The notes beneath the pieces were generated by a model. The model worked only from the letters and a program-made list of their open reading frames with translations, was not told the origin of the DNA and made no database searches. Below are positions 1 to 39,640 of a stretch of 39,640 nt of DNA, in pieces (positions within the stretch are counted from its first letter, which is position 1; the number at the start of each line of letters is the position of its first letter). The stretch lies in IMG/VR virus record IMGVR_UViG_2563366929_000005. The stretch is one strand, 5' to 3'. A program made the position numbers and the translations under genes. The stretch is from a virus. Its lineage: Duplodnaviria; Heunggongvirae; Uroviricota; Caudoviricetes.

Positions 1-1236
1 ATGGCGCTGTCTGATGCGTGGTTGCGTTCAGTCGTTGGAAAGGAACGTGATAAGGTTTTGGTTAAATCCGATCGTGATGGTCTGTCTGTCAGAGTATCAC
101 CGAAAGGTCGCGTAGTGTTCCAATATCGTTATCAATGGGCAGGGAAAGGTGAGCGCCTTGATATCGGAACTTACCCGGCAACTGGATTAAAAGAGGCCAG
201 AGAAGAAGTTATCCGTCTCCGTGGTGAACTCGAGTCAAACCGCAATCCACGATTAGTCAAGCAGGCTGAAAAACGAAAAGCTACTGAAGCCATGACGGTA
301 GAGTCTGTGATCCGTGCCTGGTATGAAGCATATTGTGTAAAAAATAAAAAAGGTTCTGAACAGATACTCCGCTCGTTTGAGCTGCACCTGTTCTCTAAAA
401 TCGGGAATATCCCTCACGATGCAGCTACATTGCATGATTGGTTAGAAGTCCTGGAGCCTCTTAGCACCAAGACTCCAGCAATAGTAGACCGATTGCTAAT
501 TAACGCAAAGCAGGCCCATGTCTGGGCGTATAAGAGAAAGCTCATTGAAACTCGCCCACTGTCGGATATCACGGGTAAAGATATGGATATCCGTAAAGGT
601 CAGAAAAAACGGTTTCTGACACATGATGAAATTAACATCCTTTATGCTGCGATCGATGGTTCTCGAATGGTTCCTAAATACCGAGCCTTCATTAAACTAT
701 TGCTGCATTTTGGTTGCCGTAGTTCAGAGCTAATTACTGCTAGGGTGGATGATTTTGATTTCATAAATAAGGTATGGACTGTACCACCAGAACGACATAA
801 GACTGGGGACATAACAGGCGAACCGCTAAAGCGGCCCATTATTGAACCGGTTGAAGAGCTTATAAAATACGCTATCTCTATGAACAACGGTTCCGATATG
901 CTTTTTACTAAGGAAGGAAGCAGGGAGCCAGTTGGTCGGACATCATTGCAGTCGCTGCCTTACAATTTAATGCAGTTCGCATGGCGACGTTTGGGGTATC
1001 AATTTCCTCATTGGTCTCTTCATGATTTGAGACGAACAGCACGAACAAACTTTTCTGATCTTACTGCTCCTCATATTGCTGAAATAATGCTCGGTCATAA
1101 ACTGCCAGGTGTATGGCAAGTTTATGATAAGAGCGATTATCTAGAAGAACAGCGTAAAGCTTACTGGGCATGGTGGGAGAGGGTTGAATCGATCGTTACT
1201 TGTACTGACTTAATCTCCAACGGACAGTTTGCGTAG
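1..1236 (+). CDS. int: Tyrosine recombinase / phage integrase (P4-type), 411 aa; ORF starts at window base 1
   Basis: 411-aa ORF; N-terminal region (MALSDAWLRS...GLSVRVSPKG...FQYRYQW) is typical of P4/CP4-57-type integrases; C-terminal HDLRRTA and catalytic-domain-like LGH...Y segment. Leftmost gene of the prophage. Confidence 0.88.
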   Translation: MALSDAWLRSVVGKERDKVLVKSDRDGLSVRVSPKGRVVFQYRYQWAGKGERLDIGTYPATGLKEAREEVIRLRGELESNRNPRLVKQAEKRKATEAMTVESVIRAWYEAYCVKNKKGSEQILRSFELHLFSKIGNIPHDAATLHDWLEVLEPLSTKTPAIVDRLLINAKQAHVWAYKRKLIETRPLSDITGKDMDIRKGQKKRFLTHDEINILYAAIDGSRMVPKYRAFIKLLLHFGCRSSELITARVDDFDFINKVWTVPPERHKTGDITGEPLKRPIIEPVEELIKYAISMNNGSDMLFTKEGSREPVGRTSLQSLPYNLMQFAWRRLGYQFPHWSLHDLRRTARTNFSDLTAPHIAEIMLGHKLPGVWQVYDKSDYLEEQRKAYWAWWERVESIVTCTDLISNGQFA

Positions 1237-1394
1237 CCAGAGCGTAATCATATCTGCCAGTCCGCTGCGGATACCTTGTGTACTGGGTTTTTAGCCAGAC
1301 TACGTTAACCGGTAGCTTCAGTATTTGGGGGGGCGGCAGGAGTTTGATGGTTTATTGGGTTACTGTGGGACTAAGGATGTAGGGATGCCAATCA

Positions 1395-2528
1395 ATGAAT
1401 TATGAAAAATATCATAGCACAAACAGAAGCAAGGGTTTGCGAACCTTCTGCTACTTAATTTATTATGTGCAGGTGATTTTTAATGTGATGAAGTGTTTTA
1501 TGACTCGCGGAAACTTTGATTTTATAAACTCTAACGTGGTTTTCTCAGAAGCCGATAAGTCATTGTGGATTGATCTCATTAACACCGATTGTATTTGGTA
1601 TGATATGATAATTAATCCTCCTGATGATATAAGAACAAATAAGATAATAAAGAACTATCTCAGAATTATGGAAAAATATACGAGGGAAAGCTGTGAAAAG
1701 AGATTTATTTATTTCTTAGGTTCAAGAAAAAAAGTAAGGTTTTCAACCAAGAAACAGCCTAGGTATAACCCATTCACAAAAAATATAGTATTCACTCTGT
1801 TGATTGGCAAAGAAGAGCGAAAGCTTCGGATAAAATATTCCTTTTGCACGTTTACGCAGAATGGGGTAGTGAAGGTAACTCCAAATGTTAGAGTAACTGA
1901 GAAGTTTCTCTACATTGAATATGAAAATGGCAATTTATGTGTGATGTCAGTTCATGACTTCGTAAACGGACATTATATTGATTTAGGAATTCATACAGAA
2001 GTGCATTACGTAGGATATACACGTCATCCGCATCGGCGCCCTGTTGATTTTATTCACCGTGGCTTATCAAAGATGCTGTATAGCGTTTCAAATGACGATA
2101 ATGATTTTTTTGTTTGTTTTAGTATATTTAATCCAAGGATTATATCTCTGAATAATAAATGTAATGTGGTCTTTAATATTTCAAATTCTCTACTGGATGA
2201 AATTGATGTTGATAATGAGGGGAGAATTATTGAAAACTGCTTAATACGTTACTTTGATCCTAAGCTTCAAGATGATGACAAGGAAAGTAAAAGGTCAGAT
2301 TTAAATAAAATGTTTATGGACCTGGTGGAAAATAAAAAAATTAAAAAAATATACGTTAATTTTCAATATGAAAGGAATAATGAGTATTTCTGCTTTTACT
2401 CTAAAGTTGTTCCGCCGAAATTTCATCATTTCTTTGTGTTGGATTTTTCTGATGGCAAGATAAATATTGATAGAGACCAGGATATGATGACTCAGATGGC
2501 ATTGTGTATGGGGTATTATAATTATTAA
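1395..2528 (+). CDS. Hypothetical protein, AT-rich orphan (377 aa by longest ORF; true start may be ATG 1488)
   Basis: Long uninterrupted ORF in a visibly AT-rich segment, N/K/I/Y/F-rich translation, no motif I recognise. AGGTG lies about 11 nt upstream of in-frame ATG at 1488. Sits between int and xis. Confidence 0.55.
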   Translation: MNYEKYHSTNRSKGLRTFCYLIYYVQVIFNVMKCFMTRGNFDFINSNVVFSEADKSLWIDLINTDCIWYDMIINPPDDIRTNKIIKNYLRIMEKYTRESCEKRFIYFLGSRKKVRFSTKKQPRYNPFTKNIVFTLLIGKEERKLRIKYSFCTFTQNGVVKVTPNVRVTEKFLYIEYENGNLCVMSVHDFVNGHYIDLGIHTEVHYVGYTRHPHRRPVDFIHRGLSKMLYSVSNDDNDFFVCFSIFNPRIISLNNKCNVVFNISNSLLDEIDVDNEGRIIENCLIRYFDPKLQDDDKESKRSDLNKMFMDLVENKKIKKIYVNFQYERNNEYFCFYSKVVPPKFHHFFVLDFSDGKINIDRDQDMMTQMALCMGYYNY

Positions 2529-2737
2529 TATTTCGCTTGATACCAACTCAAAATCTTTTTTGTCGCATCCATTGTGGATTAATATTCAGAGGTAAGGGGT
2601 ATCTGCGGAATTTATATTTTGCAGGATGAGCATACAATACATGATATAACATCTGTTTTTGGCACAGAGCATATAGTCAGATTATGTTTAGTTCTGTGCC
2701 ATAGATGGATACTATCTCACCTCTTGGCTAACTCTCA

Positions 2738-2932
2738 TTACTCAATAATTCCAGCAAATCTGTATATTTTGCGTGATGCCCATTTATTTGGGCAGGATTT
2801 GATATCAGGATCTGGAAAATCAGGCCTGTATTTCTGGCCAGTTCTCCTGTTTACGCTGTTCCAGCGAAGAACAGTCGATACTGAAACGCCACAGAAGTCG
2901 GCGACTTGTTTAGTTGTCATTAAGTTGTTCAT
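2738..2932 (-). CDS. xis: AlpA/Xis-type excisionase-like DNA-binding protein (64 aa)
   Basis: MNNLMTTKQVADFCGVSVSTVLRW is a typical AlpA/excisionase HTH; AGGAGG immediately upstream on the minus strand; last gene of the leftward operon, adjacent to int. Confidence 0.7.
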   Translation of the reverse strand: MNNLMTTKQVADFCGVSVSTVLRWNSVNRRTGQKYRPDFPDPDIKSCPNKWASRKIYRFAGIIE

Positions 2933-3552
2933 TACTTCACCTCCTGCGGCGGCTCCGGTAGCGGCATCCAGTGGGTTACTTTCGATGCCGGTTCTTCCCC
3001 ATCGTCAGTAACTGCCCACCATTTGTTTCTCGACCAATCGTAATACCCTTCGAAGGTATCGCACTCAGTCCAGCCGTAAGACTTACCCCAACACCAAACA
3101 TACTGTTTATCGTCCGGCATTCGCTCACTACAGCTTATCCAACCATCCGGAGTTACCGGAGAGTTGCCCGACAGCTCGTTCAACTTGTAAGACTGGCTTA
3201 CAGGTTCGGCACCATGAAGCATGGCGGCGCGGCAGGCGTTCCAGCCTTCATCAAAGCCGACTATGCCATTATTTAAAGACGGACGAACATCTGGCACCAT
3301 CGGCACTGGCTTGGCTATATATAGCGGCTGAACATACCAGCCCTTTGATAACCAACTGTCAGCAATGTTTTTACTCCGTGTTATTGCCGGAATACCTAAG
3401 CCATTGTCTGAATGCAGCCATGCCACCGGTTCTGCTTTCAGCGAGGCTAACGCTATTTCATAAGCTCGGTGCTCAATATTGTCTCGCACGTCCAAGCTGC
3501 CTATGCGCTCTTTGATTTCTTTAATCAGTTCTTTGTCGGTGAAAGTGGTCAT
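2932..3552 (-). CDS. Phage protein with C-terminal DUF551-like domain (206 aa)
   Basis: C-terminus ...DGWISCSERMPDD...THWMPLPEPP resembles the DUF551 signature common in enterobacterial prophage early regions. Confidence 0.65.
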   Translation of the reverse strand: MTTFTDKELIKEIKERIGSLDVRDNIEHRAYEIALASLKAEPVAWLHSDNGLGIPAITRSKNIADSWLSKGWYVQPLYIAKPVPMVPDVRPSLNNGIVGFDEGWNACRAAMLHGAEPVSQSYKLNELSGNSPVTPDGWISCSERMPDDKQYVWCWGKSYGWTECDTFEGYYDWSRNKWWAVTDDGEEPASKVTHWMPLPEPPQEVK

Positions 3553-3553
3553 C

Positions 3554-3883
3554 TCACTCTCCTTTGATGCGAATGCCAGCGACGCGTAGTGCGTGTTCTA
3601 AGTCAATCAGGCAAAGCCAACTGCCATTTTCTTTAGGTATCATGACATGCCGCTTATTAGCATTTATTGGGTGCCCATATCGAAGGTCGTAGCGAGTCGG
3701 TAATTGAACTTCCCTCGCTTCCAGTTCTGTAATGCGTTTGTTTTTAGCTTCTAGTTCATCCAGCAGCGCCAGCACAACCTGCGGTGTGACTTTCATACGA
3801 AATGCCAGCAATTTTTGTGGTGTGGCTACTATTTTTATTGCTTCTGCCGCCTCACGCAGTACCTGATAGTCAATCTTGTTCAC
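3554..3883 (-). CDS. Hypothetical early protein (109 aa)
   Basis: ORF packed tightly in the leftward operon; no recognisable motif. Confidence 0.55.
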   Translation of the reverse strand: MNKIDYQVLREAAEAIKIVATPQKLLAFRMKVTPQVVLALLDELEAKNKRITELEAREVQLPTRYDLRYGHPINANKRHVMIPKENGSWLCLIDLEHALRVAGIRIKGE

Positions 3884-4119
3884 TGGTTGCCTCCTTTACG
3901 GATCTGCGCTGCGATGCACGAAAAAAAAGACTCTCGCGTATGACTGTTAAGAGCTGGCGCGAACGCCGCGTTAAGAACGGCAGCATCACAGCCGTCATCG
4001 ATATAGAGCGCAATTTTTTTCTCCAGGCGTGCTTTGGCTTCCTGCAACTGCATACCCCGGCACGCACGCGGGATATACTCAGCAATTTGAGCGATAGATT
4101 TTTCGTTCTGTTTAAACAT
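3880..4119 (-). CDS. Hypothetical early protein (79 aa)
   Basis: Overlaps its neighbours by 4 bp (stop/start coupling) in the leftward operon. Confidence 0.5.
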   Translation of the reverse strand: MFKQNEKSIAQIAEYIPRACRGMQLQEAKARLEKKIALYIDDGCDAAVLNAAFAPALNSHTRESFFSCIAAQIRKGGNQ

Positions 4120-4315
4120 GCTTCACCTCGATAGGCTTGATGGTATCGATCAGCAGTCGGCGGCGAGTATTTTCTGCAAAGTGGCGGCGTCCGTTTTCTT
4201 TGTGGTAAAACTCGTTTTTTCCGACGACCCACATCCGCTTTGTCTGGTGCAGTTTTTTTACCTGCGGACCGTCTCGGGTGATAACAATTCCTGTATGAGT
4301 TTTTATCACGCTCAT
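4112..4315 (-). CDS. Hypothetical early protein (67 aa)
   Basis: Small ORF coupled to its neighbours by overlapping start/stop. Confidence 0.45.
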   Translation of the reverse strand: MSVIKTHTGIVITRDGPQVKKLHQTKRMWVVGKNEFYHKENGRRHFAENTRRRLLIDTIKPIEVKHV

Positions 4316-4674
4316 TTCTTATTCTCCGGTGCTTTCGGCATTACTGCCCAGTGAGTGATATTGACGTTTTCAAGGTCCCCGACCTGAAATGTCCACTGCC
4401 ATTCTCCGGTTTCTTTTTGTCCCCAGGTGTACCAGAGAGAACGCCAGCCAATTAGCCAGCCTTCTCCGTTAGCATCAAATAACAGAACACTTTCATTTGC
4501 TGGCGGCAGTTCAGCTGACACTGGTATTATTTTGTTTTCCAGTGCCGCACATTTAGCTTCAAGCGCATCGAATTTACGTACCAGGTACTCAGCATTTGTT
4601 TCGTTCACTTTCAGATCTCGCGGTACACATTTCCCGCGAAGAAACCCTTCCATTTCGAAAACATTCATGCGCAT
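4312..4674 (-). CDS. Hypothetical early protein with DUF551-like C-terminus (120 aa)
   Basis: ATG at 4674 with GGAG 8 nt upstream on the minus strand; C-terminal ...ITHWAVMPKAPE resembles the DUF551 tail. Confidence 0.6.
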   Translation of the reverse strand: MRMNVFEMEGFLRGKCVPRDLKVNETNAEYLVRKFDALEAKCAALENKIIPVSAELPPANESVLLFDANGEGWLIGWRSLWYTWGQKETGEWQWTFQVGDLENVNITHWAVMPKAPENKK

Positions 4675-5201
4675 TTGCGTAACTCCGATAACTCGTTAAA
4701 ACGTTCCATAAACATCCCGTAGGCATGGCCCGGTGCCAGTGGAATCACGTTGAACATCTCTGTTGCCGGGATGCCTTCCAGTACAGGCCAGAAAGAGCCA
4801 TCATCAAGCCCGAGATCGCGGCGTTCGGTTGCCAGCATGATGAGATCGGCATATTTCACAGGCGTGCTCATAACCGGGGGTAACCCGTATTTCTCACGGA
4901 TTACGGCATCTATTTTTTCTTCCATCCGTTTATAGTCAGGAAGAAGGCGTTTCAGTGGAGCGGGGATGTCCTGGCAATACGCTTCTGTTGCATCATGCAT
5001 TAACGCTTCAAAAGCAAATTCCTGCGGCACCAGCTGGCTGCAAAGCACCGCATGTTGGGCGACGCTGTAGAAGTGAGAAAGATGACCGGCAAAGCGACAG
5101 ATATTTGAAAGGGAAACCGCGATATCGTTAATAACGATGTCATCTTTATTTATCTTGTCATAATAAAAATGCTTCCCGGAAAAAGTTTTAATAAATGACA
5201 T
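4665..5201 (-). CDS. HD-domain phosphohydrolase (5'-deoxynucleotidase-like), about 178 aa
   Basis: Translation has spaced His / His-Asp motifs (...SVAQHAV... and ...ALMHDATEAY...) typical of the HD superfamily. ATG at 5201 is preceded by GGAGA; the longer ORF to 5228 would start on GTG. Confidence 0.72.
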   Translation of the reverse strand: MSFIKTFSGKHFYYDKINKDDIVINDIAVSLSNICRFAGHLSHFYSVAQHAVLCSQLVPQEFAFEALMHDATEAYCQDIPAPLKRLLPDYKRMEEKIDAVIREKYGLPPVMSTPVKYADLIMLATERRDLGLDDGSFWPVLEGIPATEMFNVIPLAPGHAYGMFMERFNELSELRKCA

Positions 5202-5328
5202 TTTGTTCTCCACGTATATGCGCTGCACCGCGCTGAATTTGGGTAAAAGGAAGCCCTCACCATCCGGTGATTATTGAGTTAATTACGTTTCCATAAATGC
5301 CCCCGCAGGGGCATTTGCAGTAATGAAA

Positions 5329-6153
5329 TCAGGCGGTGAAAGTACCAATAAAGGTTTCTACTTTGCTGTCTTTGAATTTCTCAACAAGCAGATCACGAAA
5401 TTCGTTAGCCATATCTTCCTGCACCGCTTCCAGCTGAATAATGCGCAGAACCAGTACAGGACGATCGCCAGTGATAATGCTGAGGCGTAATTTAAACGGA
5501 CGTTCTTTCAGACCTTCAAACGGAACGCATTTAAATTCAAATGCCACTGGCATAATGTCTTTGGTCTTCGCTTCGACAGATTCCATCAGGGAGCGTTTGC
5601 CGCTGAAGTCATTATCTTCAAAATCAGCGGTCTGGTTTGCTTCAATCGTGATTTTACGGATTGCCGCAGCCGCTTTTGTTGCCTGAATGGCGTCACCATT
5701 AGCATCAAAGCCCACAAGGTAGTCGGCCCAGTCTTCAATCCATTCTGCCAGTGATTTCTGGGAGTTACGCTCGCCGTTAACAGACAACAGGGCAGAGAAC
5801 GGTGCTGTCTTTTTCAGTTTGAGAGTGGCGGTGTTATCTGCGTGACCTGGTTCATCAATAGTACCCAGGTTAAGCACACTGACGGCACGCATATTATCAG
5901 CATCGATAAAGCAGCGGGTGCCTTCATCTGCAAGATCTTTAGAATAACGGGTAAAGTCATCGATGCTGGCAGTGGAAAGCGCACCACGGAAACGGAAGCG
6001 ATTTAAATTAAATTTTTCCAGATCATGAATGCGGAAATTCTCAGGCAATGCCACAGCATCGGCACCAATCTTACTGATAATTTCATTAACACCCTGAGCA
6101 GAAATAAGGGCATGGATTTGATTAATTGCGGTTGCGTCTAAGTTCTGAGACAT
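5329..6153 (-). CDS. DUF2303-like (YfdQ-like) phage protein, 274 aa
   Basis: 274-aa ORF, ATG at 6153 with AGGA upstream; resembles the DUF2303 family found next to HD-domain genes in CPS-53-type prophages (from memory). Confidence 0.65.
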
Positions 6154-6218
6154 AATAAGTCCTCACTATATTAAGATATTCAGTGATGAGATAAATAATC
6201 AGTTAATTAAGAACGATA

Positions 6219-6581
6219 TTAATGACCTGCTGCGCGGAGTTTTCCGTCAGGTTCACCGGCAAGAGTCAGTAATTGTCCCTGGTCTTCCTGCAGAATAGTC
6301 AGGCGACCACCGCGATTGACATACATCGGCGTTTCGGTGGTGTCTTCTTCAGAAATTTTCCCGCGGTTAGTCGGGCGAACATATGAGAGTTTGTGTTTGA
6401 TTTTCACACGGTTCTCATCAAACGGTTCGATTTCCAGGTTGAGCGAGACCTTACCTTTGGTTTTCGTGTTCATCACACCGGAAGCGACTTCACTGAGAAC
6501 TGCGCCGATTTTGGTTTCAAATACGCCGCCGTCCAGCTCCCCGATAAATGCCTGCACATCAGTACTGCGTTCGCTAGCCAT
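6219..6581 (-). CDS. Hypothetical early protein, 120 aa (first gene of leftward operon)
   Basis: The long ORF runs to 6767, but AGGAGCAGCAAA-ATG at 6581 gives a strong SD plus start; the upstream extension is Cys/His/Arg-rich and looks non-coding. Confidence 0.6.
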   Translation of the reverse strand: MASERSTDVQAFIGELDGGVFETKIGAVLSEVASGVMNTKTKGKVSLNLEIEPFDENRVKIKHKLSYVRPTNRGKISEEDTTETPMYVNRGGRLTILQEDQGQLLTLAGEPDGKLRAAGH

Positions 6582-6992
6582 TTTGCTGCTCCTCATCATA
6601 TCGACCCTGCAAGGTCGGTTGGTTTCTCCACAAAACAGAGAAGAACACCTGCGGTGGCAGCCGCCCGGATGGATTGGGTTATGAGCCCGTCGTCCGGTGA
6701 TGCTCTTCTCTGTTTTGTAAAAAGAGCGGTACCAGCCGGAAGCAAGTGTACAAACTGGTACCGCCAAAGCAGTGGCTGTTGTGGTGACCGGTGCTGATCT
6801 CCGGCTTGCGGTTATTTCAGACTCTCACGGGCGTTTAATTGCCCCGCCGAACAGCTCTTTTCCGCAATAGCTGCAATGTCTTTCGCGCATCAGCCTGCGC
6901 ATTCACCACAACGCTAAGGATTCTCTCTGGTTGAAAATACTTAGCTGTTATGTGCCTGCTTTTAGCCACATCAGGCGAGGTGGACCTGGTTA

Positions 6993-7052
6993 TTCCCCAA
7001 CAACAAGGATTTGGTTATTATGTAACCCTCCCCAACAACGATAAGGATTTAT
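6993..7052 (+). repeat. Two direct copies of TCCCCAACAAC..AAGGATTT, each ending in an SD-like AAGGA; the first is followed by ATG-TAA
   Basis: TCCCCAACAACAAGGATTTGG (6993-7013) and TCCCCAACAACGATAAGGATTT (7029-7050) read directly; ATGTAA at 7020-7025. Confidence 0.5.
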
Positions 7053-7142
7053 ATGGATCTATGTGTAGATAAGTATGAGGAGAGGCATGTGCCGTTAAGA
7101 CAAAAGCCTCCAGTTCCTCCAAAACCACCCAAGGAAAACTGA
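7053..7142 (+). CDS. Micro-ORF A, 29 aa, proline-rich tail (MDLCVDKYEERHVPLRQKPPVPPKPPKEN)
   Basis: AAGGA 5 nt upstream of ATG 7053; ends 7 nt before the 164-aa gene start; C-terminal PPVPPKPPK. Confidence 0.3.
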   Translation: MDLCVDKYEERHVPLRQKPPVPPKPPKEN

Positions 7143-7149
7143 GACTAAT

Positions 7150-7644
7150 ATGACCAGAGACGATTATAAATTTTATGTTCACTACTCTTATGTATTGGAG
7201 AAGATGAATTACACGTTGTTAACTCGCATTGATAAATTAATAACGTTGATGTTAATCGTTCTCGGTTTTTCAGTTTTCGCCCCGTACAGTAATTTATTTA
7301 TTTTCGGTTTGTTTGTTGCCGTACTTTCGGTTCTTCAGTTGGTCTATCAGTTTGGCCAAGAGGCTGGAATGTCTAAAGAGCAAGCGAGGCATTACAAAAG
7401 ACTGCTGATTGAGTCTGATACCCTTCCTGAAGATCAGTTGCAAGCTAGGTATTTAAAAATCCAAGATACTGATAGTAATCCATGGAAATCACTTGAACGA
7501 GCGGCTTTCATTCGGGCCTGTATTTTTGCTGGTGTTCCAACTAAGTACGATTTAACAACCAAAGAAAAATTTATAGCTTGGTGTGCGGGAGATCTACCTC
7601 TAGAGAATGAACTAACGGATATTAATGATGACCAACAAGCATAA
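7150..7644 (+). CDS. Two-transmembrane membrane protein, 164 aa, unknown function (candidate exclusion/abortive-infection effector)
   Basis: Clean ORF in an AT-rich region; two adjacent hydrophobic helices (LITLMLIVLGFSVFAPY and LFIFGLFVAVLSVLQLVYQF) followed by a charged, about 90-aa soluble tail. Rightward, convergent with cI. Confidence 0.6.
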   Translation: MTRDDYKFYVHYSYVLEKMNYTLLTRIDKLITLMLIVLGFSVFAPYSNLFIFGLFVAVLSVLQLVYQFGQEAGMSKEQARHYKRLLIESDTLPEDQLQARYLKIQDTDSNPWKSLERAAFIRACIFAGVPTKYDLTTKEKFIAWCAGDLPLENELTDINDDQQA

Positions 7645-7699
7645 TCCAGTTCACGGACATGTACCTCCGAAGCCGAAACCACCGAAACCGAAGAAATGA
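7625..7699 (+). CDS. Micro-ORF B, 24 aa, cationic proline-rich (MMTNKHNPVHGHVPPKPKPPKPKK); overlaps the 3' end of the 164-aa gene
   Basis: ATG-ATG at 7625/7628; frame checked codon by codon; weak SD. Confidence 0.2.
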   Translation: MMTNKHNPVHGHVPPKPKPPKPKK

Positions 7700-7718
7700 G
7701 ACATAATAGGATTGGATA

Positions 7719-7787
7719 ATGAGTCGACCAATAGAGCCTTTTCATATTCCACCTCGTCCCAGGCCACCAGATCCAGGCCCAAAGTGA
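7719..7787 (+). CDS. Micro-ORF C, 22 aa, proline-rich (MSRPIEPFHIPPRPRPPDPGPK)
   Basis: AGGA 7 nt upstream of ATG 7719; a weak hairpin (AAGCG...CGCTT plus TTTT, 7811-7834) lies about 25 nt downstream of the stop. Confidence 0.3.
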   Translation: MSRPIEPFHIPPRPRPPDPGPK

Positions 7788-7950
7788 GGGTTACTGATTT
7801 TTAAAGAGCGAAGCGTCCGGTAGGGCGCTTTTTTGGTACTAACGAATCATCCTGGACTTCATATGCCCCAGGCGGCTACTTCGTGGGCGTCCTGCCTGTT
7901 CGTTATCTTTGATATAAAATCTAACTTAACTTAGTTTTAATGGCAAGAGA

Positions 7951-7980
7951 AAACACCAAACTTTTCTTAGTTCGGTGTTT
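7951..7980 (-). terminator. Hairpin terminator downstream of cI (12-bp stem, better paired on the minus strand)
   Basis: AAACACCAAACT-TTTCTT-AGTTCGGTGTTT; on the minus strand the stem has one G-U wobble and is followed by TCTCTT. Confidence 0.45.
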
Positions 7981-8000
7981 TGGTTAGAGAAAAGGGGGGG

Positions 8001-8627
8001 CTAGAGTTCGTATTGAACTCCTTTGACTACACCAATGATGAGGCAATTACCATTGATCGGGATGTTGGGGTACCGGGGATTTAATGGCACTAAAAACTTT
8101 TGAGGGCCATCGATAACTAATTTTTTTACTGTGGCTTCGTTTGTTCCATCAAGTCTAGCGATGACTATTTTTCCATGCCGGGGTTCTGCATCAGGATCTA
8201 CAATCACTGTTGCGCCTTCTGGTATTGTTGGGAGGCCGTTAGGGTTAGTCATGGAGTCGCCTTTAACCTCCAATGCAAATGAGTTATCACCAATCTTTAA
8301 TGATGTATCTACCCACTTGTCTACTTCACTAAACACTTCTGCTGTCCTGCACTCAGTAAACTGCCCAGCCTGAACCCACGAGATTACAGGAACTCTGCGC
8401 ATGTTTGTGACGAGTTTGCCTTCAAACTCCGCACCATAAAGAATGTAATCTATTGACGTATTGAAGAACTTCGCTAATTTTGAAAGTGCTTCCCCACCAG
8501 GGACATTGATGTCTTTCTCCCAGTACCCCACAGCAACGTCACTTACTCCACAAAATTTACCCAATTCTTTCTGGGACGTTCTGGTAACTCTTCTCAGAGC
8601 TTTTATACGCTGACCAACCGTTTCCAT
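8001..8627 (-). CDS. cI: CI-type prophage repressor (N-terminal HTH, C-terminal S24/LexA-like peptidase), 208 aa
   Basis: N-terminal HTH (QKELGKFCGVSDVAVGYWE); C-terminal GDSM (catalytic Ser) and downstream Lys as in the LexA/CI autocleavage domain; divergent from a Cro-like gene. Confidence 0.9.
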   Translation of the reverse strand: METVGQRIKALRRVTRTSQKELGKFCGVSDVAVGYWEKDINVPGGEALSKLAKFFNTSIDYILYGAEFEGKLVTNMRRVPVISWVQAGQFTECRTAEVFSEVDKWVDTSLKIGDNSFALEVKGDSMTNPNGLPTIPEGATVIVDPDAEPRHGKIVIARLDGTNEATVKKLVIDGPQKFLVPLNPRYPNIPINGNCLIIGVVKGVQYEL

Positions 8628-8724
8628 AGGAGCACCATTTCTTTAATTACTAAGTAATCTTAGTTTTTATTGACCTAAGATAGATTGATAATTAACATCT
8701 AATAAAACTTAGTTTGGAGGGCAT
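8628..8724. promoter_or_regulatory. Divergent cI/cro operator-promoter region (OR-like)
   Basis: Perfect 16-bp palindrome ACTAAG-TAAT-CTTAGT at 8649-8664; further half-site-like AACTTAGTT at 8706-8714 (the same 9-mer recurs at 7926-7934); TTGACC at 8670-8675. Confidence 0.5.
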
Positions 8725-8925
8725 ATGACGACTGACGATATCGAAAGCTACTTCGGCAGCATTGAGAAAGTTGCTGCTTTTTTCGGCATAACAACTGAAG
8801 CCGTTTATCAGTGGCGAAACCGTCCTGGCCAGTTAATTCCAAAAGGACGTGCAGCAGAGGCTGCATATAGAACTTGCGGACGGTTGCCATTTAAACCTGA
8901 GCTTTATGAAAAATCTAATGGATAA
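8725..8925 (+). CDS. cro: Cro-like HTH regulator (66 aa)
   Basis: Small ORF divergent from cI, GGAGGG SD; HTH-like segment VAAFFGITTEAVYQWRN. Confidence 0.7.
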   Translation: MTTDDIESYFGSIEKVAAFFGITTEAVYQWRNRPGQLIPKGRAAEAAYRTCGRLPFKPELYEKSNG

Positions 8926-9547
8926 ATCGATTTACAGAAACCACAGATATGAGGGCTTAAACGTGGGTAAAGAACCTGAATGGAAAGTTGATAAGCAACC
9001 AGCATGGCTGGTGGCAGCAATACGAAGAACGATTGCTGATTTACCTCATGGCTATGAGGAAGCAGCAGAAATTCTTGGTTTGTATAAATCTGATGATATC
9101 ACCCCAGCAAAAGATCAATTGCATAACAGACTGCGTAGCGGTGGGGATCAAATTTTTCCACTTGAGTGGGCCATGGTTTTACAGGATGCCAGTGGTACCA
9201 GGCATGTAACGGATGCAATAGCCCGTCGTAGTAATGGGGTGTTTGTGCCGCTGGTGGTCATTGATGACATTGACAATGGTGACATTAATCAGCGGCTGAT
9301 GGAGTCAATAGAATGGATTGGCAAGCATTCCCAGTACTTACGCAAGGCAACTGCTGATGGAGTTATTGACCAAGCTGAGCGTGAGCAAATCGAAGAGAAC
9401 AGCTACCAAGTAATGGCGAAGTGGCAGGAGCATTTAACACTGTTATTTCGTGTTTTTTGTGCGCCGGAAAAGAGTAACGCCCGCGAGTGTGCAGCTCCGG
9501 GCGTCGTGGCGTCGATTGCTTCTGGTTGTGGAGAAACTAACGCATGA
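8906..9547 (+). CDS. Early regulatory protein, putative CII-like (about 210 aa; start at ATG 8906 or 8918)
   Basis: The ORF track start (8849) overlaps cro; internal ATGs at 8906/8918 fit better. Function inferred from position only. Confidence 0.45.
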
Positions 9548-9882
9548 ACAGTTTAACAACACACTACCGTCGCTCGCAACTGATTGCGCTTCCTGTGCCG
9601 GGTGGAAAAGCGAAGGTGGAGTATTGCTATGCAGTGAATGTACCAGGTGACAGGGAAATTGTAACCCACAGCTTTGCAGAGTGGGCTGTGGGTGATTTCA
9701 ACCGGCAGAAGGAGACAGTCCTTTGCGACAAGTTAACCGCTGGTTCAAAGATCACTACGGAGTGCCCGTCAGAGTCATTCGTTGGGAGCCGGAAACACAA
9801 CGGGTTATCTACCTCCGTGAAGGCTATGAACATGAATGCTTCAGTCCGCTCGAACAGTTTCGTCGTAAATTCAGGGAAATAG
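9544..9882 (+). CDS. Hypothetical protein (112 aa); possible frameshift relative to the overlapping 9723-9935 frame
   Basis: ATGA start/stop overlap with the upstream gene; ends 10 nt before the SD of the next gene. Confidence 0.4.
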
Positions 9883-9891
9883 AGGTCGGTC

Positions 9892-10884
9892 ATGAGCCTG
9901 TTAATGACATCCCAGCCCATTGTGATAAATCGTGATCTTGCATGCCGTATTGGTCTGAATGAGGCAATTGTGTTGCAGCAGCTTCATTACTGGCTGAATG
10001 AAACGAATTCAGGCACTGAGCATGGCGGAATTCGCTGGGTTTATAACACGACAGAACAGTGGCTGGAGCAGTTTCCGTTCTGGTCAGAGTCCACTCTGAA
10101 ACGCACATTTGCAAGCCTGAAATCACTTGGGGTTTTGCGTCGCGAGCAACTCAATAAATCGAAGCGTGACATGACCAACTTCTACACGATCAACTATGAA
10201 AGTGAGCTTTTAGAAGAGGTCAAAGTGAACGAATCCATCAGGTCAAAATGCACTTCTCCATCGGGTCAAAGTGACCTGATGGATGGGCGCAAAATGACAC
10301 GATCCATTGGTTCAAAACGACACGCTGTCATCGGGTCAAAATGGCCCAATGATCTTACAGAGAATACAACAGAGATTACTACAGAGAATAAAACCTCTTC
10401 TCGTCCGGACGCTTCGCAACCGGACACGCAAACGGCTGAACAGGATTTTTTAACTCGCCATCCTGATGCGGTTGTATTCAGCCCTAAAAAGCGCCAGTGG
10501 GGGACGCAGGATGATTTGACCTGCGCACAGTGGCTCTGGAAAAAAATCATCGCCCTGTACGAGCATGCCGCCGAATGTGACGGCGAGGTGGTTCGTCCCA
10601 AAGAACCGAACTGGACAGCATGGGCAAACGAAATTCGCCTGATGTGTGTGCAGGATGGTCGTACTCATAAACAAATCTGCGAGATGTACAGCCGCGTCAG
10701 TCGCGATCCGTTCTGGTGCCGTAACGTGCTCAGCCCGTCGAAGCTGCGGGAAAAATGGGATGAGCTTTCCCTGCGCTTATCGCCGTCCGTCAGCACGTAC
10801 ACCGAAAAACGCGAAGACCCGTACTTCAAAGCCAGTTACGACAACGTGGACTACAGCCAGATCCCGGCAGGATTCAGGGGGTGA
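9892..10884 (+). CDS. Replication initiator (O-like) with internal origin iterons, 330 aa
   Basis: GAGGT SD; N-terminal HTH-like DLACRIGLNEAIVLQQLHYW; four direct repeats inside the coding sequence, as in the lambda O/ori arrangement. Confidence 0.65.
   Translation: MSLLMTSQPIVINRDLACRIGLNEAIVLQQLHYWLNETNSGTEHGGIRWVYNTTEQWLEQFPFWSESTLKRTFASLKSLGVLRREQLNKSKRDMTNFYTINYESELLEEVKVNESIRSKCTSPSGQSDLMDGRKMTRSIGSKRHAVIGSKWPNDLTENTTEITTENKTSSRPDASQPDTQTAEQDFLTRHPDAVVFSPKKRQWGTQDDLTCAQWLWKKIIALYEHAAECDGEVVRPKEPNWTAWANEIRLMCVQDGRTHKQICEMYSRVSRDPFWCRNVLSPSKLREKWDELSLRLSPSVSTYTEKREDPYFKASYDNVDYSQIPAGFRG
10234..10343. repeat. Replication origin iterons (4 copies of about 17 bp, consensus TCCATCGGGTCAAAATG) followed by an AT-rich tract
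   Basis: Copies at 10234-10250, 10257-10273, 10303-10319 and 10327-10343; inverted partial copy GTGACCTGATGGA at 10271-10283; AT-rich ACAGAGA repeats at 10350-10390. Confidence 0.6.
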
Positions 10885-10886
10885 TC

Positions 10887-11375
10887 ATGAGTCTTTTGAA
10901 TGACGTTCAGAAATTCATTGAAGCCCATCCGGGGTGTACTTCCGGAGACATTGCGGATGCTTTTGCAGGTTACTCACGACAGCGCGTTCTGCAGTCAGCA
11001 AGCAAGTTACGTCAGAGTGGGCGTGTGGCTCACCGTTGTGAAGGGGATACACGCAGACATTTCCCGCGGCTGACTGAGATACCGCAGGAGCCGGAACCGC
11101 AACCAGTTCGTGAATCCAGACCTGTGCGCAATTTCTATGTCGGCACTAACGATCCCCGGGTGATTTTGTGCCTGACCCGCCAGGCGGAAGAACTGGAGTC
11201 CAGGGGCTTATACCGTCGTGCTGCAACGGTGTGGATGGCGGCATTCCGTGAAAGCCACTCCCAGCAAGAGCGAAACAATTTTCTTGCGCGTCGTGAGCGG
11301 TGTTTACGGAAAAGCAGCAAGCGCGCTGTATCGGGTGAAGAGTGGTATCTGTCAGGGAATTACGTGGGGGCTTAA
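10887..11375 (+). CDS. Hypothetical protein, possibly a PerC/ANR-like regulator (163 aa)
   Basis: ATG 10887 preceded by AGGGGGTGA; the segment GLYRRAATVWMAAF resembles the PerC-family motif from memory (weak). Confidence 0.45.
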   Translation: MSLLNDVQKFIEAHPGCTSGDIADAFAGYSRQRVLQSASKLRQSGRVAHRCEGDTRRHFPRLTEIPQEPEPQPVRESRPVRNFYVGTNDPRVILCLTRQAEELESRGLYRRAATVWMAAFRESHSQQERNNFLARRERCLRKSSKRAVSGEEWYLSGNYVGA

Positions 11376-11701
11376 TGACGACGTTAACTCAATGCCAGCA
11401 GCAGGTGCTGGATATGCTGATTTCTTACCAGAAAGAACGTGGCTTCCCGCCAACCAATCAGGAGGTGGCTACCATGCTGGGATACCGTTCAGTGAATGCA
11501 GCGGTGGAGCATCTTCGCGCACTGGAGAAAAAAGGCGTCATCACGATAAAGCGTGGCGTGGCCCGGGGCATCACGCTTCATACCGCGGTGAAGGACGACG
11601 ACAGCGAGGTGGCCGGGATTATCCGCGCACTGCTTGCTGGTGAGGAAAACGCCAGGCTGCGTGCAGCCCACTGGTTACATGAGAGGGGGCTGAAAGTATG
11701 A
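11375..11701 (+). CDS. LexA N-terminal DNA-binding-domain homolog lacking the peptidase domain (108 aa)
   Basis: LTQCQQQVLDMLISYQKERGFPPTNQEVATMLGYRSVNAAVEHLRALEKKGVI aligns by eye with the LexA winged-HTH domain; no Ser-Lys peptidase region follows. TAATG stop/start overlap. Confidence 0.62.
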   Translation: MTTLTQCQQQVLDMLISYQKERGFPPTNQEVATMLGYRSVNAAVEHLRALEKKGVITIKRGVARGITLHTAVKDDDSEVAGIIRALLAGEENARLRAAHWLHERGLKV

Positions 11702-12087
11702 AGCTGATTCTGCCTTTTCCACCCAGCGTGAACACCTACTGGCGACACCCCAACAAAGGGGCATTTGCTGGTAAGAGCCTGATAAGCGCGGCGGGGCGAA
11801 AATTCCAGAGTGCGGCGTGCACAGCAATAGTTGAGCAGTTACGTCGTCTGCCGAAACCAACGTCGGCACCTGCTTCAGTGGAGATCGTGTTGTTTCCTCC
11901 GGATAACCGGATCCGCGATCTGGACAACTATAACAAGGCGCTGTTTGACGCCCTGACCCACGCGGGTGTGTGGGAAGACGACAGCCAGGTGAAAAGAATG
12001 CTGGTGGAGTGGGGACCGGTTATCCCGGAAGGGAAGGTCGAGATCACTATCAGTAAGTACGAGAAAACTGCGGGTGCAGCCGCCTGA
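11698..12087 (+). CDS. rusA: RusA-family Holliday junction resolvase (129 aa)
   Basis: LPFPPSVNTYWRH...RDLDNYNKALFDALT matches the RusA signature, including the catalytic Asp cluster. Confidence 0.88.
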   Translation: MKLILPFPPSVNTYWRHPNKGAFAGKSLISAAGRKFQSAACTAIVEQLRRLPKPTSAPASVEIVLFPPDNRIRDLDNYNKALFDALTHAGVWEDDSQVKRMLVEWGPVIPEGKVEITISKYEKTAGAAA

Positions 12088-12106
12088 TTAAGAGGAGAAA
12101 CGAAGT

Positions 12107-12904
12107 ATGAATAATCTGATGGTCATTGATGGTATTGAAGTTCGTCGTGATGCTTATGGTCGTTACAGCCTGAACGATCTGCACAGGGCTGCCGGTTCTC
12201 TGGATAAGCATAAGCCTGCATTCTGGCTCCGCAATGAGCAAACTGAACGTTTAATAAGCGAGTTGCAGATTTGCAACTCGGTCAATATAGAGCCAGTTAA
12301 CGTTATTCGTGGCGGAAATAACCAGGGGACGTATGTCTGCAAAGAACTGGTGTATGCCTATGCAATGTGGATCAGTCCGTCATTCCATCTGAAGGTGATC
12401 CGTACTTTCGATACGGTAACCAGCGCACCGGAAAAATTATCCGGGCAGGCTGCTGACAAGATGCAGGCTGGTGTGATTCTGCTGGACTTTATGCGTCGGG
12501 AGTTAAACCTGTCTAACTCATCTGTGCTTGGTGCCTGTCAGAAACTCCAGGAGGCTGTTGGCTTACCGAATCTGGCACCGCGCTATGCCATTGATGCTCC
12601 TGCCGATGCACCCGATGGCTCAAGTCGCCCCACGCTGTCGCTAAGTGCACTGCTGAAACAGTATGGTATCCGCCTGACGGCTAATCAGGCATATCACCAG
12701 ATGGTGAAGCTGGGGATCGTCGAGCAGCGCGAACGATACAGCCGTACCGCGATTAACAACATCAAAAAATTCTGGTCGCTGACGGCGAAAGGCTGCATGT
12801 TCGGCAAGAACATCACCAGTCCTGCAAATCCGCGCGAGACGCAGCCGCACTTCTTCGAATCCCGATTCCCTGAGCTGTTAAAGCTGCTCGATACCGTTCA
12901 TTGA
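12107..12904 (+). CDS. KilA-N domain protein (antirepressor-like), 265 aa
   Basis: AGGAG SD; N-terminal region (IDGIEVRRDAYGRYSLNDLHRAAG...KHKPAFWL) typical of the KilA-N domain. Confidence 0.72.
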   Translation: MNNLMVIDGIEVRRDAYGRYSLNDLHRAAGSLDKHKPAFWLRNEQTERLISELQICNSVNIEPVNVIRGGNNQGTYVCKELVYAYAMWISPSFHLKVIRTFDTVTSAPEKLSGQAADKMQAGVILLDFMRRELNLSNSSVLGACQKLQEAVGLPNLAPRYAIDAPADAPDGSSRPTLSLSALLKQYGIRLTANQAYHQMVKLGIVEQRERYSRTAINNIKKFWSLTAKGCMFGKNITSPANPRETQPHFFESRFPELLKLLDTVH

Positions 12905-12905
12905 G

Positions 12906-13901
12906 GTGACCGTGAGAGCACTACTGACCCCTGAAATTGCCCCGCGTATGGGGATCGTATTGTTCAGACCAGGTTCAGAGCTGATGCCCCTGTTTATGCA
13001 GGGGCGTGTCCTGCTGGAGCCTGAGCCGGAACGTTATTCATCTTTCGCCAGTGGTGCCGTTCCGGCGGCATCACAACCGCTGGCGGATGATCCTGCCGTT
13101 CGGGCCGTGTTCCGCAATGAGGCAGTGATCCGTCGTGCTGGTGGCGTGGAATGTCTTGAAAGCTGGTTACTTCGTGAAAAAGGCTGCCAGTGGCCTCATT
13201 CCGACTGGCACAGCGAGAACATGACCACAATGCGGCACGCTCCGGGCGCAATCCGTCTGTGCTGGCACTGCGATAACCAGTTGCGCGATCAGTTCACGGA
13301 ACGGCTGGAATCAATGGCAACGGATAACTGTGCCCGCTGGGTGTTATCTGTTGTGCGCCGTGATCTCGGTTTTGATGACAGTCACGTTGTGACAATGCCG
13401 GAACTGTGCTGGTGGCTGGTTCGTAATGACCTGGCGGATGCCTTACCGGAAAGTGCAGCCCGTAAGGCACTGAGATTACCGAAGCCTGTTGTGCCGTCTG
13501 TCACCCGGGAGAGTGACCTTGTTCCTTCGGTTCCTGCCACCAGCATTATCCAGGATAAAGCGAAAAAGGTGCTGGCGCTGAAAGTGGATCCGGAGTCGCC
13601 GGAGTCTTTTATGTTACGCCCAAAACGTCGCCGCTGGGTTAATGAAAAGTACACGCGCTGGGTTAAGACACAGCCGTGTGCATGTTGTGGAAAGCCAGCT
13701 GATGATCCCCACCACCTGATAGGCCACGGTCAGGGGGGAATGGGTACAAAAGCGCATGACCTCTTTGTGTTGCCTTTGTGCAGAAAGCATCACGACGAGC
13801 TGCATGCGGATACCGTGGCATTTGAAGAGAAGTATGGCTCCCAGCTGGAGCTGATATTTCGTTTTATCGATCGTGCGCTGGCAATTGGCGTGCTGGCCTG
13901 A
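12906..13901 (+). CDS. DUF968-like protein with C-terminal HNH-like Cys/His cluster (331 aa)
   Basis: C-terminus CACCGKPADDPHHLIGHG...LCRKHHDELH. Confidence 0.65.
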   Translation: MTVRALLTPEIAPRMGIVLFRPGSELMPLFMQGRVLLEPEPERYSSFASGAVPAASQPLADDPAVRAVFRNEAVIRRAGGVECLESWLLREKGCQWPHSDWHSENMTTMRHAPGAIRLCWHCDNQLRDQFTERLESMATDNCARWVLSVVRRDLGFDDSHVVTMPELCWWLVRNDLADALPESAARKALRLPKPVVPSVTRESDLVPSVPATSIIQDKAKKVLALKVDPESPESFMLRPKRRRWVNEKYTRWVKTQPCACCGKPADDPHHLIGHGQGGMGTKAHDLFVLPLCRKHHDELHADTVAFEEKYGSQLELIFRFIDRALAIGVLA

Positions 13902-13918
13902 TTTTGTGGAGAAAGTTG

Positions 13919-14299
13919 ATGCGTGATATTCAGATGGTTCTTGAACGCTGGGGGGCATGGGCTGCAAGTGGTAACACCGGGGTGGACTATTCTCCGATCG
14001 CTGCCGGATTCAAAGGACTTTTACCATCTGCCACTAAACCACGTCCGGCCTGCTGCGATGATGACGGACTTATCATTGAAAACTGTCTTGCTCGTCTGAA
14101 GCAGAAAAAACCTGAGGAGTATTCGCTTCTCATTGCTCATTATTTGTTGCGAATATCAAAAAGACAGATAGCCAGGACGAGAAAGAAAAGCGAAAAAGCA
14201 ATACGAATTGAGATGCAGATAGCCGAAGGGTTTATTGACGGATGTTTGTCTGTGCTGGGGGTAAGACTGGAGATGGACGACTGGCTGCTAAAAAAGTAA
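13919..14299 (+). CDS. Q: Late-gene antiterminator Q-like protein (126 aa from ATG 13919)
   Basis: GGAGA SD before ATG 13919; MRDIQMVLERWGAWAA...CCDDD resembles a Q-antiterminator family (from memory); followed by an intrinsic terminator. Confidence 0.65.
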   Translation: MRDIQMVLERWGAWAASGNTGVDYSPIAAGFKGLLPSATKPRPACCDDDGLIIENCLARLKQKKPEEYSLLIAHYLLRISKRQIARTRKKSEKAIRIEMQIAEGFIDGCLSVLGVRLEMDDWLLKK

Positions 14300-14367
14300 A
14301 AAATGATTAGTGCGGTCCGCAAAAAGTATGTCAGTATGTTAAGAGTGGTTACTTCGCCACACAGCTT

Positions 14368-14392
14368 AAACCCGCCGCGAGCGGGTTTTTTT
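14368..14392 (+). terminator. Intrinsic terminator downstream of Q (tR'-like)
   Basis: CCCGC-CGCGA-GCGGG followed by TTTTTTT. Confidence 0.6.
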
Positions 14393-14450
14393 ATGGCTGA
14401 ACGTTAAATGCGCTGGTGGTTGTGAATGCCGACTGCGGCGGTATTTTGGC

Positions 14451-14729
14451 GTGACGGCGCAGGTGCCGTATACCGATGTCTGGACGCATAAACCGGTGCA
14501 GTTCTATCCCGGGAAACATCCGTGCGAAAAACCGGCAGAAATGCTGCAGCAGATAATCAGCGCTAGCAGTCGTCCGGGTGACCTGATTGCAGATTTTTTC
14601 ATGGGGTCGGGTTCGACAGTGAAAGCGGCACTGGCGCTCGGGCGTCGTGCAATTGGCGTTGAGCTGGAGACTGAACGTTTTGAGCAGACGGTTCGGGAAG
14701 TACAGGATTTAGTCAGCCAGAACGGATGA
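14451..14729 (+). pseudogene. C-terminal remnant of an N6/N4 DNA methyltransferase (92 aa, GTG-initiated ORF)
   Basis: HPCEKPAEMLQQIISASSRPGDLIADFFMGSGST is the C-terminal SAM-binding region of PF01555-type methylases; no DPPY catalytic block upstream. Confidence 0.55.
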
Positions 14730-14769
14730 TATTGAAGAATTAATTACGCGTCGTTATTATGCGGCTCCC

Positions 14770-14845
14770 GGCCCTTTAGCTCAGTGGTGAGAGCGAGCGA
14801 CTCATAATCGCCAGGTCGCTGGTTCAAATCCAGCAAGGGCCACCA
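14770..14845 (+). tRNA. tRNA with CAU anticodon (Ile2/Met type)
   Basis: 7-bp acceptor GGCCCTT/AAGGGCC, T-arm GCTGG-TTCAAAT-CCAGC, anticodon loop CTCATAA, encoded CCA end. Confidence 0.8.
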
Positions 14846-14852
14846 TCACATA

Positions 14853-14929
14853 CCGCCATTAGCTCATCAGGATAGAGCACCAGCCTTCGAAGCTGGTTGC
14901 GCGGGGTTCGAGTCCTCGATGGCGGTCCA
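14853..14929 (+). tRNA. tRNA-Arg (anticodon UCG)
   Basis: Acceptor CCGCCAT/ATGGCGG, anticodon arm CCAGC-CTTCGAA-GCTGG, T-loop TTCGAGT, CCA end; boundaries +/- 2 nt. Confidence 0.72.
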
Positions 14930-14942
14930 TTATCTGTACCCT

Positions 14943-15019
14943 GCGTTGTTAGCTCAACCGGACAGAGCAATTGCCTTCTAAGCAATCGGTCACTGGTTCG
15001 AATCCAGTACAACGCGCCA
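14943..15019 (+). tRNA. tRNA-Arg (anticodon UCU)
   Basis: Acceptor GCGTTGT/ACAACGC, anticodon arm ATTGC-CTTCTAA-GCAAT, T-arm ACTGG-TTCGAAT-CCAGT, CCA end. Confidence 0.8.
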
Positions 15020-15032
15020 GACTTATTTTTCC

Positions 15033-15059
15033 CGGCTCGCTTTTGCGGGCCTTTTTTTT
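15033..15059 (+). terminator. Hairpin plus T-tract after the tRNA cluster
   Basis: GGCTCGC-TTTT-GCGGGCC (one G-U pair) followed by TTTTTTTT. Confidence 0.5.
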
Positions 15060-15258
15060 AAATGTCTCACAATTCAGACGGTTGACAGTTGTCTGTTTTG
15101 CGGGGAGTTTGTTAAAAGAAACTGGCATGGTGAATCCCCCTGTGCGGATGGGCAATCAGCGAGTAGGTATATGGGATAATCGCGGATTCAGGTGCTGGTA
15201 CTGAATTCACCGGGAGGCACCCGGCACCATGCAGTTGACTGAAACCATGTATACTCTC

Positions 15259-15290
15259 AGGCCCCACGCACATGTGTTGGGGCCTTTTTA
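15259..15290 (+). terminator. Strong hairpin plus T-tract in the non-coding region upstream of the lysis cassette
   Basis: AGGCCCCA-cgcacatgtgt-TGGGGCCT then TTTTT; a second hairpin GCCCG...CGGGC at 15304-15323 is preceded by A8. Confidence 0.4.
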
Positions 15291-15460
15291 CATGCAAAAA
15301 AAAGCCCGCATATGGATACGGGCGGCAAGGAACAAAAAACGTGAAGTGATCTATTCAGCCAGTGGATAATACCCTGACGTTACCATATTGCGCAATCGCG
15401 CATTCTTTCTTTTTCGCTCCCCTTATAACTACGCCATCCGTTCGCTGCGGAGGTGAGGCT

Positions 15461-15676
15461 ATGAAATCCATGGACAAAATTTCAACGGGCATTGCCTACG
15501 GCACCTCCGCAGGCAGTGCTGGCTACTGGTTTTTACAGTGGCTTGATCAGGTCAGTCCGTCACAGTGGGCTGCGATTGGTGTACTGGGGAGTCTGGTTCT
15601 GGGCTTCCTGACTTATCTGACAAATCTGTACTTCAAAATCAGAGAAGACAAGCGTAAGGCTGCACGGGGAGAGTAA
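15461..15676 (+). CDS. S: Pinholin (phage 21 S21-type), 71 aa with dual-start motif
   Basis: [28 protein letters not shown]... matches the S21 pinholin from memory, including the MKSM dual start; GGAGGTGAGG SD. Confidence 0.85.
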
Positions 15677-15680
15677 TTCA

Positions 15681-16031
15681 ATGACTCAAAACTATGAACT
15701 GATTGTGAAAGGGATCCGCAATTTTGAGAATAAAGTTACGGTAACTTTAGCGTTACGGGACAAAAAACGCTTTGACGGTGAAATTTTTGACCTGGACATC
15801 TCGCTGGACCGTGTTGAAGGTGCCGCGCTGGGGTTTTATGAGGCAGCAGCCAGAAGGAGCATCAGACAGGTCTTCCTGGATGTTGCTGCCGGGTTATGTG
15901 AAGGGGATGAGCAGTCGCCGGAAAAGCGCCCCGTAATTTTAGAGGCGCAGAATGTGTGGATAACCTACAAAGGAAAGCTACCAGGAAGAATTACTGGTTC
16001 TCTGAAGACTCCTCCGGAATCACAACCTTAA
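15681..16031 (+). CDS. Hypothetical protein (116 aa) between holin and endolysin
   Basis: GGGAGAG SD, tight spacing, ordinary codon composition; no recognisable motif. Confidence 0.55.
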   Translation: MTQNYELIVKGIRNFENKVTVTLALRDKKRFDGEIFDLDISLDRVEGAALGFYEAAARRSIRQVFLDVAAGLCEGDEQSPEKRPVILEAQNVWITYKGKLPGRITGSLKTPPESQP

Positions 16032-16094
16032 GTCACTGACCGGAACAGATAAACCTGTCCGTGGGCAGAAACCGATAAATCCTGATAAATATCC

Positions 16095-16628
16095 ATGAAC
16101 GCAAAAATCAGATACGGCCTGTCGGCTGCCGTTCTGGCACTGATTGCCGTCGGTGCGCCCGCGCCTGATATTCTCGACCAGTTTCTGGATGAAAAAGAAG
16201 GTAACCACACAACGGCATACCGCGATGGTTCCGGCATCTGGACCATCTGTCGGGGTGCCACGATGGTGGATGGAAAACCCGTTTTTCCCGGTATGAAACT
16301 GTCGAAGGAAAAATGCGACCAGGTCAACGCCATTGAGCGTGATAAGGCGCTGGCATGGGTGGAGCGCAATATTAAAGTACCACTGACCGAACCACAAAAA
16401 GCGGGTATCGCGTCATTTTGTCCCTATAACATTGGCCCCGGTAAGTGTTTTCCATCGACGTTTTATAAGCGGCTGAATGCTGGTGATCGTAAGGGCGCAT
16501 GCGAGGCGATTCGCTGGTGGATAAAAGATGGTGGGCGCGATTGCCGCATACGTTCAAATAACTGCTATGGACAGGTTATTCGTCGTGACCAAGAAAGCGC
16601 ATTAGCCTGTTGGGGAATAGATCAGTGA
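16095..16628 (+). CDS. R: SAR endolysin (lysozyme-type), 177 aa
   Basis: N-terminal weakly hydrophobic Gly/Ala-rich SAR segment ([17 protein letters not shown]) followed by a lysozyme-like core; paired with a pinholin. Confidence 0.82.
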
Positions 16629-17092
16629 GCAGAGTCGCCGCGATTATTTATGCTCTGGTTATCTGCATCATCGTCTGCCTGTCGTGGGCGGTCAATCATT
16701 ACCGTGATAACGCCATCACCTACAAAGAACAGCGTGATAAAAAAGTCAGTGAGCTGAAGCAGCTGACCGCCACCATCGCTGACATGCAGCAGCGTCAGCG
16801 TGATGTTGCTGCGCTCGATGCAAAGTACTCGAGAGAATTAGCCAATGCGAAAGCTGAAAATGAAACTCTGCGCGCTGATGTTGCCGCTGGTCGTAAGCGC
16901 CTGCGGGTCAATGCCAGTTGCTCCGCAGCCGTGCGTGAAGCCACCGGACCCACCAGCGTGGATAATGCAACCAGCCCCAGACTGGCAGACACCGCTGAAC
17001 GGGATTATTTCACCCTCAGAGAACGGTTGATGACGATGCAGAAGCAACTGGAAGGGGCACAGCTATACATTCGTGAGCAATGTCTCAGATAA
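16610..17092 (+). CDS. Rz: Rz-like i-spanin (likely starts at GTG 16625, overlapping the endolysin stop)
   Basis: N-terminal TM helix ([19 protein letters not shown]) then a coiled-coil-like periplasmic region; contains the embedded Rz1 ORF. Confidence 0.78.
16845..17030 (+). CDS. Rz1: Rz1-like o-spanin lipoprotein, embedded in the +1 frame of Rz (61 aa)
   Basis: Lipobox LVVSAC, proline-rich mature part ([17 protein letters not shown]), entirely inside Rz. Confidence 0.75.
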
Positions 17093-17247
17093 AAACCGGC
17101 CAAGGATAATCCGCTAAAGATTCGCCGGTGGCGAAAGAGAGCCAAGGTGTCAACCTACGCTATTACTTATGATAATGCAACAGACGAAGCGGGACATATT
17201 GGCGCATAACAAATCAGTGCAGGCTAACTGCAGGAAGAACTTAGGGC

Positions 17248-17514
17248 GTGAACGTAGAAAACCTAAGTAACGCACATTACATCTATAACGAGATGAAAGA
17301 GCTACAGCGACAGAAAGGTATACTGGAAAGTGGTGCAGGGCTTGGTGTGACAATCCAGTCTGCCTATCAATATAGTGCTTTTCTTGAGGCCATACGCCCG
17401 CATGCAGTTGCTGAACTTAACAGCCGTATTGAGGAAAAGAAATCCGCGCTGGTTAATTTGGGTGCTTCCTTCTCTATATACGAGCATAATAAGGCGGGTT
17501 GGAAACCCGCCTAA
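17248..17514 (+). CDS. Hypothetical small protein (88 aa by GTG start; alternative ATG at 17293)
   Basis: ORF downstream of the lysis cassette, convergent with the YfbU-like gene; hairpin GCGGGTT-GGA-AACCCGC at its 3' end. Confidence 0.4.
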   Translation: MNVENLSNAHYIYNEMKELQRQKGILESGAGLGVTIQSAYQYSAFLEAIRPHAVAELNSRIEEKKSALVNLGASFSIYEHNKAGWKPA

Positions 17515-17519
17515 AGCAC

Positions 17520-18059
17520 TTAGAAACTGCGTGGAGCTGTGGAAAGAATGGATGCCAGTTCTTCCTTCGATAAATCCCAGCTTCGATTTACAGCGTCAAT
17601 TTTCTTAAACTCATCAAGCATTGCGTTATAGAGATGTTCTGTACGTGAATGAGTATTGGCAATGGGCTGTTTCTGTTCGGGGAAGCGATCAATTTTCTGA
17701 TATGCCTCAATGATACTGAAGTAATCGCATTCATTATTACCGTCGAAACCTGGGAGCTGAATTGCCCCATCATGTATTTTTAGATGATGGTCACGGACTA
17801 ATTCTTTTTGCTCGTCATCACTAAGTTTCCTGAAAGCATTGGAAAGTCCGCGATACATATTCAAGACAGCAGTAACAAAATCACGATCTTCTTTACTTGG
17901 TTCGTCAACATCCAAATGTGAATATTCGGCCTTGATAACCCAATCATTACCAGATGACACAGCATATTTAACAAGCTGTGGATCAATATCAGTTTCGATA
18001 CCTAGGTGGATGGCAATGTCACATAACAAAATGGTATTGATTTTATCTTTAATATCCAT
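17520..18059 (-). CDS. YfbU (UPF0304)-like protein, 179 aa, opposite-strand moron
   Basis: ATG at 18059 with AGAGGG SD on the minus strand; lower GC than the flanks; motif order (...NMYRGLSNAF...LPGFDG...) resembles YfbU-family proteins from memory. Confidence 0.55.
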   Translation of the reverse strand: MDIKDKINTILLCDIAIHLGIETDIDPQLVKYAVSSGNDWVIKAEYSHLDVDEPSKEDRDFVTAVLNMYRGLSNAFRKLSDDEQKELVRDHHLKIHDGAIQLPGFDGNNECDYFSIIEAYQKIDRFPEQKQPIANTHSRTEHLYNAMLDEFKKIDAVNRSWDLSKEELASILSTAPRSF

Positions 18060-18197
18060 GAGTTAACCCTCTGAAGTAAAAAGTAATATCTACACCCGTT
18101 GGCTCATGAAGTCTATTGATCTGTCTCATATCAGCAGCAAATCTATTCCATGGAGATACTCAATGCAGGTCACCTTTGATTTATATAAGGGCGAAAC

Positions 18198-18548
18198 ATG
18201 CCAGCACTAATCCCACGCGCCTGCCGTAAGCGTGGATGTGCAGGTACAACCACAGACAGTTCTGGTTACTGCGATAAACATCGTGGCGAAGGATGGGTAC
18301 AGCATCAACGCGGACTGAGCCGCCACCAGCGTGGCTATGGCTCGAAATGGGATGCCATACGTGCGCGCATACTGAAGCGTGATAATCATCTGTGTCAGAA
18401 CTGCCTGCGCAATGGGAGAGCCGTTGAAGCCAGAACTGTGGACCACATCATTCCGAAAGCTCATGGTGGCACGGATGCAGACAGTAACCTGCAGAGTCTG
18501 TGCTGGCCCTGTCATAAAGCAAAAACAGCGCGCGAACGCATCAATTGA
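18198..18548 (+). CDS. HNH endonuclease (116 aa)
   Basis: Cys clusters plus TVDHIIPKAHGGTDADSNLQSLCWPCH; typical position just upstream of the terminase. Confidence 0.82.
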   Translation: MPALIPRACRKRGCAGTTTDSSGYCDKHRGEGWVQHQRGLSRHQRGYGSKWDAIRARILKRDNHLCQNCLRNGRAVEARTVDHIIPKAHGGTDADSNLQSLCWPCHKAKTARERIN

Positions 18549-18695
18549 TAACAGCTCCCATCTGCAGGGGAGGGGCGGGTCAAATCTCTGCAACCCTGGC
18601 TGTTCAGTACCGCCGCCTGACCTTTCCTCGCATCGCCGCAGGTTCGAAAACTTTTTTTTGGAATGTGATTAAATGATTGATAGGTAAAACCGATT

Positions 18696-19178
18696 ATGTC
18701 TGGACCCCCGAAAACCCCGCCACGCCTGCATTTGATACGAGGCAACCCCTCAAAGCGGCCAGTTAAAGACCTCAAAAAAACCGCTAAAAAGGATGAAAAA
18801 GGTCTCCCTAAAATTCCGCAACATTTAGGGGCGCAGGGGAAGTACTGGTTCAGGCGAATGGCGGAAGAGCTGAATGCGGAAGGGATCATTTCTCAGCTTG
18901 ATGCGCGTGCGCTTGAGCTACTGGTGGAAGCCTATACCGAATACCGGCATCACTGCGAAACACTCGATGTTGAGGGGTACACCTACCGCTCGGAAACGCA
19001 GAACGGTGATGTGCTGATTAAGGCACACCCAGCTGCTGCGATGAAAGCGGATGCCTGGAAGCGGATCCGGGCGATGCTTGCAGAATTTGGTATGTCACCG
19101 GCAAGCCGGGCAAAAGTAAATACCGCCGGACCGGATAATGTTGATCCGCTGGCAGAGCTTTTAAAAGCGAGAGACTGA
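18696..19178 (+). CDS. Terminase small subunit (P27-family-like), 160 aa
   Basis: AGGTAAAA SD; basic N-terminus; immediately precedes the large terminase with ATGA overlap. Confidence 0.75.
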   Translation: MSGPPKTPPRLHLIRGNPSKRPVKDLKKTAKKDEKGLPKIPQHLGAQGKYWFRRMAEELNAEGIISQLDARALELLVEAYTEYRHHCETLDVEGYTYRSETQNGDVLIKAHPAAAMKADAWKRIRAMLAEFGMSPASRAKVNTAGPDNVDPLAELLKARD

Positions 19179-20935
19179 TGGCAAAAGTGGCTGACGGGAT
19201 CCGCTACGCCGAACGTGTTGTTGCAGGAGAAATTGTTGCTGGCGAATTTGTCCGCCTGGCCTGCCAGCGTTTTCTTGATGATCTGAAGTACGGCGAAAAG
19301 CGGGGGATTTATTTCAGTGAACCCCGTGCGCAGCACATCCTGAATTTCTACAAATTTGTGCCTCATGTAAAAGGGGCACTGGCAGGCCAGCCCATTGAGT
19401 TGATGGACTGGCATGTATTTATCCTCATTAATATTTTTGGTTTTGTCATTCCGCTGGTCAATGAAGAAACCGGGGAAGTTGTCATGCGCAGCGATGGCAG
19501 CGGACGTCCGGTGATGGTGCGCCGGTTCCGGACGGCGTACAACGAAGTCGCCCGTAAAAACGCAAAATCAACCCTGTCATCGGGTATCGGCCTGTATATG
19601 ACGGGGGCAGATAGTGAAGGCGGAGCTGAGGTGTATTCAGCCGCAACCACGCGTGACCAGGCCAGAATCGTGTTTGAAGACGCCAAAAATATGGTCAGAA
19701 AAGCCCGGTCGACACTCGGGCGGTTGTTTGATTTCAACAAGCTGGCGATTTACCAGGAGCAGAGCGCATCAAAATTTGAACCGCTTTCCTCGGATGCAAA
19801 CAACCTGGACGGTCTGAACATCCACTGCGCCATTATTGATGAGCTGCATGCACATAAAACCCGCGACGTGTGGGACGTTCTGGAGACGGCAACCGGTGCC
19901 CGTCTGCAGTCTCTGTTATTTGGCATCACCACGGCTGGCTTTAACAAGGAAGGGATTTGTTACGAGCAGCGTGATTACGCCATCAAGGTATTGCGAGGCT
20001 ATAACAGCGACGTGGAGGGCGCGGTAAAAGACGACTCCTACTTTGCGATCATTTACACGCTCGATGAGGGAGATGATCCGTTTGATGAAACGGTCTGGCA
20101 GAAAGCGAATCCTGGCCTGGGCATCTGTAAACGCTGGGATGATCTGCGTCGTCTGGCGAAAAAAGCGAAGGAGCAGGTCTCTGCGCGGGTGAATTTTTTT
20201 ACCAAACACATGAATGTGTGGGTCACTGCCGAATCTGCCTGGATGGATATGATTAAGTGGGAGAAGTGCGAATACATTGCTCCACAACATGAGCTGAAAA
20301 CATATCCCATGTGGGTCGGCGTCGACCTTGCTCATAAGATTGATATCTGTGCGGCGGCAAAACTCTGGCGAACCGATAACGGACATGTTCATGCTGATTT
20401 TAAATTCTGGCTTCCGGAAGGACGGCTGGAACGATGCTCGCGGCAGCAGGCAGAACTTTACCGGAAGTGGGCGGAGATGGATAAGCTCATCCTGACGGAT
20501 GGTGATGTTATCGATCATGCTCAGATAAAAAGTGACTTACTGGAATGGATTGGCGGTGAAAACCTCAGGGAACTGGGATTTGACCCGTGGAGCGCAATGC
20601 AGTTCAGCCTGGCACTGGCTGAAGAAGGGATACCGCTGGTGGAGGTTCCGCAGACGGTCCGCAATCTGTCAGAGGCCATGAAGGAAACGGAATCACTGGT
20701 TTATGCCGGGCGTTTCCATCACAGCAATCATCCGGTCATGAACTGGATGATGTCTAACGTTACTGTAAAACCGGACAAAAACGACAACATCTTCCCGAAT
20801 AAATCCACGCCGGAAGCCAAAATCGACGGCCCTGTTGCGCTTTTTACAGCCATGAGCCGCTTTCTGGTAAATGGCGGGGGCGTGAATGACTTTCTGTCCA
20901 CGCTTGATCCTGATGAGGACTTGTTAATTCTGTGA
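19178..20935 (+). CDS. Terminase large subunit, 585 aa
   Basis: Size, position before the portal and ATPase/nuclease-like layout. Confidence 0.88.
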   Translation: MAKVADGIRYAERVVAGEIVAGEFVRLACQRFLDDLKYGEKRGIYFSEPRAQHILNFYKFVPHVKGALAGQPIELMDWHVFILINIFGFVIPLVNEETGEVVMRSDGSGRPVMVRRFRTAYNEVARKNAKSTLSSGIGLYMTGADSEGGAEVYSAATTRDQARIVFEDAKNMVRKARSTLGRLFDFNKLAIYQEQSASKFEPLSSDANNLDGLNIHCAIIDELHAHKTRDVWDVLETATGARLQSLLFGITTAGFNKEGICYEQRDYAIKVLRGYNSDVEGAVKDDSYFAIIYTLDEGDDPFDETVWQKANPGLGICKRWDDLRRLAKKAKEQVSARVNFFTKHMNVWVTAESAWMDMIKWEKCEYIAPQHELKTYPMWVGVDLAHKIDICAAAKLWRTDNGHVHADFKFWLPEGRLERCSRQQAELYRKWAEMDKLILTDGDVIDHAQIKSDLLEWIGGENLRELGFDPWSAMQFSLALAEEGIPLVEVPQTVRNLSEAMKETESLVYAGRFHHSNHPVMNWMMSNVTVKPDKNDNIFPNKSTPEAKIDGPVALFTAMSRFLVNGGGVNDFLSTLDPDEDLLIL

Positions 20936-20952
20936 AACAGCTTATTACTGAT

Positions 20953-21093
20953 ATGACCGGGCTGATCGGTTTCGGTTTGCTCACTGCTGGCGTTTATCTG
21001 TATGCAGGTCTGCCAGCGTCTCTGATGCTGTCGGGCTGTTTGTTGCTGCTTTATGCACTGGTGGTGTCCATGAGGAGAAAACATGCTTCTTGA
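20953..21093 (+). CDS. Small hydrophobic ORF (46 aa; alternative GTG start 20932) between terminase and portal
   Basis: MTGLIGFGLLTAGVYLYAGLPASLMLSGCLLLLYALVVSMRRKHAS read from the sequence; overlaps the portal start; not in the supplied track. Confidence 0.25.
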   Translation: MTGLIGFGLLTAGVYLYAGLPASLMLSGCLLLLYALVVSMRRKHAS

Positions 21094-22309
21094 TGCTCTG
21101 TTTCGCAGTGAGCCTCTGGAAAATCCCTCGGTTCCGGTAACCGGAGAGGCCGCTGAGACGGATAATATTTTTGCCCGGGATGTGTATGTCAGTCCGGAAA
21201 CATCCATGAAGCTGGCTGCTGTCTATGCCTGTATTTATGTTATTTCATCCAGTGTGGCTCAGATGCCCCTGCATGTGATGCGAAAAACGAATGAGCATGT
21301 TCAGCCGGCACGCGATCACCCGTTGTTCTGGCTCGTTCATGATGAACCTAATGCCTGGCAGACCAGCTATAAGTGGCGGGAACTGAAGCAGCGTCATGTG
21401 CTGGGGTGGGGCAATGGTTATACGTGGGTAAAACGTAATCGTCGTGGCGAGGTTACCAGTCTTGAATGCTGTATGCCATGGGAAACCACGTTACTTAACA
21501 CCGGAGGGCGTCATACCTACGGTGTGTATAACGAAGAGGGTGCATTTGCGGTAAGTCCGGACGACATGATCCATATCAGGGCGCTGGGAAACAATCAGAA
21601 AATGGGACTGAGTCCGATCATGCAGCATGCTGAAACCATTGGTATGGGAATGAGTGGTCAGCAGTATACCAGTGCTTTTTTTAACGGTAATGCCCGTCCT
21701 GCCGGGATTATTTCTGTGAAAAATGAACTGAACGAACAGAGTTGGAGCAGGCTCAAGAATATGTGGCAGCGGGCGGTGACAGCGCTTCGCAGTCAGGAAA
21801 ATAAAACCATGCTGCTGCCTGCGCAACTGGATTACCGCGCTCTGACAGTTTCTCCGGTGGATGCTCAGATCATTGATATGACCAAGCTGAACCGGTCGAT
21901 GATTGCCGGGATTTTTAATGTCCCGGCGCACATGATTAATGACCTGGAAAAAGCCACATTTTCGAATATTACGCAGCAGGCGATTCAGTTTGTTCGCTAC
22001 ACGATGATGCCCTGGGTTGCGAACTGGGAGCAGGAGCTTAACCGTCGCCTGTTTACCCGTACAGAACGGGCTGCCGGGTATTACGTTCGTTTCAACCTCA
22101 CGGGGTTGCTCCGTGGGACCCCACAGGAGCGTGCGCAGTTCTATCACTTTGCCATTACAGATGGCTGGATGAGCCGGAATGAAGCCAGGGCATTTGAGGA
22201 TATGAACCCGGTTGACGGTCTGGATGAAATGCTGGTCAGCGTAAATGCAGCAAATCCGTTGAATAACTTTAAAGATACGAAAGGCAAAGAGGAAAAGAAC
22301 GATGAATGA
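21083..22309 (+). CDS. Portal protein (HK97-type), 408 aa
   Basis: GAGGAGAAA SD; size and position between terminase and prohead protease. Confidence 0.88.
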   Translation: MLLDALFRSEPLENPSVPVTGEAAETDNIFARDVYVSPETSMKLAAVYACIYVISSSVAQMPLHVMRKTNEHVQPARDHPLFWLVHDEPNAWQTSYKWRELKQRHVLGWGNGYTWVKRNRRGEVTSLECCMPWETTLLNTGGRHTYGVYNEEGAFAVSPDDMIHIRALGNNQKMGLSPIMQHAETIGMGMSGQQYTSAFFNGNARPAGIISVKNELNEQSWSRLKNMWQRAVTALRSQENKTMLLPAQLDYRALTVSPVDAQIIDMTKLNRSMIAGIFNVPAHMINDLEKATFSNITQQAIQFVRYTMMPWVANWEQELNRRLFTRTERAAGYYVRFNLTGLLRGTPQERAQFYHFAITDGWMSRNEARAFEDMNPVDGLDEMLVSVNAANPLNNFKDTKGKEEKNDE

Positions 22310-22901
22310 CCGTGAAACGCGCTGTTACAGCGGGGAGGTGCGGGCGGAACAATATGATAATGCCCCGACCCACATTCTGGGCTATGGCTCGGTATTTAAC
22401 AGTCGTTCAGAACCTCTGTGGGGATTTCGTGAAATCATCAAGCCGGGGGCTTTTGATGATGTACTGAATGATGATGTACGTGGCTTGTTTAATCATGATC
22501 CTAATTTCATTCTCGGACGAAGTTCTGCCGGCACGTTGTCATTGTCGGTGGATGAACGCGGTTTACGTTATGACATTGTTGCACCGGATACTCCGACTAT
22601 TTGTGACCTGGTGCTGTCTCCAATGTTGCGTGGTGACATTAATCAGTCCTCGTTCGCGTTTCGTGTCGCCCGTGACGGAGAGAGCTGGTATGAAGACGAC
22701 GAGGGGATTGTTATCCGGGAAATCACGCGCATTTCTCGTCTGTATGACGTCAGCCCGGTGACATATCCGGCCTATCAGGACGCAGACTCTGGTGTCCGCT
22801 CAATGAAAGCCTGGCAGGAAGCGCGGGCGAGTGGTGCGCTGAAGAAAGCTGTTAACGAACGAATGGCGCGTGAGCGTCTTTTGACCCTTCTTAATGCATA
22901 A
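22302..22901 (+). CDS. Prohead protease (HK97-type), 199 aa
   Basis: Position between portal and capsid; size typical. Confidence 0.8.
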   Translation: MNDRETRCYSGEVRAEQYDNAPTHILGYGSVFNSRSEPLWGFREIIKPGAFDDVLNDDVRGLFNHDPNFILGRSSAGTLSLSVDERGLRYDIVAPDTPTICDLVLSPMLRGDINQSSFAFRVARDGESWYEDDEGIVIREITRISRLYDVSPVTYPAYQDADSGVRSMKAWQEARASGALKKAVNERMARERLLTLLNA

Positions 22902-22915
22902 GGATACTACTGACG

Positions 22916-24133
22916 ATGAAACTTCATGAGATGAAGCAAAAACGAAACACCATTGCAAAGGATATGCGTGCACTGCATGAAAAAATTGGTGATAACGCAT
23001 GGACTGATGAGCAACGGGCAGAGTGGAACAGGGCGAAAGCTGAGCTGGATGCGCTGGATGAGCAAATCGCCCGTGAAGAAGAGTTGCGCCGTCAGGATCA
23101 GGCATATGTGGATGAGTCCGGGCCGGAAGAGCGCCAGAATAATGAGGCGGAGAACGGGAAAAAGGCGGTGGAAGAGAAGCGCGCTGCGGCATTTAACCGT
23201 TTTCTGCGTGCCGGATTTGCAGAACTGAATGCTGAAGAGCGTAATCTGATGCGTGAACTGCGGGCTCAGAGTGTAACAACGGATTCTCAGGGCGGATATA
23301 CGGTGCCCACGCAGATGCGTAACAAAATCATTGACACCATGAAGGCTTATGGCGGGATTGCCAGTGTGGCGCAACTTCTGACCACATCAACCGGGCAGGA
23401 TATCACCTGGTCAACGTCTGATGGCACGACTGAAGAGGGCGAACTGCTGGCGGAAAATACAGCCGCAACGGAACAGGATGTGACGTTCGGGACCGCTATT
23501 CTGGGGGCTAAAAAGCTGTCATCAAAAATAATTCGTGTGTCCAATGAGCTGCTCCAGGACAGTGGGGTGGATATTGAATCTTATCTGGCAAACCGTATTG
23601 CCCAGCGTATTGGTCGTGGAGAGGCAAAATATCTGGTTCAGGGGACCGGAACGGGATCACCGTTACAGCCAAAAGGGCTGGCAGCGTCGGTGACGGGAAC
23701 CATCCAGACTGCAGCCTCTGCCGCTTTCACCTGGAAAGAAATGAATGCCCTGAAACATGCCATTGATCCGGCATATCGTGGTGGGCCGAAATACCGCTGG
23801 GCATTCAATGATGCCACATTGCAGACTATTGAAGAGATGGAGGATGGACAGAAACGCCCGTTATGGCTGCCGGATATTGCAGGCGGTACGCCGGCTACTG
23901 TGCTGGGGATCCCTTATGTTATTGATCAGGCTATTGACGGGATTGGTACCGGAAAAAAATTCATTTTCCTGGGGGATTTCAACCGCTTTATCATTCGCCG
24001 CGTTACTTATATGGAACTGAAACGTCTGGTTGAGCGTTATGCTGAGTTTGATCAGGTGGCATTTCTGGCTTTCCATCGTTTTGACTGTGTGCTGGAAGAT
24101 GTGGCAGCCATCAAGGCGCTCACTGGCAAATAA
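22916..24133 (+). CDS. Major capsid protein (HK97-fold) with N-terminal coiled-coil delta/scaffold-like region, 405 aa
   Basis: N-terminal 100 aa charged and coiled-coil-like; followed by a strong terminator. Confidence 0.85.
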   Translation: MKLHEMKQKRNTIAKDMRALHEKIGDNAWTDEQRAEWNRAKAELDALDEQIAREEELRRQDQAYVDESGPEERQNNEAENGKKAVEEKRAAAFNRFLRAGFAELNAEERNLMRELRAQSVTTDSQGGYTVPTQMRNKIIDTMKAYGGIASVAQLLTTSTGQDITWSTSDGTTEEGELLAENTAATEQDVTFGTAILGAKKLSSKIIRVSNELLQDSGVDIESYLANRIAQRIGRGEAKYLVQGTGTGSPLQPKGLAASVTGTIQTAASAAFTWKEMNALKHAIDPAYRGGPKYRWAFNDATLQTIEEMEDGQKRPLWLPDIAGGTPATVLGIPYVIDQAIDGIGTGKKFIFLGDFNRFIIRRVTYMELKRLVERYAEFDQVAFLAFHRFDCVLEDVAAIKALTGK

Positions 24134-24154
24134 CCACTCGTTGTTCAGTTACAG

Positions 24155-24177
24155 ACCGCGCCGACGCGGTTTTTTTA
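24155..24177 (+). terminator. Intrinsic terminator after the capsid gene
   Basis: ACCGCG-CCGA-CGCGGT followed by TTTTTTT. Confidence 0.6.
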
Positions 24178-24209
24178 TGCCCGCACAGTGTTGCGGGCAG
24201 GAGTTTCTG

Positions 24210-24527
24210 ATGGCAGCAATAGTGGAAAAACTCAGGGCGCAGTGCCGTATTGATACAGATGATGCAACTGATGATGAGTTACTGATGCTGTATTTCCGGG
24301 CTGCCTGCCGCAAGGCAGAAAATTTTATCAACCGTAAGCTTTATGAGGAGACGGTGCCAGAAGGTGATCCTGAAGGGGTGCTTATAGCTGATGATGTTTT
24401 GCTGGCGCTCATGTTGCTGGTCGGGCACTGGTACGAAAACCGGGAAAATTCCTCAGATGTCAGCAAGGCACCAGTCCCGTTTGGTTTTTCTTCTCTTCTG
24501 GAGCCTTATCGTTTTATTCCTTTGTAG
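24210..24527 (+). CDS. Head-tail connector (gp6-like), 105 aa
   Basis: ATG 24210 with GCAGGAG SD; the longer track ORF from 24030 overlaps the capsid gene and terminator. Confidence 0.65.
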   Translation: MAAIVEKLRAQCRIDTDDATDDELLMLYFRAACRKAENFINRKLYEETVPEGDPEGVLIADDVLLALMLLVGHWYENRENSSDVSKAPVPFGFSSLLEPYRFIPL

Positions 24528-24535
24528 GAGGAGAC

Positions 24536-24874
24536 ATGCAGGCGGGCAGATTACGTGATCGCGTAATTATTCTGAATGTCACCACCGCCCGCTCTCCGTC
24601 AGGGCATCCGGTGGAGACGGTGACGGAGGGAGCTACCGTATGGGCAGAAGTTAAGGGTATCAGCGGGAGGGAGATAATCTCAGGCGGAGCAGAAACCGCT
24701 CAGGCTACGGTCAGAGTCTGGATGAGATTCCGGCGCGATGTGACAGCGACTTCACGTCTGAAAGTGCTGACCGGTGCATTCAAAGGCGCGATTCTGGGTA
24801 TAGAAGGTCCACCAATACCGGATGCACGCGCTACCCGGCTTGAAATGCTCTGCAGCCTGAAGGGAAATGTGTGA
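24536..24874 (+). CDS. Head closure / head-tail adaptor protein, 112 aa
   Basis: AGGAGGAGAC SD; position after the connector. Confidence 0.65.
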   Translation: MQAGRLRDRVIILNVTTARSPSGHPVETVTEGATVWAEVKGISGREIISGGAETAQATVRVWMRFRRDVTATSRLKVLTGAFKGAILGIEGPPIPDARATRLEMLCSLKGNV

Positions 24875-25320
24875 TGGATTTCAGTCTTGATTTTTCCGGC
24901 CTGGCGGATATTGCACGGGATTTGGAGGCGCTCAGCAGGGCAGAAAACAATAAGGTTCTGCGCGATGCCACCCGTGCCGGTGCTGAAGTTATGCGGGATG
25001 CAGTTGTTGAACGTGCGCCGGAGCGAACCGGGAAACTGAAGAAAAATGTGGTTGTTCTCACTCAGCGTTCAAAGCGTCGGGGGGAAATTATCTCGGGTGT
25101 CCACATTCGCGGACGGAACCTGCGAACCGGAAACAGTGATAACAGCATGAAAGCCAGCGATCCCCGAAATGCATTTTACTGGCGCTTTGTGGAGCTGGGA
25201 ACGATAAACATGCCCGCGCATCCATTCATTCGTCCGGCTTTCGATACGACAGAGGAGCTGGCGGCGCAGGTTGCCATACAGCGAATGAATCAGGCTATTG
25301 ATGAGGTCTTAAGTAAATGA
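24871..25320 (+). CDS. HK97 gp10-like tail-component protein, 149 aa
   Basis: Position and size; overlapping start/stop with neighbours. Confidence 0.6.
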   Translation: MMDFSLDFSGLADIARDLEALSRAENNKVLRDATRAGAEVMRDAVVERAPERTGKLKKNVVVLTQRSKRRGEIISGVHIRGRNLRTGNSDNSMKASDPRNAFYWRFVELGTINMPAHPFIRPAFDTTEELAAQVAIQRMNQAIDEVLSK

Positions 25321-25661
25321 GGGAGGGCACACTGTATTCCCTGTTGTCTCAGCTGGCCGGAGGACAGGTTTATCCTTATGTGGTCCCGCTGACGGAGGGA
25401 AAGCCTGCGGTATCTCCGCCGTGGCTGGTGTTTTCTGTGGTGTCTGACACGGCATCTGATGTGCTTGATGGGCAGGCTGAATCCAGAATTACCGTGCAGA
25501 TCGATGTCTGGGCGACAGTACCTGATGACGCAGATAATATTCGTGAGCAGGCGCTTGATGCGGTAAGAAAACTGGCACCCTCCGTTATTTCTAAAACGCA
25601 GGGGTATGATCCTGACTCCCGTCTGAGCAGAGCCACGCTTGAATTTCAGGTAATAGCCTGA
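25317..25661 (+). CDS. Tail completion/terminator-like protein, 114 aa
   Basis: Position immediately upstream of the major tail gene. Confidence 0.55.
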   Translation: MREGTLYSLLSQLAGGQVYPYVVPLTEGKPAVSPPWLVFSVVSDTASDVLDGQAESRITVQIDVWATVPDDADNIREQALDAVRKLAPSVISKTQGYDPDSRLSRATLEFQVIA

Positions 25662-25681
25662 GGTCGTTAATGATTTACCCA

Positions 25682-25703
25682 CCCGCCGCTGGCGGGTTTT
25701 TTT
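25682..25703 (+). terminator. Hairpin plus T-tract upstream of the major tail gene
   Basis: CCCGCCGC-T-GGCGGG followed by TTTTTTT. Confidence 0.45.
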
Positions 25704-25720
25704 ATTTTCAGGAGACGAGT

Positions 25721-26425
25721 ATGTCCTCTAATTTTGAGCGTTCGCAACTGACGAAAATTATGATTTCGTCTGCACCGGTAACAGCAGAAACCCTGGATTC
25801 TGCCAGCTATCTTGGCCTGAGCTGTACAATCAAAGAGGTGCAGTTTACCGCAGGACAAAAGCAGGATATTGATGTCACCACGCTGTGTTCTGTTGAGCAG
25901 GAAAATATTAACGGCCTTGGGGCTGCTTCAGAGATTTCCATGTCAGGCAACTTTTATCTGAATGCTGCCCAGAACGCGTTGCGCAGTGCCTATGACAATG
26001 ACACCACGTATGGCTTTAAAGTTATTTTTCCGTCAGGCAACGGATTTACCTTTATGGCAGAGGTGCGTCAGCATACCTGGTCTGCAGGAACCAATGGTGT
26101 TGTGGCTGCAACGTTTTCCCTGCGTCTGAAAGGTAAACCTGTGCTGACGACAGAGCCGCTGAAAGTGAAGGTCGATTTAAAAAGCACGCTGCGGGTTTCT
26201 TCCGGAGCGAAACTTGAAATGGCGGTTGAGGCTGCGGGTGGTGTGCCGCCTTATTCTTATGCCTGGAAAAAAGGTGGTTCTCCTGTTTCCGGACAGACGG
26301 CGGCAACGTTCAGTAAGGCATCAGCAGCATCCGGTGATGCCGGTGCGTATACCTGCGAGATTTCTGATTCAGCAAGCCCTGTTAACAAGGTGACCTCCAC
26401 TTCCTGCACTGTAACCGTCAGTTAA
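25721..26425 (+). CDS. Major tail tube protein with C-terminal Ig-like domain, 234 aa
   Basis: AGGAG SD before ATG 25721; C-terminal region (VKVDLKSTLRVSSGAKLEMAVEAAGGVPPYSYAWKK...YTCEISD) has an Ig-like pattern. Confidence 0.78.
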   Translation: MSSNFERSQLTKIMISSAPVTAETLDSASYLGLSCTIKEVQFTAGQKQDIDVTTLCSVEQENINGLGAASEISMSGNFYLNAAQNALRSAYDNDTTYGFKVIFPSGNGFTFMAEVRQHTWSAGTNGVVAATFSLRLKGKPVLTTEPLKVKVDLKSTLRVSSGAKLEMAVEAAGGVPPYSYAWKKGGSPVSGQTAATFSKASAASGDAGAYTCEISDSASPVNKVTSTSCTVTVS

Positions 26426-26811
26426 TGAGGATGGATGTGATGACTAAAAATATCCGTAATCTGGCACTGGCAACGATGTCGGGGTTTCGCCATAAAACCG
26501 TTGATGTGCCTGAATGGGAGGGAGCAACGGTTGTGTTACGGGAACCTTCTGCAGAAGCCTGGTTGCGCTGGCAGGAGATCGTTAAAGCAAAAGATGATGA
26601 GACACCGTTATCCGTTGCGGAGCGCGCCCGCCGAAATCTGGAGGCAGATGTTGAACTGTTCATTGATGTTCTGTGTGATACCGGACTGCAACCCGTATTT
26701 TCAGAGGATGATCGTGAACAGGTGATTGCCGTGTATGGCCCGGTGCATGCGCGGCTTCTTCGGCAGTCTCTGGAACTGATCAGTGATGCCGGCGAGGTTA
26801 AAAAAAAGTAG
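26425..26811 (+). CDS. Tail assembly chaperone G (true start possibly ATG 26440)
   Basis: Position between tube and tape measure; ends at the slippery A-run. Confidence 0.72.
   Translation: MRMDVMTKNIRNLALATMSGFRHKTVDVPEWEGATVVLREPSAEAWLRWQEIVKAKDDETPLSVAERARRNLEADVELFIDVLCDTGLQPVFSEDDREQVIAVYGPVHARLLRQSLELISDAGEVKKK
26802..26808 (+). promoter_or_regulatory. Programmed -1 frameshift slippery heptamer (A AAA AAG) at the G/T junction
   Basis: GTT AAA AAA AAG TAG in the G frame; the -1 frame is open from 26802 into the T ORF. Confidence 0.55.
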
Positions 26812-26822
26812 CGCTTCCGGGG

Positions 26823-27113
26823 ATGCGTTTTCTGATGATGCTGGCGCTCAGGATGGGGCGCACATTGTCAGAGTTACGCCGGGAAATGTCCGCATCAGAA
26901 ATCATGATGTGGGCAGAATTTGACAGGTTCAGCCCGCTGGGTGACGAGCGGGCTGATATCCGGGCTGCCCAGATTGTTTCAGCTGTTTACGGTGCGCAGG
27001 GGGTCAAAGTGCCACTGAATGATGCGCTTCTTCAGTGGGAGCAGGAGCAGACAGAAGGCGTCTCAGATCCATTTGCCGGACTGGAAAACGCGCTTTTAAT
27101 AGTGTCTCAGTGA
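26823..27113 (+). CDS. Tail assembly protein T (expressed as a G-T fusion via -1 frameshift), 96 aa
   Basis: ORF in the -1 frame relative to G; conserved G-T arrangement. Confidence 0.68.
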   Translation: MRFLMMLALRMGRTLSELRREMSASEIMMWAEFDRFSPLGDERADIRAAQIVSAVYGAQGVKVPLNDALLQWEQEQTEGVSDPFAGLENALLIVSQ

Positions 27114-27121
27114 GTCAACAT

Positions 27122-27143
27122 AACCGCTTCGGCGGTTTTTTTT
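27122..27143 (+). terminator. Hairpin plus T-tract between T and the tape measure gene
   Basis: AACCGC-TTCG-GCGGTT followed by TTTTTTTT. Confidence 0.4.
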
Positions 27144-27153
27144 CGTCCGGAGA

Positions 27154-30100
27154 ATGAGTGTGGCGACATTACGTGAACTGATTATTAAAATCTCGGCAAA
27201 TTCCCGGTCATTCCAGTCAGAGATCTCCCGGGCTTCGCGTATGGGGCAGGATTACTACCGTACCATGCAGAACGGAGGCCGACAGTCCGCTGCTGCATCC
27301 CGTGAAATGCGGCGTGCACTGGCAGAAGTGACGGATCAGATAAATACAGCTAAATCTTCGGCACTGAACATGGCGGGGGCATTTGCCGGGGCTTTTGCTA
27401 CCGGTCATCTTATTTCTCTCGCCGATGAGTGGAATTCAGTAAATGCCCGTCTGAAGCAGGCCTCACAGTCCAGTGATGATTTTCAGTCATCACAGCGTGA
27501 ATTAATGGCGATCAGCCAGAGAACGGGGACGGCTTTTTCTGATAACGCCAGCCTTTTTGCCCGCTCTGCAGCTTCCATGCGGGAGTATGGTTACAGTTCT
27601 GAGGAGGTACTGAAAGTCACCGAGGCGATCTCCACGGGCCTGAAATTATCCGGTGCCAGTACAGCAGAAGCCAGTTCGGTGATCACGCAGTTCAGTCAGG
27701 CTCTGGCGCAGGGAGTGCTGCGCGGTGAAGAGTTTAACTCGGTGAATGAGAACGGCGATCGTGTTATTCGTGCTCTGGCTGCGGGAATGGGAGTTGCCCG
27801 TAAGGATCTGAAGGCCATGGCGGATAACGGAAAGTTGACCGCCGATAAGGTTGTTCCTGCACTGATTAGTCAGCTTGGGGCATTACGTGATGAATATGCG
27901 GCAATGCCTGATACGGTTTCATCCTCTGCAACCAAAGTTGAAAACGCCTTTATGGCCTGGGTTGGTGGTGCGAACGAGGCAAGCGGAGTGACGAAGACGC
28001 TCTCCGGTGTGCTGAATGGTATTGCAGGCAATATTGACACCGTGGCAACCGCTGCCGGTGCTCTGGTTGCCGTCGGGGTAGCCCGATATTTTGGCAATAT
28101 GGCGTCGTCTGCTGGATCTGCAACTGCCGGATTAATTACTGCAGCCAGAAACGAAGTGGCTCTTGCTGAAGTGCAACTTCGGGGGACACAGATAGCAACC
28201 GCCAGGGCGCGTGCGGCGGTTTATCGTGCGCAACAGGCGGTTGTTGCTGCTCGCGGTACCGAAAGGCAGGCCGCAGCAGAAGCGAAGCTGACAGCTGCCC
28301 AGGTGTCACTTACCCGTAATATTGCGGCCAGAACAGCGGCACAGACAACGCTGAATAATGTTACGTCAGTGGGGAGTCGTTTATTAAGTGGCGCGCTGGG
28401 GCTGGTTGGTGGTGTGCCGGGACTCGTCATGCTGGGGGCTGCGGCCTGGTACACGATGTATCAGAATCAGGAGCAGGCCAGAGAATCTGCACGCCAGTAT
28501 GCCGCAACAATCGACGAAATTCGCCAGAAAACGTCGGCAATGTCGCTTCCTGAAGCGTCAGATAATGAGGAAAAGACGCGACAGGCACTGAAGGAGCAAA
28601 ACAGGTTAATTGACGAGCAGAAAAGTAAGATTAAATCCTTACAGGAAAAAATTGCTGGCTATCAGTATGTGCTGGCAAACCCGGGCTGGACAACCGATAA
28701 CGGTTTTATGATTAACCACATGACGTCGGTAAAAACTGTCACAGAAGGGCTTGCAGAAGCAACAAATCAACTGGCAGTTGAACAGTCTCGCCTCACTCAA
28801 ATGCAGGGCAAAGCGCAATCCATTCAGGATGTGCTTGCCGGGCTGGAGGAGCGACGGGTGGCGTTGATCCGTCAACAGGCAGCGGAACAAAACAAAGCGT
28901 ATCAGTCCCTGTTGATCATGAATGGGCAGCATACCGAGTTTAATCGCCTTCTCGGGCTCGGTAATGAATTACTTCAGCAGCGACAGGGGCTGGTGAATGT
29001 ACCGTTACGGCTACCACAGGCAACCCTGGATGATAAACAGCAGACCGCACTGAATAACAGCGAGCGCGAACTGGCTCTGTCCCGCCTGAAGGGGGAAGCT
29101 CGTGAGCGTGCCCGCCTGGGTTATGCTGCGGATGATCTCGGCTTTGTGGGAGAGGCGTATCAGACAGCAAGACTGAATTATATAAATAACTCACTGGATG
29201 CATGGCGAAATAACCAGGCAAATAAACCCAAAGCGCATAAAAAGACCGAAGCGGAAAAAACAGAGGATATTTATAAACGGCTGATTAAACAGCAAAAAGA
29301 ACAGATAGCACTGGCAGGGCAGAATACTGAACTGGCTAAGATGAAATATCAGGTCAGTCAGGGCGAATTATCAACCCTGTCAGAAGCGCAGAAAAAAACG
29401 CTTTTGCAGAATGCAGCACTTATCGACCAGAAAAAGATTCGTGAGCAGCTTGCTGCGTATGAGAGCAGTCTGGCGGACAGTAATGCCAGTGTCAGAGCAT
29501 CAAATGAGGCTCAGTTACTGGGATATGGTGAAGGCTCACGGATGCGTGAACGACTTCAGGAAATGTGGAGCATCCGGCAGGAGTTTGAGCAGAAAAATAA
29601 CGAGCTACTGAGACAGTATCAGGCCGGAGAAATTGAAGAAGCCCTGTGGAAACAGGAGAAAGAGCTGAATAAAAAATATCTGGAAGAGCGTCTCAGCGAT
29701 CAGCAGGATTATTATGCAAAGGCTGATGCTTTACGCAGTAACTGGAATGCCGGGCTCAAAGAGGGGCTGACGAACTGGGCAGACAGTGCCACCGATTATG
29801 CTTCGCAGGCGGCAGATGCTGTCGTTTCCACGATGGACGGGCTGGTATCAAATATTTCCGATGCACTGGCCGGGAATGTTGTGGACTGGAGGAACTGGGG
29901 GAGTTCAGTTCTCCGGGAAGTTTCAAAAATTCTGATGAATGCAGCCATTGTTAACGGACTGAAATCACTCTCCGGTGCCGGAGGGTGGCTTGGTACGGTC
30001 GGCGGATGGATTTCGGGGGCAGTGGCAAACGCAAAAGGTGGTGTTTACACATCGGCAAATCTGAGTGCGTACAGCAACAGCATTGTGGACACGCCCACGT

Positions 30101-30387
30101 ACTTTGCGTTTGCAAAAGGGGCCGGGCTGATGGGGGAAGCCGGACCTGAAGCCATTATGCCCCTGACCCGGGCGGCGGATGGCTCGCTGGGCGTACGCGC
30201 GGTGGGCAGTATGAACGGCAGTGCCGGTCTGGTGTATTCCCCGGTCTACCACATCGCCATTCAGAATGACGGGGCTAACGGACAGATAGGGCCGGAGGCG
30301 GCAGGCAGTCTTGTGCAGCTGATTGACCAGCGGGTGCAGGCGGTGATGCTGTCCATGCGACGTGACGGAGGAATGCTGAGTGGCTGA
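27154..30387 (+). CDS. Tail tape measure protein, 1077 aa
   Basis: Very long, Ala/Gln-rich coiled-coil-like protein in the canonical position. Confidence 0.9.
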   Translation: MSVATLRELIIKISANSRSFQSEISRASRMGQDYYRTMQNGGRQSAAASREMRRALAEVTDQINTAKSSALNMAGAFAGAFATGHLISLADEWNSVNARLKQASQSSDDFQSSQRELMAISQRTGTAFSDNASLFARSAASMREYGYSSEEVLKVTEAISTGLKLSGASTAEASSVITQFSQALAQGVLRGEEFNSVNENGDRVIRALAAGMGVARKDLKAMADNGKLTADKVVPALISQLGALRDEYAAMPDTVSSSATKVENAFMAWVGGANEASGVTKTLSGVLNGIAGNIDTVATAAGALVAVGVARYFGNMASSAGSATAGLITAARNEVALAEVQLRGTQIATARARAAVYRAQQAVVAARGTERQAAAEAKLTAAQVSLTRNIAARTAAQTTLNNVTSVGSRLLSGALGLVGGVPGLVMLGAAAWYTMYQNQEQARESARQYAATIDEIRQKTSAMSLPEASDNEEKTRQALKEQNRLIDEQKSKIKSLQEKIAGYQYVLANPGWTTDNGFMINHMTSVKTVTEGLAEATNQLAVEQSRLTQMQGKAQSIQDVLAGLEERRVALIRQQAAEQNKAYQSLLIMNGQHTEFNRLLGLGNELLQQRQGLVNVPLRLPQATLDDKQQTALNNSERELALSRLKGEARERARLGYAADDLGFVGEAYQTARLNYINNSLDAWRNNQANKPKAHKKTEAEKTEDIYKRLIKQQKEQIALAGQNTELAKMKYQVSQGELSTLSEAQKKTLLQNAALIDQKKIREQLAAYESSLADSNASVRASNEAQLLGYGEGSRMRERLQEMWSIRQEFEQKNNELLRQYQAGEIEEALWKQEKELNKKYLEERLSDQQDYYAKADALRSNWNAGLKEGLTNWADSATDYASQAADAVVSTMDGLVSNISDALAGNVVDWRNWGSSVLREVSKILMNAAIVNGLKSLSGAGGWLGTVGGWISGAVANAKGGVYTSANLSAYSNSIVDTPTYFAFAKGAGLMGEAGPEAIMPLTRAADGSLGVRAVGSMNGSAGLVYSPVYHIAIQNDGANGQIGPEAAGSLVQLIDQRVQAVMLSMRRDGGMLSG

Positions 30388-30721
30388 GATAAAAACGCTG
30401 CATCTGGTCCCGCGTGAAGGGATGCAGGTGAGTGAGAAACCGTCGGTGGTGAGGGTTCGGTTTGGTGACGGTTATGAACAGCGCCGCCCCACAGGACTGA
30501 ATCCTCAACTGAAGACGTTTCAGGCGGTGTTCCGGGTGACGGATGAGTCAACCCGGCGCTGGCTGGATGAATTTTTATCCTGGCATGGTGGTTACCGTGC
30601 CTTTTTGTGGCGACCGCCGAAACATAACCGGACGGTGAGGGTGGTGTGTCGGGAGTGGAGCGTCACGGATAACGCCCGGTACAGTGATTTCAGCTGTACG
30701 ATTGAGCAGGTGGTGAACTGA
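30380..30721 (+). CDS. M: Minor tail protein M, 113 aa (GTG start)
   Basis: GGAGGA SD 8 nt before GTG 30380; lambda-like order M-L-K-I-J. Confidence 0.8.
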   Translation: MAEIKTLHLVPREGMQVSEKPSVVRVRFGDGYEQRRPTGLNPQLKTFQAVFRVTDESTRRWLDEFLSWHGGYRAFLWRPPKHNRTVRVVCREWSVTDNARYSDFSCTIEQVVN

Positions 30722-31419
30722 TGCAGGATATCCGACAGGAAACACTGAATGAATGCACCCGTGCGGAGCAGTCTGCCAGCGTGGTGCTCTGGGAAATCGA
30801 TCTGACAGAGGTTGGTGGAGAACGTTATTTTTTCTGTAATGAGCAGAACGAAAAAGGTGAGCCGGTCACCTGGCAGGGGCGACAGTATCAGGCATATCCC
30901 ATTCAGGGGAGTGGTTTCGAACTGAATGGCAAAGGCACCAGTACGCGCCCCACGCTGACGGTTTCTAACCTGTACGGCATGGTCACCGGGATGGCGGAAG
31001 ATCTGCAGAGTCTGGTCGGCGGAACGGTGGTCCGGCGTAAGGTTTACGCCCGTTTTCTGGATGCGGTGAACTTCGTCAACGGAAACAGTGACGCCGATCC
31101 GGAGCAGGAGGTGATCAGCCGCTGGCGCATCGAGCAGTGCAGCGAACTGAGCGCGGTGAGTGCCTCCTTTGTACTGTCCACGCCGACTGAAACGGATGGC
31201 GCTGTTTTTCCGGGACGTATCATGCTGGCCAACACCTGCACCTGGACCTATCGCGGCGATGAGTGCGGTTATCGCGGTCCGGCGGTCGCGGATGAATATG
31301 ACCAGCCGACGTCCGATATCACGAAGGATAAATGCAGCAAATGCCTGAGCGGCTGTAAGTTTCGCAATAACGTCGGCAACTTTGGCGGCTTCCTTTCTAT
31401 TAACAAACTTTCGCAGTAA
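30721..31419 (+). CDS. L: Minor tail protein L, 232 aa
   Basis: TGATG overlap with M; size matches lambda gpL; Cys cluster near the C-terminus. Confidence 0.82.
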   Translation: MQDIRQETLNECTRAEQSASVVLWEIDLTEVGGERYFFCNEQNEKGEPVTWQGRQYQAYPIQGSGFELNGKGTSTRPTLTVSNLYGMVTGMAEDLQSLVGGTVVRRKVYARFLDAVNFVNGNSDADPEQEVISRWRIEQCSELSAVSASFVLSTPTETDGAVFPGRIMLANTCTWTYRGDECGYRGPAVADEYDQPTSDITKDKCSKCLSGCKFRNNVGNFGGFLSINKLSQ

Positions 31420-31423
31420 TCCC

Positions 31424-32167
31424 ATGACAGAGACAGAATCAGCGATTCTGGCGCACGCCCGGCGATGTGCGCCAGCGGAGTCGTGCGGCTTCGTAGTGAG
31501 AACGCCGGAGGGGGAAAGATATTTTCCCTGCGTGAATATCTCCGGTGAGCCGGAGGCGTATTTCCGGATGGCTCCGGAGGACTGGCTGCAGGCAGAGATG
31601 CAGGGTGAGATTGTGGCGCTGGTCCACAGCCACCCCGGTGGTCTGCCCTGGCTGAGTGAGGCCGACCGGCGGCTGCAGGTGCAGAGTGATTTGCCGTGGT
31701 GGCTGGTCTGCCGGGGGGCGATTCATAAGTTCCGCTGTGTGCCGCATCTCACCGGGCGGCGCTTTGAGCACGGGGTGACGGACTGTTACACGCTGTTCCG
31801 GGATGCTTATCATCTGGCGGGGATTGAGATGCCGGATTTTCATCGCGAGGATGACTGGTGGCGTCACGGTCAGAATCTCTATCTGGATAATCTGGAGGCC
31901 ACAGGGCTGTATCAGGTGCCGTTGTCATCAGCACAACCGGGCGATGTGCTGCTGTGCTGTTTTGGTTCATCGGTGCCGAATCATGCCGCCATTTACTGTG
32001 GTGATGGCGAGCTGCTGCACCATATTCCTGAACAACTGAGCAAACGAGAGAGGTATACCGACAAATGGCAGCGACGCACACACTCCCTCTGGCGTCACCG
32101 GGCATGGCACGCATCTGCCTTTACGGGGATTTGCAACGATTTGGCCGCCGCATCGACCTTCGTGTGA
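31424..32167 (+). CDS. K: Tail assembly protein K (JAB/MPN plus NlpC/P60-like), 247 aa
   Basis: ATG 31424 (MTETES...); HSHP motif (JAB) and a downstream Cys/His pattern. Confidence 0.82.
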   Translation: MTETESAILAHARRCAPAESCGFVVRTPEGERYFPCVNISGEPEAYFRMAPEDWLQAEMQGEIVALVHSHPGGLPWLSEADRRLQVQSDLPWWLVCRGAIHKFRCVPHLTGRRFEHGVTDCYTLFRDAYHLAGIEMPDFHREDDWWRHGQNLYLDNLEATGLYQVPLSSAQPGDVLLCCFGSSVPNHAAIYCGDGELLHHIPEQLSKRERYTDKWQRRTHSLWRHRAWHASAFTGICNDLAAASTFV

Positions 32168-32736
32168 AAACGGGGGCCGAAGCCATCCGGGCGCTGGCCA
32201 CACAGCTCCCGGCGTTTCGTCAGAAACTGAGCGACGGCTGGTATCAGGTGCGTATTGCCGGGCAGGATGTCAGCACGTCCGGATTAACGGCGCAGTTACA
32301 TGAGGCTCTGCCTGACGGCGCTGTGATTCATATTGTTCCCAGAGTCGCCGGGGCCAAGTCAGGTGGTGTATTCCAGATTGTCCTGGGAGCAGCCGCCATT
32401 GCCGGATCATTCTTTACTGCCGGAGCCACCCTTGCAGCATGGGGGGCAGCCATTGGGGCCGGTGGTATGACCGGCATCCTGTTTTCTCTCGGTGCCAGTA
32501 TGGTGCTCGGTGGTGTGGCGCAGATGCTGGCACCGAAAGCCAGAACTCCCCGTACACAGACAACGGATAACGGTAAGCAGAACACCTATTTCTCCTCACT
32601 GGATAACATGGTTGCCCAGGGCAATGTTATGCCTGTTTTGTATGGTGAAATGCGCGTGGGGTCACGTGTGGTATCTCAGGAGATCAGCACGGCAGACGAA
32701 GGGGACGGTGGTCAGGTTGTGGTGATTGGTCGATGA
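32065..32736 (+). CDS. I: Tail assembly protein I, 223 aa
   Basis: N-terminus MAATHTLPLASPG... and length match lambda gpI from memory; overlaps K by about 100 nt. Confidence 0.78.
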   Translation: MAATHTLPLASPGMARICLYGDLQRFGRRIDLRVKTGAEAIRALATQLPAFRQKLSDGWYQVRIAGQDVSTSGLTAQLHEALPDGAVIHIVPRVAGAKSGGVFQIVLGAAAIAGSFFTAGATLAAWGAAIGAGGMTGILFSLGASMVLGGVAQMLAPKARTPRTQTTDNGKQNTYFSSLDNMVAQGNVMPVLYGEMRVGSRVVSQEISTADEGDGGQVVVIGR

Positions 32737-32796
32737 TGCAAAATATTTTATGTGAAACCGCCTGCAGGCGGTTTTGTCGTTTATGGAGCATGACGA

Positions 32797-35700
32797 ATGG
32801 GTAAAGGCAGCAGTAAGGGGCATACCCCGCGCGAAGCGAAGGACAACCTGAAATCTACGCAGTTGCTGAGTGTGATTGATGCCATCAGTGAAGGGCCGAT
32901 TGAAGGTCCGGTGGATGGATTAAAAAGCGTGCTGCTGAACAGTACGCCGGTGCTGGACACTGAGGGGAATACCAACATCTCCGGTGTCACGGTGGTGTTC
33001 CGGGCAGGTGAGCAGGAGCAGACTCCGCCGGAGGGATTTGAATCCTCCGGCTCCGAGACGGTGCTGGGTACGGAAGTGAAATATGACACGCCGATCACCC
33101 GGGCCATCACGTCGGCAAACATTGACCGACTGCGTTTTACCTTCGGCGTGCAGGCACTGGTGGAAACCACCTCAAAGGGGGACAGGAATCCGTCGGAAGT
33201 CCGCCTGCTGGTTCAGATACAACGTAACGGTGGCTGGGTGACGGAAAAAGACATCACCATTAAAGGCAAAACCACCTCACAGTATCTGGCCTCGGTGGTG
33301 GTGGGTAACCTGCCGCCGCGCCCGTTTAATATCCGGATGCGCAGGATGACGCCGGACAGCACCACAGACCAGTTGCAGAACAAAACGCTCTGGTCGTCAT
33401 ACACCGAAATCATCGATGTGAAACAGTGCTACCCGAACACGGCACTGGTCGGCGTGCAGGTGGACTCGGAGCAGTTCGGCAGCCAGCAGGTGAGCCGTAA
33501 TTATCATCTTCGCGGGCGCATTCTGCAGGTGCCGTCGAACTATAACCCGCAGACGCGGCAATACAGCGGTATCTGGGACGGAACGTTTAAGCCAGCATAC
33601 AGCAACAACATGGCATGGTGTCTGTGGGATATGCTGACCCACCCGCGCTACGGCATGGGGAAACGTCTTGGTGCGGCGGATGTGGATAAATGGGCGCTGT
33701 ATGTCATCGGCCAGTATTGCGACCAGTCGGTGCCGGACGGTTTTGGCGGTACGGAGCCGCGCATCACCTGTAATGCGTACCTGACCACACAGCGTAAGGC
33801 GTGGGATGTGCTCAGTGATTTCTGCTCGGCGATGCGCTGTATGCCGGTATGGAACGGGCAGACGCTGACGTTCGTGCAGGACCGACCATCAGATAAGGTG
33901 TGGACCTATAACCGCAGTAATGTGGTGATGCCGGATGATGGCGCGCCGTTCCGCTACAGCTTCAGCGCCCTGAAGGACCGTCATAATGCCGTTGAGGTGA
34001 ACTGGATTGATCCGGATAACGGCTGGGAGACGGCGACAGAGCTTGTGGAGGACACGCGGGCCATTGCCCGTTACGGTCGTAACGTCACGAAGATGGATGC
34101 TTTTGGCTGTACCAGCCGGGGGCAGGCACACCGCGCCGGGCTGTGGCTGATTAAAACAGAACTGCTGGAAACGCAGACCGTGGACTTCAGCGTGGGCGCA
34201 GAAGGGCTTCGCCATGTACCGGGGGATGTCATTGAAATCTGCGATGATGACTATGCGGGTATCAGCATCGGCGGGCGCGTGCTGGCGGTGAACAGCCAGA
34301 CCCGGACGCTGACGCTCGACCGTGAAATCACGCTGCCATCCTCCGGTACCACGCTGATAAGCCTGGTTGACGGAAGTGGTAATCCGGTCAGCGTGGAGGT
34401 CCAGTCCGTCACCGACGGCGTGAAGGTAAAAGTGAGCCGTGTTCCTGACGGCGTTGCCGGATACAGCGTGTGGGGGCTGAAGCTGCCGACGCTGCGCCAG
34501 CGCCTGTTCCGCTGCGTGAGTATCCGTGAGAACGATGACGGCACGTATGCCATCACCGCCGTGCAGCATGTACCGGAAAAAGAAGCCATCGTGGATAACG
34601 GGGCGCACTTTGACGGTGACCAGAGCGGCACGGTGAATGGTGTCACGCCGCCAGCAGTGCAGCATCTGACCGCCGAAGTCACTGCAGACAGCGGGGAATA
34701 TCAGGTGCTGGCGCGCTGGGACACGCCGAAGGTGGTGAAGGGCGTGAGCTTCCTGCTTCGCCTGACCGTGGCAGCGGACGATGGCAGTGAGCGGCTGGTC
34801 AGCACGGCCAGGACGACGGAAACCACATACCGCTTCACACAACTGGCTCTGGGGAACTACAGGCTGACAGTCCGGGCGGTAAATGCGTGGGGACAGCAGG
34901 GCGATCCGGCGTCGGTATCGTTCCGGATTGCCGCACCGGCAGCGCCATCGCGGATTGAGCTGACGCCTGGCTATTTTCAGATAACCGCCACGCCGCATCT
35001 TGCGGTTTATGATCCGACTGTACAGTTTGAGTTCTGGTTCTCGGAAAAGCGGATTGCGGATATCAGGCAGGTTGAAACCGCAGCCCGCTATCTTGGCTCG
35101 GCGCTGTACTGGATAGCTGCCAGTATCAATATCAAACCGGGCCATGATTATTATTTTTATATCCGCAGTGTGAATACTGTTGGCAAATCGGCATTTGTGG
35201 AGGCTGTTGGCCAGCCGAGTGATGATGCATCCGGCTATCTGGATTTTTTCAAAGGAGAGATAGGGAAAACCCATCTGGCTCAGGAGTTGTGGACGCAGAT
35301 TGATAACGGTCAGCTTGCGCCTGATCTGGCTGAAATCAGGACGTCCATTACGAATGTCAGCAATGAAATCACGCAGACCGTCAATAAAAAACTGGAAAAT
35401 CAGAGCGCGGCAATCCAGCAGATACAGAAAGTTCAGGTTGATACAAATAATAACCTGAACAGCATGTGGGCCGTGAAACTGCAGCAGATGAAGGACGGAC
35501 GCCTTTATATTGCGGGTATCGGAGCCGGTATTGAGAATACGCCAGCAGGTATGCAGAGTCAGGTGCTTCTGGCTGCTGACCGGATTGCGATGATTAATCC
35601 TGCGAATGGCAACACAAAGCCGATGTTTGTTGGTCAGGGCGATCAGATATTCATGAACGAAGTGTTCCTGAAATACCTGACGGCTCCCACCATTACCAGC

Positions 35701-36276
35701 GGCGGTAATCCTCCGGCATTTTCCCTGACACCGGACGGGCGGCTGACGGCGAAAAATGCCGATATCAGCGGTAACGTGAATGCGAACTCCGGGACGCTCA
35801 ATAATGTCACCATTAACAAGAACTGTGTCATCAGAGGGAAACTGTCTGCAAACCAGATTGAAGGCGATCTCGTTAAAACAGTGGGTAAGGCTTTCCCCCG
35901 TGACTCCCGTGCACCGAAGCGTTGGCCATCAGGAACCATTACCGTCAGGGTTTATGACGATCAGCCGTTTAACCGGCAGATTGTTATTCCGGCGGTGGCT
36001 TTCAGCGGTGCCAGACATGAGCGGGAGAACAGCGATACTTATTCGTCATGCCGCCTGATAGTGAAGAAAAATGGTGCTGAAATTTATAACCGTACCGCGA
36101 TGGATAATACGCTGGTTTACAGTGGTGTTATTGATATGCCTGCTGGTCGCGGCGACATGACGCTGGAGTTTTCTGTATCAGCATGGTGGGTAAATGGCTG
36201 GTACCCCACAGCAAGTATCAGCGATTTGCTGGTTGTTGTGATGAAGAAAGCCACTGCAGGCATCACGATTAGCTGA
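32797..36276 (+). CDS. J: Central tail fibre / host specificity protein J, 1159 aa
   Basis: Size, position and lambda-J-like domain order. Confidence 0.9.
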
Positions 36277-36294
36277 ATTTTATAACCCATATAC

Positions 36295-36319
36295 GGGCGC
36301 CAGAAATGGCGCCTTTTTT
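36295..36319 (+). terminator. Hairpin plus T-tract after J
   Basis: GGGCGCC-AGAAAT-GGCGCC followed by TTTTTT. Confidence 0.5.
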
Positions 36320-36343
36320 ATTGCAGAAAAGCGAGAGGTAATT

Positions 36344-36943
36344 ATGCGTAAATTATGTGCAGCCATTTTGTCCGCAGCCATCTGTCTGTCCGTATCCGGT
36401 GCGCCTGCATGGGCGTCTGAACATCAGTCCACACTGAGCGCGGGGTATCTTCATGCCCGTACGAACGCTCCCGGCAGCGATAATCTGAACGGGATTAACG
36501 TGAAATACCGTTATGAGTTTACGGACGCGCTGGGGCTGATTACGTCCTTCAGTTATGCCAATGCTGAGGATGAGCAAAAAACGCACTACAGCGATACCCG
36601 CTGGCATGAAGATTCCGTGCGTAACCGCTGGTTCAGCGTGATGGCGGGGCCGTCTGTACGCGTGAATGAATGGTTCAGCGCGTATGCGATGGTGGGTGTG
36701 GCTTACAGCCGTGTGTCGACTTTCTCCGGGGATTATCTCCGCGTAACTGACAACAAGGGGAAAACGCACGATGTGCTGACCGGAAGTGATGACGGTCGCC
36801 ACAGCAACACCTCTCTGGCGTGGGGGGCTGGCGTGCAGTTTAACCCGACCGAATCCGTGGCCATTGATATTGCTTATGAAGGCTCCGGCAGTGGCGACTG
36901 GCGCACTGACGGTTTCATCGTGGGTGTCGGTTATAAGTTCTGA
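36344..36943 (+). CDS. lom: Lom-like outer-membrane protein (Ail/Lom/OmpX family), 199 aa
   Basis: Signal peptide, alternating beta-strand pattern, C-terminal ...GVGYKF; canonical lambda position after J. Confidence 0.85.
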   Translation: MRKLCAAILSAAICLSVSGAPAWASEHQSTLSAGYLHARTNAPGSDNLNGINVKYRYEFTDALGLITSFSYANAEDEQKTHYSDTRWHEDSVRNRWFSVMAGPSVRVNEWFSAYAMVGVAYSRVSTFSGDYLRVTDNKGKTHDVLTGSDDGRHSNTSLAWGAGVQFNPTESVAIDIAYEGSGSGDWRTDGFIVGVGYKF

Positions 36944-36970
36944 TTAGCCAGGTAACACAGTGTTATGACA

Positions 36971-36996
36971 GCCCGCCGGTTCAGGCGGGCTTTTTT
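36971..36996 (+). terminator. Intrinsic terminator after lom
   Basis: GCCCGCC-GGTTCAG-GCGGGC followed by TTTTTT. Confidence 0.6.
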
Positions 36997-37001
36997 GTGG
37001 A

Positions 37002-39068
37002 GTGGATATGGCAGCAGTAAAAATCTCAGGTGTGCTGAAAGATGGTGCGGGAAAACCAATACAGAACTGCACTATTCAACTGAAGGCAAAGCGTAACAGC
37101 ACCACGGTACTGGTGAACACGGTGGCCTCTGAAAATCCGGATGAAGCCGGGCGTTACAGTATGGACGTTGAGTATGGTCAGTACAGCGTCACCCTGCTGG
37201 TTGAAGGTTTTCCACCTTCACATGCCGGGACCATTACCGTCTATGAAGGTTCCAGACCAGGTACGCTGAATGATTTTCTCGGTGCCATGACGGAGGATGA
37301 TGCCCGTCCGGAGGCACTGCGCCGTTTTGAGCTGATGGTGAATGAAGTGGCACGTCATGCCGGAGCGTCATCACAGAGTGCAGCGGCGGCAAAGAAATCC
37401 GAAACGGCAGCGGCATCATCGAAGAACGCGGCGAAAACCTCAGAAACGAATGCAGCTAACAGCGCACAGGCGGCAGCGGCCTCGCAGACTGCATCGGCAA
37501 ACTCCGCGACAGCAGCCAAAAAATCAGAAACCAGCGCGAAAAATAGCGAGACAGCCACAAAGGCCAGCGAAAAAAACGCAAAATCCAGCCAGACGGCAGC
37601 GAAAACCAGTGAGACGAATGCCAAAGACAGTGAAGCCAACGCAAAGGTGAGCGAAACAGCGGCGGCGAACTCGGCGAAAGCATCGGCAGCAAGCCAGGCG
37701 GCAGCAAAAGCAAGTGAAGATGCTGCCAGAGAATACGCAAACCAGACAGCAGAGCCGTACAGATATGTTTTACAGCCGCTGCCGGATGTGTGGATACCCT
37801 TTAATGATTCGCTGGATATGATTACGGGCTATTCTCCGGGTTATAAAAAAGTGAAGATTGGTGATAATGTGGTTCAGGTTGCCAGTGATAAACAGGTTAA
37901 TTTCAGTCGCGCATCAACGGCAACATATATCAACAAATCTGGCGAACTGAAAACGGCGGAAATTAATGAGCCACGATTTGAAAAAGAAGGTTTATTGATT
38001 GAAGGTCAGCGAACCAACTACATGTTGAATTCAGCAACTCCAGCTTCTTGGGGTAAATCTGCAAATATGAATGTCGCTGAGGTTGGAACTGATAGTTTTG
38101 GTTTTACTTATGGAAAGTTTGTTTGTAATGAATCATTAATTGGGCAAAGTACAACCCTTAATATGGCAGTAGTTTCAACCTCGGGGGCTGTCGATGTATC
38201 AGGCGATAATAAGTGTGTGACGACATCGTGCAGATTTAAAACGGATTTGGAACTCCTGTTAAGGATCAGGTTTGAAGCCTTCGATGGCAGCGCTTCATCT
38301 AATCTTGGATATGCCATTGTTAATACGCGGTCTTTATTGGTTGAAATCACCGGTGTAGCTGCCGACAGGCTCACCGCACGAGTTAACAAAGATGAAGCTA
38401 CGGGCTGGATTTTTGTAGAGGCAACGATTCAAGCAAGTAAAGAAACTTACATAACCTCTGCAATACAATACGCACCAAAAAAAGGTGGTGTCGTTGAATC
38501 TGGTGACTATATTTATTTGGCCACCCCTCAGGTTGAGGATGGTTCGTGTGTATCATCTTTTATTATATCAGGAACGACGGCGGCGACGCGCGCAAGCGAT
38601 ATGGTGACAGTTCCGATTAAGAATAATCTTTATAATCTTCCTTTTACGGTTCTTTGTGAGGTACATAAGAACTGGTATAAAACGCCAAATGCAGCACCGC
38701 GTGTTTTTGACACATACCGGCATCAGGCAGATGCGGGGATCGTAATGGGGTTTGGTTCATCAGGTGGGTACGACGGTTTTCCGTATTGTGATATAGGTGG
38801 TTCAGACCGACGAATAAATGAAAATGCCGGGCTGGAAAAAATGCTTATTGGTATGCGGGTAAAGTCCGAACGGTCCACATGTGTAGTCAGTAACGGTAAG
38901 TTAAGCAGCGAAACTAAAACCAAATGGGAATATATCCGGAGTACAGCAACCATTCGCATTGGTGGACAAACTACAGCAGGATTACGCCATTTATTTGGGC
39001 ATGTGAGGAATTTTCGTCTCTGGCATAAAGAGCTAACAGATGCGCAGCTTGGGGAGGTTGTGGAGTGA
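37002..39068 (+). CDS. stf: Side tail fibre protein (Stf-like N-terminus, Ala/Ser/Lys-rich repeats, divergent AT-rich C-terminal domain), 688 aa
   Basis: N-terminal 110 aa match lambda Stf from memory; low-complexity repeat segment 37360-37740; C-terminal domain AT-rich and not lambda-like. Confidence 0.75.
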   Translation: MDMAAVKISGVLKDGAGKPIQNCTIQLKAKRNSTTVLVNTVASENPDEAGRYSMDVEYGQYSVTLLVEGFPPSHAGTITVYEGSRPGTLNDFLGAMTEDDARPEALRRFELMVNEVARHAGASSQSAAAAKKSETAAASSKNAAKTSETNAANSAQAAAASQTASANSATAAKKSETSAKNSETATKASEKNAKSSQTAAKTSETNAKDSEANAKVSETAAANSAKASAASQAAAKASEDAAREYANQTAEPYRYVLQPLPDVWIPFNDSLDMITGYSPGYKKVKIGDNVVQVASDKQVNFSRASTATYINKSGELKTAEINEPRFEKEGLLIEGQRTNYMLNSATPASWGKSANMNVAEVGTDSFGFTYGKFVCNESLIGQSTTLNMAVVSTSGAVDVSGDNKCVTTSCRFKTDLELLLRIRFEAFDGSASSNLGYAIVNTRSLLVEITGVAADRLTARVNKDEATGWIFVEATIQASKETYITSAIQYAPKKGGVVESGDYIYLATPQVEDGSCVSSFIISGTTAATRASDMVTVPIKNNLYNLPFTVLCEVHKNWYKTPNAAPRVFDTYRHQADAGIVMGFGSSGGYDGFPYCDIGGSDRRINENAGLEKMLIGMRVKSERSTCVVSNGKLSSETKTKWEYIRSTATIRIGGQTTAGLRHLFGHVRNFRLWHKELTDAQLGEVVE

Positions 39069-39343
39069 GAGATTTCACGTTGCGTTTCAGTGATAAAGCA
39101 GATTTCAGGGCATTTCTCAGGAAACTTAACTGGGAAGAGGACGAAGAGCTGCAGAATGCCGTTCTGGTTGATGAGATTGGTTTTACGTTCAGGGAGACAG
39201 ATGTTTCTGATGACGGAGAACCAGAATACACGCGAAACGAAGGGTACTTTGTTAATATCCGTCTTCTTGACGATGGATTTGATGATTCCGTGTTCCGTGA
39301 GTGGGTGGTTACACCAGAGCGCCCGCTCAGGGAGTGGTTTTAA
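39065..39343 (+). CDS. Hypothetical acidic protein (92 aa) downstream of stf
   Basis: Start overlaps the stf stop; no resemblance to lambda Tfa. Confidence 0.4.
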   Translation: MRDFTLRFSDKADFRAFLRKLNWEEDEELQNAVLVDEIGFTFRETDVSDDGEPEYTRNEGYFVNIRLLDDGFDDSVFREWVVTPERPLREWF

Positions 39344-39352
39344 GGATAGCAG

Positions 39353-39640
39353 ATGGATATCACGTCGATACTTCATGCGCTTTGTGCCGTGGCGGTGCAG
39401 GTACTGGCTGGTCTTTTTACCGGAAACTGGGCTTACGGGGCGATAGCCGGTTGTACGTTCTTCATTGCGCGTGAACACACCCAGGCAGAATATCGCTGGA
39501 TTGAAATGTTCGGGCATGGCAAGCGGATTAACATGCCGTGGTGGGGCGGTTTTGATCCACGTGCGTGGGATGTGGCAAGCCTGATGGATTTTGCTGTGCC
39601 GGTGGTGGCGTGTCTGCTGATCTGGATGTTGATCCGTTAA
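39353..39640 (+). CDS. Hypothetical membrane protein (95 aa) at the window end
   Basis: Two hydrophobic segments (ALCAVAVQVLAGLF and FAVPVVACLLIWMLI); stop codon at the last bases of the window. Confidence 0.4.
   Translation: MDITSILHALCAVAVQVLAGLFTGNWAYGAIAGCTFFIAREHTQAEYRWIEMFGHGKRINMPWWGGFDPRAWDVASLMDFAVPVVACLLIWMLIR

Follow-up and report, generated by a model that had tools for sequence, protein, structure and literature searches.

A putative SLATT-like two-transmembrane protein encoded with conserved proline-rich micro-ORFs beside the immunity region of a lambdoid prophage

Proteins with a SLATT domain are predicted to act in conflict systems as pore-forming effectors and occur in prophages, and the control of SLATT-type effectors has been named an open question (bioRxiv 10.64898/2026.04.29.721553). 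SLATT proteins are small and consist of a two-transmembrane helical hairpin flanked by helices, an architecture that is also predicted for the product of the two-transmembrane (2TM) gene described here. Unlike SLATT systems, the module that contains this gene has no nucleotide-generating enzyme, reverse transcriptase, TIR protein, noncoding RNA, SMODS cyclase or SLOG partner. To our knowledge, this would be the first SLATT-like effector that is partnered with micro-proteins alone rather than with an enzyme or a reverse transcriptase.

The cI–N region is a known hotspot of mosaic diversity and defence (PMC8585504). RexAB of lambda and BstA of Salmonella BTP1 are encoded at the same position adjoining the immunity region as the 2TM module. 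RexB is a membrane channel that operates under a cytoplasmic partner, and the same logic is proposed below for the 2TM module. However, rexAB and bstA have no sequence relation to the module. They lie on the repressor strand and use the repressor promoter, whereas the 2TM module lies beyond OL/pL on the other strand and has a leader and a terminator of its own. In addition, the partner in systems of the RexAB/BstA type is a sensor protein, whereas the partners encoded by the module are peptides of 22-29 aa.

Three kinds of proline-rich peptide also invite comparison. Proline-rich antimicrobial peptides (PrAMPs) are secreted animal defence peptides that are imported via SbmA. Like the module peptides, PrAMPs such as oncocin, metalnikowin, Bac7 and apidaecin are short and about one-third proline, with P[RK]P repeats just ahead of which come a His or aromatic and a hydrophobic residue. 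PrAMPs are cationic, as are the downstream but mostly not the upstream module peptides. In the module peptides, moreover, the register is off by one proline and the C-terminal Arg-Leu of apidaecin is missing. In the Salmonella mgtCBR leader, the proline-codon ORF mgtP is found ahead of a membrane-protein gene, and translation of such polyproline leader ORFs is expected to report EF-P and prolyl-tRNA supply. The module resembles mgtP-type leaders in having short ORFs dense in proline codons directly before a membrane-protein gene. These leaders act via alternative RNA structures, and the peptide is not conserved beyond its proline codons. In the module, by contrast, the whole peptide is conserved, homologous ORFs are also present downstream and no such structure was found. 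Lastly, the RAPP/RGPP arrest peptides ApcA, ApdA and ApdP were reported to be EF-P-refractory and are encoded just upstream of the gene that they control (PMC12992588). They likewise come from small upstream ORFs with a Pro-Pro-containing C-terminal part. However, none of 77 module peptides contains RAPP, RGPP or RAPG, and they all lack the signal or membrane segment that such arrest peptides typically have.

Organization and setting of the module

The window, that is, the whole stretch of DNA that was analysed, is 39,640 nucleotides of a lambdoid E. coli prophage (IMG/VR record IMGVR_UViG_2563366929_000005). An earlier note, made from the sequence alone, had pointed to three micro-ORFs, A, B and C, around the 2TM gene. 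Rereading the sequence gave the same coordinates and translations for all three. The features of the module and its immediate context are:

6991-7052, + strand: module-specific conserved 5′ leader, from an alignment of 22 upstream regions
7053-7142, + strand: micro-ORF A, 29 aa, MDLCVDKYEERHVPLRQKPPVPPKPPKEN; upstream acidic/neutral type with the core HVPLRQKPPVPPK
7150-7644, + strand: 2TM gene, 164 aa, two-transmembrane protein (WP_001513551.1, annotated 'hypothetical'; phrog_6315)
7625-7699, + strand: micro-ORF B, 24 aa, MMTNKHNPVHGHVPPKPKPPKPKK; downstream basic type
7719-7787, + strand: micro-ORF C, 22 aa, MSRPIEPFHIPPRPRPPDPGPK; downstream basic type
7810-7835, + strand: intrinsic terminator, from a fold of 7770-7845 and from reading the sequence
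7915-7972, − strand: OL operators and pL-like promoter, from a promoter scan (context only)

The leader, A, the 2TM gene, B, C and the terminator (6991-7835) constitute one self-contained 'moron' operon, which is closed by a terminator consisting of a G+C-rich stem of 9 bp with a 4-nt loop, followed by a U run. The G+C content is 0.41 for 6990-7835 and 0.50 for the whole window, in agreement with the AT-rich setting that had been described. The slot that the module occupies is variable and lies between the early-left genes of the prophage and pL/OL; the module is convergent with pL. The promoter scan identified a pL-like promoter, TTGCCA-17-TAGATT (7946 to 7918), that is directed leftward into the module, such that pL transcription would be antisense to it. 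The OL operator-like repeats (7915-7972) also occur in the cI-cro intergenic region (8644-8723), and the SfV backbone is common with the prophage only to about position 6988, diverging beyond it.

About 55 nt of the leader (6991-7052) are nearly invariant in the 22 upstream regions despite only 55-70% identity of the 2TM proteins. Two direct repeats, CCCCAACAAC(..)AAGGATT, are present in the leader at 6995-7011 and 7030-7049, and the second provides the Shine-Dalgarno (SD) sequence of ORF A. The promoter scan detected no consensus sigma-70 promoter on the + strand. A weak candidate promoter in the leader would consist of a −35 element, TTCCCC (6993-6998), and a −10 element, TATTAT (7016-7021), matching 8/12 consensus positions.

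The SD sequences attributed to A and C are present, with AAGGA (7043-7047) 5 nt ahead of the ATG of A and AGGA 8 nt ahead of the ATG of C, while B is preceded by no more than a weak CGGA and starts with a tandem ATGATG. The stop codon of A (7140-7142) is 7 nt before the 2TM ATG at 7150, which places this ORF for translational coupling as had been suggested. B begins within the 2TM gene and shares its final 20 nt in the +1 frame; this overlapped 3′ tail of the 2TM gene is unconstrained. We considered and rejected a programmed +1 frameshift that would generate a 2TM-B fusion; the 9-codon overlap contains no slippery site, and in most loci B is a separate ORF with its own SD sequence and ATG after the 2TM stop codon.

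Conservation of the micro-ORFs and their linkage to the 2TM gene

According to the earlier note, three such peptides around one gene were unlikely to have arisen by chance. We scored ATG-initiated ORFs of 10-60 aa as proline-rich when they had at least 5 Pro within a 12-aa stretch. Only five of the 409 ORFs of this size in the window were proline-rich, and three of these five were A, B and C. In 59 related loci, 124/382 ORFs inside the module were proline-rich, compared with 3/2425 outside of it. A chance origin is thereby excluded.

The arrangement was compared in 54 distinct related modules, in which the 2TM proteins are 55-70% identical with the exception of one at 32%. One upstream proline-rich micro-ORF was found in 52 of the 54 modules and one to three downstream micro-ORFs in 53. 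In these modules, 138/139 micro-ORFs start with ATG and 110/139 are preceded by an SD core, and the frame of the micro-ORFs relative to the 2TM gene differs between loci. Orthologues of A stop 4-20 nt before the 2TM ATG (mode 8), and in most loci the TGA of A is situated within the SD sequence of the 2TM gene, GAGGT. Among eleven distant loci, consisting of the 32% one and ten from a profile search, the most widely kept part was the upstream His/Pro-rich ORF (10/11). B is intact in every near-identical copy, including one (L018) in which the 2TM stop codon was lost. Loss of the reading frames in related prophages had been named beforehand as an outcome that would count against the idea; when this was checked the frames were found to be kept, indicating that the ORFs are real and selected at the amino acid level.

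Codon-level variation points in the same direction. Variable sites in the core of A numbered 8, 10 and 15 at codon positions 1, 2 and 3 (pN/pS 0.28), while 13 distinct DNA versions of C had 5, 3 and 15 (pN/pS 0.17). The pN/pS of the B-related type was also 0.17. Third codon positions were saturated, varying in 13-15 of 14-15 codons, with the peptides conserved. Overall, pN/pS was 0.17-0.28 in the true frame, with pN somewhat lowered because the sets were picked by a regular expression on part of the core, versus 1.3-6 in shifted frames. These substitution patterns establish protein-level purifying selection on the micro-ORFs, which are very probably real translated genes in obligate partnership with the 2TM gene. 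Conservation of a 21-29-aa peptide fits a free peptide as well as a nascent chain acting inside the ribosome.

All of the micro-ORFs encode a 13-residue core, H-Φ-P-x-x-x-[RK]-P-P-x-P-P-K (Φ, hydrophobic), with a register that is common to A and the downstream peptides within each locus. No hydrophobic segment was found in the peptides. The upstream peptides are acidic or neutral (net −4 to +3), apart from three double-motif variants at +4 to +7, whereas the downstream peptides are basic (net +1 to +6). Motif scans covered 2.9 million viral contigs (IMG/VR). A back-translated PIEPFH[VI]PP pattern matched 24 contigs, all 24 of which carry the 2TM gene, and 39/41 matches to the core motif adjoin it. 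Judging from these scans, the micro-ORFs are found essentially only beside this 2TM gene family. The neighbours in about 65 loci are phage early genes and repressors, and the micro-ORFs are the only conserved partners. In several Pectobacterium contigs (P0013) the 2TM protein carries a B-homologous unit as an in-frame extension of its C-terminus; this fusion occurs in 1/218 family proteins and could be a tolerated accident. Micro-ORF units are also fused to each other in three loci (L004, L048 and L060).

Predicted structure of the 2TM protein

Both termini of the 2TM protein are predicted to be cytoplasmic, with residues 68-150 as the cytoplasmic domain and with a conserved AGDLP end. The AF2 model (pLDDT 76) is a long helical hairpin in which helices 3-42 and 47-88 surround a 2-4-residue loop and contain a hydrophobic core at 30-67. 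Lys and Arg residues are found on both flanks of the hairpin, and the SN loop has no charges. A hairpin with flanking cytoplasmic helices, as in SLATT proteins (about 150-250 aa), is therefore predicted for the 2TM protein. SLATT-named entries made up six of the top seven structure matches in BFVD, with weak E-values, and two 2TM homologues are named SLATT in UniRef. The SLATT sequence profiles (Pfam SLATT_1 to SLATT_6) gave no match at E≤10 for 28 close members of the family or at E≤1 for 10 distant members. None of the NCBIfam or PADLOC models matched the 2TM protein or 37 relatives, Pfam likewise returned no meaningful family, and in PHROGs the protein matched only a family of unknown function (phrog_6315). 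The weak structural matches suggest a SLATT-like fold. In the AF2 model of the natural 2TM-B fusion the Pro-rich tail has a pLDDT of 48-61, a low confidence at which the model neither predicts docking nor speaks against it.

Possible functions of the module

We consider a SLATT-like 2TM effector together with micro-proteins to be the best explanation overall, with a probability of about 0.45. According to this model, the module encodes a SLATT-like two-helix inner-membrane protein and three paralogous soluble proline-rich micro-proteins. The peptides would be extended polyproline-II ligands whose target is either the cytoplasmic part of the 2TM protein or a common partner, and would set 2TM activity in an antitoxin-like manner or by gating. 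We regard the odds as about even that the peptides act in trans on or with the 2TM protein. The module might serve in superinfection exclusion or abortive infection, like the rexAB and bstA cargo at the same site, and we put forward an anti-phage or exclusion role only tentatively. In abortive-infection modules of the toxin-antitoxin kind, a labile co-encoded partner neutralises a toxic effector, which is set free when infection removes the partner. Of these properties, co-encoding and obligate linkage were found in the sequences, and toxicity and neutralisation are putative.

Each peptide is encoded by a 20-35-codon ORF packed with XPPX motifs, and we infer that its output is unusually dependent on EF-P and elongation capacity. 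This dependence could tie the state of the effector to the translation health of the host. An extended version of the model is a translation-surveillance immune switch, in which peptides that are made only with intact EF-P-assisted elongation hold a SLATT-like pore closed. A phage that cripples host translation or proline decoding would cause the peptide supply to collapse and the pore to open. In that case polyproline micro-ORFs would be infection sensors of a novel type, with a possible further, PrAMP-like action of the basic peptides on the ribosome. We consider this version to be a long shot.

Other explanations make different use of the same observations. The least probable is that the Pro-rich ORFs are untranslated by-products of a DNA or RNA element, such as CCN-rich repeats, an antisense gene or a protein-binding site. 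It would account for the fact that no gene caller or PGAP annotates A, B and C and for the absence of their exact sequences from a 15-billion-protein collection; however, variants of 33-71 aa are called as genes ('hypothetical'), and the missing annotation is attributable to gene-calling length cut-offs. The codon analysis brings the by-product explanation close to refutation, as nearly every third position varies and the amino acids are conserved. The antisense frame whose third positions coincide with those of the sense frame does have a similarly low pN/pS (0.21-0.26), but it is open over the core in only 91/138 cases, with an antisense ATG in 12/138 and both an ATG and an SD sequence in 1, compared with the sense ATG in 138/139 and SD in 110/139. 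Antisense Gly-rich ORFs, which mimic the pN/pS signal via the common third positions, were therefore dropped for want of starts. No Rfam family matches the module, which also argues against an RNA element. A second alternative is cis-acting control, in which XPPX motifs cause pauses when EF-P or prolyl-tRNA is limiting and the peptides have no function of their own. The stop codon of A abuts the ribosome-binding site of the 2TM gene, and a pause in this ORF would set 2TM translation, whereas pauses in B and C would protect the mRNA or modulate termination. The dense EF-P-type motifs that had been noted are a general property of the family: at least one PP is present in 69/70 unique peptides and at least two in 61/70 (mean 2.2), and motifs known as strong EF-P-dependent stallers are present in 31/70. 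Stalls in very short ORFs occur near the start codon, which should amplify EF-P dependence. The 4-20-nt spacing, the location of the TGA of A mostly inside GAGGT and the wide retention of the upstream ORF are also as expected for cis control. With respect to the position just upstream of a gene that characterizes EF-P leaders, A conforms, but B and C are downstream, where the same 13-residue core is followed only by the terminator. This is one reason why a pure leader/trailer role, as the earlier note had envisaged, fits poorly. Stalling also does not require the non-proline residues that are kept (His, hydrophobic, PIEPF, IPN and YEE[KR]), the systematic charge difference between upstream and downstream peptides, or the in-frame fusion of B to 2TM in Pectobacterium and of units to each other. 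Furthermore, the A/2TM junction is no more structured than shuffled sequence (7030-7200, z = −0.27) and offers no remodellable RNA structure. Since the peptides lack a RAPP/RGPP-type EF-P-refractory core (0/77), pauses would normally be resolved in EF-P-proficient enterobacteria. Cis-acting control as the sole function is therefore unlikely, although clearly less so than an untranslated by-product.

The remaining alternative is that B and C, together with a D type found elsewhere, are endogenous counterparts of PrAMPs that bind the exit tunnel or DnaK and stop translation. The peptides would then be the toxic effector of an abortive-infection or killing module, with neutralisation, release or a second hit coming from the acidic A peptide, the 2TM protein or both. 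The antimicrobial likeness that had been proposed stands for B and C in that they contain the P[RK]P[RK]PP core and are cationic. C reads FHIPPRPRPPDP and can be compared with oncocin (YLPRPRPPR) and Api137 (YIPRPRPPHPRL). P[RK]P is present in 66/77 peptides and P[RK]P[RK]PP, the core of oncocin, metalnikowin and apidaecin-137, in 20/77, and the downstream peptides have a net charge of +1 to +6. Mutational maps of PrAMPs show that the PRP prolines are essential, that R-to-K changes are tolerated or beneficial, and that His is tolerated at the aromatic site of oncocin; in the same work, E. coli cells that produced PrAMPs in their cytoplasm were inhibited by them (PMC10862732). The likeness does not extend to the register, the apidaecin C-terminus or the acidic A type. 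An extra Pro between the His-hydrophobic pair (His-Val/Ile) and PRP shifts the register by one, which prevents simultaneous alignment of the aromatic site and the two intolerant prolines. The change-intolerant Arg-Leu C-terminus of apidaecin is replaced by PGPK, KPKK or KEN, class I peptides have a shorter N-terminal extension ahead of the aromatic site, and the acidic or neutral upstream type has the same core. Constitutive ribosome poisons would be costly in a lysogen, and the link to, and fusion with, a membrane protein is left unexplained. We therefore consider a PrAMP-like function improbable, more so than cis-acting control.

The 2TM effector model would have several consequences if confirmed. 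It would define an unannotated gene family for 20-35-residue peptides in enterobacterial prophages, and would show how gene-calling length cut-offs hide conserved parts of mobile-element cargo. The module would also be a compact (about 850 bp), easily cloned system for studying control of SLATT-type effectors, and a testbed both for polyproline/EF-P dependence as a regulatory input and for bacteria or phages that make their own PrAMP-like peptides. Literature on SLATT with prophages or proline-rich peptides, on EF-P with prophage small ORFs and on the peptide sequences themselves contained no description of the module, and the annotation and literature libraries searched held nothing comparable. 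The multi-part module is probably undescribed and may serve in conflict between phages.

The same arrangement recurs in related enterobacterial prophages, which supports its being a real module. About 1% of complete E. coli genomes contain it, and the exact module is carried by, for example, E. coli AR_0013, MS8345 and SCU-482. It also occurs in Salmonella, Klebsiella, Enterobacter, Citrobacter, Cronobacter, Pectobacterium, Sodalis, Serratia and others. A scan of genome contigs returned only 3 loci. One distant 2TM homologue is encoded directly behind a Type ISP restriction gene.

Micro-ORFs A, B and C and their coding potential

An earlier note described three short proline-rich ORFs (A, B and C) flanking a gene for a two-transmembrane (2TM) protein, and we confirmed their coordinates and translations from the sequence.

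Features of the module and its surroundings (coordinates, strand, description)
left of the module, −, YfdQ/DUF2303 and other early-left genes
6991-7052, +, non-coding leader of the module
7053-7142, +, micro-ORF A, translation MDLCVDKYEERHVPLRQKPPVPPKPPKEN
7150-7644, +, 2TM gene, 164 aa
7625-7699, +, micro-ORF B, translation MMTNKHNPVHGHVPPKPKPPKPKK
7719-7787, +, micro-ORF C, translation MSRPIEPFHIPPRPRPPDPGPK
7810-7831, +, 9-bp stem of the intrinsic terminator of the module, followed by a U run
8001-8627, −, cI repressor, LexA/S24-type
8725-8925, +, cro

The Shine-Dalgarno (SD) sequences assigned to A and C are present, with AAGGA 5 nt 5′ of the A start codon and AGGA 8 nt 5′ of that of C; B has no more than a weak CGGA, and its start is a tandem ATGATG. 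As had also been stated, 7 nt separate the A stop codon from the 2TM ATG, and B overlaps the 3′ end of the 2TM gene; this overlap spans 20 nt, with B in the +1 frame. The G+C content of the module is 41%, compared to 50% for the window. The claim that such a cluster was unlikely by chance was borne out. When proline-rich ORFs were defined as ATG-ORFs of 10-60 aa with at least five Pro within a 12-aa stretch, A, B and C were three of the five hits among 409 ATG-ORFs in the window, and the rate in 59 related loci was 124/382 inside the module versus 3/2425 outside. Chance origin is excluded. PGAP annotates solely the 164-aa gene, as 'hypothetical', and none of A, B or C.

Conservation in related prophages, which the earlier note had proposed as a check, was evident. 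The homolog set of the 164-aa protein consisted of 72 clusters, mostly 53-98% identical, from Escherichia, Salmonella, Klebsiella, Enterobacter, Citrobacter, Cronobacter, Leclercia, Pectobacterium, Sodalis and Brenneria, through which we retrieved 64 IMG/VR and 3 genome loci with 54 distinct modules. Exactly one proline-rich micro-ORF precedes the 2TM gene in 52 of the 54, its stop codon 4-20 nt (mode 8) ahead of the 2TM ATG, and downstream micro-ORFs occur in 53 (one in 22 modules, two in 28, three in 3). An ATG start is present in 138 of 139 micro-ORFs and a canonical SD core in 110; relative to the 2TM gene they lie in frame 0, 1 or 2, depending on lineage.

Codon-level variation in micro-ORF cores (type; DNA versions; variable sites at positions 1/2/3; pN/pS; pN/pS in shifted frames). 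Type D is a further downstream type in other loci. Sets were chosen by a regular expression on 7-9 core residues, which somewhat lowers pN.
A; 18; 8/10/15; 0.28; 1.3, 1.6
B; 10; 5/2/13; 0.17; 3.2, 3.6
C; 13; 5/3/15; 0.17; 1.6, 3.3
D; 6; 5/4/15; 0.19; 2.1, 6.0

The antisense frame with the same third positions gave pN/pS values of 0.21-0.26, an unavoidable mimicry of the sense signal. As a coding unit this frame was ruled out, since it was open across the core in 91 of 138 cases, had an ATG in 12 and combined ATG with SD in 1; this scarcity identifies the sense ORFs as the selected coding units. By these comparisons the micro-ORFs are conserved genes under protein-level selection, and the possibility that they are a non-coding artefact, contradicted by the codon analysis, is nearly excluded.

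All types have a common register, H-Φ-P-x-x-x-[RK]-P-P-x-P-P-K (Φ, hydrophobic), as in the cores of A (HMPVRQRPPAPPK) and B (HVPPKPRPPAPK), and comparison shows the micro-ORFs to be paralogous to one another. The upstream type carries an acidic [DY]YEE[KR] ahead of the His and a usually acidic tail (net charge mostly −4 to +3). Downstream peptides carry a basic net charge (+1 to +6) and include the subtypes MSKPxPxIPNH[VA]PP..., MS[RK]PIEPFH[VI]PP[RK]P[RI]PPxPGK and ...EGPRPDS[HQ][VI]PP[KR]PRPxP[RK]P[KR]. Units are fused together in loci L004 (53 aa), L048 (71 aa) and L060 (49 aa), and the upstream ORF is internally duplicated in L059, L061 and L062.

Linkage to a SLATT-like membrane protein

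Of 2.9 million viral contigs, a back-translated PIEPFH[VI]PP pattern matched 24, each of them with the 2TM gene. With H[VI]PP[KR]P[KR]PPxP, 41 contigs were matched, and 39 of the matches lay beside a 2TM homolog; the other two were off-frame chance matches in G+C-rich DNA. The 2TM family found by profile search comprised 213 clusters (50% identity), nearly all of which are proteins of ~150-180 aa with a single domain. In 10 of 11 distant loci (L069, L074, L076-L081, L127 and L128) a small ORF upstream retained a His-hydrophobic-Pro core, a Pro-rich core or both, and two of these had a downstream ORF too; no upstream ORF was found in L129, the most distant.

In the Pectobacterium homolog P0013 (L071, 3001-3543), the 2TM C terminus carries a B-type unit as an in-frame fusion and ends ...KMAKPPVDGHIPPRPRPPAPPKAQN; this fusion, present on several Pectobacterium contigs, is the sole one among 218 family proteins, and the upstream ORF at the P0013 locus is a called gene of 33 aa. 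L018 (622-1191) and homolog P0002 have lost the 2TM stop codon, so that the protein continues through the B DNA in its own frame, adding an acidic, Ser/Thr-rich tail of 22-25 residues, with ORF B intact in the +1 frame. Thus the 2TM tail past AGDLP, the conserved end of the protein, is unconstrained, and in the overlap it is the B frame that is under selection. Taken over these loci, the comparisons show that linkage of the micro-ORFs to the SLATT-like membrane protein is obligate. On metagenome scaffold L079 (1107-1223), the distant 2TM homolog P0160 (1201-1686) starts within the 3′ end of a Type ISP restriction-modification gene (1669 aa) whose final 25 codons, reading MHMPAYPIPQPEQDRGDQSGSQTKK, form an A-like unit in frame with the restriction enzyme or a nested ORF, placing the pair in a defence-island setting.

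The AF2 model of the 2TM protein (pLDDT 76) consists entirely of helices, a long hairpin (3-42, 47-88) plus four short ones. Its hydrophobic stretch, residues 30-67, makes up two transmembrane segments connected by a loop of 2-4 residues. Positive charges flank this region on both sides, which puts both termini in the cytoplasm. Searches against Pfam, NCBIfam and PADLOC models gave no match. Nevertheless, six of the best seven BFVD structural matches were SLATT-named (probability 0.72-0.99, weak E values of 0.075-0.5) and UniRef names two homologs SLATT, so we call the protein SLATT-like, its membership of that family not being demonstrated. SLATT proteins are predicted pore-forming effectors whose control has been described as an open question (bioRxiv 10.64898/2026.04.29.721553).

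Proposed function of the peptides

This compact module (~850 bp) is one operon of leader, four cistrons and terminator. The peptides lack hydrophobic segments and are therefore expected to be cytoplasmic and extended. Most likely, they are micro-proteins that would act in trans with the 2TM protein at its cytoplasmic face. We infer this from the fusion of a B-type unit to the 2TM C terminus, from a core that recurs in acidic and in basic peptides, suggesting that peptides with opposing tails use one common binding site, and from downstream copies that have nothing to regulate in cis. Judged by where it lies and by the type of effector, the module probably has a role in exclusion or abortive infection, in which the peptides would set the state of the effector. 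XPPX motifs are dense for such short ORFs (mean 2.2 PP per peptide), so synthesis of the peptides should be strongly EF-P-dependent, which could plausibly link the module to the state of host translation.

The earlier note had suggested that the peptides could be regulatory leaders or trailers with EF-P-dependent stalling motifs, and that they look like proline-rich antimicrobial peptides (PrAMPs). A purely cis-acting EF-P leader would fit the position of A, whose stop codon in most loci falls within the 2TM gene's GAGGT SD; however, copies also exist downstream of that gene, residues other than Pro are conserved, no significant RNA structure was found at the A/2TM junction, and RAPP-type cores, a class reported to be refractory to EF-P, are absent from the peptides. 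Inhibition of the ribosome or DnaK in the manner of PrAMPs would accord with the P[RK]P[RK]PP core and with the cationic charge, and PrAMPs expressed in the cytoplasm are known to be active (PMC10862732), but the register is shifted, the Arg-Leu C terminus is missing and the A type is acidic.

The exact A, B and C peptides were absent from a collection of 15 billion proteins, in which longer variants were annotated only as 'hypothetical'. Our literature search found neither the peptide sequences nor a description of proline-rich micro-ORFs beside SLATT-like genes. We rate prophage cargo around a membrane effector as a known kind and the proline-rich micro-proteins as a new type of partner.

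Prophage setting and regulatory elements

The window is a lambdoid prophage of E. coli. CTAA-N-CTTAG operator-like repeats at 7915-7972 match those of the cI-cro intergenic region (8644-8723) and overlap a leftward promoter-like site (7946->7918). We read the former repeats and this site, left of cI, as OL/pL and the cI-cro repeats as OR. This assignment places the module (~6991-7835, + strand) between pL and the first early-left gene, convergent with pL, whose transcript would cross the whole module in antisense. A hairpin at 7950-7981 looks like a cI terminator.

The cI-N interval is a recognised mosaic cargo hotspot, with rexAB and bstA among its cargo (PMC8585504). In phage records only the flanks of the module were shared; the SfV backbone matches to ~6988, with different cargo beyond. 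The whole module was found at ≥~99% identity in 51 of 5426 complete E. coli genomes, carried by prophages differing in repressor.

The leader contains direct repeats CCCCAACAAC(..)AAGGATT at 6995-7011 and 7030-7049. It is near-invariant in loci with 2TM proteins merely 55-70% identical, a conservation above that of the genes it precedes, and could act as a promoter/operator, as a standby site for ribosomes or as a site bound by a regulator. An ATG-TAA start-stop lies within it at 7020-7025 in this lineage only.

The first gene past the module downstream of pL is a mechanically called 182-aa ORF with a TTG start (6219-6767, −), which has no Pfam match and could be an antiterminator analogue; RefSeq annotates its distal 120 aa alone (6219-6581), as a hypothetical protein. 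At 6954-6976 a GCCTG-N13-CAGGC hairpin, with GGTGGA after it, belongs to the phage backbone and is retained by phages that carry other cargo in the slot (e.g. SfV); it lies on the pL transcript path and may be a nut-/put-like or terminator element of the early-left operon. Finally, 6800-6920 matches, at 98-100% identity, short segments in numerous unrelated phages, including Stx phages and mEp460, and is annotated under the plp lipoprotein gene in P1-like phages; it looks like a widely shared recombination joint bordering the variable slot.

Follow-up and report, generated by a model that had tools for sequence, protein, structure and literature searches.

The gene for a 164-aa protein with two transmembrane (2TM) helices, which is found in the 39,640-nt stretch of Caudoviricetes DNA analysed here (IMG/VR record IMGVR_UViG_2563366929_000005; referred to below as the window), is nearly always accompanied at homologous loci by short proline-rich ORFs (micro-ORFs), and it is clear from the sequence comparisons that the 2TM gene and these micro-ORFs form one module. 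In the initial annotation this gene was treated as a stand-alone ORF, but it is instead the largest and principal cistron of a conserved cassette in which proline-rich micro-ORFs are the other cistrons (Table 1). The three micro-ORFs, the terminator at 7809-7834 and the OL/pL elements at 7918-7972 had gone unnoticed in that annotation. The 2TM gene and the polyproline micro-ORFs probably make up a 'suicide or exclusion' switch that acts at the membrane and is gated by translation, and judging from the sequence a membrane-active role in abortive infection or exclusion is the most plausible one for the 2TM protein.

Table 1. Sequence features of the cassette and of its surroundings in the window
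Feature	Position	Strand	Remarks
Shine-Dalgarno sequence AAGGA of the backbone	7043..7047	+	Read from the sequence
Exchangeable cassette comprising the leader, the 2TM gene and micro-ORFs 2 and 3	7048..7795	+	748 bp; blastn vs phage Kati
Leader micro-ORF, 29 aa, polyproline: MDLCVDKYEERHVPLRQKPPVPPKPPKEN	7053..7142	+	TGA stop 7 nt before the 2TM ATG
164-aa 2TM protein, SLATT-like	7150..7644	+	ATG start; main cistron of the cassette
Micro-ORF 2, 23 aa: MTNKHNPVHGHVPPKPKPPKPKK	7628..7699	+	Alternative ATG at 7625
Micro-ORF 3, 22 aa: MSRPIEPFHIPPRPRPPDPGPK	7719..7787	+	Related peptides at homologous loci
Predicted intrinsic terminator for the cassette transcript	7809..7834	+	Shared backbone; ~9-bp stem, then U-run
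OL, two cI operator copies	7915..7972		Cores at ~7919-7935 and 7955-7971
Probable pL promoter	7918..7946	-	-35 TTGCCA (7946-7941), 17-nt spacer, -10 TAGATT (7923-7918)
Hairpin just 3' of the cI stop	7950..7981	-	Inverted repeat I14; 13-nt arms, 92% complementarity
cI repressor, LexA/S24 family	8001..8627	-	Context

The 2TM gene and its product

Judging from its relatives, the 2TM ORF is a genuine and conserved gene, because the encoded protein matches PHROG 6315 (E=9e-64) and has 72 homologues in Enterobacterales showing 53-98% identity, 222 more distant relatives are found by a profile search, and the gene is annotated by PGAP in E. coli MS8345 (WP_001513551.1). A second, word-indexed search, in which the alignment of the distant relatives served as the query, identified 0 new relatives and 0 Pfam labels, and no function is assigned to any of the PHROG families that the 2TM protein matches. 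The initial annotation had described a 164-aa ORF with two adjoining TM helices and a charged soluble tail, located in an AT-rich island, and all of these features are borne out by the present work. The ORF is exact, and by Kyte-Doolittle hydropathy its two hydrophobic helices span approximately residues 29-44 and 49-67 and are joined by an uncharged PYSN loop. In the AlphaFold2 model (pLDDT 74), helices 3-41 and 47-88 pair into a long hairpin, after which come four short helices. The tail (residues 68-164) carries 12 K/R and 17 D/E, and the GC content is 37.8% for the ORF and 40.5% for the cassette vs 50.2% for the whole window. The protein is predicted from these models to be a helical-hairpin inner-membrane protein, in which the N and C ends of the hairpin would both be cytoplasmic. 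It is also evident from the comparison of homologous loci that the 2TM family is nearly restricted to temperate phages, where its members are found in prophage early/immunity regions and in AT-rich swappable cassettes.

Proline-rich micro-ORFs accompanying the 2TM gene

A proline-rich ORF located <=150 nt upstream of the 2TM gene is present in 44 of the 46 unique homologous loci, vs 0.025 expected per locus, and homologous peptides are encoded downstream of it in 49/50 unique loci, vs 0.06 expected. The leader is also found in 13 of 14 distant loci, in which the 2TM protein is 25-37% identical and the GC content ranges from 33 to 61%, and which include those of Fels-2 and of Providencia and Elizabethkingia phages; one distant homologue (L085) lacks a leader, and its neighbours are on the same strand as it is. 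In close relatives, the core of the micro-ORFs is H-x-P-P-x-P-R-P-P, and peptides related to micro-ORF 3, such as MS[KR]PIEPFHVPP[KR]PRPPQPGK, recur at loci where the 2TM protein is 55-64% identical. The Enterobacterial loci contain 1-3 extra micro-ORFs with this same core (in the window, micro-ORF 2 begins inside the 3' end of the 2TM gene and is read in the +1 frame). The distant loci mostly retain the upstream peptide only, which always abuts the 2TM start.

The leaders at different loci are 24-35 aa in length and all of them have an ATG, preceded in every case except one (L076) by an SD-like sequence. Their stop codons are located 4-20 nt (mode 8) before the 2TM start, and in 26 of 41 loci the stop overlaps an SD-like TGAGG or TAAGG; it usually falls within the Shine-Dalgarno sequence (UGAGG) of the 2TM gene. 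As in the case of arrest peptides, the leader is a short conserved ORF ending beside the RBS of the downstream gene. It resembles the known regulatory or arrest leaders (viz. TnaC, SecM, ErmCL and those of the RAPP type) and the EF-P-dependent polyproline leaders in its upstream position and conserved peptide, in having its stop within or a few nt away from the RBS of the gene that would be regulated, and in its PP/PPP motifs, which are stalling signals in other systems and putative ones here. However, it differs from these leaders in that no conserved RNA switch structure was found in the leader region by folding or RNAalifold, and in that the cassette has paralogous micro-ORFs 3' of the regulated gene as well. 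A pure leader model leaves these latter micro-ORFs unexplained.

The diversity at the wobble positions of the micro-ORFs is 0.62-0.67 vs 0.26-0.37 at codon positions 1 and 2, and their Arg residues are preserved by means of both CGN and AGR codons. As the wobble positions are nearly saturated, these codon patterns point clearly to selection acting on the micro-ORF peptides and not on the RNA. The possibility that the proline-rich segments constitute an RNA element was rejected due to this saturation and the conservation of codon positions 1 and 2; further, no match to these segments was found in Rfam, the fold of the leader region is no more stable than that of shuffled sequence (z=-0.67), and RNAalifold predicted 0 pairs in the leader region over 19 loci. 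Two Gly-rich ORFs on the minus strand (7651-7782 and 7434-7745) were likewise rejected, as both the codon-position pattern and homology favour the + strand. A tblastn search with the 22-aa peptide found nothing, for which low-complexity masking is probably to blame.

The peptides also share some features with the proline-rich antimicrobial peptides (PrAMPs) apidaecin, oncocin and Bac7, viz. a motif centred on PRPP and a length of about 20 residues, although those of the window are phage-encoded. The core P-x-P-R-P-P-x-P-[KR] near the C-terminus matches apidaecin residues 9-17 (PQPRPPHPR), and the motif [FH]-[IV]-P-P-R-P-R-P-P resembles the oncocin sequence Y-L-P-R-P-R-P-P. Apidaecin has the C-terminal sequence P11-R12-P13-P14-H15-P16-R17-L18, in which R17 and L18 are essential, and the expression of apidaecin genes in E. 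coli is described as causing ribosome arrest (PMC11347161). The window peptides contain PRPPxP, but they terminate in ...PGPK, ...PKPKK and ...PPKEN.

An exchangeable slot antisense to the early-left operon

The location of the 2TM gene in an exchangeable immunity/early-left region, as claimed in the initial annotation, is supported by the blastn borders with phage Kati (L002), which indicate swapping: the two phages have a common backbone at 6200-7047 and 7796-8627, and the stretch between these segments is wholly different. In Kati, the backbone homology likewise stops just 5' of the ATG of its own cassette gene, and as read from the sequence the AAGGA of the backbone serves the first cistron of any cassette that occupies the slot. 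Other phages with identical flanks carry unrelated genes in this slot, in either orientation, and the products of these other cassettes are unrelated small proteins, one HTH protein among them. The idea that the slot is a defence hotspot was rejected, as there are no known defence genes among the other cassettes found there.

The two OL copies are linked to the OR copies (8644-8723) by repeat families D1/D2 and inverted repeats I1/I18. Within 6700-8800, two promoter-like sites only were found, viz. pL and pR, and the pL candidate, which overlaps one operator copy, reads leftward over the cassette and is antisense to the 2TM gene. Because the 2TM gene is separated from cI by OL and pL, this gene falls within the pL-transcribed region, in antisense orientation and outside of the cI operon. 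The convergence of the 2TM gene (+) with cI (8001..8627, -) that was noted earlier is correct. However, the slot cannot be regarded as the equivalent of that of rexAB, as the operators (7915-7972) and pL (7946->7918) separate cI from the 2TM gene. RexAB and the SieB proteins of lambda and P22 are encoded near the immunity region, are expressed in the lysogen and abort superinfection through the membrane; of these, lambda rexAB shares a transcript with cI and occupies the interval from cI to OL, and SieB is co-directional with pL. The 2TM gene differs from rexAB in that it lies beyond OL/pL, on the strand opposite to cI, and its product has no RexA or RexB Pfam match, and it differs from sieB in being antisense to pL and in lacking a match to the SieB family at E<=1. 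The earlier statement that the gene needs a promoter of its own remains logical, but no sigma-70 consensus was found upstream of it on the + strand.

The hairpin that follows the cI stop is, based on its sequence, a probable cI terminator, and in SfV a terminator is annotated at the equivalent position. For the predicted terminator of the cassette, a 61-nt stretch of the + strand folds with an MFE of -17 kcal/mol (z=-2.3), and the minus strand of this stretch gives -8.4 kcal/mol (z=-0.45) and has no U-run; by these folds the terminator is predicted to work on the + strand only, being weak on the minus strand. In 51 of the 67 unique loci, the genes on either side of the 2TM gene both run opposite to it. 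This antisense placement is also seen in Fels-2 and in Yersinia P2/186-like phages, and in EKP1 the 2TM homologue lies antisense between Q and holin. From these gene orders it is clear that the module typically constitutes an antisense island in a repressor-controlled lytic operon. At one distant locus, it is adjoined by the abortive-infection gene BstA, next to cI.

Relationship of the 2TM protein to SLATT proteins

SLATT was reportedly defined by Burroughs et al. in 2015. In a recent preprint (bioRxiv 10.64898/2026.04.29.721553), SLATT proteins are described as effectors of defence systems that are predicted to form pores. No family had been recognised for the 2TM protein in the initial annotation, and this holds true in so far as the window protein has 0 matches at E<=1 in Pfam and NCBIfam, SLATT, RexA, RexB and SieB included, and 0 families at E<=1 in PADLOC-DB v2. 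However, it does not hold for its wider relatives: two 2TM homologues in UniRef carry the SLATT name, 24 of the 94 distant relatives match NCBIfam SLATT_4 at sub-threshold level (best E=2.2e-5), and 7 SLATT-named giant-virus proteins are present in the top 40 of the weak Foldseek matches in BFVD (E=0.06-1, TM 0.33-0.54). The SLATT_4 alignments of the distant relatives are collinear, covering model positions 24-129, and SLATT_1 is also matched by distant relatives, sub-threshold and in a collinear manner; when ten of these proteins were scanned singly against SLATT_4, they scored 14-17 bits (cut-off 55). None of 28 close homologues matches SLATT_1-6, the single weak match being to DUF4231 (E=0.071), and none of the 94 distant relatives has a Pfam match at E<=0.01. 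In the PDB, nothing was found either by Foldseek with the 2TM model or by an HMM search of the PDB sequences.

In its architecture, the 2TM protein fits SLATT proteins, with two adjacent TM helices between cytoplasmic helices (hydropathy, AlphaFold2), viz. a tight 2TM hairpin preceded by an N-terminal helix and followed by a helical region at the C-terminus, and its setting on a phage or mobile element is similar. It is unlike them in that a cyclase, SLOG, TIR or RT partner is absent from every locus examined: no SMODS/CD-NTase, SLOG, TIR or RT partner adjoins the ORF of the window, and none is present at the distant loci, where the neighbouring genes were judged by their Pfam annotations. Another difference is its pairing with proline-rich micro-ORFs, as no description of a 2TM or SLATT-like gene paired in this way was found in the literature searched, that on SLATT included. 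Based on these sub-threshold similarities, the 2TM protein should be considered SLATT-like and not a proven member of SLATT.

Possible function of the module

The account that we favour, tentatively and at somewhat less than an even chance, is that the 2TM protein is a membrane-permeabilising effector expressed in the lysogen, the translation of which would be gated by the leader and which would be silenced by the lytic transcription of its own phage. The four-cistron cassette of 0.75 kb would act from a variable slot just downstream of pL/OL, on the opposite strand to pL transcription. In the lysogen, since pL is shut by cI, the cassette would be transcribed at a low level, and the translation of the 2TM gene would be coupled to and gated by that of the polyproline leader, with ribosomes pausing at the stop codon or at the PP/PPP motifs and then undergoing termination-reinitiation. 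The SLATT-like protein, when it has been made or activated, may oligomerise in the inner membrane and dissipate the membrane potential, and this depolarisation would abort or exclude the superinfecting phage. Upon prophage induction, strong pL transcription across the cassette would be antisense to it and would silence it, and the antisense placement in diverse lytic operons suggests that the phage has to turn the product off while it grows lytically itself. As regards the gating step, polyproline stretches stall ribosomes, with the stall tuned by the upstream context (PMC4176338), and EF-P keeps transcription and translation coupled at polyproline leaders (PMC5021804). Against a leader-gated effector is the absence of a sensor partner, whether of the nucleotide-signal type or another. 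Further, the 2TM AUG follows the last PP motif at a variable distance (about 20-33 nt by hand count), and due to this the occlusion of the RBS by a PP-stalled ribosome lacks a fixed geometry.

In hok/mok/sok modules, an antisense RNA controls a membrane toxin, the translation of which depends strictly on a leader ORF coupled to it. The cassette is similar in having a small product that is predicted to be membrane-active, an apparent upstream-ORF coupling and an antisense transcript (here the pL/early-operon RNA) covering the whole module. However, there is no sequence relationship between the two, the antisense RNA is the long transcript of a phage operon and not a dedicated small RNA, and the candidate toxin is 150-180 aa long with a soluble domain.

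It is doubtful, in our view, that the proline-rich peptides are instead protein partners of the 2TM protein acting in trans, either as an antitoxin-like brake or as an activating ligand on its cytoplasmic helical domain. The module would in such a case be of a toxin/anti-toxin style, serving abortive infection or prophage maintenance, and the motif would be a binding epitope and not a stall signal. This interpretation draws on the presence of up to four paralogous peptides with one motif per operon, some of which cannot be the 2TM leader because they are located 3' of the 2TM gene, on the tightly packed or overlapping cistrons, which suit stoichiometric co-translation, on the selection at the peptide level, and on a natural 2TM-peptide fusion in Pectobacterium (P0013). 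However, a true fusion is seen in this one case only, and AlphaFold2 leaves its proline-rich tail undocked (pLDDT 47-63); the motif is highly degenerate apart from Pro and His, and the usual retention at distant loci of only the peptide abutting the 2TM start also argues against partners in trans.

A more elaborate interpretation, which is unlikely, is that the module represents an ancient two-part switch in unrelated temperate phages (lambdoid, P2/186-like and others), in which the polyproline peptide would report the translation state of the host and gate a SLATT-like pore, with the extra H-x-P-P-x-P-R-P-P peptides serving as PrAMP-like ligands of the ribosome or of a partner. The states so reported could be EF-P function, release-factor function or modification of the ribosome by an invader.

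The likelihood is similarly low that the 2TM protein brings about a non-lethal superinfection exclusion, modelled on HK97 gp15, T4 Imm and P22 SieA, by blocking DNA entry at the inner membrane without depolarisation, the micro-ORFs merely tuning its expression. Such a role would suit a small inner-membrane protein that lacks both an enzymatic domain and a partner sensor and whose gene is carried, close to the immunity region of temperate phages, on an exchangeable cassette ('moron'), but the sole family signal is to SLATT effectors, which are predicted toxins, and the antisense siting in the lytic operons of very different phage types fits a toxic effector better. It is quite improbable that the cassette is non-defensive, i.e. 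an accessory to host fitness or to the phage lifecycle, for example a modulator of membrane stress or of lysis/lysogeny timing. The lack of PADLOC matches and of assigned functions for the PHROG families, and the unrelated small proteins (with the HTH protein) in the other slot cassettes, would agree with this; however, the near-confinement of the family to prophage early/immunity regions and AT-rich swappable cassettes, the SLATT-like signal in its distant relatives and the BstA neighbour at one locus do not. Lastly, it is highly improbable that the peptides themselves are the effectors, acting inside the cell like apidaecin or oncocin by binding the ribosome exit tunnel or DnaK and throttling translation or phage replication, with the 2TM protein as an accessory (e.g. 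for immunity, release or localisation). The motif similarities to apidaecin and oncocin and the ribosome arrest by apidaecin expressed in E. coli favour this, but the peptides lack the R-L terminus of apidaecin, which needs P11, R12, R17 and L18, the constant poisoning of ribosomes in a lysogen would be costly, and the universally kept partner is the leader abutting the 2TM start, indicating control in cis.

Significance of the module

To our knowledge, no trigger has been described for orphan SLATT-like proteins, and a conserved, translationally coupled polyproline leader would provide a concrete and testable control point for them. If the preferred reading as a leader-gated defence switch is correct, it would tie ribosome pausing to membrane-based abortive infection, and the prophage would avoid harm to itself by placing the toxin antisense in its own lytic operon; a two-part switch, if real, would mean that abortive infection can rely on a new principle of sensing, and the extra peptides would be the first bacterial or viral relatives of the proline-rich ribosome-binding peptides. 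Because the PGAP annotation of this prophage in E. coli MS8345 leaves the micro-ORFs uncalled, a recurrent prophage module is currently read as a lone 'hypothetical protein'. Ready experimental systems are provided by 47 complete E. coli genomes in the collection searched and by Fels-2 in Salmonella LT2, in which the annotation had placed the 2TM homologue on the wrong strand.

The two-transmembrane protein and its relationship to SLATT proteins

The ORF at 7150-7644 (+) starts with ATG and codes for a protein of 164 aa, as read in the initial annotation, and the two-transmembrane (2TM) gene is real: its product matches PHROG 6315 (E=9e-64) and has 72 homologues (53-98% identity) across Enterobacterales, and a profile search among 1.8 billion representative proteins yields 222 relatives. 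The alignment of the homologues contains 42 invariant columns, and in E. coli MS8345 the ORF carries the PGAP label hypothetical protein (WP_001513551.1). The AT-richness remarked upon earlier is likewise evident (GC 37.8% in the ORF versus 50.2% in the window), and hydropathy places the two adjacent transmembrane helices that had been proposed at about residues 29-44 and 49-67; the uncharged loop PYSN connects them, and the expected charged tail, with 12 K/R and 17 D/E, comes after. Because the loop is short and uncharged, and basic residues flank it, we infer that both termini are cytoplasmic. In the AlphaFold2 model (28 homologues, pLDDT 74), a structure prediction having been recommended in the initial annotation together with a Foldseek search, helices 3-41 and 47-88 form a long hairpin, after which come four short helices.

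The earlier view that no family can be recognised goes too far: neither the protein nor its 28 close homologues match any of the models SLATT_1-6, but its relatives give remote SLATT signals. One close homologue matches DUF4231 weakly (E=0.071) and two close homologues carry a SLATT label in UniRef; among 94 distant relatives, 24 match NCBIfam SLATT_4 (best E=2.2e-5) and one matches SLATT_1, the SLATT_4 scores being 14-17 bits against a cut-off of 55 in the ten distant relatives scanned individually. The Foldseek matches in BFVD are weak (E=0.06-1), seven of them being SLATT-named giant-virus proteins, and PDB searches gave no match. The partner enzymes that define SLATT systems are absent. 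Since the architecture and the remote signals agree with SLATT and the matches lie below cut-off, the protein is best described as SLATT-like, and not as a formal SLATT member. The statement that SLATT proteins are pore-forming effectors reportedly originates from Burroughs et al. 2015. They are taken to act as pore-forming effectors in defence systems (bioRxiv 10.64898/2026.04.29.721553).

An exchangeable cassette with proline-rich micro-ORFs

The window shares its backbone with phage Kati at 6200-7047 and 7796-8627, and the 748 bp between these segments (7048-7795) are unrelated in the two. The same slot is occupied by a 144-aa gene in Kati and SfIV, by orf33 (98 aa, minus strand) in SfV and by an HTH protein gene in mEp460, none of these alternative genes being a known defence gene. 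Three proline-rich micro-ORFs, viz. a leader and micro-ORFs 2 and 3, all lie within the swappable cassette (see table). On the + strand, the stretch folded for the terminator downstream of it gives -17 kcal/mol (z=-2.3), with a U-run.

Features of the cassette and its surroundings, with leader peptides of distant homologous loci
Feature	Position	Strand	Sequence	Remark
Shine-Dalgarno	7043-7047	+	AAGGA	supplied by backbone
Leader micro-ORF	7053-7142	+	MDLCVDKYEERHVPLRQKPPVPPKPPKEN	stop codon 7 nt 5' of 2TM ATG
Micro-ORF 2	7628-7699	+	MTNKHNPVHGHVPPKPKPPKPKK	overlaps 2TM gene end
Micro-ORF 3	7719-7787	+	MSRPIEPFHIPPRPRPPDPGPK	
Terminator downstream of cassette	7809-7834	strong on +, weak on minus		supplied by backbone
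Promoter-like site (probable pL)	7946->7918	-	TTGCCA-17-TAGATT	overlaps an operator
Probable terminator hairpin	7950-7981			between cI and OL/pL
Leader peptide, locus L070			MNAPKPDAHKPINERPVPPPKPQRKS	
Leader peptide, locus L077			...DHAPIYRTPPPPPPPRSD	
Leader peptide, locus L087			MPQPINERFEPKRPPAPKQPPNKGK	
Leader peptide, Fels-2			MSDSDNFHVLPRPAPAPKPEPGQDKK	
Leader peptide, Providencia phage PSTNGR2lys			...NHLNPKPIRPTPPPPSTPSDGGKK	
Leader peptide, Elizabethkingia phage EKP1			...STPTPPPPTNTSNRGKPKQ	

In a sample of 64 viral and 3 genomic loci (50 unique contexts), whose homologues are nearly all 55-100% identical, a proline-rich ORF is present within 150 nt upstream of the 2TM gene in 44 of 46 loci, versus 0.025 expected from flanking sequence, and just downstream in 49 of 50, versus 0.06 expected. 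The upstream peptide has the consensus ..[DY]YEE[KR]H[MLV]P..[QK]RPP.PPK and then an acidic tail, and the downstream one has the consensus MS[KR]P[IV][EI]P[FN]H[VI]PP[KR]PRPP.P.K. Pairwise diversity of the micro-ORFs is 0.62-0.67 at wobble positions (near saturation) versus 0.26-0.37 at codon positions 1 and 2, a signal that is partly forced by the sampling regex, although the unforced columns (Pro codons 5 and 7, Arg codon 6) give the same pattern; the conserved Arg is encoded by both CGN and AGR codons. No Rfam family matched, the stability of the leader RNA is not unusual, and RNAalifold predicted no conserved base pairs in 19 loci. Selection on the micro-ORFs acts on the peptide and not on the RNA.

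Across the unique loci the leader is typically 24-35 aa long; counted from the C-terminus, its His is usually at 15-20 residues and its last PP usually at 3-8. All leaders have an ATG, preceded in all but one by a Shine-Dalgarno-like sequence; from the stop codon to the 2TM ATG there are 4-20 nt (mode 8), and in 26 of 41 loci an SD-like TGAGG or TAAGG includes the stop codon. Among 14 distant loci, where the 2TM protein is 25-37% identical and GC ranges from 33% to 61%, a proline-rich ORF lies just upstream in 13; the sole exception (L085) lacks a leader and runs in the same direction as its neighbours.

The PGAP annotation of the window prophage omits the micro-ORFs, and in the Providencia and EKP1 records the leader is entered as a hypothetical protein. 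In the homologue P0002 (186 aa) and the ORF of locus L018, frame 0 is read past the normal stop into the peptide-2 region, and homologue P0072 starts at the leader ATG and enters the 2TM gene after a frameshift; these frames are signs of gene callers mishandling tightly packed micro-ORFs.

Placement antisense to pL transcription

The window comprises one complete SfV/CPS-53-type lambdoid prophage (int ... yfdR-yfdQ-yfdP, cI, cro ... Q, lysis, HK97-type head, lambda-type tail), inserted in E. coli MS8345 between yjjG and prfC. The exact region is present in 47 of 5,426 complete E. coli genomes, and in 2,420 only the flanks are matched. The cI operator repeat occurs in three copies between cI and cro (8644-8723) and in two further copies just below the cI stop codon (7915-7972); the only promoter-like sites found within 6700-8800 are the minus-strand site in the table and pR. 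From these operator copies and the minus-strand site, the order is cI, terminator hairpin, OL/pL, 2TM gene. The placement in a rexAB-equivalent slot is thus not correct, as OL/pL separates cI from the 2TM gene, which is inside the pL-transcribed region and antisense to it. No sigma-70 consensus promoter was found upstream of the cassette.

Just upstream of the cassette, the shared backbone contains three direct repeats CC(A/C)CAAC...AAGGATT (6906-6922, 6995-7011 and 7033-7049), the last containing the backbone SD. Their DNA is kept upstream of many homologous cassettes (spurious translation 'YSPTTRIRLIWISPTT') and may represent a promoter element, a site for a regulator or, in the pL leader, an RNA element. 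BoxA-like sequences occur on the minus (pL-transcript) strand at 7810->7796 (CGCTCTTTAAAAATC), overlapping the cassette terminator, and at 6728->6715 (CGCTCTTTTTACAA), just upstream of yfdP; both may be nutL-type antitermination signals, and no N-like protein was identified. A segment of ~120 bp at 6800-6920, adjoining a 44-aa minus-strand ORF (6835-6969), matches the plp (lipoprotein) region of phage P1/RCS47, and likewise Stx-converting phages, at 98-99% identity.

Elsewhere, the 2TM loci lie nearly always in temperate-phage early or immunity regions, and 51 of the 67 unique loci have both neighbouring genes on the opposite strand. The early lytic operon holds the module in antisense orientation in Fels-2 and a Yersinia P2-like phage, and in EKP1 the module is antisense between Q and holin. 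The Fels-2 record (NC_010463.1) annotates STM2733.1 on the minus strand (3414-3818) and lacks both the 2TM homologue (35% identical, +, about 3501-3962) and its leader; STM2733.1 is probably a wrong-strand call. At the distant homologous locus L084, a gene separating cI from the leader-2TM module (2211-2981, minus strand) has KilA-N and BstA_C domains and belongs to the BstA abortive-infection family; as it adjoins the module, two lysogen-expressed modules would lie side by side.

Proposed mechanism and alternatives

We tentatively favour, at somewhat less than even confidence, a model in which the cassette encodes a leader-gated SLATT-like membrane permeabiliser directed against superinfecting phage and silenced by pL antisense transcription. 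The model draws on observed features, viz. the build of the cassette, the conservation of its peptide-coding micro-ORFs, the position of the leader stop within the SD, antisense placement and a terminator that works in one direction. While cI occupies OL, the lysogen would express the cassette weakly, and the 2TM cistron would be translated mainly by ribosomes finishing the leader, where pausing at PP/PPP motifs or at the stop codon may set or sense ribosome flux into that cistron. It is established that ribosomes stall at polyproline, that this depends on the upstream sequence context, and that EF-P has a role in coupling (PMC4176338, PMC5021804). The SLATT-like protein would then permeabilise the inner membrane, so that the superinfecting phage is aborted or excluded, and upon induction pL transcription across the cassette would silence it, sparing the phage's own lytic cycle.

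The main rival, in which the proline-rich peptides act in trans and partner the 2TM protein as its brake or activator, is rather unlikely; it accounts better for the downstream peptide copies, and a single natural fusion is seen (P0013, Pectobacterium), but the peptide does not dock in the AlphaFold2 model. Less probable again is a non-lethal block of entry by the 2TM protein, and a non-defence accessory role of the cassette is improbable. That the peptides are PrAMP-like effectors is the most doubtful reading: their PRPP-centred motif resembles apidaecin and oncocin, but the window peptides lack the R17-L18 terminus that apidaecin activity requires (PMC11347161).

No description of a prophage SLATT-like gene paired with polyproline micro-ORFs was found in the literature searched, and we rate as new the peptide-based organisation of the operon around a putative SLATT-type membrane effector, together with its antisense embedding within lytic operons. 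The leader-2TM module is widespread and readily tested, and could reveal the trigger of orphan 2TM effectors.

Other genes in the window

Between int and the early-left genes, where accessory genes are typically found, a 342-aa hypothetical protein is encoded (1500-2528, +) that has no match in Pfam or PADLOC. The gene for a YfbU-family protein (17520-18059, -) lies between the lysis and HNH/terminase genes, opposite to the late operon, and is another antisense island. The stretch between Q and the lysis genes holds, at about 14433-15019, a truncated DNA methyltransferase pseudogene and, after it, genes for tRNA-Ile and two tRNA-Arg. A KilA-N domain protein (12107-12904, +) gives a weak PADLOC match, over a short stretch, to the candidate system PDC-S22 (E=4e-6).

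Follow-up and report, generated by a model that had tools for sequence, protein, structure and literature searches.

A lambdoid E. coli prophage encodes a stand-alone LexA-type DNA-binding protein in its early-right operon

Our results show that a lambdoid E. coli prophage carries, in its early-right ('nin') region, a genuine and conserved gene for a LexA-type DNA-binding protein without a protease domain. The lexA-like gene lies on the plus strand at 11375..11701 (ATG at 11375, TGA at 11699-11701) of the window, by which we mean the whole 39,640-nucleotide stretch of viral DNA analysed here. Its product is a stand-alone protein of 108 amino acids. The ORF call agrees exactly with the coordinates and the length that had been claimed for this gene. 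The reading that we favour, tentatively, is that this product of the phage early-right operon acts as a RecA-insensitive, sequence-specific regulator, whose specificity is related to the SOS box but shifted away from it.

As a sequence the protein is already known and annotated in databases. Identical DNA (100%) encodes the protein annotated in RefSeq as WP_000210176.1, 'LexA family transcriptional regulator', and is also present in several E. coli chromosomes. The protein is the orthologue of SfV orf42 (in SfII and mEp460 the label reads 'LexA DNA binding domain protein'), is 94–97% identical to its phage orthologues, and matches the phrog_362 profile along its entire length, tail included (E = 7e-58), with residues 1-108 spanning all 106 profile positions. 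No sequence difference sets it apart from this phrog_362/SfV orf42/RefSeq family, of which it is a member. In our literature search we found no functional or experimental study of the phrog_362-type enterobacterial LexA-like family, nor any experiment underlying the label 'repressor' that the gene bears in databases.

A LexA-type domain followed by a hairpin

The first 69 residues (11375..11581, plus strand) form a LexA winged helix-turn-helix (wHTH). The original prediction had claimed this from an alignment, and Pfam, the secondary structure of an AlphaFold2 model and Foldseek all confirm it. The Pfam family LexA_DNA_bind (PF01726) is matched in full, as residues 1-65 cover all 65 profile positions (E = 2.9e-19; 69 bits, at a cutoff of 23.7 bits). 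A sequence search of the PDB finds the DNA-binding domain of E. coli LexA (1lea; E = 8e-16; residues 2-69). In the AlphaFold2 model, which was predicted as a monomer and has a mean pLDDT of 81, the wHTH consists of helices at residues 6-22, 28-35 and 40-52 and a beta wing at 56-58 and 66-68. Foldseek superposes this model on LexA in complex with DNA (3jso_B) with an rmsd of 1.1 Å over 68 columns at 50% identity; that is, the phage protein and the N-terminal domain of E. coli LexA have the same fold.

The protease half of LexA is missing, again as predicted. Profile searches detect no S24 peptidase domain in the lexA-like ORF or in the next ORF (RusA). The NCBIfam lexA equivalog model (TIGR00498) aligns at positions 1-91 of 203 only, and its score of 67.4 bits stays below the cutoff of 110.95. 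The protein stops at residue 108, and the S24 domain of LexA with its Ser119/Lys156 dyad is absent. Since there is no S24 catalytic domain, RecA-stimulated self-cleavage is impossible for the LexA-like protein. Hence the profile, PDB and Foldseek results also bear out the idea of a non-cleavable protein, a LexA-type wHTH without the autoprotease domain. In this it resembles the LexA(1-84) autocleavage fragment, which is likewise without the S24 domain for dimerisation and proteolysis.

In the phage protein a two-helix hairpin (residues 75-103; 11597..11683, plus strand) takes the place of the LexA hinge, cleavage site and S24 protease, a feature that the original prediction did not contain. 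Its helices (75-87 and 93-103) are modelled with a pLDDT of about 86–88. Even at about 40% identity the hairpin is preserved in other genera, and it can be aligned in members from Cronobacter, Klebsiella, Enterobacter, Salmonella and Atlantibacter; in a cross-genus alignment of 10 sequences A97 and L101 are the invariant residues of the tail. Among the sequences examined, we saw the tail motif L86-L87 ... A97 ... L101 solely in members of the enterobacterial prophage family and in a small number of other proteobacterial sequences, and a search of the PDB found no match to the hairpin. Presumably the hairpin serves as a module for dimerisation or for binding a partner.

One could also read the tail as a LexA cleavage site in vestigial form or as a pseudo-substrate. 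In members of the E. coli clade, 'LLAGEE' (A88-G89) aligns with 'VAAGEP' around the Ala84-Gly85 cleavage site of LexA. However, the A-G pair is not conserved beyond this clade (of 80 distant family members, 23 have Ala at position 88 and 39 have Gly at position 89), and AlphaFold2 models the A88-G89 segment as a helix. We therefore reject this idea as a property of the family. Nor does the protein contain a protease domain that could use such a site.

The operon and its conservation

Upstream of the lexA-like gene, on the same strand, lies a PerC-family gene (yfdN-like, 164 aa; 10881..11375; PF06069, E = 9e-10, and annotation), whose stop overlaps the lexA-like ATG in the sequence TAATG. The lexA-like stop in turn overlaps the ATG of rusA in the sequence ATGA. 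The plus strand continues with rusA itself, a Holliday-junction resolvase gene (11698..12087; PF05866, E = 7e-15), a KilA-N domain gene (12107..12904; PF04383, E = 1.6e-26), a DUF968/HNH-like gene identified by profile search (12906..13901), which is the most constant downstream neighbour across genera, and the gene for antiterminator Q (13904..14299, RefSeq start at 13919; PF06530, E = 1.6e-52), with which the early-right operon ends. Judging from this arrangement, translation is probably coupled within the operon of PerC-like, LexA-like, RusA, KilA-N, DUF968 and Q genes. The KilA-N gene is indeed the second gene after the lexA-like gene, as had been stated. It occupies a variable slot between rusA and DUF968, which in related prophages holds antirepressor-type genes (ORF6N+ANT or pRha+ANT).

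A gene for a CI-type repressor is found on the minus strand (8001..8627) and is annotated as 'LexA family protein' in the identical prophage of E. coli MS8345. The CI of the related locus L005 bears an S24 domain, and by analogy this repressor may be the RecA-sensitive switch over the operon. From the immunity region the operon is read to the right, so that we would expect the LexA-like protein to be made after CI inactivation or upon infection, as far as gene order can tell. After SOS induction, it would then appear while host LexA is being destroyed. A tblastn search of the window for a homologue of DinI gave a chance-level match only (E = 0.018).

Of 5426 complete E. coli genomes, 2233 carry the lexA-like gene, in up to four copies each, and full-length ORFs occur in seven genera at identities as low as about 40%. 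It is carried by isolated, viable phages (SfV, SfII, SfIV, mEp460, cdtI, Ayreon and Stx2 phages). When compared with four phage orthologues, the gene has a dN/dS of 0.06–0.31 and hence is under purifying selection. As is typical of phrog_362, the gene sits ahead of RusA, DUF968 and Q in the early-right/nin operon of a lambdoid prophage. The gene order replication, PerC, LexA-like, RusA, DUF968, Q is shared by five of the six other genera that we examined (Cronobacter, Salmonella, Atlantibacter, Enterobacter and Klebsiella, the last without RusA) and by the coliphages SfV, cdtI, Ayreon, Stx2a_1447 and mEp390.

DNA contacts and SOS boxes

LexA contacts DNA through Ser39, Asn41, Ala42, Glu44 and Glu45 of helix III (PMC3091678, PMC13416735). 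The recognition helix of the phage protein, as placed by alignment to LexA, comprises residues 39-52 (SVNAAVEHLRALEK; 11489..11530, plus strand). It keeps four of these five contacts, namely Ser39, Asn41, Ala42 and Glu45, whereas Glu44 is replaced by Val. Pro40 of LexA is also replaced by Val, and His46, Arg64 and Gly65 are again identical to E. coli LexA. An alignment to the DNA-binding residues of LexA, suggested along with the original prediction, thus comes out in its favour at four contacts and against it at the fifth.

Glutamate at residue 44 is found in none of the 151 tail-bearing family members, compared to 78 of 80 genuine LexAs. The latter, our control set, are full-length beta- and gammaproteobacterial LexAs (from Halomonas and others) taken from a profile search of contigs, and in 49 of the 80 a CTG-N10-CAG box precedes lexA. 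Val40 is found in genuine LexAs whose genes have such boxes. Across the 151 family members Ser39, Asn41, Ala42, Arg64 and Gly65 are near-invariant, and residue 44 is Val in 70, Ala in 30, Thr in 17, Leu in 13, Asn in 11 and Phe in 8. Depending on the subfamily, residues 44/45 read VE, AE, VD, TD, ND or LL; the Leu-Leu pair is that of the Klebsiella subfamily, in which Glu45 is lost too. Residue 44 would seem to vary among subfamilies as a specificity determinant would, judging by these patterns.

The LexAs of Enterobacteriaceae recognise one common SOS box. If all hosts of the family, being Enterobacteriaceae, share this one box, as we presume, then the differences at residues 44/45 among subfamilies argue against general SOS-box mimicry. 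It could also be that the loss of an acidic residue at position 44 might raise affinity instead of altering specificity. With such a gain, and with four of the five contacts kept, the E. coli subfamily could therefore still bind SOS boxes.

LexA repressors usually have one of their SOS boxes at their own promoter. The phage gene, unlike E. coli lexA, belongs to an early lytic operon, and no SOS box accompanies it in the window. Searching the window for SOS-box-like sites, as had been proposed, yields nothing above chance, neither with the exact motif nor with a position-specific scoring matrix (PSSM). Exact CTGT-N8-ACAG occurs once, inside the portal gene, and 0.42 occurrences are expected by chance. 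With a PSSM made from about 18 E. coli boxes, the best site in the window scores 11.4 bits, less than the mean maximum of shuffled sequence (12.9 bits). Counts of CTGT-N0..16-ACAG, ACAG-Nx-CTGT, TGT-N8-ACA and CTG-N10-CAG in the window are at chance level; two CTG-N10-CAG sites are intergenic (1283 and 2826), and both score below threshold. Of the claim that the protein could occupy SOS boxes, the part that stands is the retention of four of the five contacts. The absent Glu44, the variable residues 44/45 and a window without an SOS box speak against the rest.

The original prediction had also named an antirepressor promoter as a potential target. Scans of 8500-15600 for inverted repeats, promoters and terminators found no operator-like element near the lexA-like gene, and no striking inverted repeats were seen in 8600-14500. 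The number of promoter-like matches in the scanned region equals the shuffled expectation. In the 19-bp gap between rusA and the KilA-N gene we found no SOS-box or operator-like site; the sole promoter-like match there is a weak one (9/12 consensus, 12088-12115) that reaches the KilA-N start. Hence, an antirepressor-promoter target is unsupported within the window.

Related prophages do have SOS boxes. A canonical box lies upstream of the lexA-like gene in the Klebsiella and Enterobacter subfamily, next to dinI in Klebsiella, which is why we consider the family to be loosely tied to the SOS response. Boxes of 22–27 bits are found at the start of the methylase gene in SfV (TACTGTAAAAATAAACAGTG), cdtI, Ayreon and Stx2a_1447, as well as upstream of the dinI-hyp-lexA-like genes of Klebsiella, where dinI falls within the predicted transcription unit of the lexA-like gene. 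DinI is a modulator of RecA and the SOS response. The methylase 5' region with its box is present in 28 phage records, which belong to the same groups as the lexA-like carriers; every listed record is a carrier.

Possible roles of the protein

Our best guess is that the protein represses or modulates a few phage or host promoters during the SOS or induction period, in a manner insensitive to RecA. To do so, it would probably sit as a dimer, whether the tail holds this together or it assembles on the DNA, on a palindrome that residue patterns suggest is related but not identical to the SOS box. It is doubtful, yet conceivable, that we are instead dealing with a true SOS-box mimic, an uncleavable protein that binds CTGT-N8-ACAG and re-represses the SOS regulon after host LexA has been destroyed. 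Among its targets would be LexA-controlled phage genes: dinI-like genes, the antirepressors of co-resident prophages and the SOS-boxed methylase of sister phages. Mimicry would fit the seven residues that are identical to E. coli LexA (Ser39, Asn41, Ala42, Glu45, His46, Arg64 and Gly65), Val40, which is compatible with genuine SOS-box-binding LexAs, the strong boxes in related prophages carrying the gene, and the shared predicted transcription unit with DinI in Klebsiella. The co-occurrence of methylase box and lexA-like gene in the 28 records points the same way, but is confounded by about 4 kb of physical linkage and shared ancestry. Mimicry does not fit the family-wide lack of Glu44, the divergence at residues 44/45 down to the Leu-Leu of Klebsiella, or a window without an SOS box. 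Also against it is that the isolated N-terminal fragment of LexA binds operators far more weakly than the dimer does. That the protein is a RecA-proof LexA stand-in, made only after induction and re-occupying SOS-type operators once host LexA is cleaved, is in our view unlikely. Such a stand-in would be expressed from PR in the E. coli phages, or together with DinI from an SOS-box promoter in Klebsiella and Enterobacter.

What an activator built on the same domain can look like is known from GIL01, a tectivirus of Bacillus. Its gp6 is a truncated LexA homologue that activates the late promoter P3 and recognises a palindrome of its own instead of the LexA box (PMC6182141). Truncated LexA proteins are thus able to acquire an operator and a regulatory sign of their own. 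Like the protein described here, gp6 is a phage-encoded LexA DNA-binding domain without a protease, and it is the only characterised truncated LexA homologue of a phage that we found in our literature search. The two are remote homologues: hhalign relates gp6 to the LexA-like family (probability 96%, E = 2.3e-9, 63 columns), while BLASTP detects no similarity between gp6 and the LexA-like protein. The LexA-like protein could also be an activator, bound to a phage-specific site near a promoter (of Q, the late region or a moron) and recruiting RNA polymerase through contacts made by its tail, and its gene always lies a short way upstream of Q. We think that this is quite unlikely. With 66 aa gp6 has no tail, the recognition helices differ, and Lys38 of gp6, which is important for binding, aligns with Asn41. 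The gp6-type motif CACANNTGTG has 0 matches in the window, and the gp6 combination of Lys38 with a GaCACAnnTGTGaC operator over the -35 of a late promoter is not found here. No conserved palindrome was found beside the putative pR' region (14300-14400). Q antitermination already explains late expression in lambdoid phages. GIL01 and the lexA-like prophage also differ in host phylum and virus family. An improbable alternative is that the protein is a DNA-binding accessory to the replication protein, Dam, RusA or DUF968/HNH, and marks or protects sites during replication or recombination, for example. RusA and DUF968 are the tightest conserved neighbours, replication and methylase genes lie upstream, and among the PHROGs the protein weakly matches O-like replication initiators (phrog_678, E = 0.0087). 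However, this match is marginal, adjacency is weak evidence because nin regions are mosaics of unrelated genes, and transcription factors are the only known users of the LexA wHTH fold. Finally, the gene could be what is left of a captured lexA, decaying and without present function. The segment 'VGIIRALLAGEE' of the E. coli clade resembles the hinge and cleavage segment 'VGRVAAGEP' of LexA, and the alignment to the NCBIfam lexA model extends as far as position 91. The low dN/dS, the full-length ORFs with a conserved tail in seven genera and the carriage by viable phages effectively refute this idea, which we consider extremely improbable. Nor is this a recent capture of lexA, as the protein shares only about 50% identity with E. 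coli LexA.

Which of these roles applies matters beyond the phage itself. The gene is carried by Shiga-toxin phages, cytolethal-distending-toxin phages and Shigella serotype-converting phages. If the LexA stand-in were true, it would shut down the host SOS response, together with the antirepressors that LexA controls in rival prophages and the SOS-boxed genes of the phage itself, and about 40% of E. coli genomes would contain a phage-encoded SOS off-switch. If SOS-type operators are bound by a protein immune to RecA, then lysogens would have an altered SOS shut-off, which could touch mutagenesis, persistence, toxin-phage induction and prophage competition. If the protein has its own operator, then it would be an unrecognised regulator of the late-early stage in a large group of lambdoid phages.

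LexA DNA-binding domains without a protease are also encoded by many uncultured Caudovirales, by Mycobacterium phage Wildcat and by Tectiviridae. Other stand-alone phage proteins in BFVD (65–152 aa) have the same domain, again without the protease. Among the top matches listed, those to the other stand-alone and tandem proteins mostly cover the DNA-binding domain only (roughly residues 1-70). Tandem proteins with two such domains are found in our representative library (e.g., P0129, P0130 and P0146).

An ordinary prophage gene with a LexA DNA-binding domain

Our analysis shows that the LexA-like gene is an ordinary prophage gene, already annotated and functionally uncharacterised, and that the original prediction identified it correctly. 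An open reading frame of 108 codons lies exactly where a 108-aa protein had been placed (11375–11701), running on the plus strand from the ATG at 11375 to the TGA at 11699–11701. Its ATG shares bases with the stop of a 164-aa upstream reading frame (TAATG), and its stop shares bases with the ATG of the following one (ATGA). Overlaps of this kind usually mark genes of one operon whose translation is coupled.

The protein was proposed to consist of the LexA DNA-binding domain without the autoprotease, and this description holds. The Pfam profile PF01726 (LexA_DNA_bind) is matched over its full length by residues 1–65 (E 2.9e-19, 69 bits; cutoff 23.7), and residues 2–69 match the solved E. coli LexA DNA-binding domain in a PDB sequence search (E 8e-16). 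An AlphaFold2 model built from 22 family sequences (mean pLDDT 81) superposes on chain B of the LexA-DNA complex 3jso with an rmsd of 1.1 Å over 68 columns at 50% identity (Foldseek). Pfam finds no S24 peptidase domain in this reading frame or in the next one (RusA), and only positions 1–91 of the 203 in the NCBIfam lexA equivalog are aligned (67 bits against a cutoff of 111). The protein is not a member of LexA proper: it lacks the S24 domain and Glu44 and scores below the cutoff. It is a full member of phrog_362, matching PHROG 362 ("transcriptional repressor") from end to end (E 7e-58).

The window represents a lambdoid E. coli prophage, and a 1.4-kb block surrounding the gene recurs at 100% identity in several complete E. 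coli chromosomes. Strain MS8345 carries the prophage beside yjjG, with the gene annotated there as WP_000210176.1, "LexA family transcriptional regulator". According to the MS8345 annotation, confirmed with Pfam on the window, the genes run in the order CI-type repressor (minus strand), Cro, CII-like YmfL, DUF4222, replication protein, PerC-family YfdN, LexA-like, RusA, KilA-N, DUF968, Q, methyltransferase fragment, three tRNAs and lysis genes. KilA-N thus does lie two genes downstream, as originally noted. Of 5426 complete E. coli genomes, 2233 carry the LexA-like gene, in as many as four copies each; 61 phage records have it as well. Carriers include the isolated phages SfV (orf42, "unknown"), SfII, SfIV, mEp460, cdtI and Ayreon, as well as Stx2a, Stx2c and Stx2k converting phages. 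Given the RefSeq label, the PHROG match and this wide carriage, the sequence and its domain annotation were already known; no published study of the enterobacterial family was found in the literature searched.

Purifying selection acts on the gene: dN/dS lies between 0.06 and 0.31 in comparisons with SfV, cdtI, Ayreon and Stx2a_1447. The winged-helix domain differs at only two amino acids in these four phages (K20Q in cdtI, V55I in SfV), the recognition helix at none, and all remaining differences fall in the tail. Decay of the gene is effectively excluded.

The tRNAs 3' of Q and the methylase fragment are annotated as tRNA-Ile, tRNA-Arg and tRNA-Arg (window ~14770–15019; 15971–16220 in locus L001). 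Stx2a_1447 has this arrangement ahead of stx; in the window no toxin genes come after the block.

Recognition helix and SOS boxes in the window

In E. coli LexA, helix III contacts DNA through Ser39, Asn41, Ala42, Glu44 and Glu45 (PMC3091678, PMC13416735). Residues 39–46 of the LexA-like protein read S-V-N-A-A-V-E-H. The expected alignment to the LexA contact residues is therefore only partly borne out: four of the five are kept, and Glu44 is replaced by Val. Among 151 tail-bearing family members, Ser39, Asn41, Ala42, Arg64 and Gly65 are almost invariant and position 45 is E, D or L, while position 44 is most often Val (V70, A30, T17, L13, N11, F8) and never Glu. As a control we used 80 genuine full-length LexA genes from beta- and gamma-proteobacteria, a by-catch of the family-alignment scan; in 49 of them a CTG-N10-CAG box lies in the 250 bp upstream of the gene. 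Position 40 varies freely in these proteins (P, A, V, T), and Val occurs there in boxed ones too, so Val40 should be harmless for SOS-box recognition. Position 44, in contrast, is Glu in 78 of the 80 (one Gln, one Asp). The loss of Glu44 is hence a systematic, family-defining departure.

The pair at positions 44/45 also differs between subfamilies: VE in E. coli, AE in mEp390 and Enterobacter, VD in Salmonella, TD in Cronobacter, ND in Atlantibacter and LL in Klebsiella. All of these hosts are Enterobacteriaceae, whose LexA proteins presumably recognise one common SOS box. Judged from these residues, such variation would be expected of phage regulators that diversify their operators; proteins imitating LexA at one fixed host operator would not be expected to show it.

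The search for SOS-box-like sites in the prophage came out negative. CTGT-N8-ACAG occurs exactly once in the window, within the portal gene (0.42 expected), and neither other CTGT/ACAG spacings nor relaxed half-sites are enriched there. A PSSM made from about 18 E. coli SOS boxes, to be taken as a lead and not a reference, scores at best 11.4 bits in the window; its training boxes score 13–26 bits and shuffled windows reach an average maximum of 12.9. An antirepressor promoter, the other target proposed, fares no better. The gap between rusA and the KilA-N gene is 19 bp long and holds a single chance-level promoter-like match (9 of 12, 12088–12115), with no operator-like or further promoter-like site.

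A perfect 9-bp inverted repeat, ACCCACAGC-N12-GCTGTGGGT, lies at 9664–9693 between the CII-like gene and the DUF4222/replication genes. Its orientation is ACAG...CTGT, opposite to that of an SOS box; a role as an origin or operator element is conceivable.

Neighbourhood and SOS boxes in related prophages

The surroundings of the gene are conserved in Cronobacter, Salmonella, Atlantibacter, Enterobacter, Klebsiella and coliphage mEp390. A replication gene is followed by a PerC-like gene, optional methylase or other insertions, the LexA-like gene and RusA (absent from the Klebsiella loci), and then by an optional antirepressor-type gene (KilA-N, ORF6N+ANT or pRha+ANT), DUF968 and Q. The LexA-like protein thus belongs to the standard equipment of one large lambdoid phage group, encoded in the late part of the early-right operon. 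A promoter scan found no promoter-like site of note near the gene, and gene order suggests that the protein should be made once CI repression of the early-right operon lifts.

Several neighbours vary. The slot between rusA and DUF968 is filled by one or another of the antirepressor types (window 12107..12904; L006 6724–7584; L094 5810–6703; L095 5729–6430) and is empty in mEp390 and Cronobacter. In the window, translation of the LexA-like gene is coupled to that of the PerC-family gene before it (yfdN-like, 10881..11375). The loci from Cronobacter, Salmonella, Atlantibacter and K. oxytoca have a PerC-like gene upstream of the LexA-like gene, either adjacent to it or separated from it by a methylase. 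Accessory insertions adjoin the gene in L092 (2863–4232), L093 (1312–4187) and L002 (1–1542), their types being a bacterial RNase A-like toxin with a CdiI-like immunity gene, a type II restriction-modification pair and an AAA_15/DUF4435 pair.

Scored with the same PSSM, some relatives do carry SOS boxes at promoters. In three K. pneumoniae/variicola loci (L002–L004, 5385–5404) and one from K. oxytoca (L093, 4387), a box of 25–27 bits overlaps the -10 region just upstream of dinI, which is followed by a small conserved ORF, a 130-aa LexA-like gene, a 67-aa ORF, DUF968 and Q or a Q-like gene. In Enterobacter (L092, 4560–4579) a 19.9-bit box adjoins a promoter-like TTGCAA-17-AATAAT, and the same small ORF, with a 135-aa LexA-like gene, follows about 130 bp downstream. 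From these sites, the Klebsiella and Enterobacter LexA-like gene is predicted to lie in a unit that is itself controlled by LexA, which would link it loosely to SOS in function. The recognition helix of this subfamily, SSSNAVLLHL, has lost both Glu44 and Glu45.

A further SOS-box-like palindrome, TACTGTAAAAATAAACAGTG (22–23.5 bits), occupies codons 3–9 of the methylase gene that SfV (L087, 34170–34189), cdtI (L088, 44083), Ayreon (L089, 41489) and Stx2a_1447 (L090, 15934) carry between Q and the tRNA/lysis genes. The boxed 5' region occurs in 28 phage records from the phage groups in which the LexA-like gene is found, and all those listed have that gene too. Since these phages are closely related and only about 4 kb separates the two loci, the co-occurrence is explained equally well by linkage. 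The window retains only a 3' fragment of the methylase (14433..14729), the box having been deleted.

Stx2a_1447 also has a perfect 20-bp SOS box, TACTGTTTTTATATACAGTA (26.5 bits; L090 6408–6427), within the annotated cI coding region (5944–6591, minus strand), approximately where a linker joins the HTH domain to the S24 domain. More strong boxes form a tandem pair between divergent small genes 3' of cdtC (L088, 26720 and 26748) or lie beside a non-S24 repressor-like gene (L095 from Atlantibacter, 829) and after a lysozyme gene (L092, 9164).

The tail and possible functions

In the AlphaFold2 model a low-confidence linker (residues 70–74) follows the winged helix, and the tail consists of two confidently modelled helices, 75–87 and 93–103. 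Foldseek finds no PDB structure for the tail, all matches ending around residue 70. Exhaustive and profile searches recovered full-length relatives at 38–65% identity in Citrobacter, Salmonella, Cronobacter, Atlantibacter, Kosakonia, Enterobacter, Klebsiella and Raoultella prophages; the hairpin is therefore no accident of the E. coli clade. The relatives keep the pattern ...(I/L)(I/L)(R/Q)x(L/M)(L/V)... A-R-x-x-A-x-x-(W/F)-L, in which A97 and L101 do not vary. The first tail helix of E. coli-clade members (VGIIRALLAGEE) is similar to the hinge/cleavage segment of LexA (VGRVAAGEP). Since distant members do not conserve the cleavage-type Ala-Gly pair (Ala in 23/80, Gly in 39/80), this segment is probably a vestige at most.

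The only characterised phage-encoded truncated LexA homologue that our literature search found is gp6 of the Bacillus tectivirus GIL01. This 66-aa protein binds its own palindrome over the -35 of the late promoter P3 and activates transcription (PMC6182141). BLASTP detects no similarity between gp6 and the window protein; profile comparison with the family (hhalign) does (96% probability, E 2e-9, 63 columns), with Lys38 of gp6 aligned to Asn41.

We tentatively favour, at a little under an even chance, a RecA-insensitive, sequence-specific regulator. It would be expressed from the early-right operon after induction and bind a palindrome related to the SOS box but shifted from it, and its conserved tail may serve dimerisation or partner contact, the part played by the S24 domain in LexA. 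The original prediction was instead of an uncleavable protein that occupies the SOS boxes themselves. For the E. coli subfamily, with its four retained contacts, we regard this as doubtful: Glu44 is lost across the whole family, and a mimic of one fixed host operator should not change its 44/45 pair from subfamily to subfamily. An activator resembling gp6 seems improbable; the profile match relates the two, but the gp6 operator core CACANNTGTG is absent from the window. A DNA-binding role outside transcription is, to us, less probable still.

LexA DNA-binding domains stand alone in many other proteins (65–152 aa) among predicted viral structures. In the representative library, P0129, P0130, P0146, P0150–P0153 and others contain two such domains in tandem and no protease, which is a different way to build a "dimer" from the LexA DNA-binding domain.

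Follow-up and report, generated by a model that had tools for sequence, protein, structure and literature searches.

The best-described relative of the gene considered here is ydfR of the Qin prophage of Escherichia coli K-12 (b1555, P76160), which lies in the gene order essQ-ydfR-rrrQ-rzpQ/rzoQ. Residues 1-72 of K-12 YdfR were recovered in a two-hybrid screen with RNase E, a full-length YdfR fusion interacts with Rne 1-597, the catalytic N-terminal half of the enzyme, FLAG-tagged Rne 1-598 co-elutes with Strep-YdfR, and DNase-resistant nucleic acid co-purifies with YdfR (PMC13232886, RNA Biol 2026). In the same work, YdfR overexpression changed few transcripts and left growth unaffected, and the authors note that retention of RNA by a contaminating protein is possible (PMC13232886). 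This work on the K-12 orthologue, the only functional study that we found, is the sole source of the link to RNase E and relied on overproduced proteins carrying tags; it reports no nuclease control for YdfR, so that RNA may bridge the two proteins (PMC13232886). Two screens have also returned the gene. A CPRG screen for envelope integrity lists the Keio ydfR mutant among its hits (PMC3879167 supplement; cited in PMC13232886), a phenotype that may stem from polarity, with read-through from the kan cassette into rrrQ, the next gene downstream, and ydfR is among the genes that triple the streptomycin MIC in an overexpression screen (PMC12924614). Our literature search found no paper testing a role of YdfR in lysis, and a paper on the regions flanking stx makes no mention of the gene. 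YdfR is one of the commonest E. coli prophage genes whose function is still unproven.

The lysis cassettes closest to the one described here are those built around an S21-type pinholin. In phage 21, the S gene is annotated with a dual start that yields the S21-71 antiholin and the S21-68 holin. The S gene abuts an R21-type endolysin gene in phage 21 and phage 434, and an RrrQ-type endolysin gene in VT2-Sakai, with no ydfR in any of the three. We analyzed a stretch of viral DNA of 39,640 nucleotides (IMGVR_UViG_2563366929_000005; the window, below), in which a gene of the ydfR family separates S from the endolysin gene (Table 1). The S protein of the window is 98.6% identical to that of phage 21 and its sequence includes the dual start MKSMDK, suggesting that this gene also encodes an antiholin form, as in phage 21. 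The endolysin has a hydrophobic SAR-like segment at its N-terminus and is identical to K-12 RrrQ at 166 of 177 residues and to phage 21 R at 51 of 177. The TAA stop codon of S occupies positions 15674-15676, the ATG of the ydfR-family gene follows 4 nt downstream, and a spacer of 63 nt separates this gene from the ATG of the endolysin gene.

Table 1. Features of the lysis region and its surroundings, in coordinates of the window.
Feature	Coordinates	Strand	Basis or remark
Q	13904..14299		Upstream of the lysis genes
Site-specific DNA methyltransferase, N-terminally truncated (92-codon ORF)	14451..14729	+	Pseudogene according to RefSeq in the identical prophage of strain MS8345
Three tRNA genes (anticodon CAT, Arg-TCG, Arg-TCT)	14770..15019	+	Between Q and the lysis genes; CAT tRNA is Met according to ARAGORN and Ile according to RefSeq at the identical locus
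STnc100 sRNA (RF02076, gammaproteobacterial)	15096..15295	+	Full-length Rfam match with 133 bits (gathering score, 47); downstream of the tRNA cluster and upstream of the holin gene
S, S21-type class II pinholin	15461..15676	+	Pfam PF04971, E 1.4e-35
Shine-Dalgarno sequence GGGGAGAG for ydfR	15666..15673	+	Within the 3' end of S
ydfR-family gene, 116 aa, ATG start	15681..16031	+	Pfam PF07041 (DUF1327)
Conserved N-terminal domain, aa 1-72	15681..15896	+	AlphaFold2 model, identity to K-12 YdfR
Variable C-terminal tail, aa 73-116 (...EGDEQSPEKRPVILEAQNVWITYKGKLPGRITGSLKTPPESQP)	15897..16028	+	Low-confidence prediction
AT-rich leader GATAAATCCTGATAAATATCC	16074..16094	+	Immediately 5' of the endolysin ATG
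R, SAR endolysin, RrrQ type, 177 aa	16095..16628	+	Pfam PF00959 (Phage_lysozyme)
Rz, i-spanin	16610..17092	+	Pfam PF03245, E 1.6e-49
Rz1, o-spanin, embedded in Rz	16845..17030	+	Pfam PF06085, E 1.4e-18
YfbU-family gene	17520..18059	-	Directly past the lysis cassette; RefSeq name, identical prophage
HNH endonuclease gene	18198..18548	+	Adjoins the P27-family small terminase gene; HNH name from RefSeq, identical prophage

The 116 amino acid protein matches Pfam family PF07041 over profile positions 1-92 of 93 with 141.6 bits (E 9.2e-42; family cut-off, 25 bits). At the DNA level, the 351-bp gene occurs with 100% identity in many E. coli chromosomes (megablast), and RefSeq labels the identical gene "YdfR family protein" (WP_000193289.1). 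The matches in PHROGs (2091, 406, and 1085) are each of "unknown function", and no NCBIfam model matches the protein. In comparison with K-12 YdfR, 59 of 74 residues are identical (80%) over amino acids 1-74 (E 1e-45), and beyond residue 74 the two proteins are unrelated. Codons 1-72 have a dN/dS ratio of 0.27-0.42 when compared with diverged homologues, and that of the tail is 0.1-0.5, the latter resting on few substitutions; these values indicate that the ORF is translated and under purifying selection. A chance reading frame is ruled out by the Pfam match, the purifying selection, and the conserved synteny, and the ORF is almost certainly a YdfR/DUF1327 gene on this sequence evidence. The description of a well-formed 116-codon ORF with a strong Shine-Dalgarno sequence, flanked by a pinholin and a SAR endolysin, made earlier from the DNA alone (the preliminary description, below), therefore stands: the ORF has an ATG start, a family match, and the signature of selection, the ribosome-binding site lies in a junction conserved in all YdfR variants examined, and the flanking genes are identified by Pfam on S and R and by the identity of S to its phage 21 counterpart. 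The gene is, however, already known and annotated and is widespread at exactly the position between S and R; it is not a new component of the lysis cassette.

Of 5426 complete E. coli genomes, 4104 contain DNA related to ydfR, at up to eight sites each. Among 50,697 phage records, 438 encode a holin of the S21 family, and 101 of these (about one in four) encode a YdfR homologue as well, leaving 337 with this holin family and no ydfR. The carriers are mostly Stx1a and Stx2c phages together with other temperate phages of E. coli, including H-19B, BP-4795, Stx2 phage 86, and mEp460. In a set of 88 related loci drawn from species-representative genomes and IMG/VR viral contigs, the order S, YdfR, R is found in every case, followed by Rz where the locus is long enough, and the ATG of ydfR lies 4 nt past the stop codon of S in all 88. 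Taken together, these sequence comparisons show that ydfR is an optional yet common gene between the S21-type pinholin and the RrrQ-type SAR endolysin of Escherichia lambdoid prophages. The preliminary description saw in it an extra gene interrupting a cassette that normally runs from S through R to Rz. Comparison with the cassettes of related phages bears this out relative to phage 21, phage 434, and VT2-Sakai, against which ydfR counts as "extra", but the arrangement is not unusual, given its presence in K-12 Qin and that of related DNA in about three quarters of the complete E. coli genomes. The gene is widespread and named, although only marginally characterised (PMC13232886).

A scan of species-representative genomes found the family confined to Escherichia, Shigella, and two contigs from metagenome-assembled genomes labelled "Veillonella parvula" (L008) and "Bacillota bacterium" (L010). 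The YdfR genes of both contigs are near the Escherichia K-12/Qin type (where their N-terminal parts align with the query, L008 is 80% and L010 70% identical to it), and the contigs are probably mis-binned Enterobacteriaceae DNA.

To describe the architecture of the protein, we combined structure prediction with conservation analysis. The AlphaFold2 model of the full-length protein has a pLDDT of 60, with residues 72-116 below 50, whereas residues 1-75 modelled with a deeper alignment reach a pLDDT of 91 and a pTM of 0.78. This model comprises antiparallel strands at residues 5-14, 18-27, and 34-43, followed by a long helix at residues 50-71, which is consistent with a predicted beta3-alpha fold for the YdfR domain. 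Y53 and E54 are the same in all 38 diverse family members compared, and Y5, E6, L7, V9, D43-R44-x-E46-G47, A57, and the basic helix positions 59 and 62 are conserved. The maximum Kyte-Doolittle hydropathy over 19 residues is 0.69 for YdfR, as against 1.72, 1.87, and 2.73 for S, R, and Rz, respectively; having no membrane segment, the product (pI 6.3) is predicted to be soluble and cytoplasmic. A BFVD structure search returned nothing at E <= 1e-3, and a sequence-profile search of the PDB returned no relative of YdfR. Two structural candidates were rejected: a dsRNA-binding domain (alpha-beta3-alpha), for which the structure match was too weak, and Dip (structure 5ft0), for which the match was likewise too weak, the structure matches being what a generic beta3-alpha unit gives.

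The C-terminal part of the protein varies. Alternative tails in Escherichia give proteins of 72, 103, 114-116, 176-183, and 263-296 amino acids. Against BP-4795, dS is 1.58 for the N-terminal domain and 0.22 for the tail, a contrast which indicates that the gene is a recombinational mosaic. The window is homologous to K-12 Qin in S and the N-terminal domain, and again in R, whereas the ydfR tail and the spacer are not. When the window is compared with K-12 Qin and BP-4795, the mosaic breakpoints fall inside ydfR, in the region 15887-16084.

With regard to expression signals, the junction GGGGAGAG-TAA-N4-5-ATG between S and ydfR is kept in all the variants examined, and we observed it in the window, K-12 Qin, BP-4795, PhiR12_2_star, Stx1_499, and Evi. 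No promoter-like or terminator-like site was found between positions 15461 and 17092, and the nearest terminator-like hairpin lies upstream, after Q (14368-14388). Since no promoter or terminator of its own was found, ydfR is placed in the late transcription unit downstream of Q. It would accordingly be transcribed together with S, R, and Rz/Rz1 from a Q-dependent late promoter, and its translation would rely on the Shine-Dalgarno sequence embedded in the final codons of S. A regulatory RNA in the spacer between ydfR and R was ruled out, because the 63-nt spacer folds no better than shuffled sequence (z = 0.18) and no Rfam family was found in 15461-17092, spacer included.

Beyond Escherichia, the family is sparse. 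A profile search of 1.84 billion representative proteins recovered only 89 clusters at E <= 1e-3. The distant members come from Salmonella enterica, Serratia, Pantoea, and Yersinia; they are free-standing proteins, 72-76 amino acids in length, that correspond to the N-terminal domain alone, and tblastn with these members against sequenced phages found Escherichia YdfR genes only. Their genes are always co-oriented with the late operon and occupy many positions in it. The Serratia gene lies between the tail-chaperone genes and the tape-measure gene, and the Yersinia gene between an I-like tail gene and J; metagenome contigs carry the gene between tail genes M and L (one contig) or between L and K. 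Two further arrangements place it upstream of holins, namely between Q/HicAB and holins of other families in Pantoea, and between Q/HicAB and an S21-type holin in Salmonella, where the gene encodes a tandem double domain.

On this evidence, our main reading is that YdfR is an accessory gene product of the late operon that acts as a modulator of RNase E or RNA, and we give this statement as a whole, mechanism included, a probability of about 0.45. In the late phase of infection, YdfR would associate with RNase E, with RNA, or with both, and thereby alter RNA processing or decay; its targets are probably not the holin, the endolysin, or the envelope. The two parts of this reading differ in strength. 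An accessory role outside lysis is the better founded and, in our judgment, rather probable: the patchy presence of the gene among phages with S21-type holins and the occurrence of relatives in tail operons indicate that YdfR is not tied to lysis. Against this, the gene in Escherichia has its place between S and R without exception (88 of 88 loci). The mechanism is a tentative assignment by analogy with K-12. The residues reported to bind RNase E in K-12 YdfR (1-72) fall within the stretch that is 80% identical in the window, and RNase E/RNA binding is for this reason the likeliest activity; the tail of the window protein differs, however, from that of K-12 YdfR.

A bolder version of this reading can be formulated, in which the invariable position of the Escherichia gene is itself functional. 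YdfR would then be an RNase E modulator placed deliberately in the lysis cassette and co-timed with holin and endolysin, tuning the late S-R-Rz transcript or host mRNAs and, with them, the stoichiometry of the lysis proteins or the burst size, while the DUF1327 family would be a mobile late-operon module with variable convergent cargo in Enterobacterales prophages. We regard this combination of claims as unlikely.

The module component of that proposal rests on the genes that accompany distant DUF1327 members, and these also bear on a different explanation, according to which YdfR is the remnant of a selfish moron, or of one that benefits the lysogen, with no lytic role. The ancestral insertion would have consisted of two genes, DUF1327 and a convergent cargo gene, separated by a hairpin; in the line leading to the window, the cargo would have disappeared and a C-terminal tail would have been acquired. 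In the Serratia, Pantoea, Yersinia, and Salmonella prophages, a small convergent gene follows the DUF1327 gene within 12-41 nt, often past a GC hairpin, the exception being L106, a short contig that ends close to the DUF1327 gene. Phages Evi and PhiR12_2_star have the same pairing at the S-R junction; in PhiR12_2_star the two genes overlap by 53 nt. The convergent gene of Evi shares 57-65% identity with its counterparts in a Pantoea prophage and in an unassigned contig, both of which carry the pair at a different site, an indication that the two genes travel together. Blastp shows no relationship among at least five families of convergent genes, and a single conserved partner gene is thereby ruled out. 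From these comparisons, DUF1327 with its variable convergent gene looks like a mobile two-gene module with variable cargo. The arrangement was recorded in loci L092-L098, L100, L102, and L105-L112, for example at 5001-5519 of L105, 5001-5542 of L107, 5001-5525 of L109, and 2001-2540 of L102.

The varying insertion points and the patchy presence of the gene are consistent with such an origin. However, tblastn found no convergent partner gene in the window, and ydfR has no promoter or terminator of its own there; purifying selection acts on the domain as well as on the tail, and the constant co-orientation of DUF1327 with the late operon points to late lytic expression. In addition, PADLOC assigned no defence family at E <= 0.1 to YdfR or to five convergent partner proteins. 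A remnant without a lytic role is therefore, in our view, an improbable account of the window gene. As for the earlier suggestion of a late-expressed moron, its late, accessory character is retained in the reading that we prefer, but since the cassette contains no promoter-like or terminator-like site, ydfR in the window is not an autonomous moron in the strict sense.

The preliminary description had also proposed a lysis regulator, either an antiholin or a modulator of endolysin release. A membrane antiholin or releasin is ruled out by the hydropathy profile and the absence of a family match. A cytoplasmic regulator would instead contact the pinholin at its cytoplasmic C-terminal tail, or the membrane-tethered SAR endolysin on its cytoplasmic face, and so tune the timing of lysis. 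T4 RIII is a soluble protein that tunes lysis timing through the T4 holin. The constant location of the Escherichia gene between S and R, its translational linkage to S, its predicted co-transcription with the lysis genes, and the appearance of the Keio mutant among the CPRG hits would all suit such a role. On the other hand, YdfR lacks a membrane segment and matches no lysis family in Pfam (where DUF1327 is the only match at E <= 0.01) or PHROGs, and the dual start of S already appears to provide an antiholin form. Moreover, about three quarters of the phage records with the same holin family do without ydfR, distant homologues are found upstream of holins or in tail modules that have no lysis genes close by, and the Keio phenotype may reflect polarity on rrrQ. 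Taken together, these observations make a direct role in lysis timing quite unlikely, and the proposal of an antiholin or endolysin-release modulator is not upheld.

Finally, the gene could act in cis. In VT2-Sakai, R begins at GGGGAGAG-TAA-GCTG-ATG, that is, at the junction which starts ydfR in the window, and ydfR thus takes the translationally linked slot of R. As a side effect, the endolysin gene would be shifted to an AT-rich leader, GATAAATCCTGATAAATATCC, in which we found no Shine-Dalgarno-like purine run. This leader is common to the window and four other ydfR cassettes (BP-4795, PhiR12_2_star, Stx1_499, and Evi) regardless of the sequence upstream of it, and R in ydfR cassettes begins with MNAKI or MNTKI, as opposed to MSRKL. 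The shifted leader may lower or uncouple endolysin translation, and endolysin translation may, judging from these leaders, differ between cassettes with and without ydfR. In its strongest form, this argument would make ydfR a translated spacer that takes the S-coupled ribosome-binding site from the endolysin gene and so reduces or delays endolysin synthesis, the protein being secondary. The exact reuse of the GGGGAGAG-TAA-N4-ATG slot, the conserved leader, and the overlap of the ydfR stop and rrrQ start in K-12 are compatible with it, but a mere spacer would neither keep a selected 72-residue fold with invariant Y53 and E54 across Enterobacterales nor occur in tail operons, which makes this explanation very unlikely.

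As it stands, the finding matters little, since the family is named and occupies the same position even in E. coli K-12. Three leads follow from it: the reported interaction of the conserved domain with RNase E or RNA, the displacement of the endolysin gene from a coupled ribosome-binding site, and the association of DUF1327 with variable convergent genes at many sites of late operons. If the RNase E link holds during induction, temperate lambdoid and Stx phages would join the manipulators of the host's main RNA decay enzyme.

Among known systems, the closest is the Qin prophage itself, which belongs with the window in the same DUF1327 family, has the same gene order, and shares the S-ydfR junction. 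The differences lie downstream of the conserved domain and in the state of the prophage. The tails are unrelated (42 residues in the window and 29 in K-12), the stop codon of ydfR and the start codon of rrrQ overlap (ATGA) in Qin whereas a spacer intervenes in the window, and Qin is a cryptic remnant whereas the window carries head and tail genes.

T4 RI and RIII are known lysis regulators. Endolysin regulators of Mu are described in PMC9239132. Like these proteins and the S21-71 antiholin, YdfR is encoded within or beside a lysis cassette, here one with a pinholin and a SAR endolysin. It is unlike them in having no membrane domain and no match to a lysis family, in being absent from most such cassettes, and in having relatives away from lysis genes.

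The morons of lambdoid phages, such as bor and lom of lambda and the morons of HK97, offer a second comparison. As with these, ydfR is optional and separates two genes that lie side by side in related phages, and its relatives share with morons the many insertion points in the late operon and the combination of a hairpin with a convergent cargo gene. The window gene departs from the moron pattern in lacking its own promoter and terminator; it points in the same direction as the lysis genes, and its translation is linked to that of S.

A third comparison is with phage proteins that target host RNase E, which include T4 Srd (N-terminal half), phiKZ Dip/gp37, and T7 gp0.7. The resemblance to these would be a functional analogy between small phage proteins, YdfR having been reported to bind RNase E (PMC13232886).

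Follow-up and report, generated by a model that had tools for sequence, protein, structure and literature searches.

What does a minus-strand gene do in the middle of a plus-strand late operon, and does it act alone or together with the small open reading frame (ORF) that faces it? The question is raised by a segment between the lysis and packaging genes of an Escherichia coli lambdoid/HK97-like prophage. The window, meaning the whole stretch of DNA analysed here (39,640 nucleotides; IMG/VR record IMGVR_UViG_2563366929_000005), spans this prophage from integrase to tail. Judged from its sequence, the 179-aa gene on the minus strand is an autonomous moron of the prophage; its product is a stand-alone member of the YfbU family, from a distinct branch of ~180-aa proteins associated with mobile elements. 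The features of the window on which the argument draws are the following.

1-1236: integrase
8001-8627: CI-like S24 repressor
14770-15019: tRNA-Met, tRNA-Arg(TCG) and tRNA-Arg(TCT), upstream of the lysis cassette
16610-17092, plus strand: Rz-type i-spanin, left flank (identical records annotate it as 'lysis protein' or 'endopeptidase Rz')
16845-17030, plus strand: Rz1 lipoprotein ORF, embedded in Rz
17093-18197: variable cargo segment (moron slot) of 1.1 kb, from the Rz stop to the HNH start, delimited by alignment with related phages
17248-17514, plus strand: 88-aa ORF with a GTG start, on the late-operon strand (phrog_5415, function unknown)
17492-17512, minus strand: GC-rich hairpin with a 9-bp stem, candidate intrinsic terminator of the YfbU-like gene
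17520-18059, minus strand: 179-aa YfbU-family (PF03887) gene with an ATG start, antisense to the late operon
18067-18072, minus strand: Shine-Dalgarno sequence AGAGGG, 7 nt before the ATG of the 179-aa gene
18083-18110, minus strand: weak candidate sigma-70 promoter (-35 TTCATG at 18110-18105, 16-nt spacer, -10 TATTAC at 18088-18083)
18198-18548, plus strand: HNH endonuclease, right flank (PGAP annotation of an identical segment)
18696-19178, plus strand: P27-family small terminase subunit, TerS (PGAP annotation of an identical segment)
19178-20935, plus strand: large terminase subunit, TerL (PGAP annotation of an identical segment)

Both ORFs of the slot were recovered where the initial annotation had placed them, and the flanks agree with its description: Rz/Rz1-type lysis genes on one side, and HNH, P27-type TerS and TerL genes on the other. 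The induced phage vB_EcoS-611R1 is 100% identical to the window over 16600-18700, as are many E. coli chromosomes over 17100-18200; a literature search found no paper on this phage or on vB_EcoS-689R5. The prophage of E. coli 4/4 combines a lysis-to-terminase segment identical to that of the window with a different early region, and its tRNAs (L001:17761-18070) are Ile, Lys, Thr and Gly where those of the window are Met, Arg and Arg. Between these two prophages, modular mosaicism is clear.

Alignment with related phages shows that the segment is cargo. Homology with two close relatives ends at the Rz stop and picks up again ~10 nt short of the HNH ATG. The slot measures only 42 bp in phages 606R7 and phi467, i.e., it is empty, and in phage 640R1 two minus-strand ORFs occupy it, Bor and a small ORF. 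At one site, cargo is present in some close relatives and absent from others, and its nucleotide composition is unlike that of the flanking phage genes (GC of 0.36-0.44 over 17350-18250 and 0.36-0.47 over the slot, against ~0.50-0.56 in the flanks). Such variable occupancy in close relatives identifies a genuine cargo slot, equivalent to the lambda bor position; both the moron position and the lower GC proposed in the initial annotation hold up. The moron concept is reportedly that of Juhala and Hendrix. The bor gene of lambda and other lambdoid lysis-cos morons likewise lie directly downstream of Rz, run opposite to the late operon and are variably present. Their products differ, however: Bor is a lipoprotein that confers serum resistance, whereas the window gene encodes a cytoplasmic, all-helical YfbU-fold protein, in whose 179-aa sequence no signal peptide or lipobox is visible. 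The lysis-terminase slot is a cargo hotspot.

The contents of this slot vary widely. Different prophages carry wholly different cargo, and not YfbU, downstream of a 76-aa form of the small ORF (L028:4259-6681, L029:4600-7706, L032:4086-6283 and L114:4306-4869). This alternative cargo includes glycosyltransferase-like ORFs of 485-490 aa and 196 aa, methyltransferase-like ORFs and membrane proteins; in E. coli C7 it is a 187-aa ORF without a Pfam match. One further locus (L070:4990-6488, IMG/VR 3300011532_000039) holds a YfbU-like gene (62% identity) and a Ser/Thr protein kinase/PP2C phosphatase pair in a single slot, and glycosyltransferase-like ORFs also lie within the lysis-terminase slot of that prophage. 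On a metagenome contig, a distant YfbU homolog lies directly downstream of a protein kinase gene (L022:4808-5902). The proximity of kinase and YfbU genes may reflect an association that recurs; alternatively, the kinase/PP2C pair may be defence-like cargo of its own.

The 179-aa protein belongs to YfbU both by family and by fold. The Pfam model (PF03887/UPF0304) matches residues 46-172 with 46.3 bits against a gathering threshold of 25 (E 6.5e-12), and the PHROG match is 6084, annotated as function unknown. A single-sequence phmmer search of PDB sequences missed the YfbU structure 1WPB, and a profile built from 13 homologs matched both 1WPB and 4LR3 (E 2.8e-9). Fold search recovers the two-domain, all-helical YfbU fold, and the AF2 model is confident. 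The resemblance to YfbU/UPF0304, which the initial annotation had guessed from motif order alone, is therefore confirmed by Pfam, by profile search and by fold. The guess is right at the level of family and fold, and housekeeping YfbU and the window protein are not orthologs; K-12 YfbU shares 21% identity with the latter (pairwise E 0.044), and the NCBIfam equivalog model for YfbU (NF003936) scores 34.8 bits, below its cutoff of 90. RefSeq already names the product "YfbU family protein" (225/5426 E. coli genomes), and a BFVD search returned a single viral structural match, which is nameless. A Cfr10I/Bse634I restriction endonuclease match over residues 38-147 was rejected, as its Pfam score of 18.4 bits lies below the cutoff of 27 (E 0.0015) and the fold search does not support it.

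Comparison with the chromosomal E. coli YfbU (b2294; PDB 1WPB, 4LR3; NF003936) locates the divergence. The two proteins share Pfam family and fold, as well as the GFD, N135 and Y144 positions. The chromosomal protein, 164 aa long against 179 aa for that of the window, lacks the N-terminal LCDI motif and reads GFDAATE...NAQ where the window clade reads GFDGNNE...N(S/T)H. LCDI and GFDGNNE...N(S/T)H are common to the mobile-element members; conserved residues include C13/D14, D106, N108/N109/E110 and H137. Chromosomal yfbU is a core gene in a housekeeping neighbourhood, whereas the window gene is mobile-element cargo. The family as a whole comprises ~2,245 clusters at 50% identity (E <= 0.001), mostly of stand-alone ~180-aa proteins, and the clade of the window protein accounts for only three clusters at this level.

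Strong purifying selection acts on the YfbU-like gene (dN/dS of 0.07-0.13, over dS up to 1.6), and the full-length protein of 179-180 aa is conserved from E. coli to Providencia. Decay of the gene had been named in the initial annotation as a finding that would count against its reading, and these ratios show the opposite. That the ORF is spurious, or the gene a remnant that is decaying or without function, is barely credible: a few truncated variants exist (fragments of 111-156 aa and that of L080), but the constraint analysis refutes this explanation, and the maintained length, the confident AF2 model and the conserved ribosome-binding site argue against it as well. At L080 (2404-4279), the truncated YfbU-like gene encodes residues 87-179 only, with ~1.6 kb of extra DNA before HNH; a disrupting insertion may have caused the truncation.

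The gene carries expression signals of its own. Its ribosome-binding site is kept as AGAG(G/A)G-N7-ATG in eight orthologs of 62-100% protein identity, which bears out the earlier claim of an independent Shine-Dalgarno sequence. It also has its own terminator-like hairpin, for which the initial annotation was partly right. The hairpin is real and stable (-17.4 kcal/mol for a 51-nt segment, z = -3.08), but it is neither situated between the two genes nor shared by them. The intergenic gap is only 5 nt, so the hairpin does not lie there; it is located 7 nt downstream of the YfbU-like stop, within the last 12 codons of the 88-aa ORF. The U-rich tail that follows it (UUAUUAU, an imperfect U-tract) is present on the minus strand only, which makes the hairpin a terminator candidate of the YfbU-like gene and not a shared element. 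A simple terminator scan narrowly missed it. Four diverged loci (Klebsiella L012, Enterobacter L005, Providencia L008 and Citrobacter L018) carry non-homologous hairpins after the stop of their YfbU-like genes, with z of -3.4 to -5.6.

Upstream of the gene, a promoter scan of the minus strand found no consensus-grade sigma-70 site. The weak candidate at 18083-18110 has hexamer-like matches at the same position in orthologs (TTAACA...TATTAA in L066, TATAAC in L067), which suggests, at the level of sequence, that it may be the promoter of the YfbU-like gene. A CRP-like TGTGA half-site of the orthologs reads TATGA in the window and was dropped. Rfam models gave no matches over 16800-18400, and repeat and tandem-repeat searches gave chance-level short matches only, with no ToxI-like antitoxin repeats and no hidden partner element.

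The 88-aa ORF is likewise a real gene under purifying selection (dN/dS of 0.18-0.30). It matches phrog_5415 with E 2e-38 and has no match in Pfam. Its conserved core consists of codons 1-76 (17248-17475), the last 12 codons being a tail that is peculiar to the E. coli variant and spans the hairpin; homologs fall into 276 clusters, with a usual length of 76 aa. The AF2 model predicts a helical hairpin (helices 3-28 and 39-70, pLDDT 76), and a fold search with the 88-aa protein returned generic helical hairpins only (E > 1).

The arrangement of the two genes invites the reading that they form a two-gene module, toxin-antitoxin or sensor-effector, with a shared bidirectional terminator. In both E. 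coli and Klebsiella prophages they lie next to each other and converge across a 5-nt gap, and within E. coli they travel together, the full pair being found in 225 of 5,426 complete genomes, always on the chromosome. Their wider distribution, established from loci fetched independently through each protein, tells against a module. The YfbU-like profile retrieved 78 IMG/VR loci. A homolog of the small ORF is present at 36 of these, essentially those whose YfbU-like protein is at least ~89% identical (E. coli, Klebsiella and Citrobacter types), and it is absent from the other 42. Beside more distant YfbU-like genes of assembled genomes the neighbour is an o-spanin (Enterobacter, 58% identity), an unrelated 65-aa ORF (Providencia, 50%) or an unrelated 122-aa ORF (Citrobacter, 39%). 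The genome loci fetched via the small ORF all lack a YfbU-like gene (5/5) and carry other cargo before the terminase genes. The small ORF also accompanies other cargo in L028-L032 and in strain C7, where the 76-codon core is followed by an unrelated plus-strand ORF of 187 aa, and in 11 E. coli genomes the match to the pair is confined to nucleotides 1-227, corresponding to this core. In-frame stops interrupt the small ORF at L043 (4445-4675) and L060 (4549-4812), where the YfbU-like gene next to it is intact. When the window is compared with Klebsiella L012, dS is 0.54 for the small ORF but 0.24 for the adjacent YfbU-like gene. The one-sided U-tract of the hairpin and the single-gene action of Kamadhenu, a YfbU-fold protein discussed below, also speak against a module.

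The two genes therefore show neither the conserved co-occurrence nor the co-evolution expected of a two-gene module. With independent distribution in both directions and discordant dS, the functional pair envisaged in the initial annotation is not borne out; the module is very improbable, the distribution having largely refuted it. The 88-aa ORF is a late-strand gene independent of its neighbour.

The position of the YfbU-like gene recurs. It has been captured repeatedly, and always antisense, in the lysis-packaging gap of many lambdoid/HK97-like Enterobacterales prophages. At least one lysis or terminase marker is detectable at 71 of the 78 viral loci; at all 71 the markers lie on the strand opposite the YfbU-like gene, with terminase markers upstream of it and lysis markers downstream. 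The arrangement holds whether the packaging module is HNH+P27-TerS/TerL, DUF1441+GpA or Nu1+GpA and whether the endolysin is lysozyme, GH19 or GH108, and it persists where protein identity is as low as 28-39%. The literature searched appears to contain no report of a distinct YfbU clade recurring as an antisense moron between the lysis and packaging genes of enterobacterial prophages.

A variant position is seen in a Pseudomonas luteola prophage (L115:7001-7549), where a YfbU homolog of 30% identity, likewise antisense, separates the Q antiterminator from the lysis genes. This Q-lysis site is the position of stx in Stx phages.

Strict conservation of the site beside the packaging region, in very different phages, would suit a gene that benefits the phage during infection or induction, whether as a counter-defence factor, as a decoy of host YfbU that blocks suicide, or as a regulator where the lysis and packaging modules meet. 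In principle, a viral paralog could also act as a dominant-negative form of a host 'death' protein. Such a role is nevertheless improbable. The gene is antisense to the late operon at every locus examined, so late transcription would oppose it rather than drive it. It is also virtually absent from isolated phages: relatives occur in 4 of 50,697 deposited phage genomes, of which two are induced prophages of E. coli and the other two are entries for a single temperate Yersinia phage. This rarity, together with its absence from the close relatives with an empty slot, indicates that the gene is dispensable for lytic growth. Its occurrence on plasmids and chromosomal islands is a further argument against a benefit to the phage.

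On plasmids, YfbU-family genes are common, with 344 records for an Enterococcus query and further examples in Acinetobacter, Xanthomonas and Kosakonia; the Firmicutes plasmid proteins are ~25% identical to the window protein. Among the distant ~180-aa members, one adjoins an integrase fragment, a NucS-like nuclease and an EcoRI restriction-modification (R-M) system, one shares an Aeromonas island with DUF3800 and NACHT genes, and one, on an Acinetobacter plasmid of 8 kb, has an Abi-family gene next to it. Others have neighbourhoods without recognisable defence genes.

The Enterococcus plasmid form occurs in ~150 records at >=99% identity, with transposases and resolvases flanking it. On plasmid p3 of E. 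faecium Aus0085 (L111:4998-6035), the YfbU-family gene is followed, after 6 nt, by a 170-aa ORF without a Pfam match, and the two may constitute a two-gene unit in the Enterococcus lineage.

Two bodies of published work bear on function. Kamadhenu (pUCCL624_130), a 180-aa YfbU-fold protein encoded on a Lactococcus plasmid, is a single-gene abortive-infection antiphage system (PMC11381338; PMC12184496), and phages that escape it carry one substitution (G22) in a Sak-like single-strand annealing protein (SSAP) (PMC12184496). In E. coli, mazEF-linked death after DNA damage requires yfbU among other genes, and cells deleted for yfbU grow more slowly (PMC2646832). The window gene resembles Kamadhenu in encoding a stand-alone ~180-aa YfbU-fold protein on a mobile element with no conserved partner. 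Kamadhenu, however, comes from a Gram-positive plasmid, whereas the window gene belongs to an enterobacterial prophage; the two proteins are likened by Pfam family and fold, and the antiphage phenotype and SSAP-linked escape are features shown of Kamadhenu only. Plasmid tblastn searches, one started from the window protein and another bridged by an Enterococcus YfbU, gave no Lactococcus record among the matches listed. PADLOC gave no match to the YfbU-like gene, but its 2023 library is older than Kamadhenu, which makes this absence uninformative.

Lysogen-expressed defence is the best-supported guess for the role of the window gene, because Kamadhenu, a 180-aa protein of YfbU fold, is experimentally antiphage. 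Taken together, Kamadhenu, the yfbU literature, the moron-like anatomy of the locus, its confinement to prophages and the neighbourhoods of defence type around distant members point to abortive infection or exclusion as the most likely role. The proposal, which is tentative but could well be correct, is that the gene encodes a lysogen-expressed single-protein abortive-infection or exclusion factor that answers recombination or DNA-damage-type signals. The gene would be expressed from the repressed prophage, and its product would act by itself, in the manner of Kamadhenu, in abortive infection or superinfection exclusion. The trigger may be recombination or DNA-damage-type signals of an incoming phage; this is proposed because Kamadhenu is escaped through SSAP mutation and E. 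coli YfbU is required in DNA-damage-triggered death. In an entirely hypothetical step, the infected cell would then arrest its growth or die. On induction of the prophage itself, Q-antiterminated late transcription, running antisense through the gene, would presumably shut it off, and since convergent transcription opposes expression, the phage might in this way spare its own cell. A partial scan covering ten large ORFs of the window's early region found no SSAP among them. Against the defence proposal stand those distant homologs whose neighbourhoods hold no obvious defence genes, as well as the lack of a consensus-quality promoter in the scan.

The same literature on host YfbU can be read differently. 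The gene could be a lysogenic-conversion or physiology factor without an antiphage role, one that tunes host stress, DNA-damage or cell-death pathways and thereby lysogen survival or the induction threshold. Family and fold are common to the host protein, whose gene is implicated both in mazEF-linked death and in normal growth (PMC2646832), and related phages hold non-defence conversion genes such as bor in this very slot. This explanation is unlikely, however, given how strongly the window protein differs from host YfbU, in identity and equivalog score (21%, and 34.8 bits against 90) as well as in its clade-specific motifs. The sole tested mobile-element protein of this size and fold is antiphage, and distant members neighbour R-M, NACHT and Abi genes.

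The defence proposal can also be extended to the whole branch. The ~180-aa mobile-element YfbU proteins (GFDGNNE...NSH) would then form a widespread class of single-protein abortive-infection systems that sense the SSAPs of incoming phages or their DNA intermediates, carried as antisense lysis-packaging morons by lambdoid prophages across Enterobacterales and on plasmids and islands elsewhere, and silenced on induction by convergent late transcription. In this full form the idea is rather doubtful. Were it true, housekeeping YfbU would be a domesticated relative acting in DNA-damage-triggered death.

YfbU (UPF0304) is a poorly understood family with solved structures, of which one lactococcal member has recently been shown to be antiphage. 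If the enterobacterial prophage clade is antiphage too, Kamadhenu-type defence extends to Gram-negative bacteria, a prophage-borne defence is newly recognised in ~4% of complete E. coli genomes, and E. coli becomes a tractable system for YfbU-fold function. The lambdoid lysis-terminase gap would, in that case, be a mining site for new defence cargo, with kinase/PP2C pairs and glycosyltransferases found there as well. If the clade has no antiphage role, the gene simply adds to the conserved morons of unknown function, and its RefSeq name is already correct. The YfbU-like moron is of moderate interest, a testable lead on an uncharacterised fold and no surprise.

A minor observation concerns the early region of the window, where an ORF on the minus strand (4665-5228) has a sub-threshold match to YfbR-like 5'-deoxynucleotidase (24.2 bits, cutoff 25.9). 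The yfbR and yfbU genes of K-12 lie three genes apart, and the link to this match is probably a coincidence.
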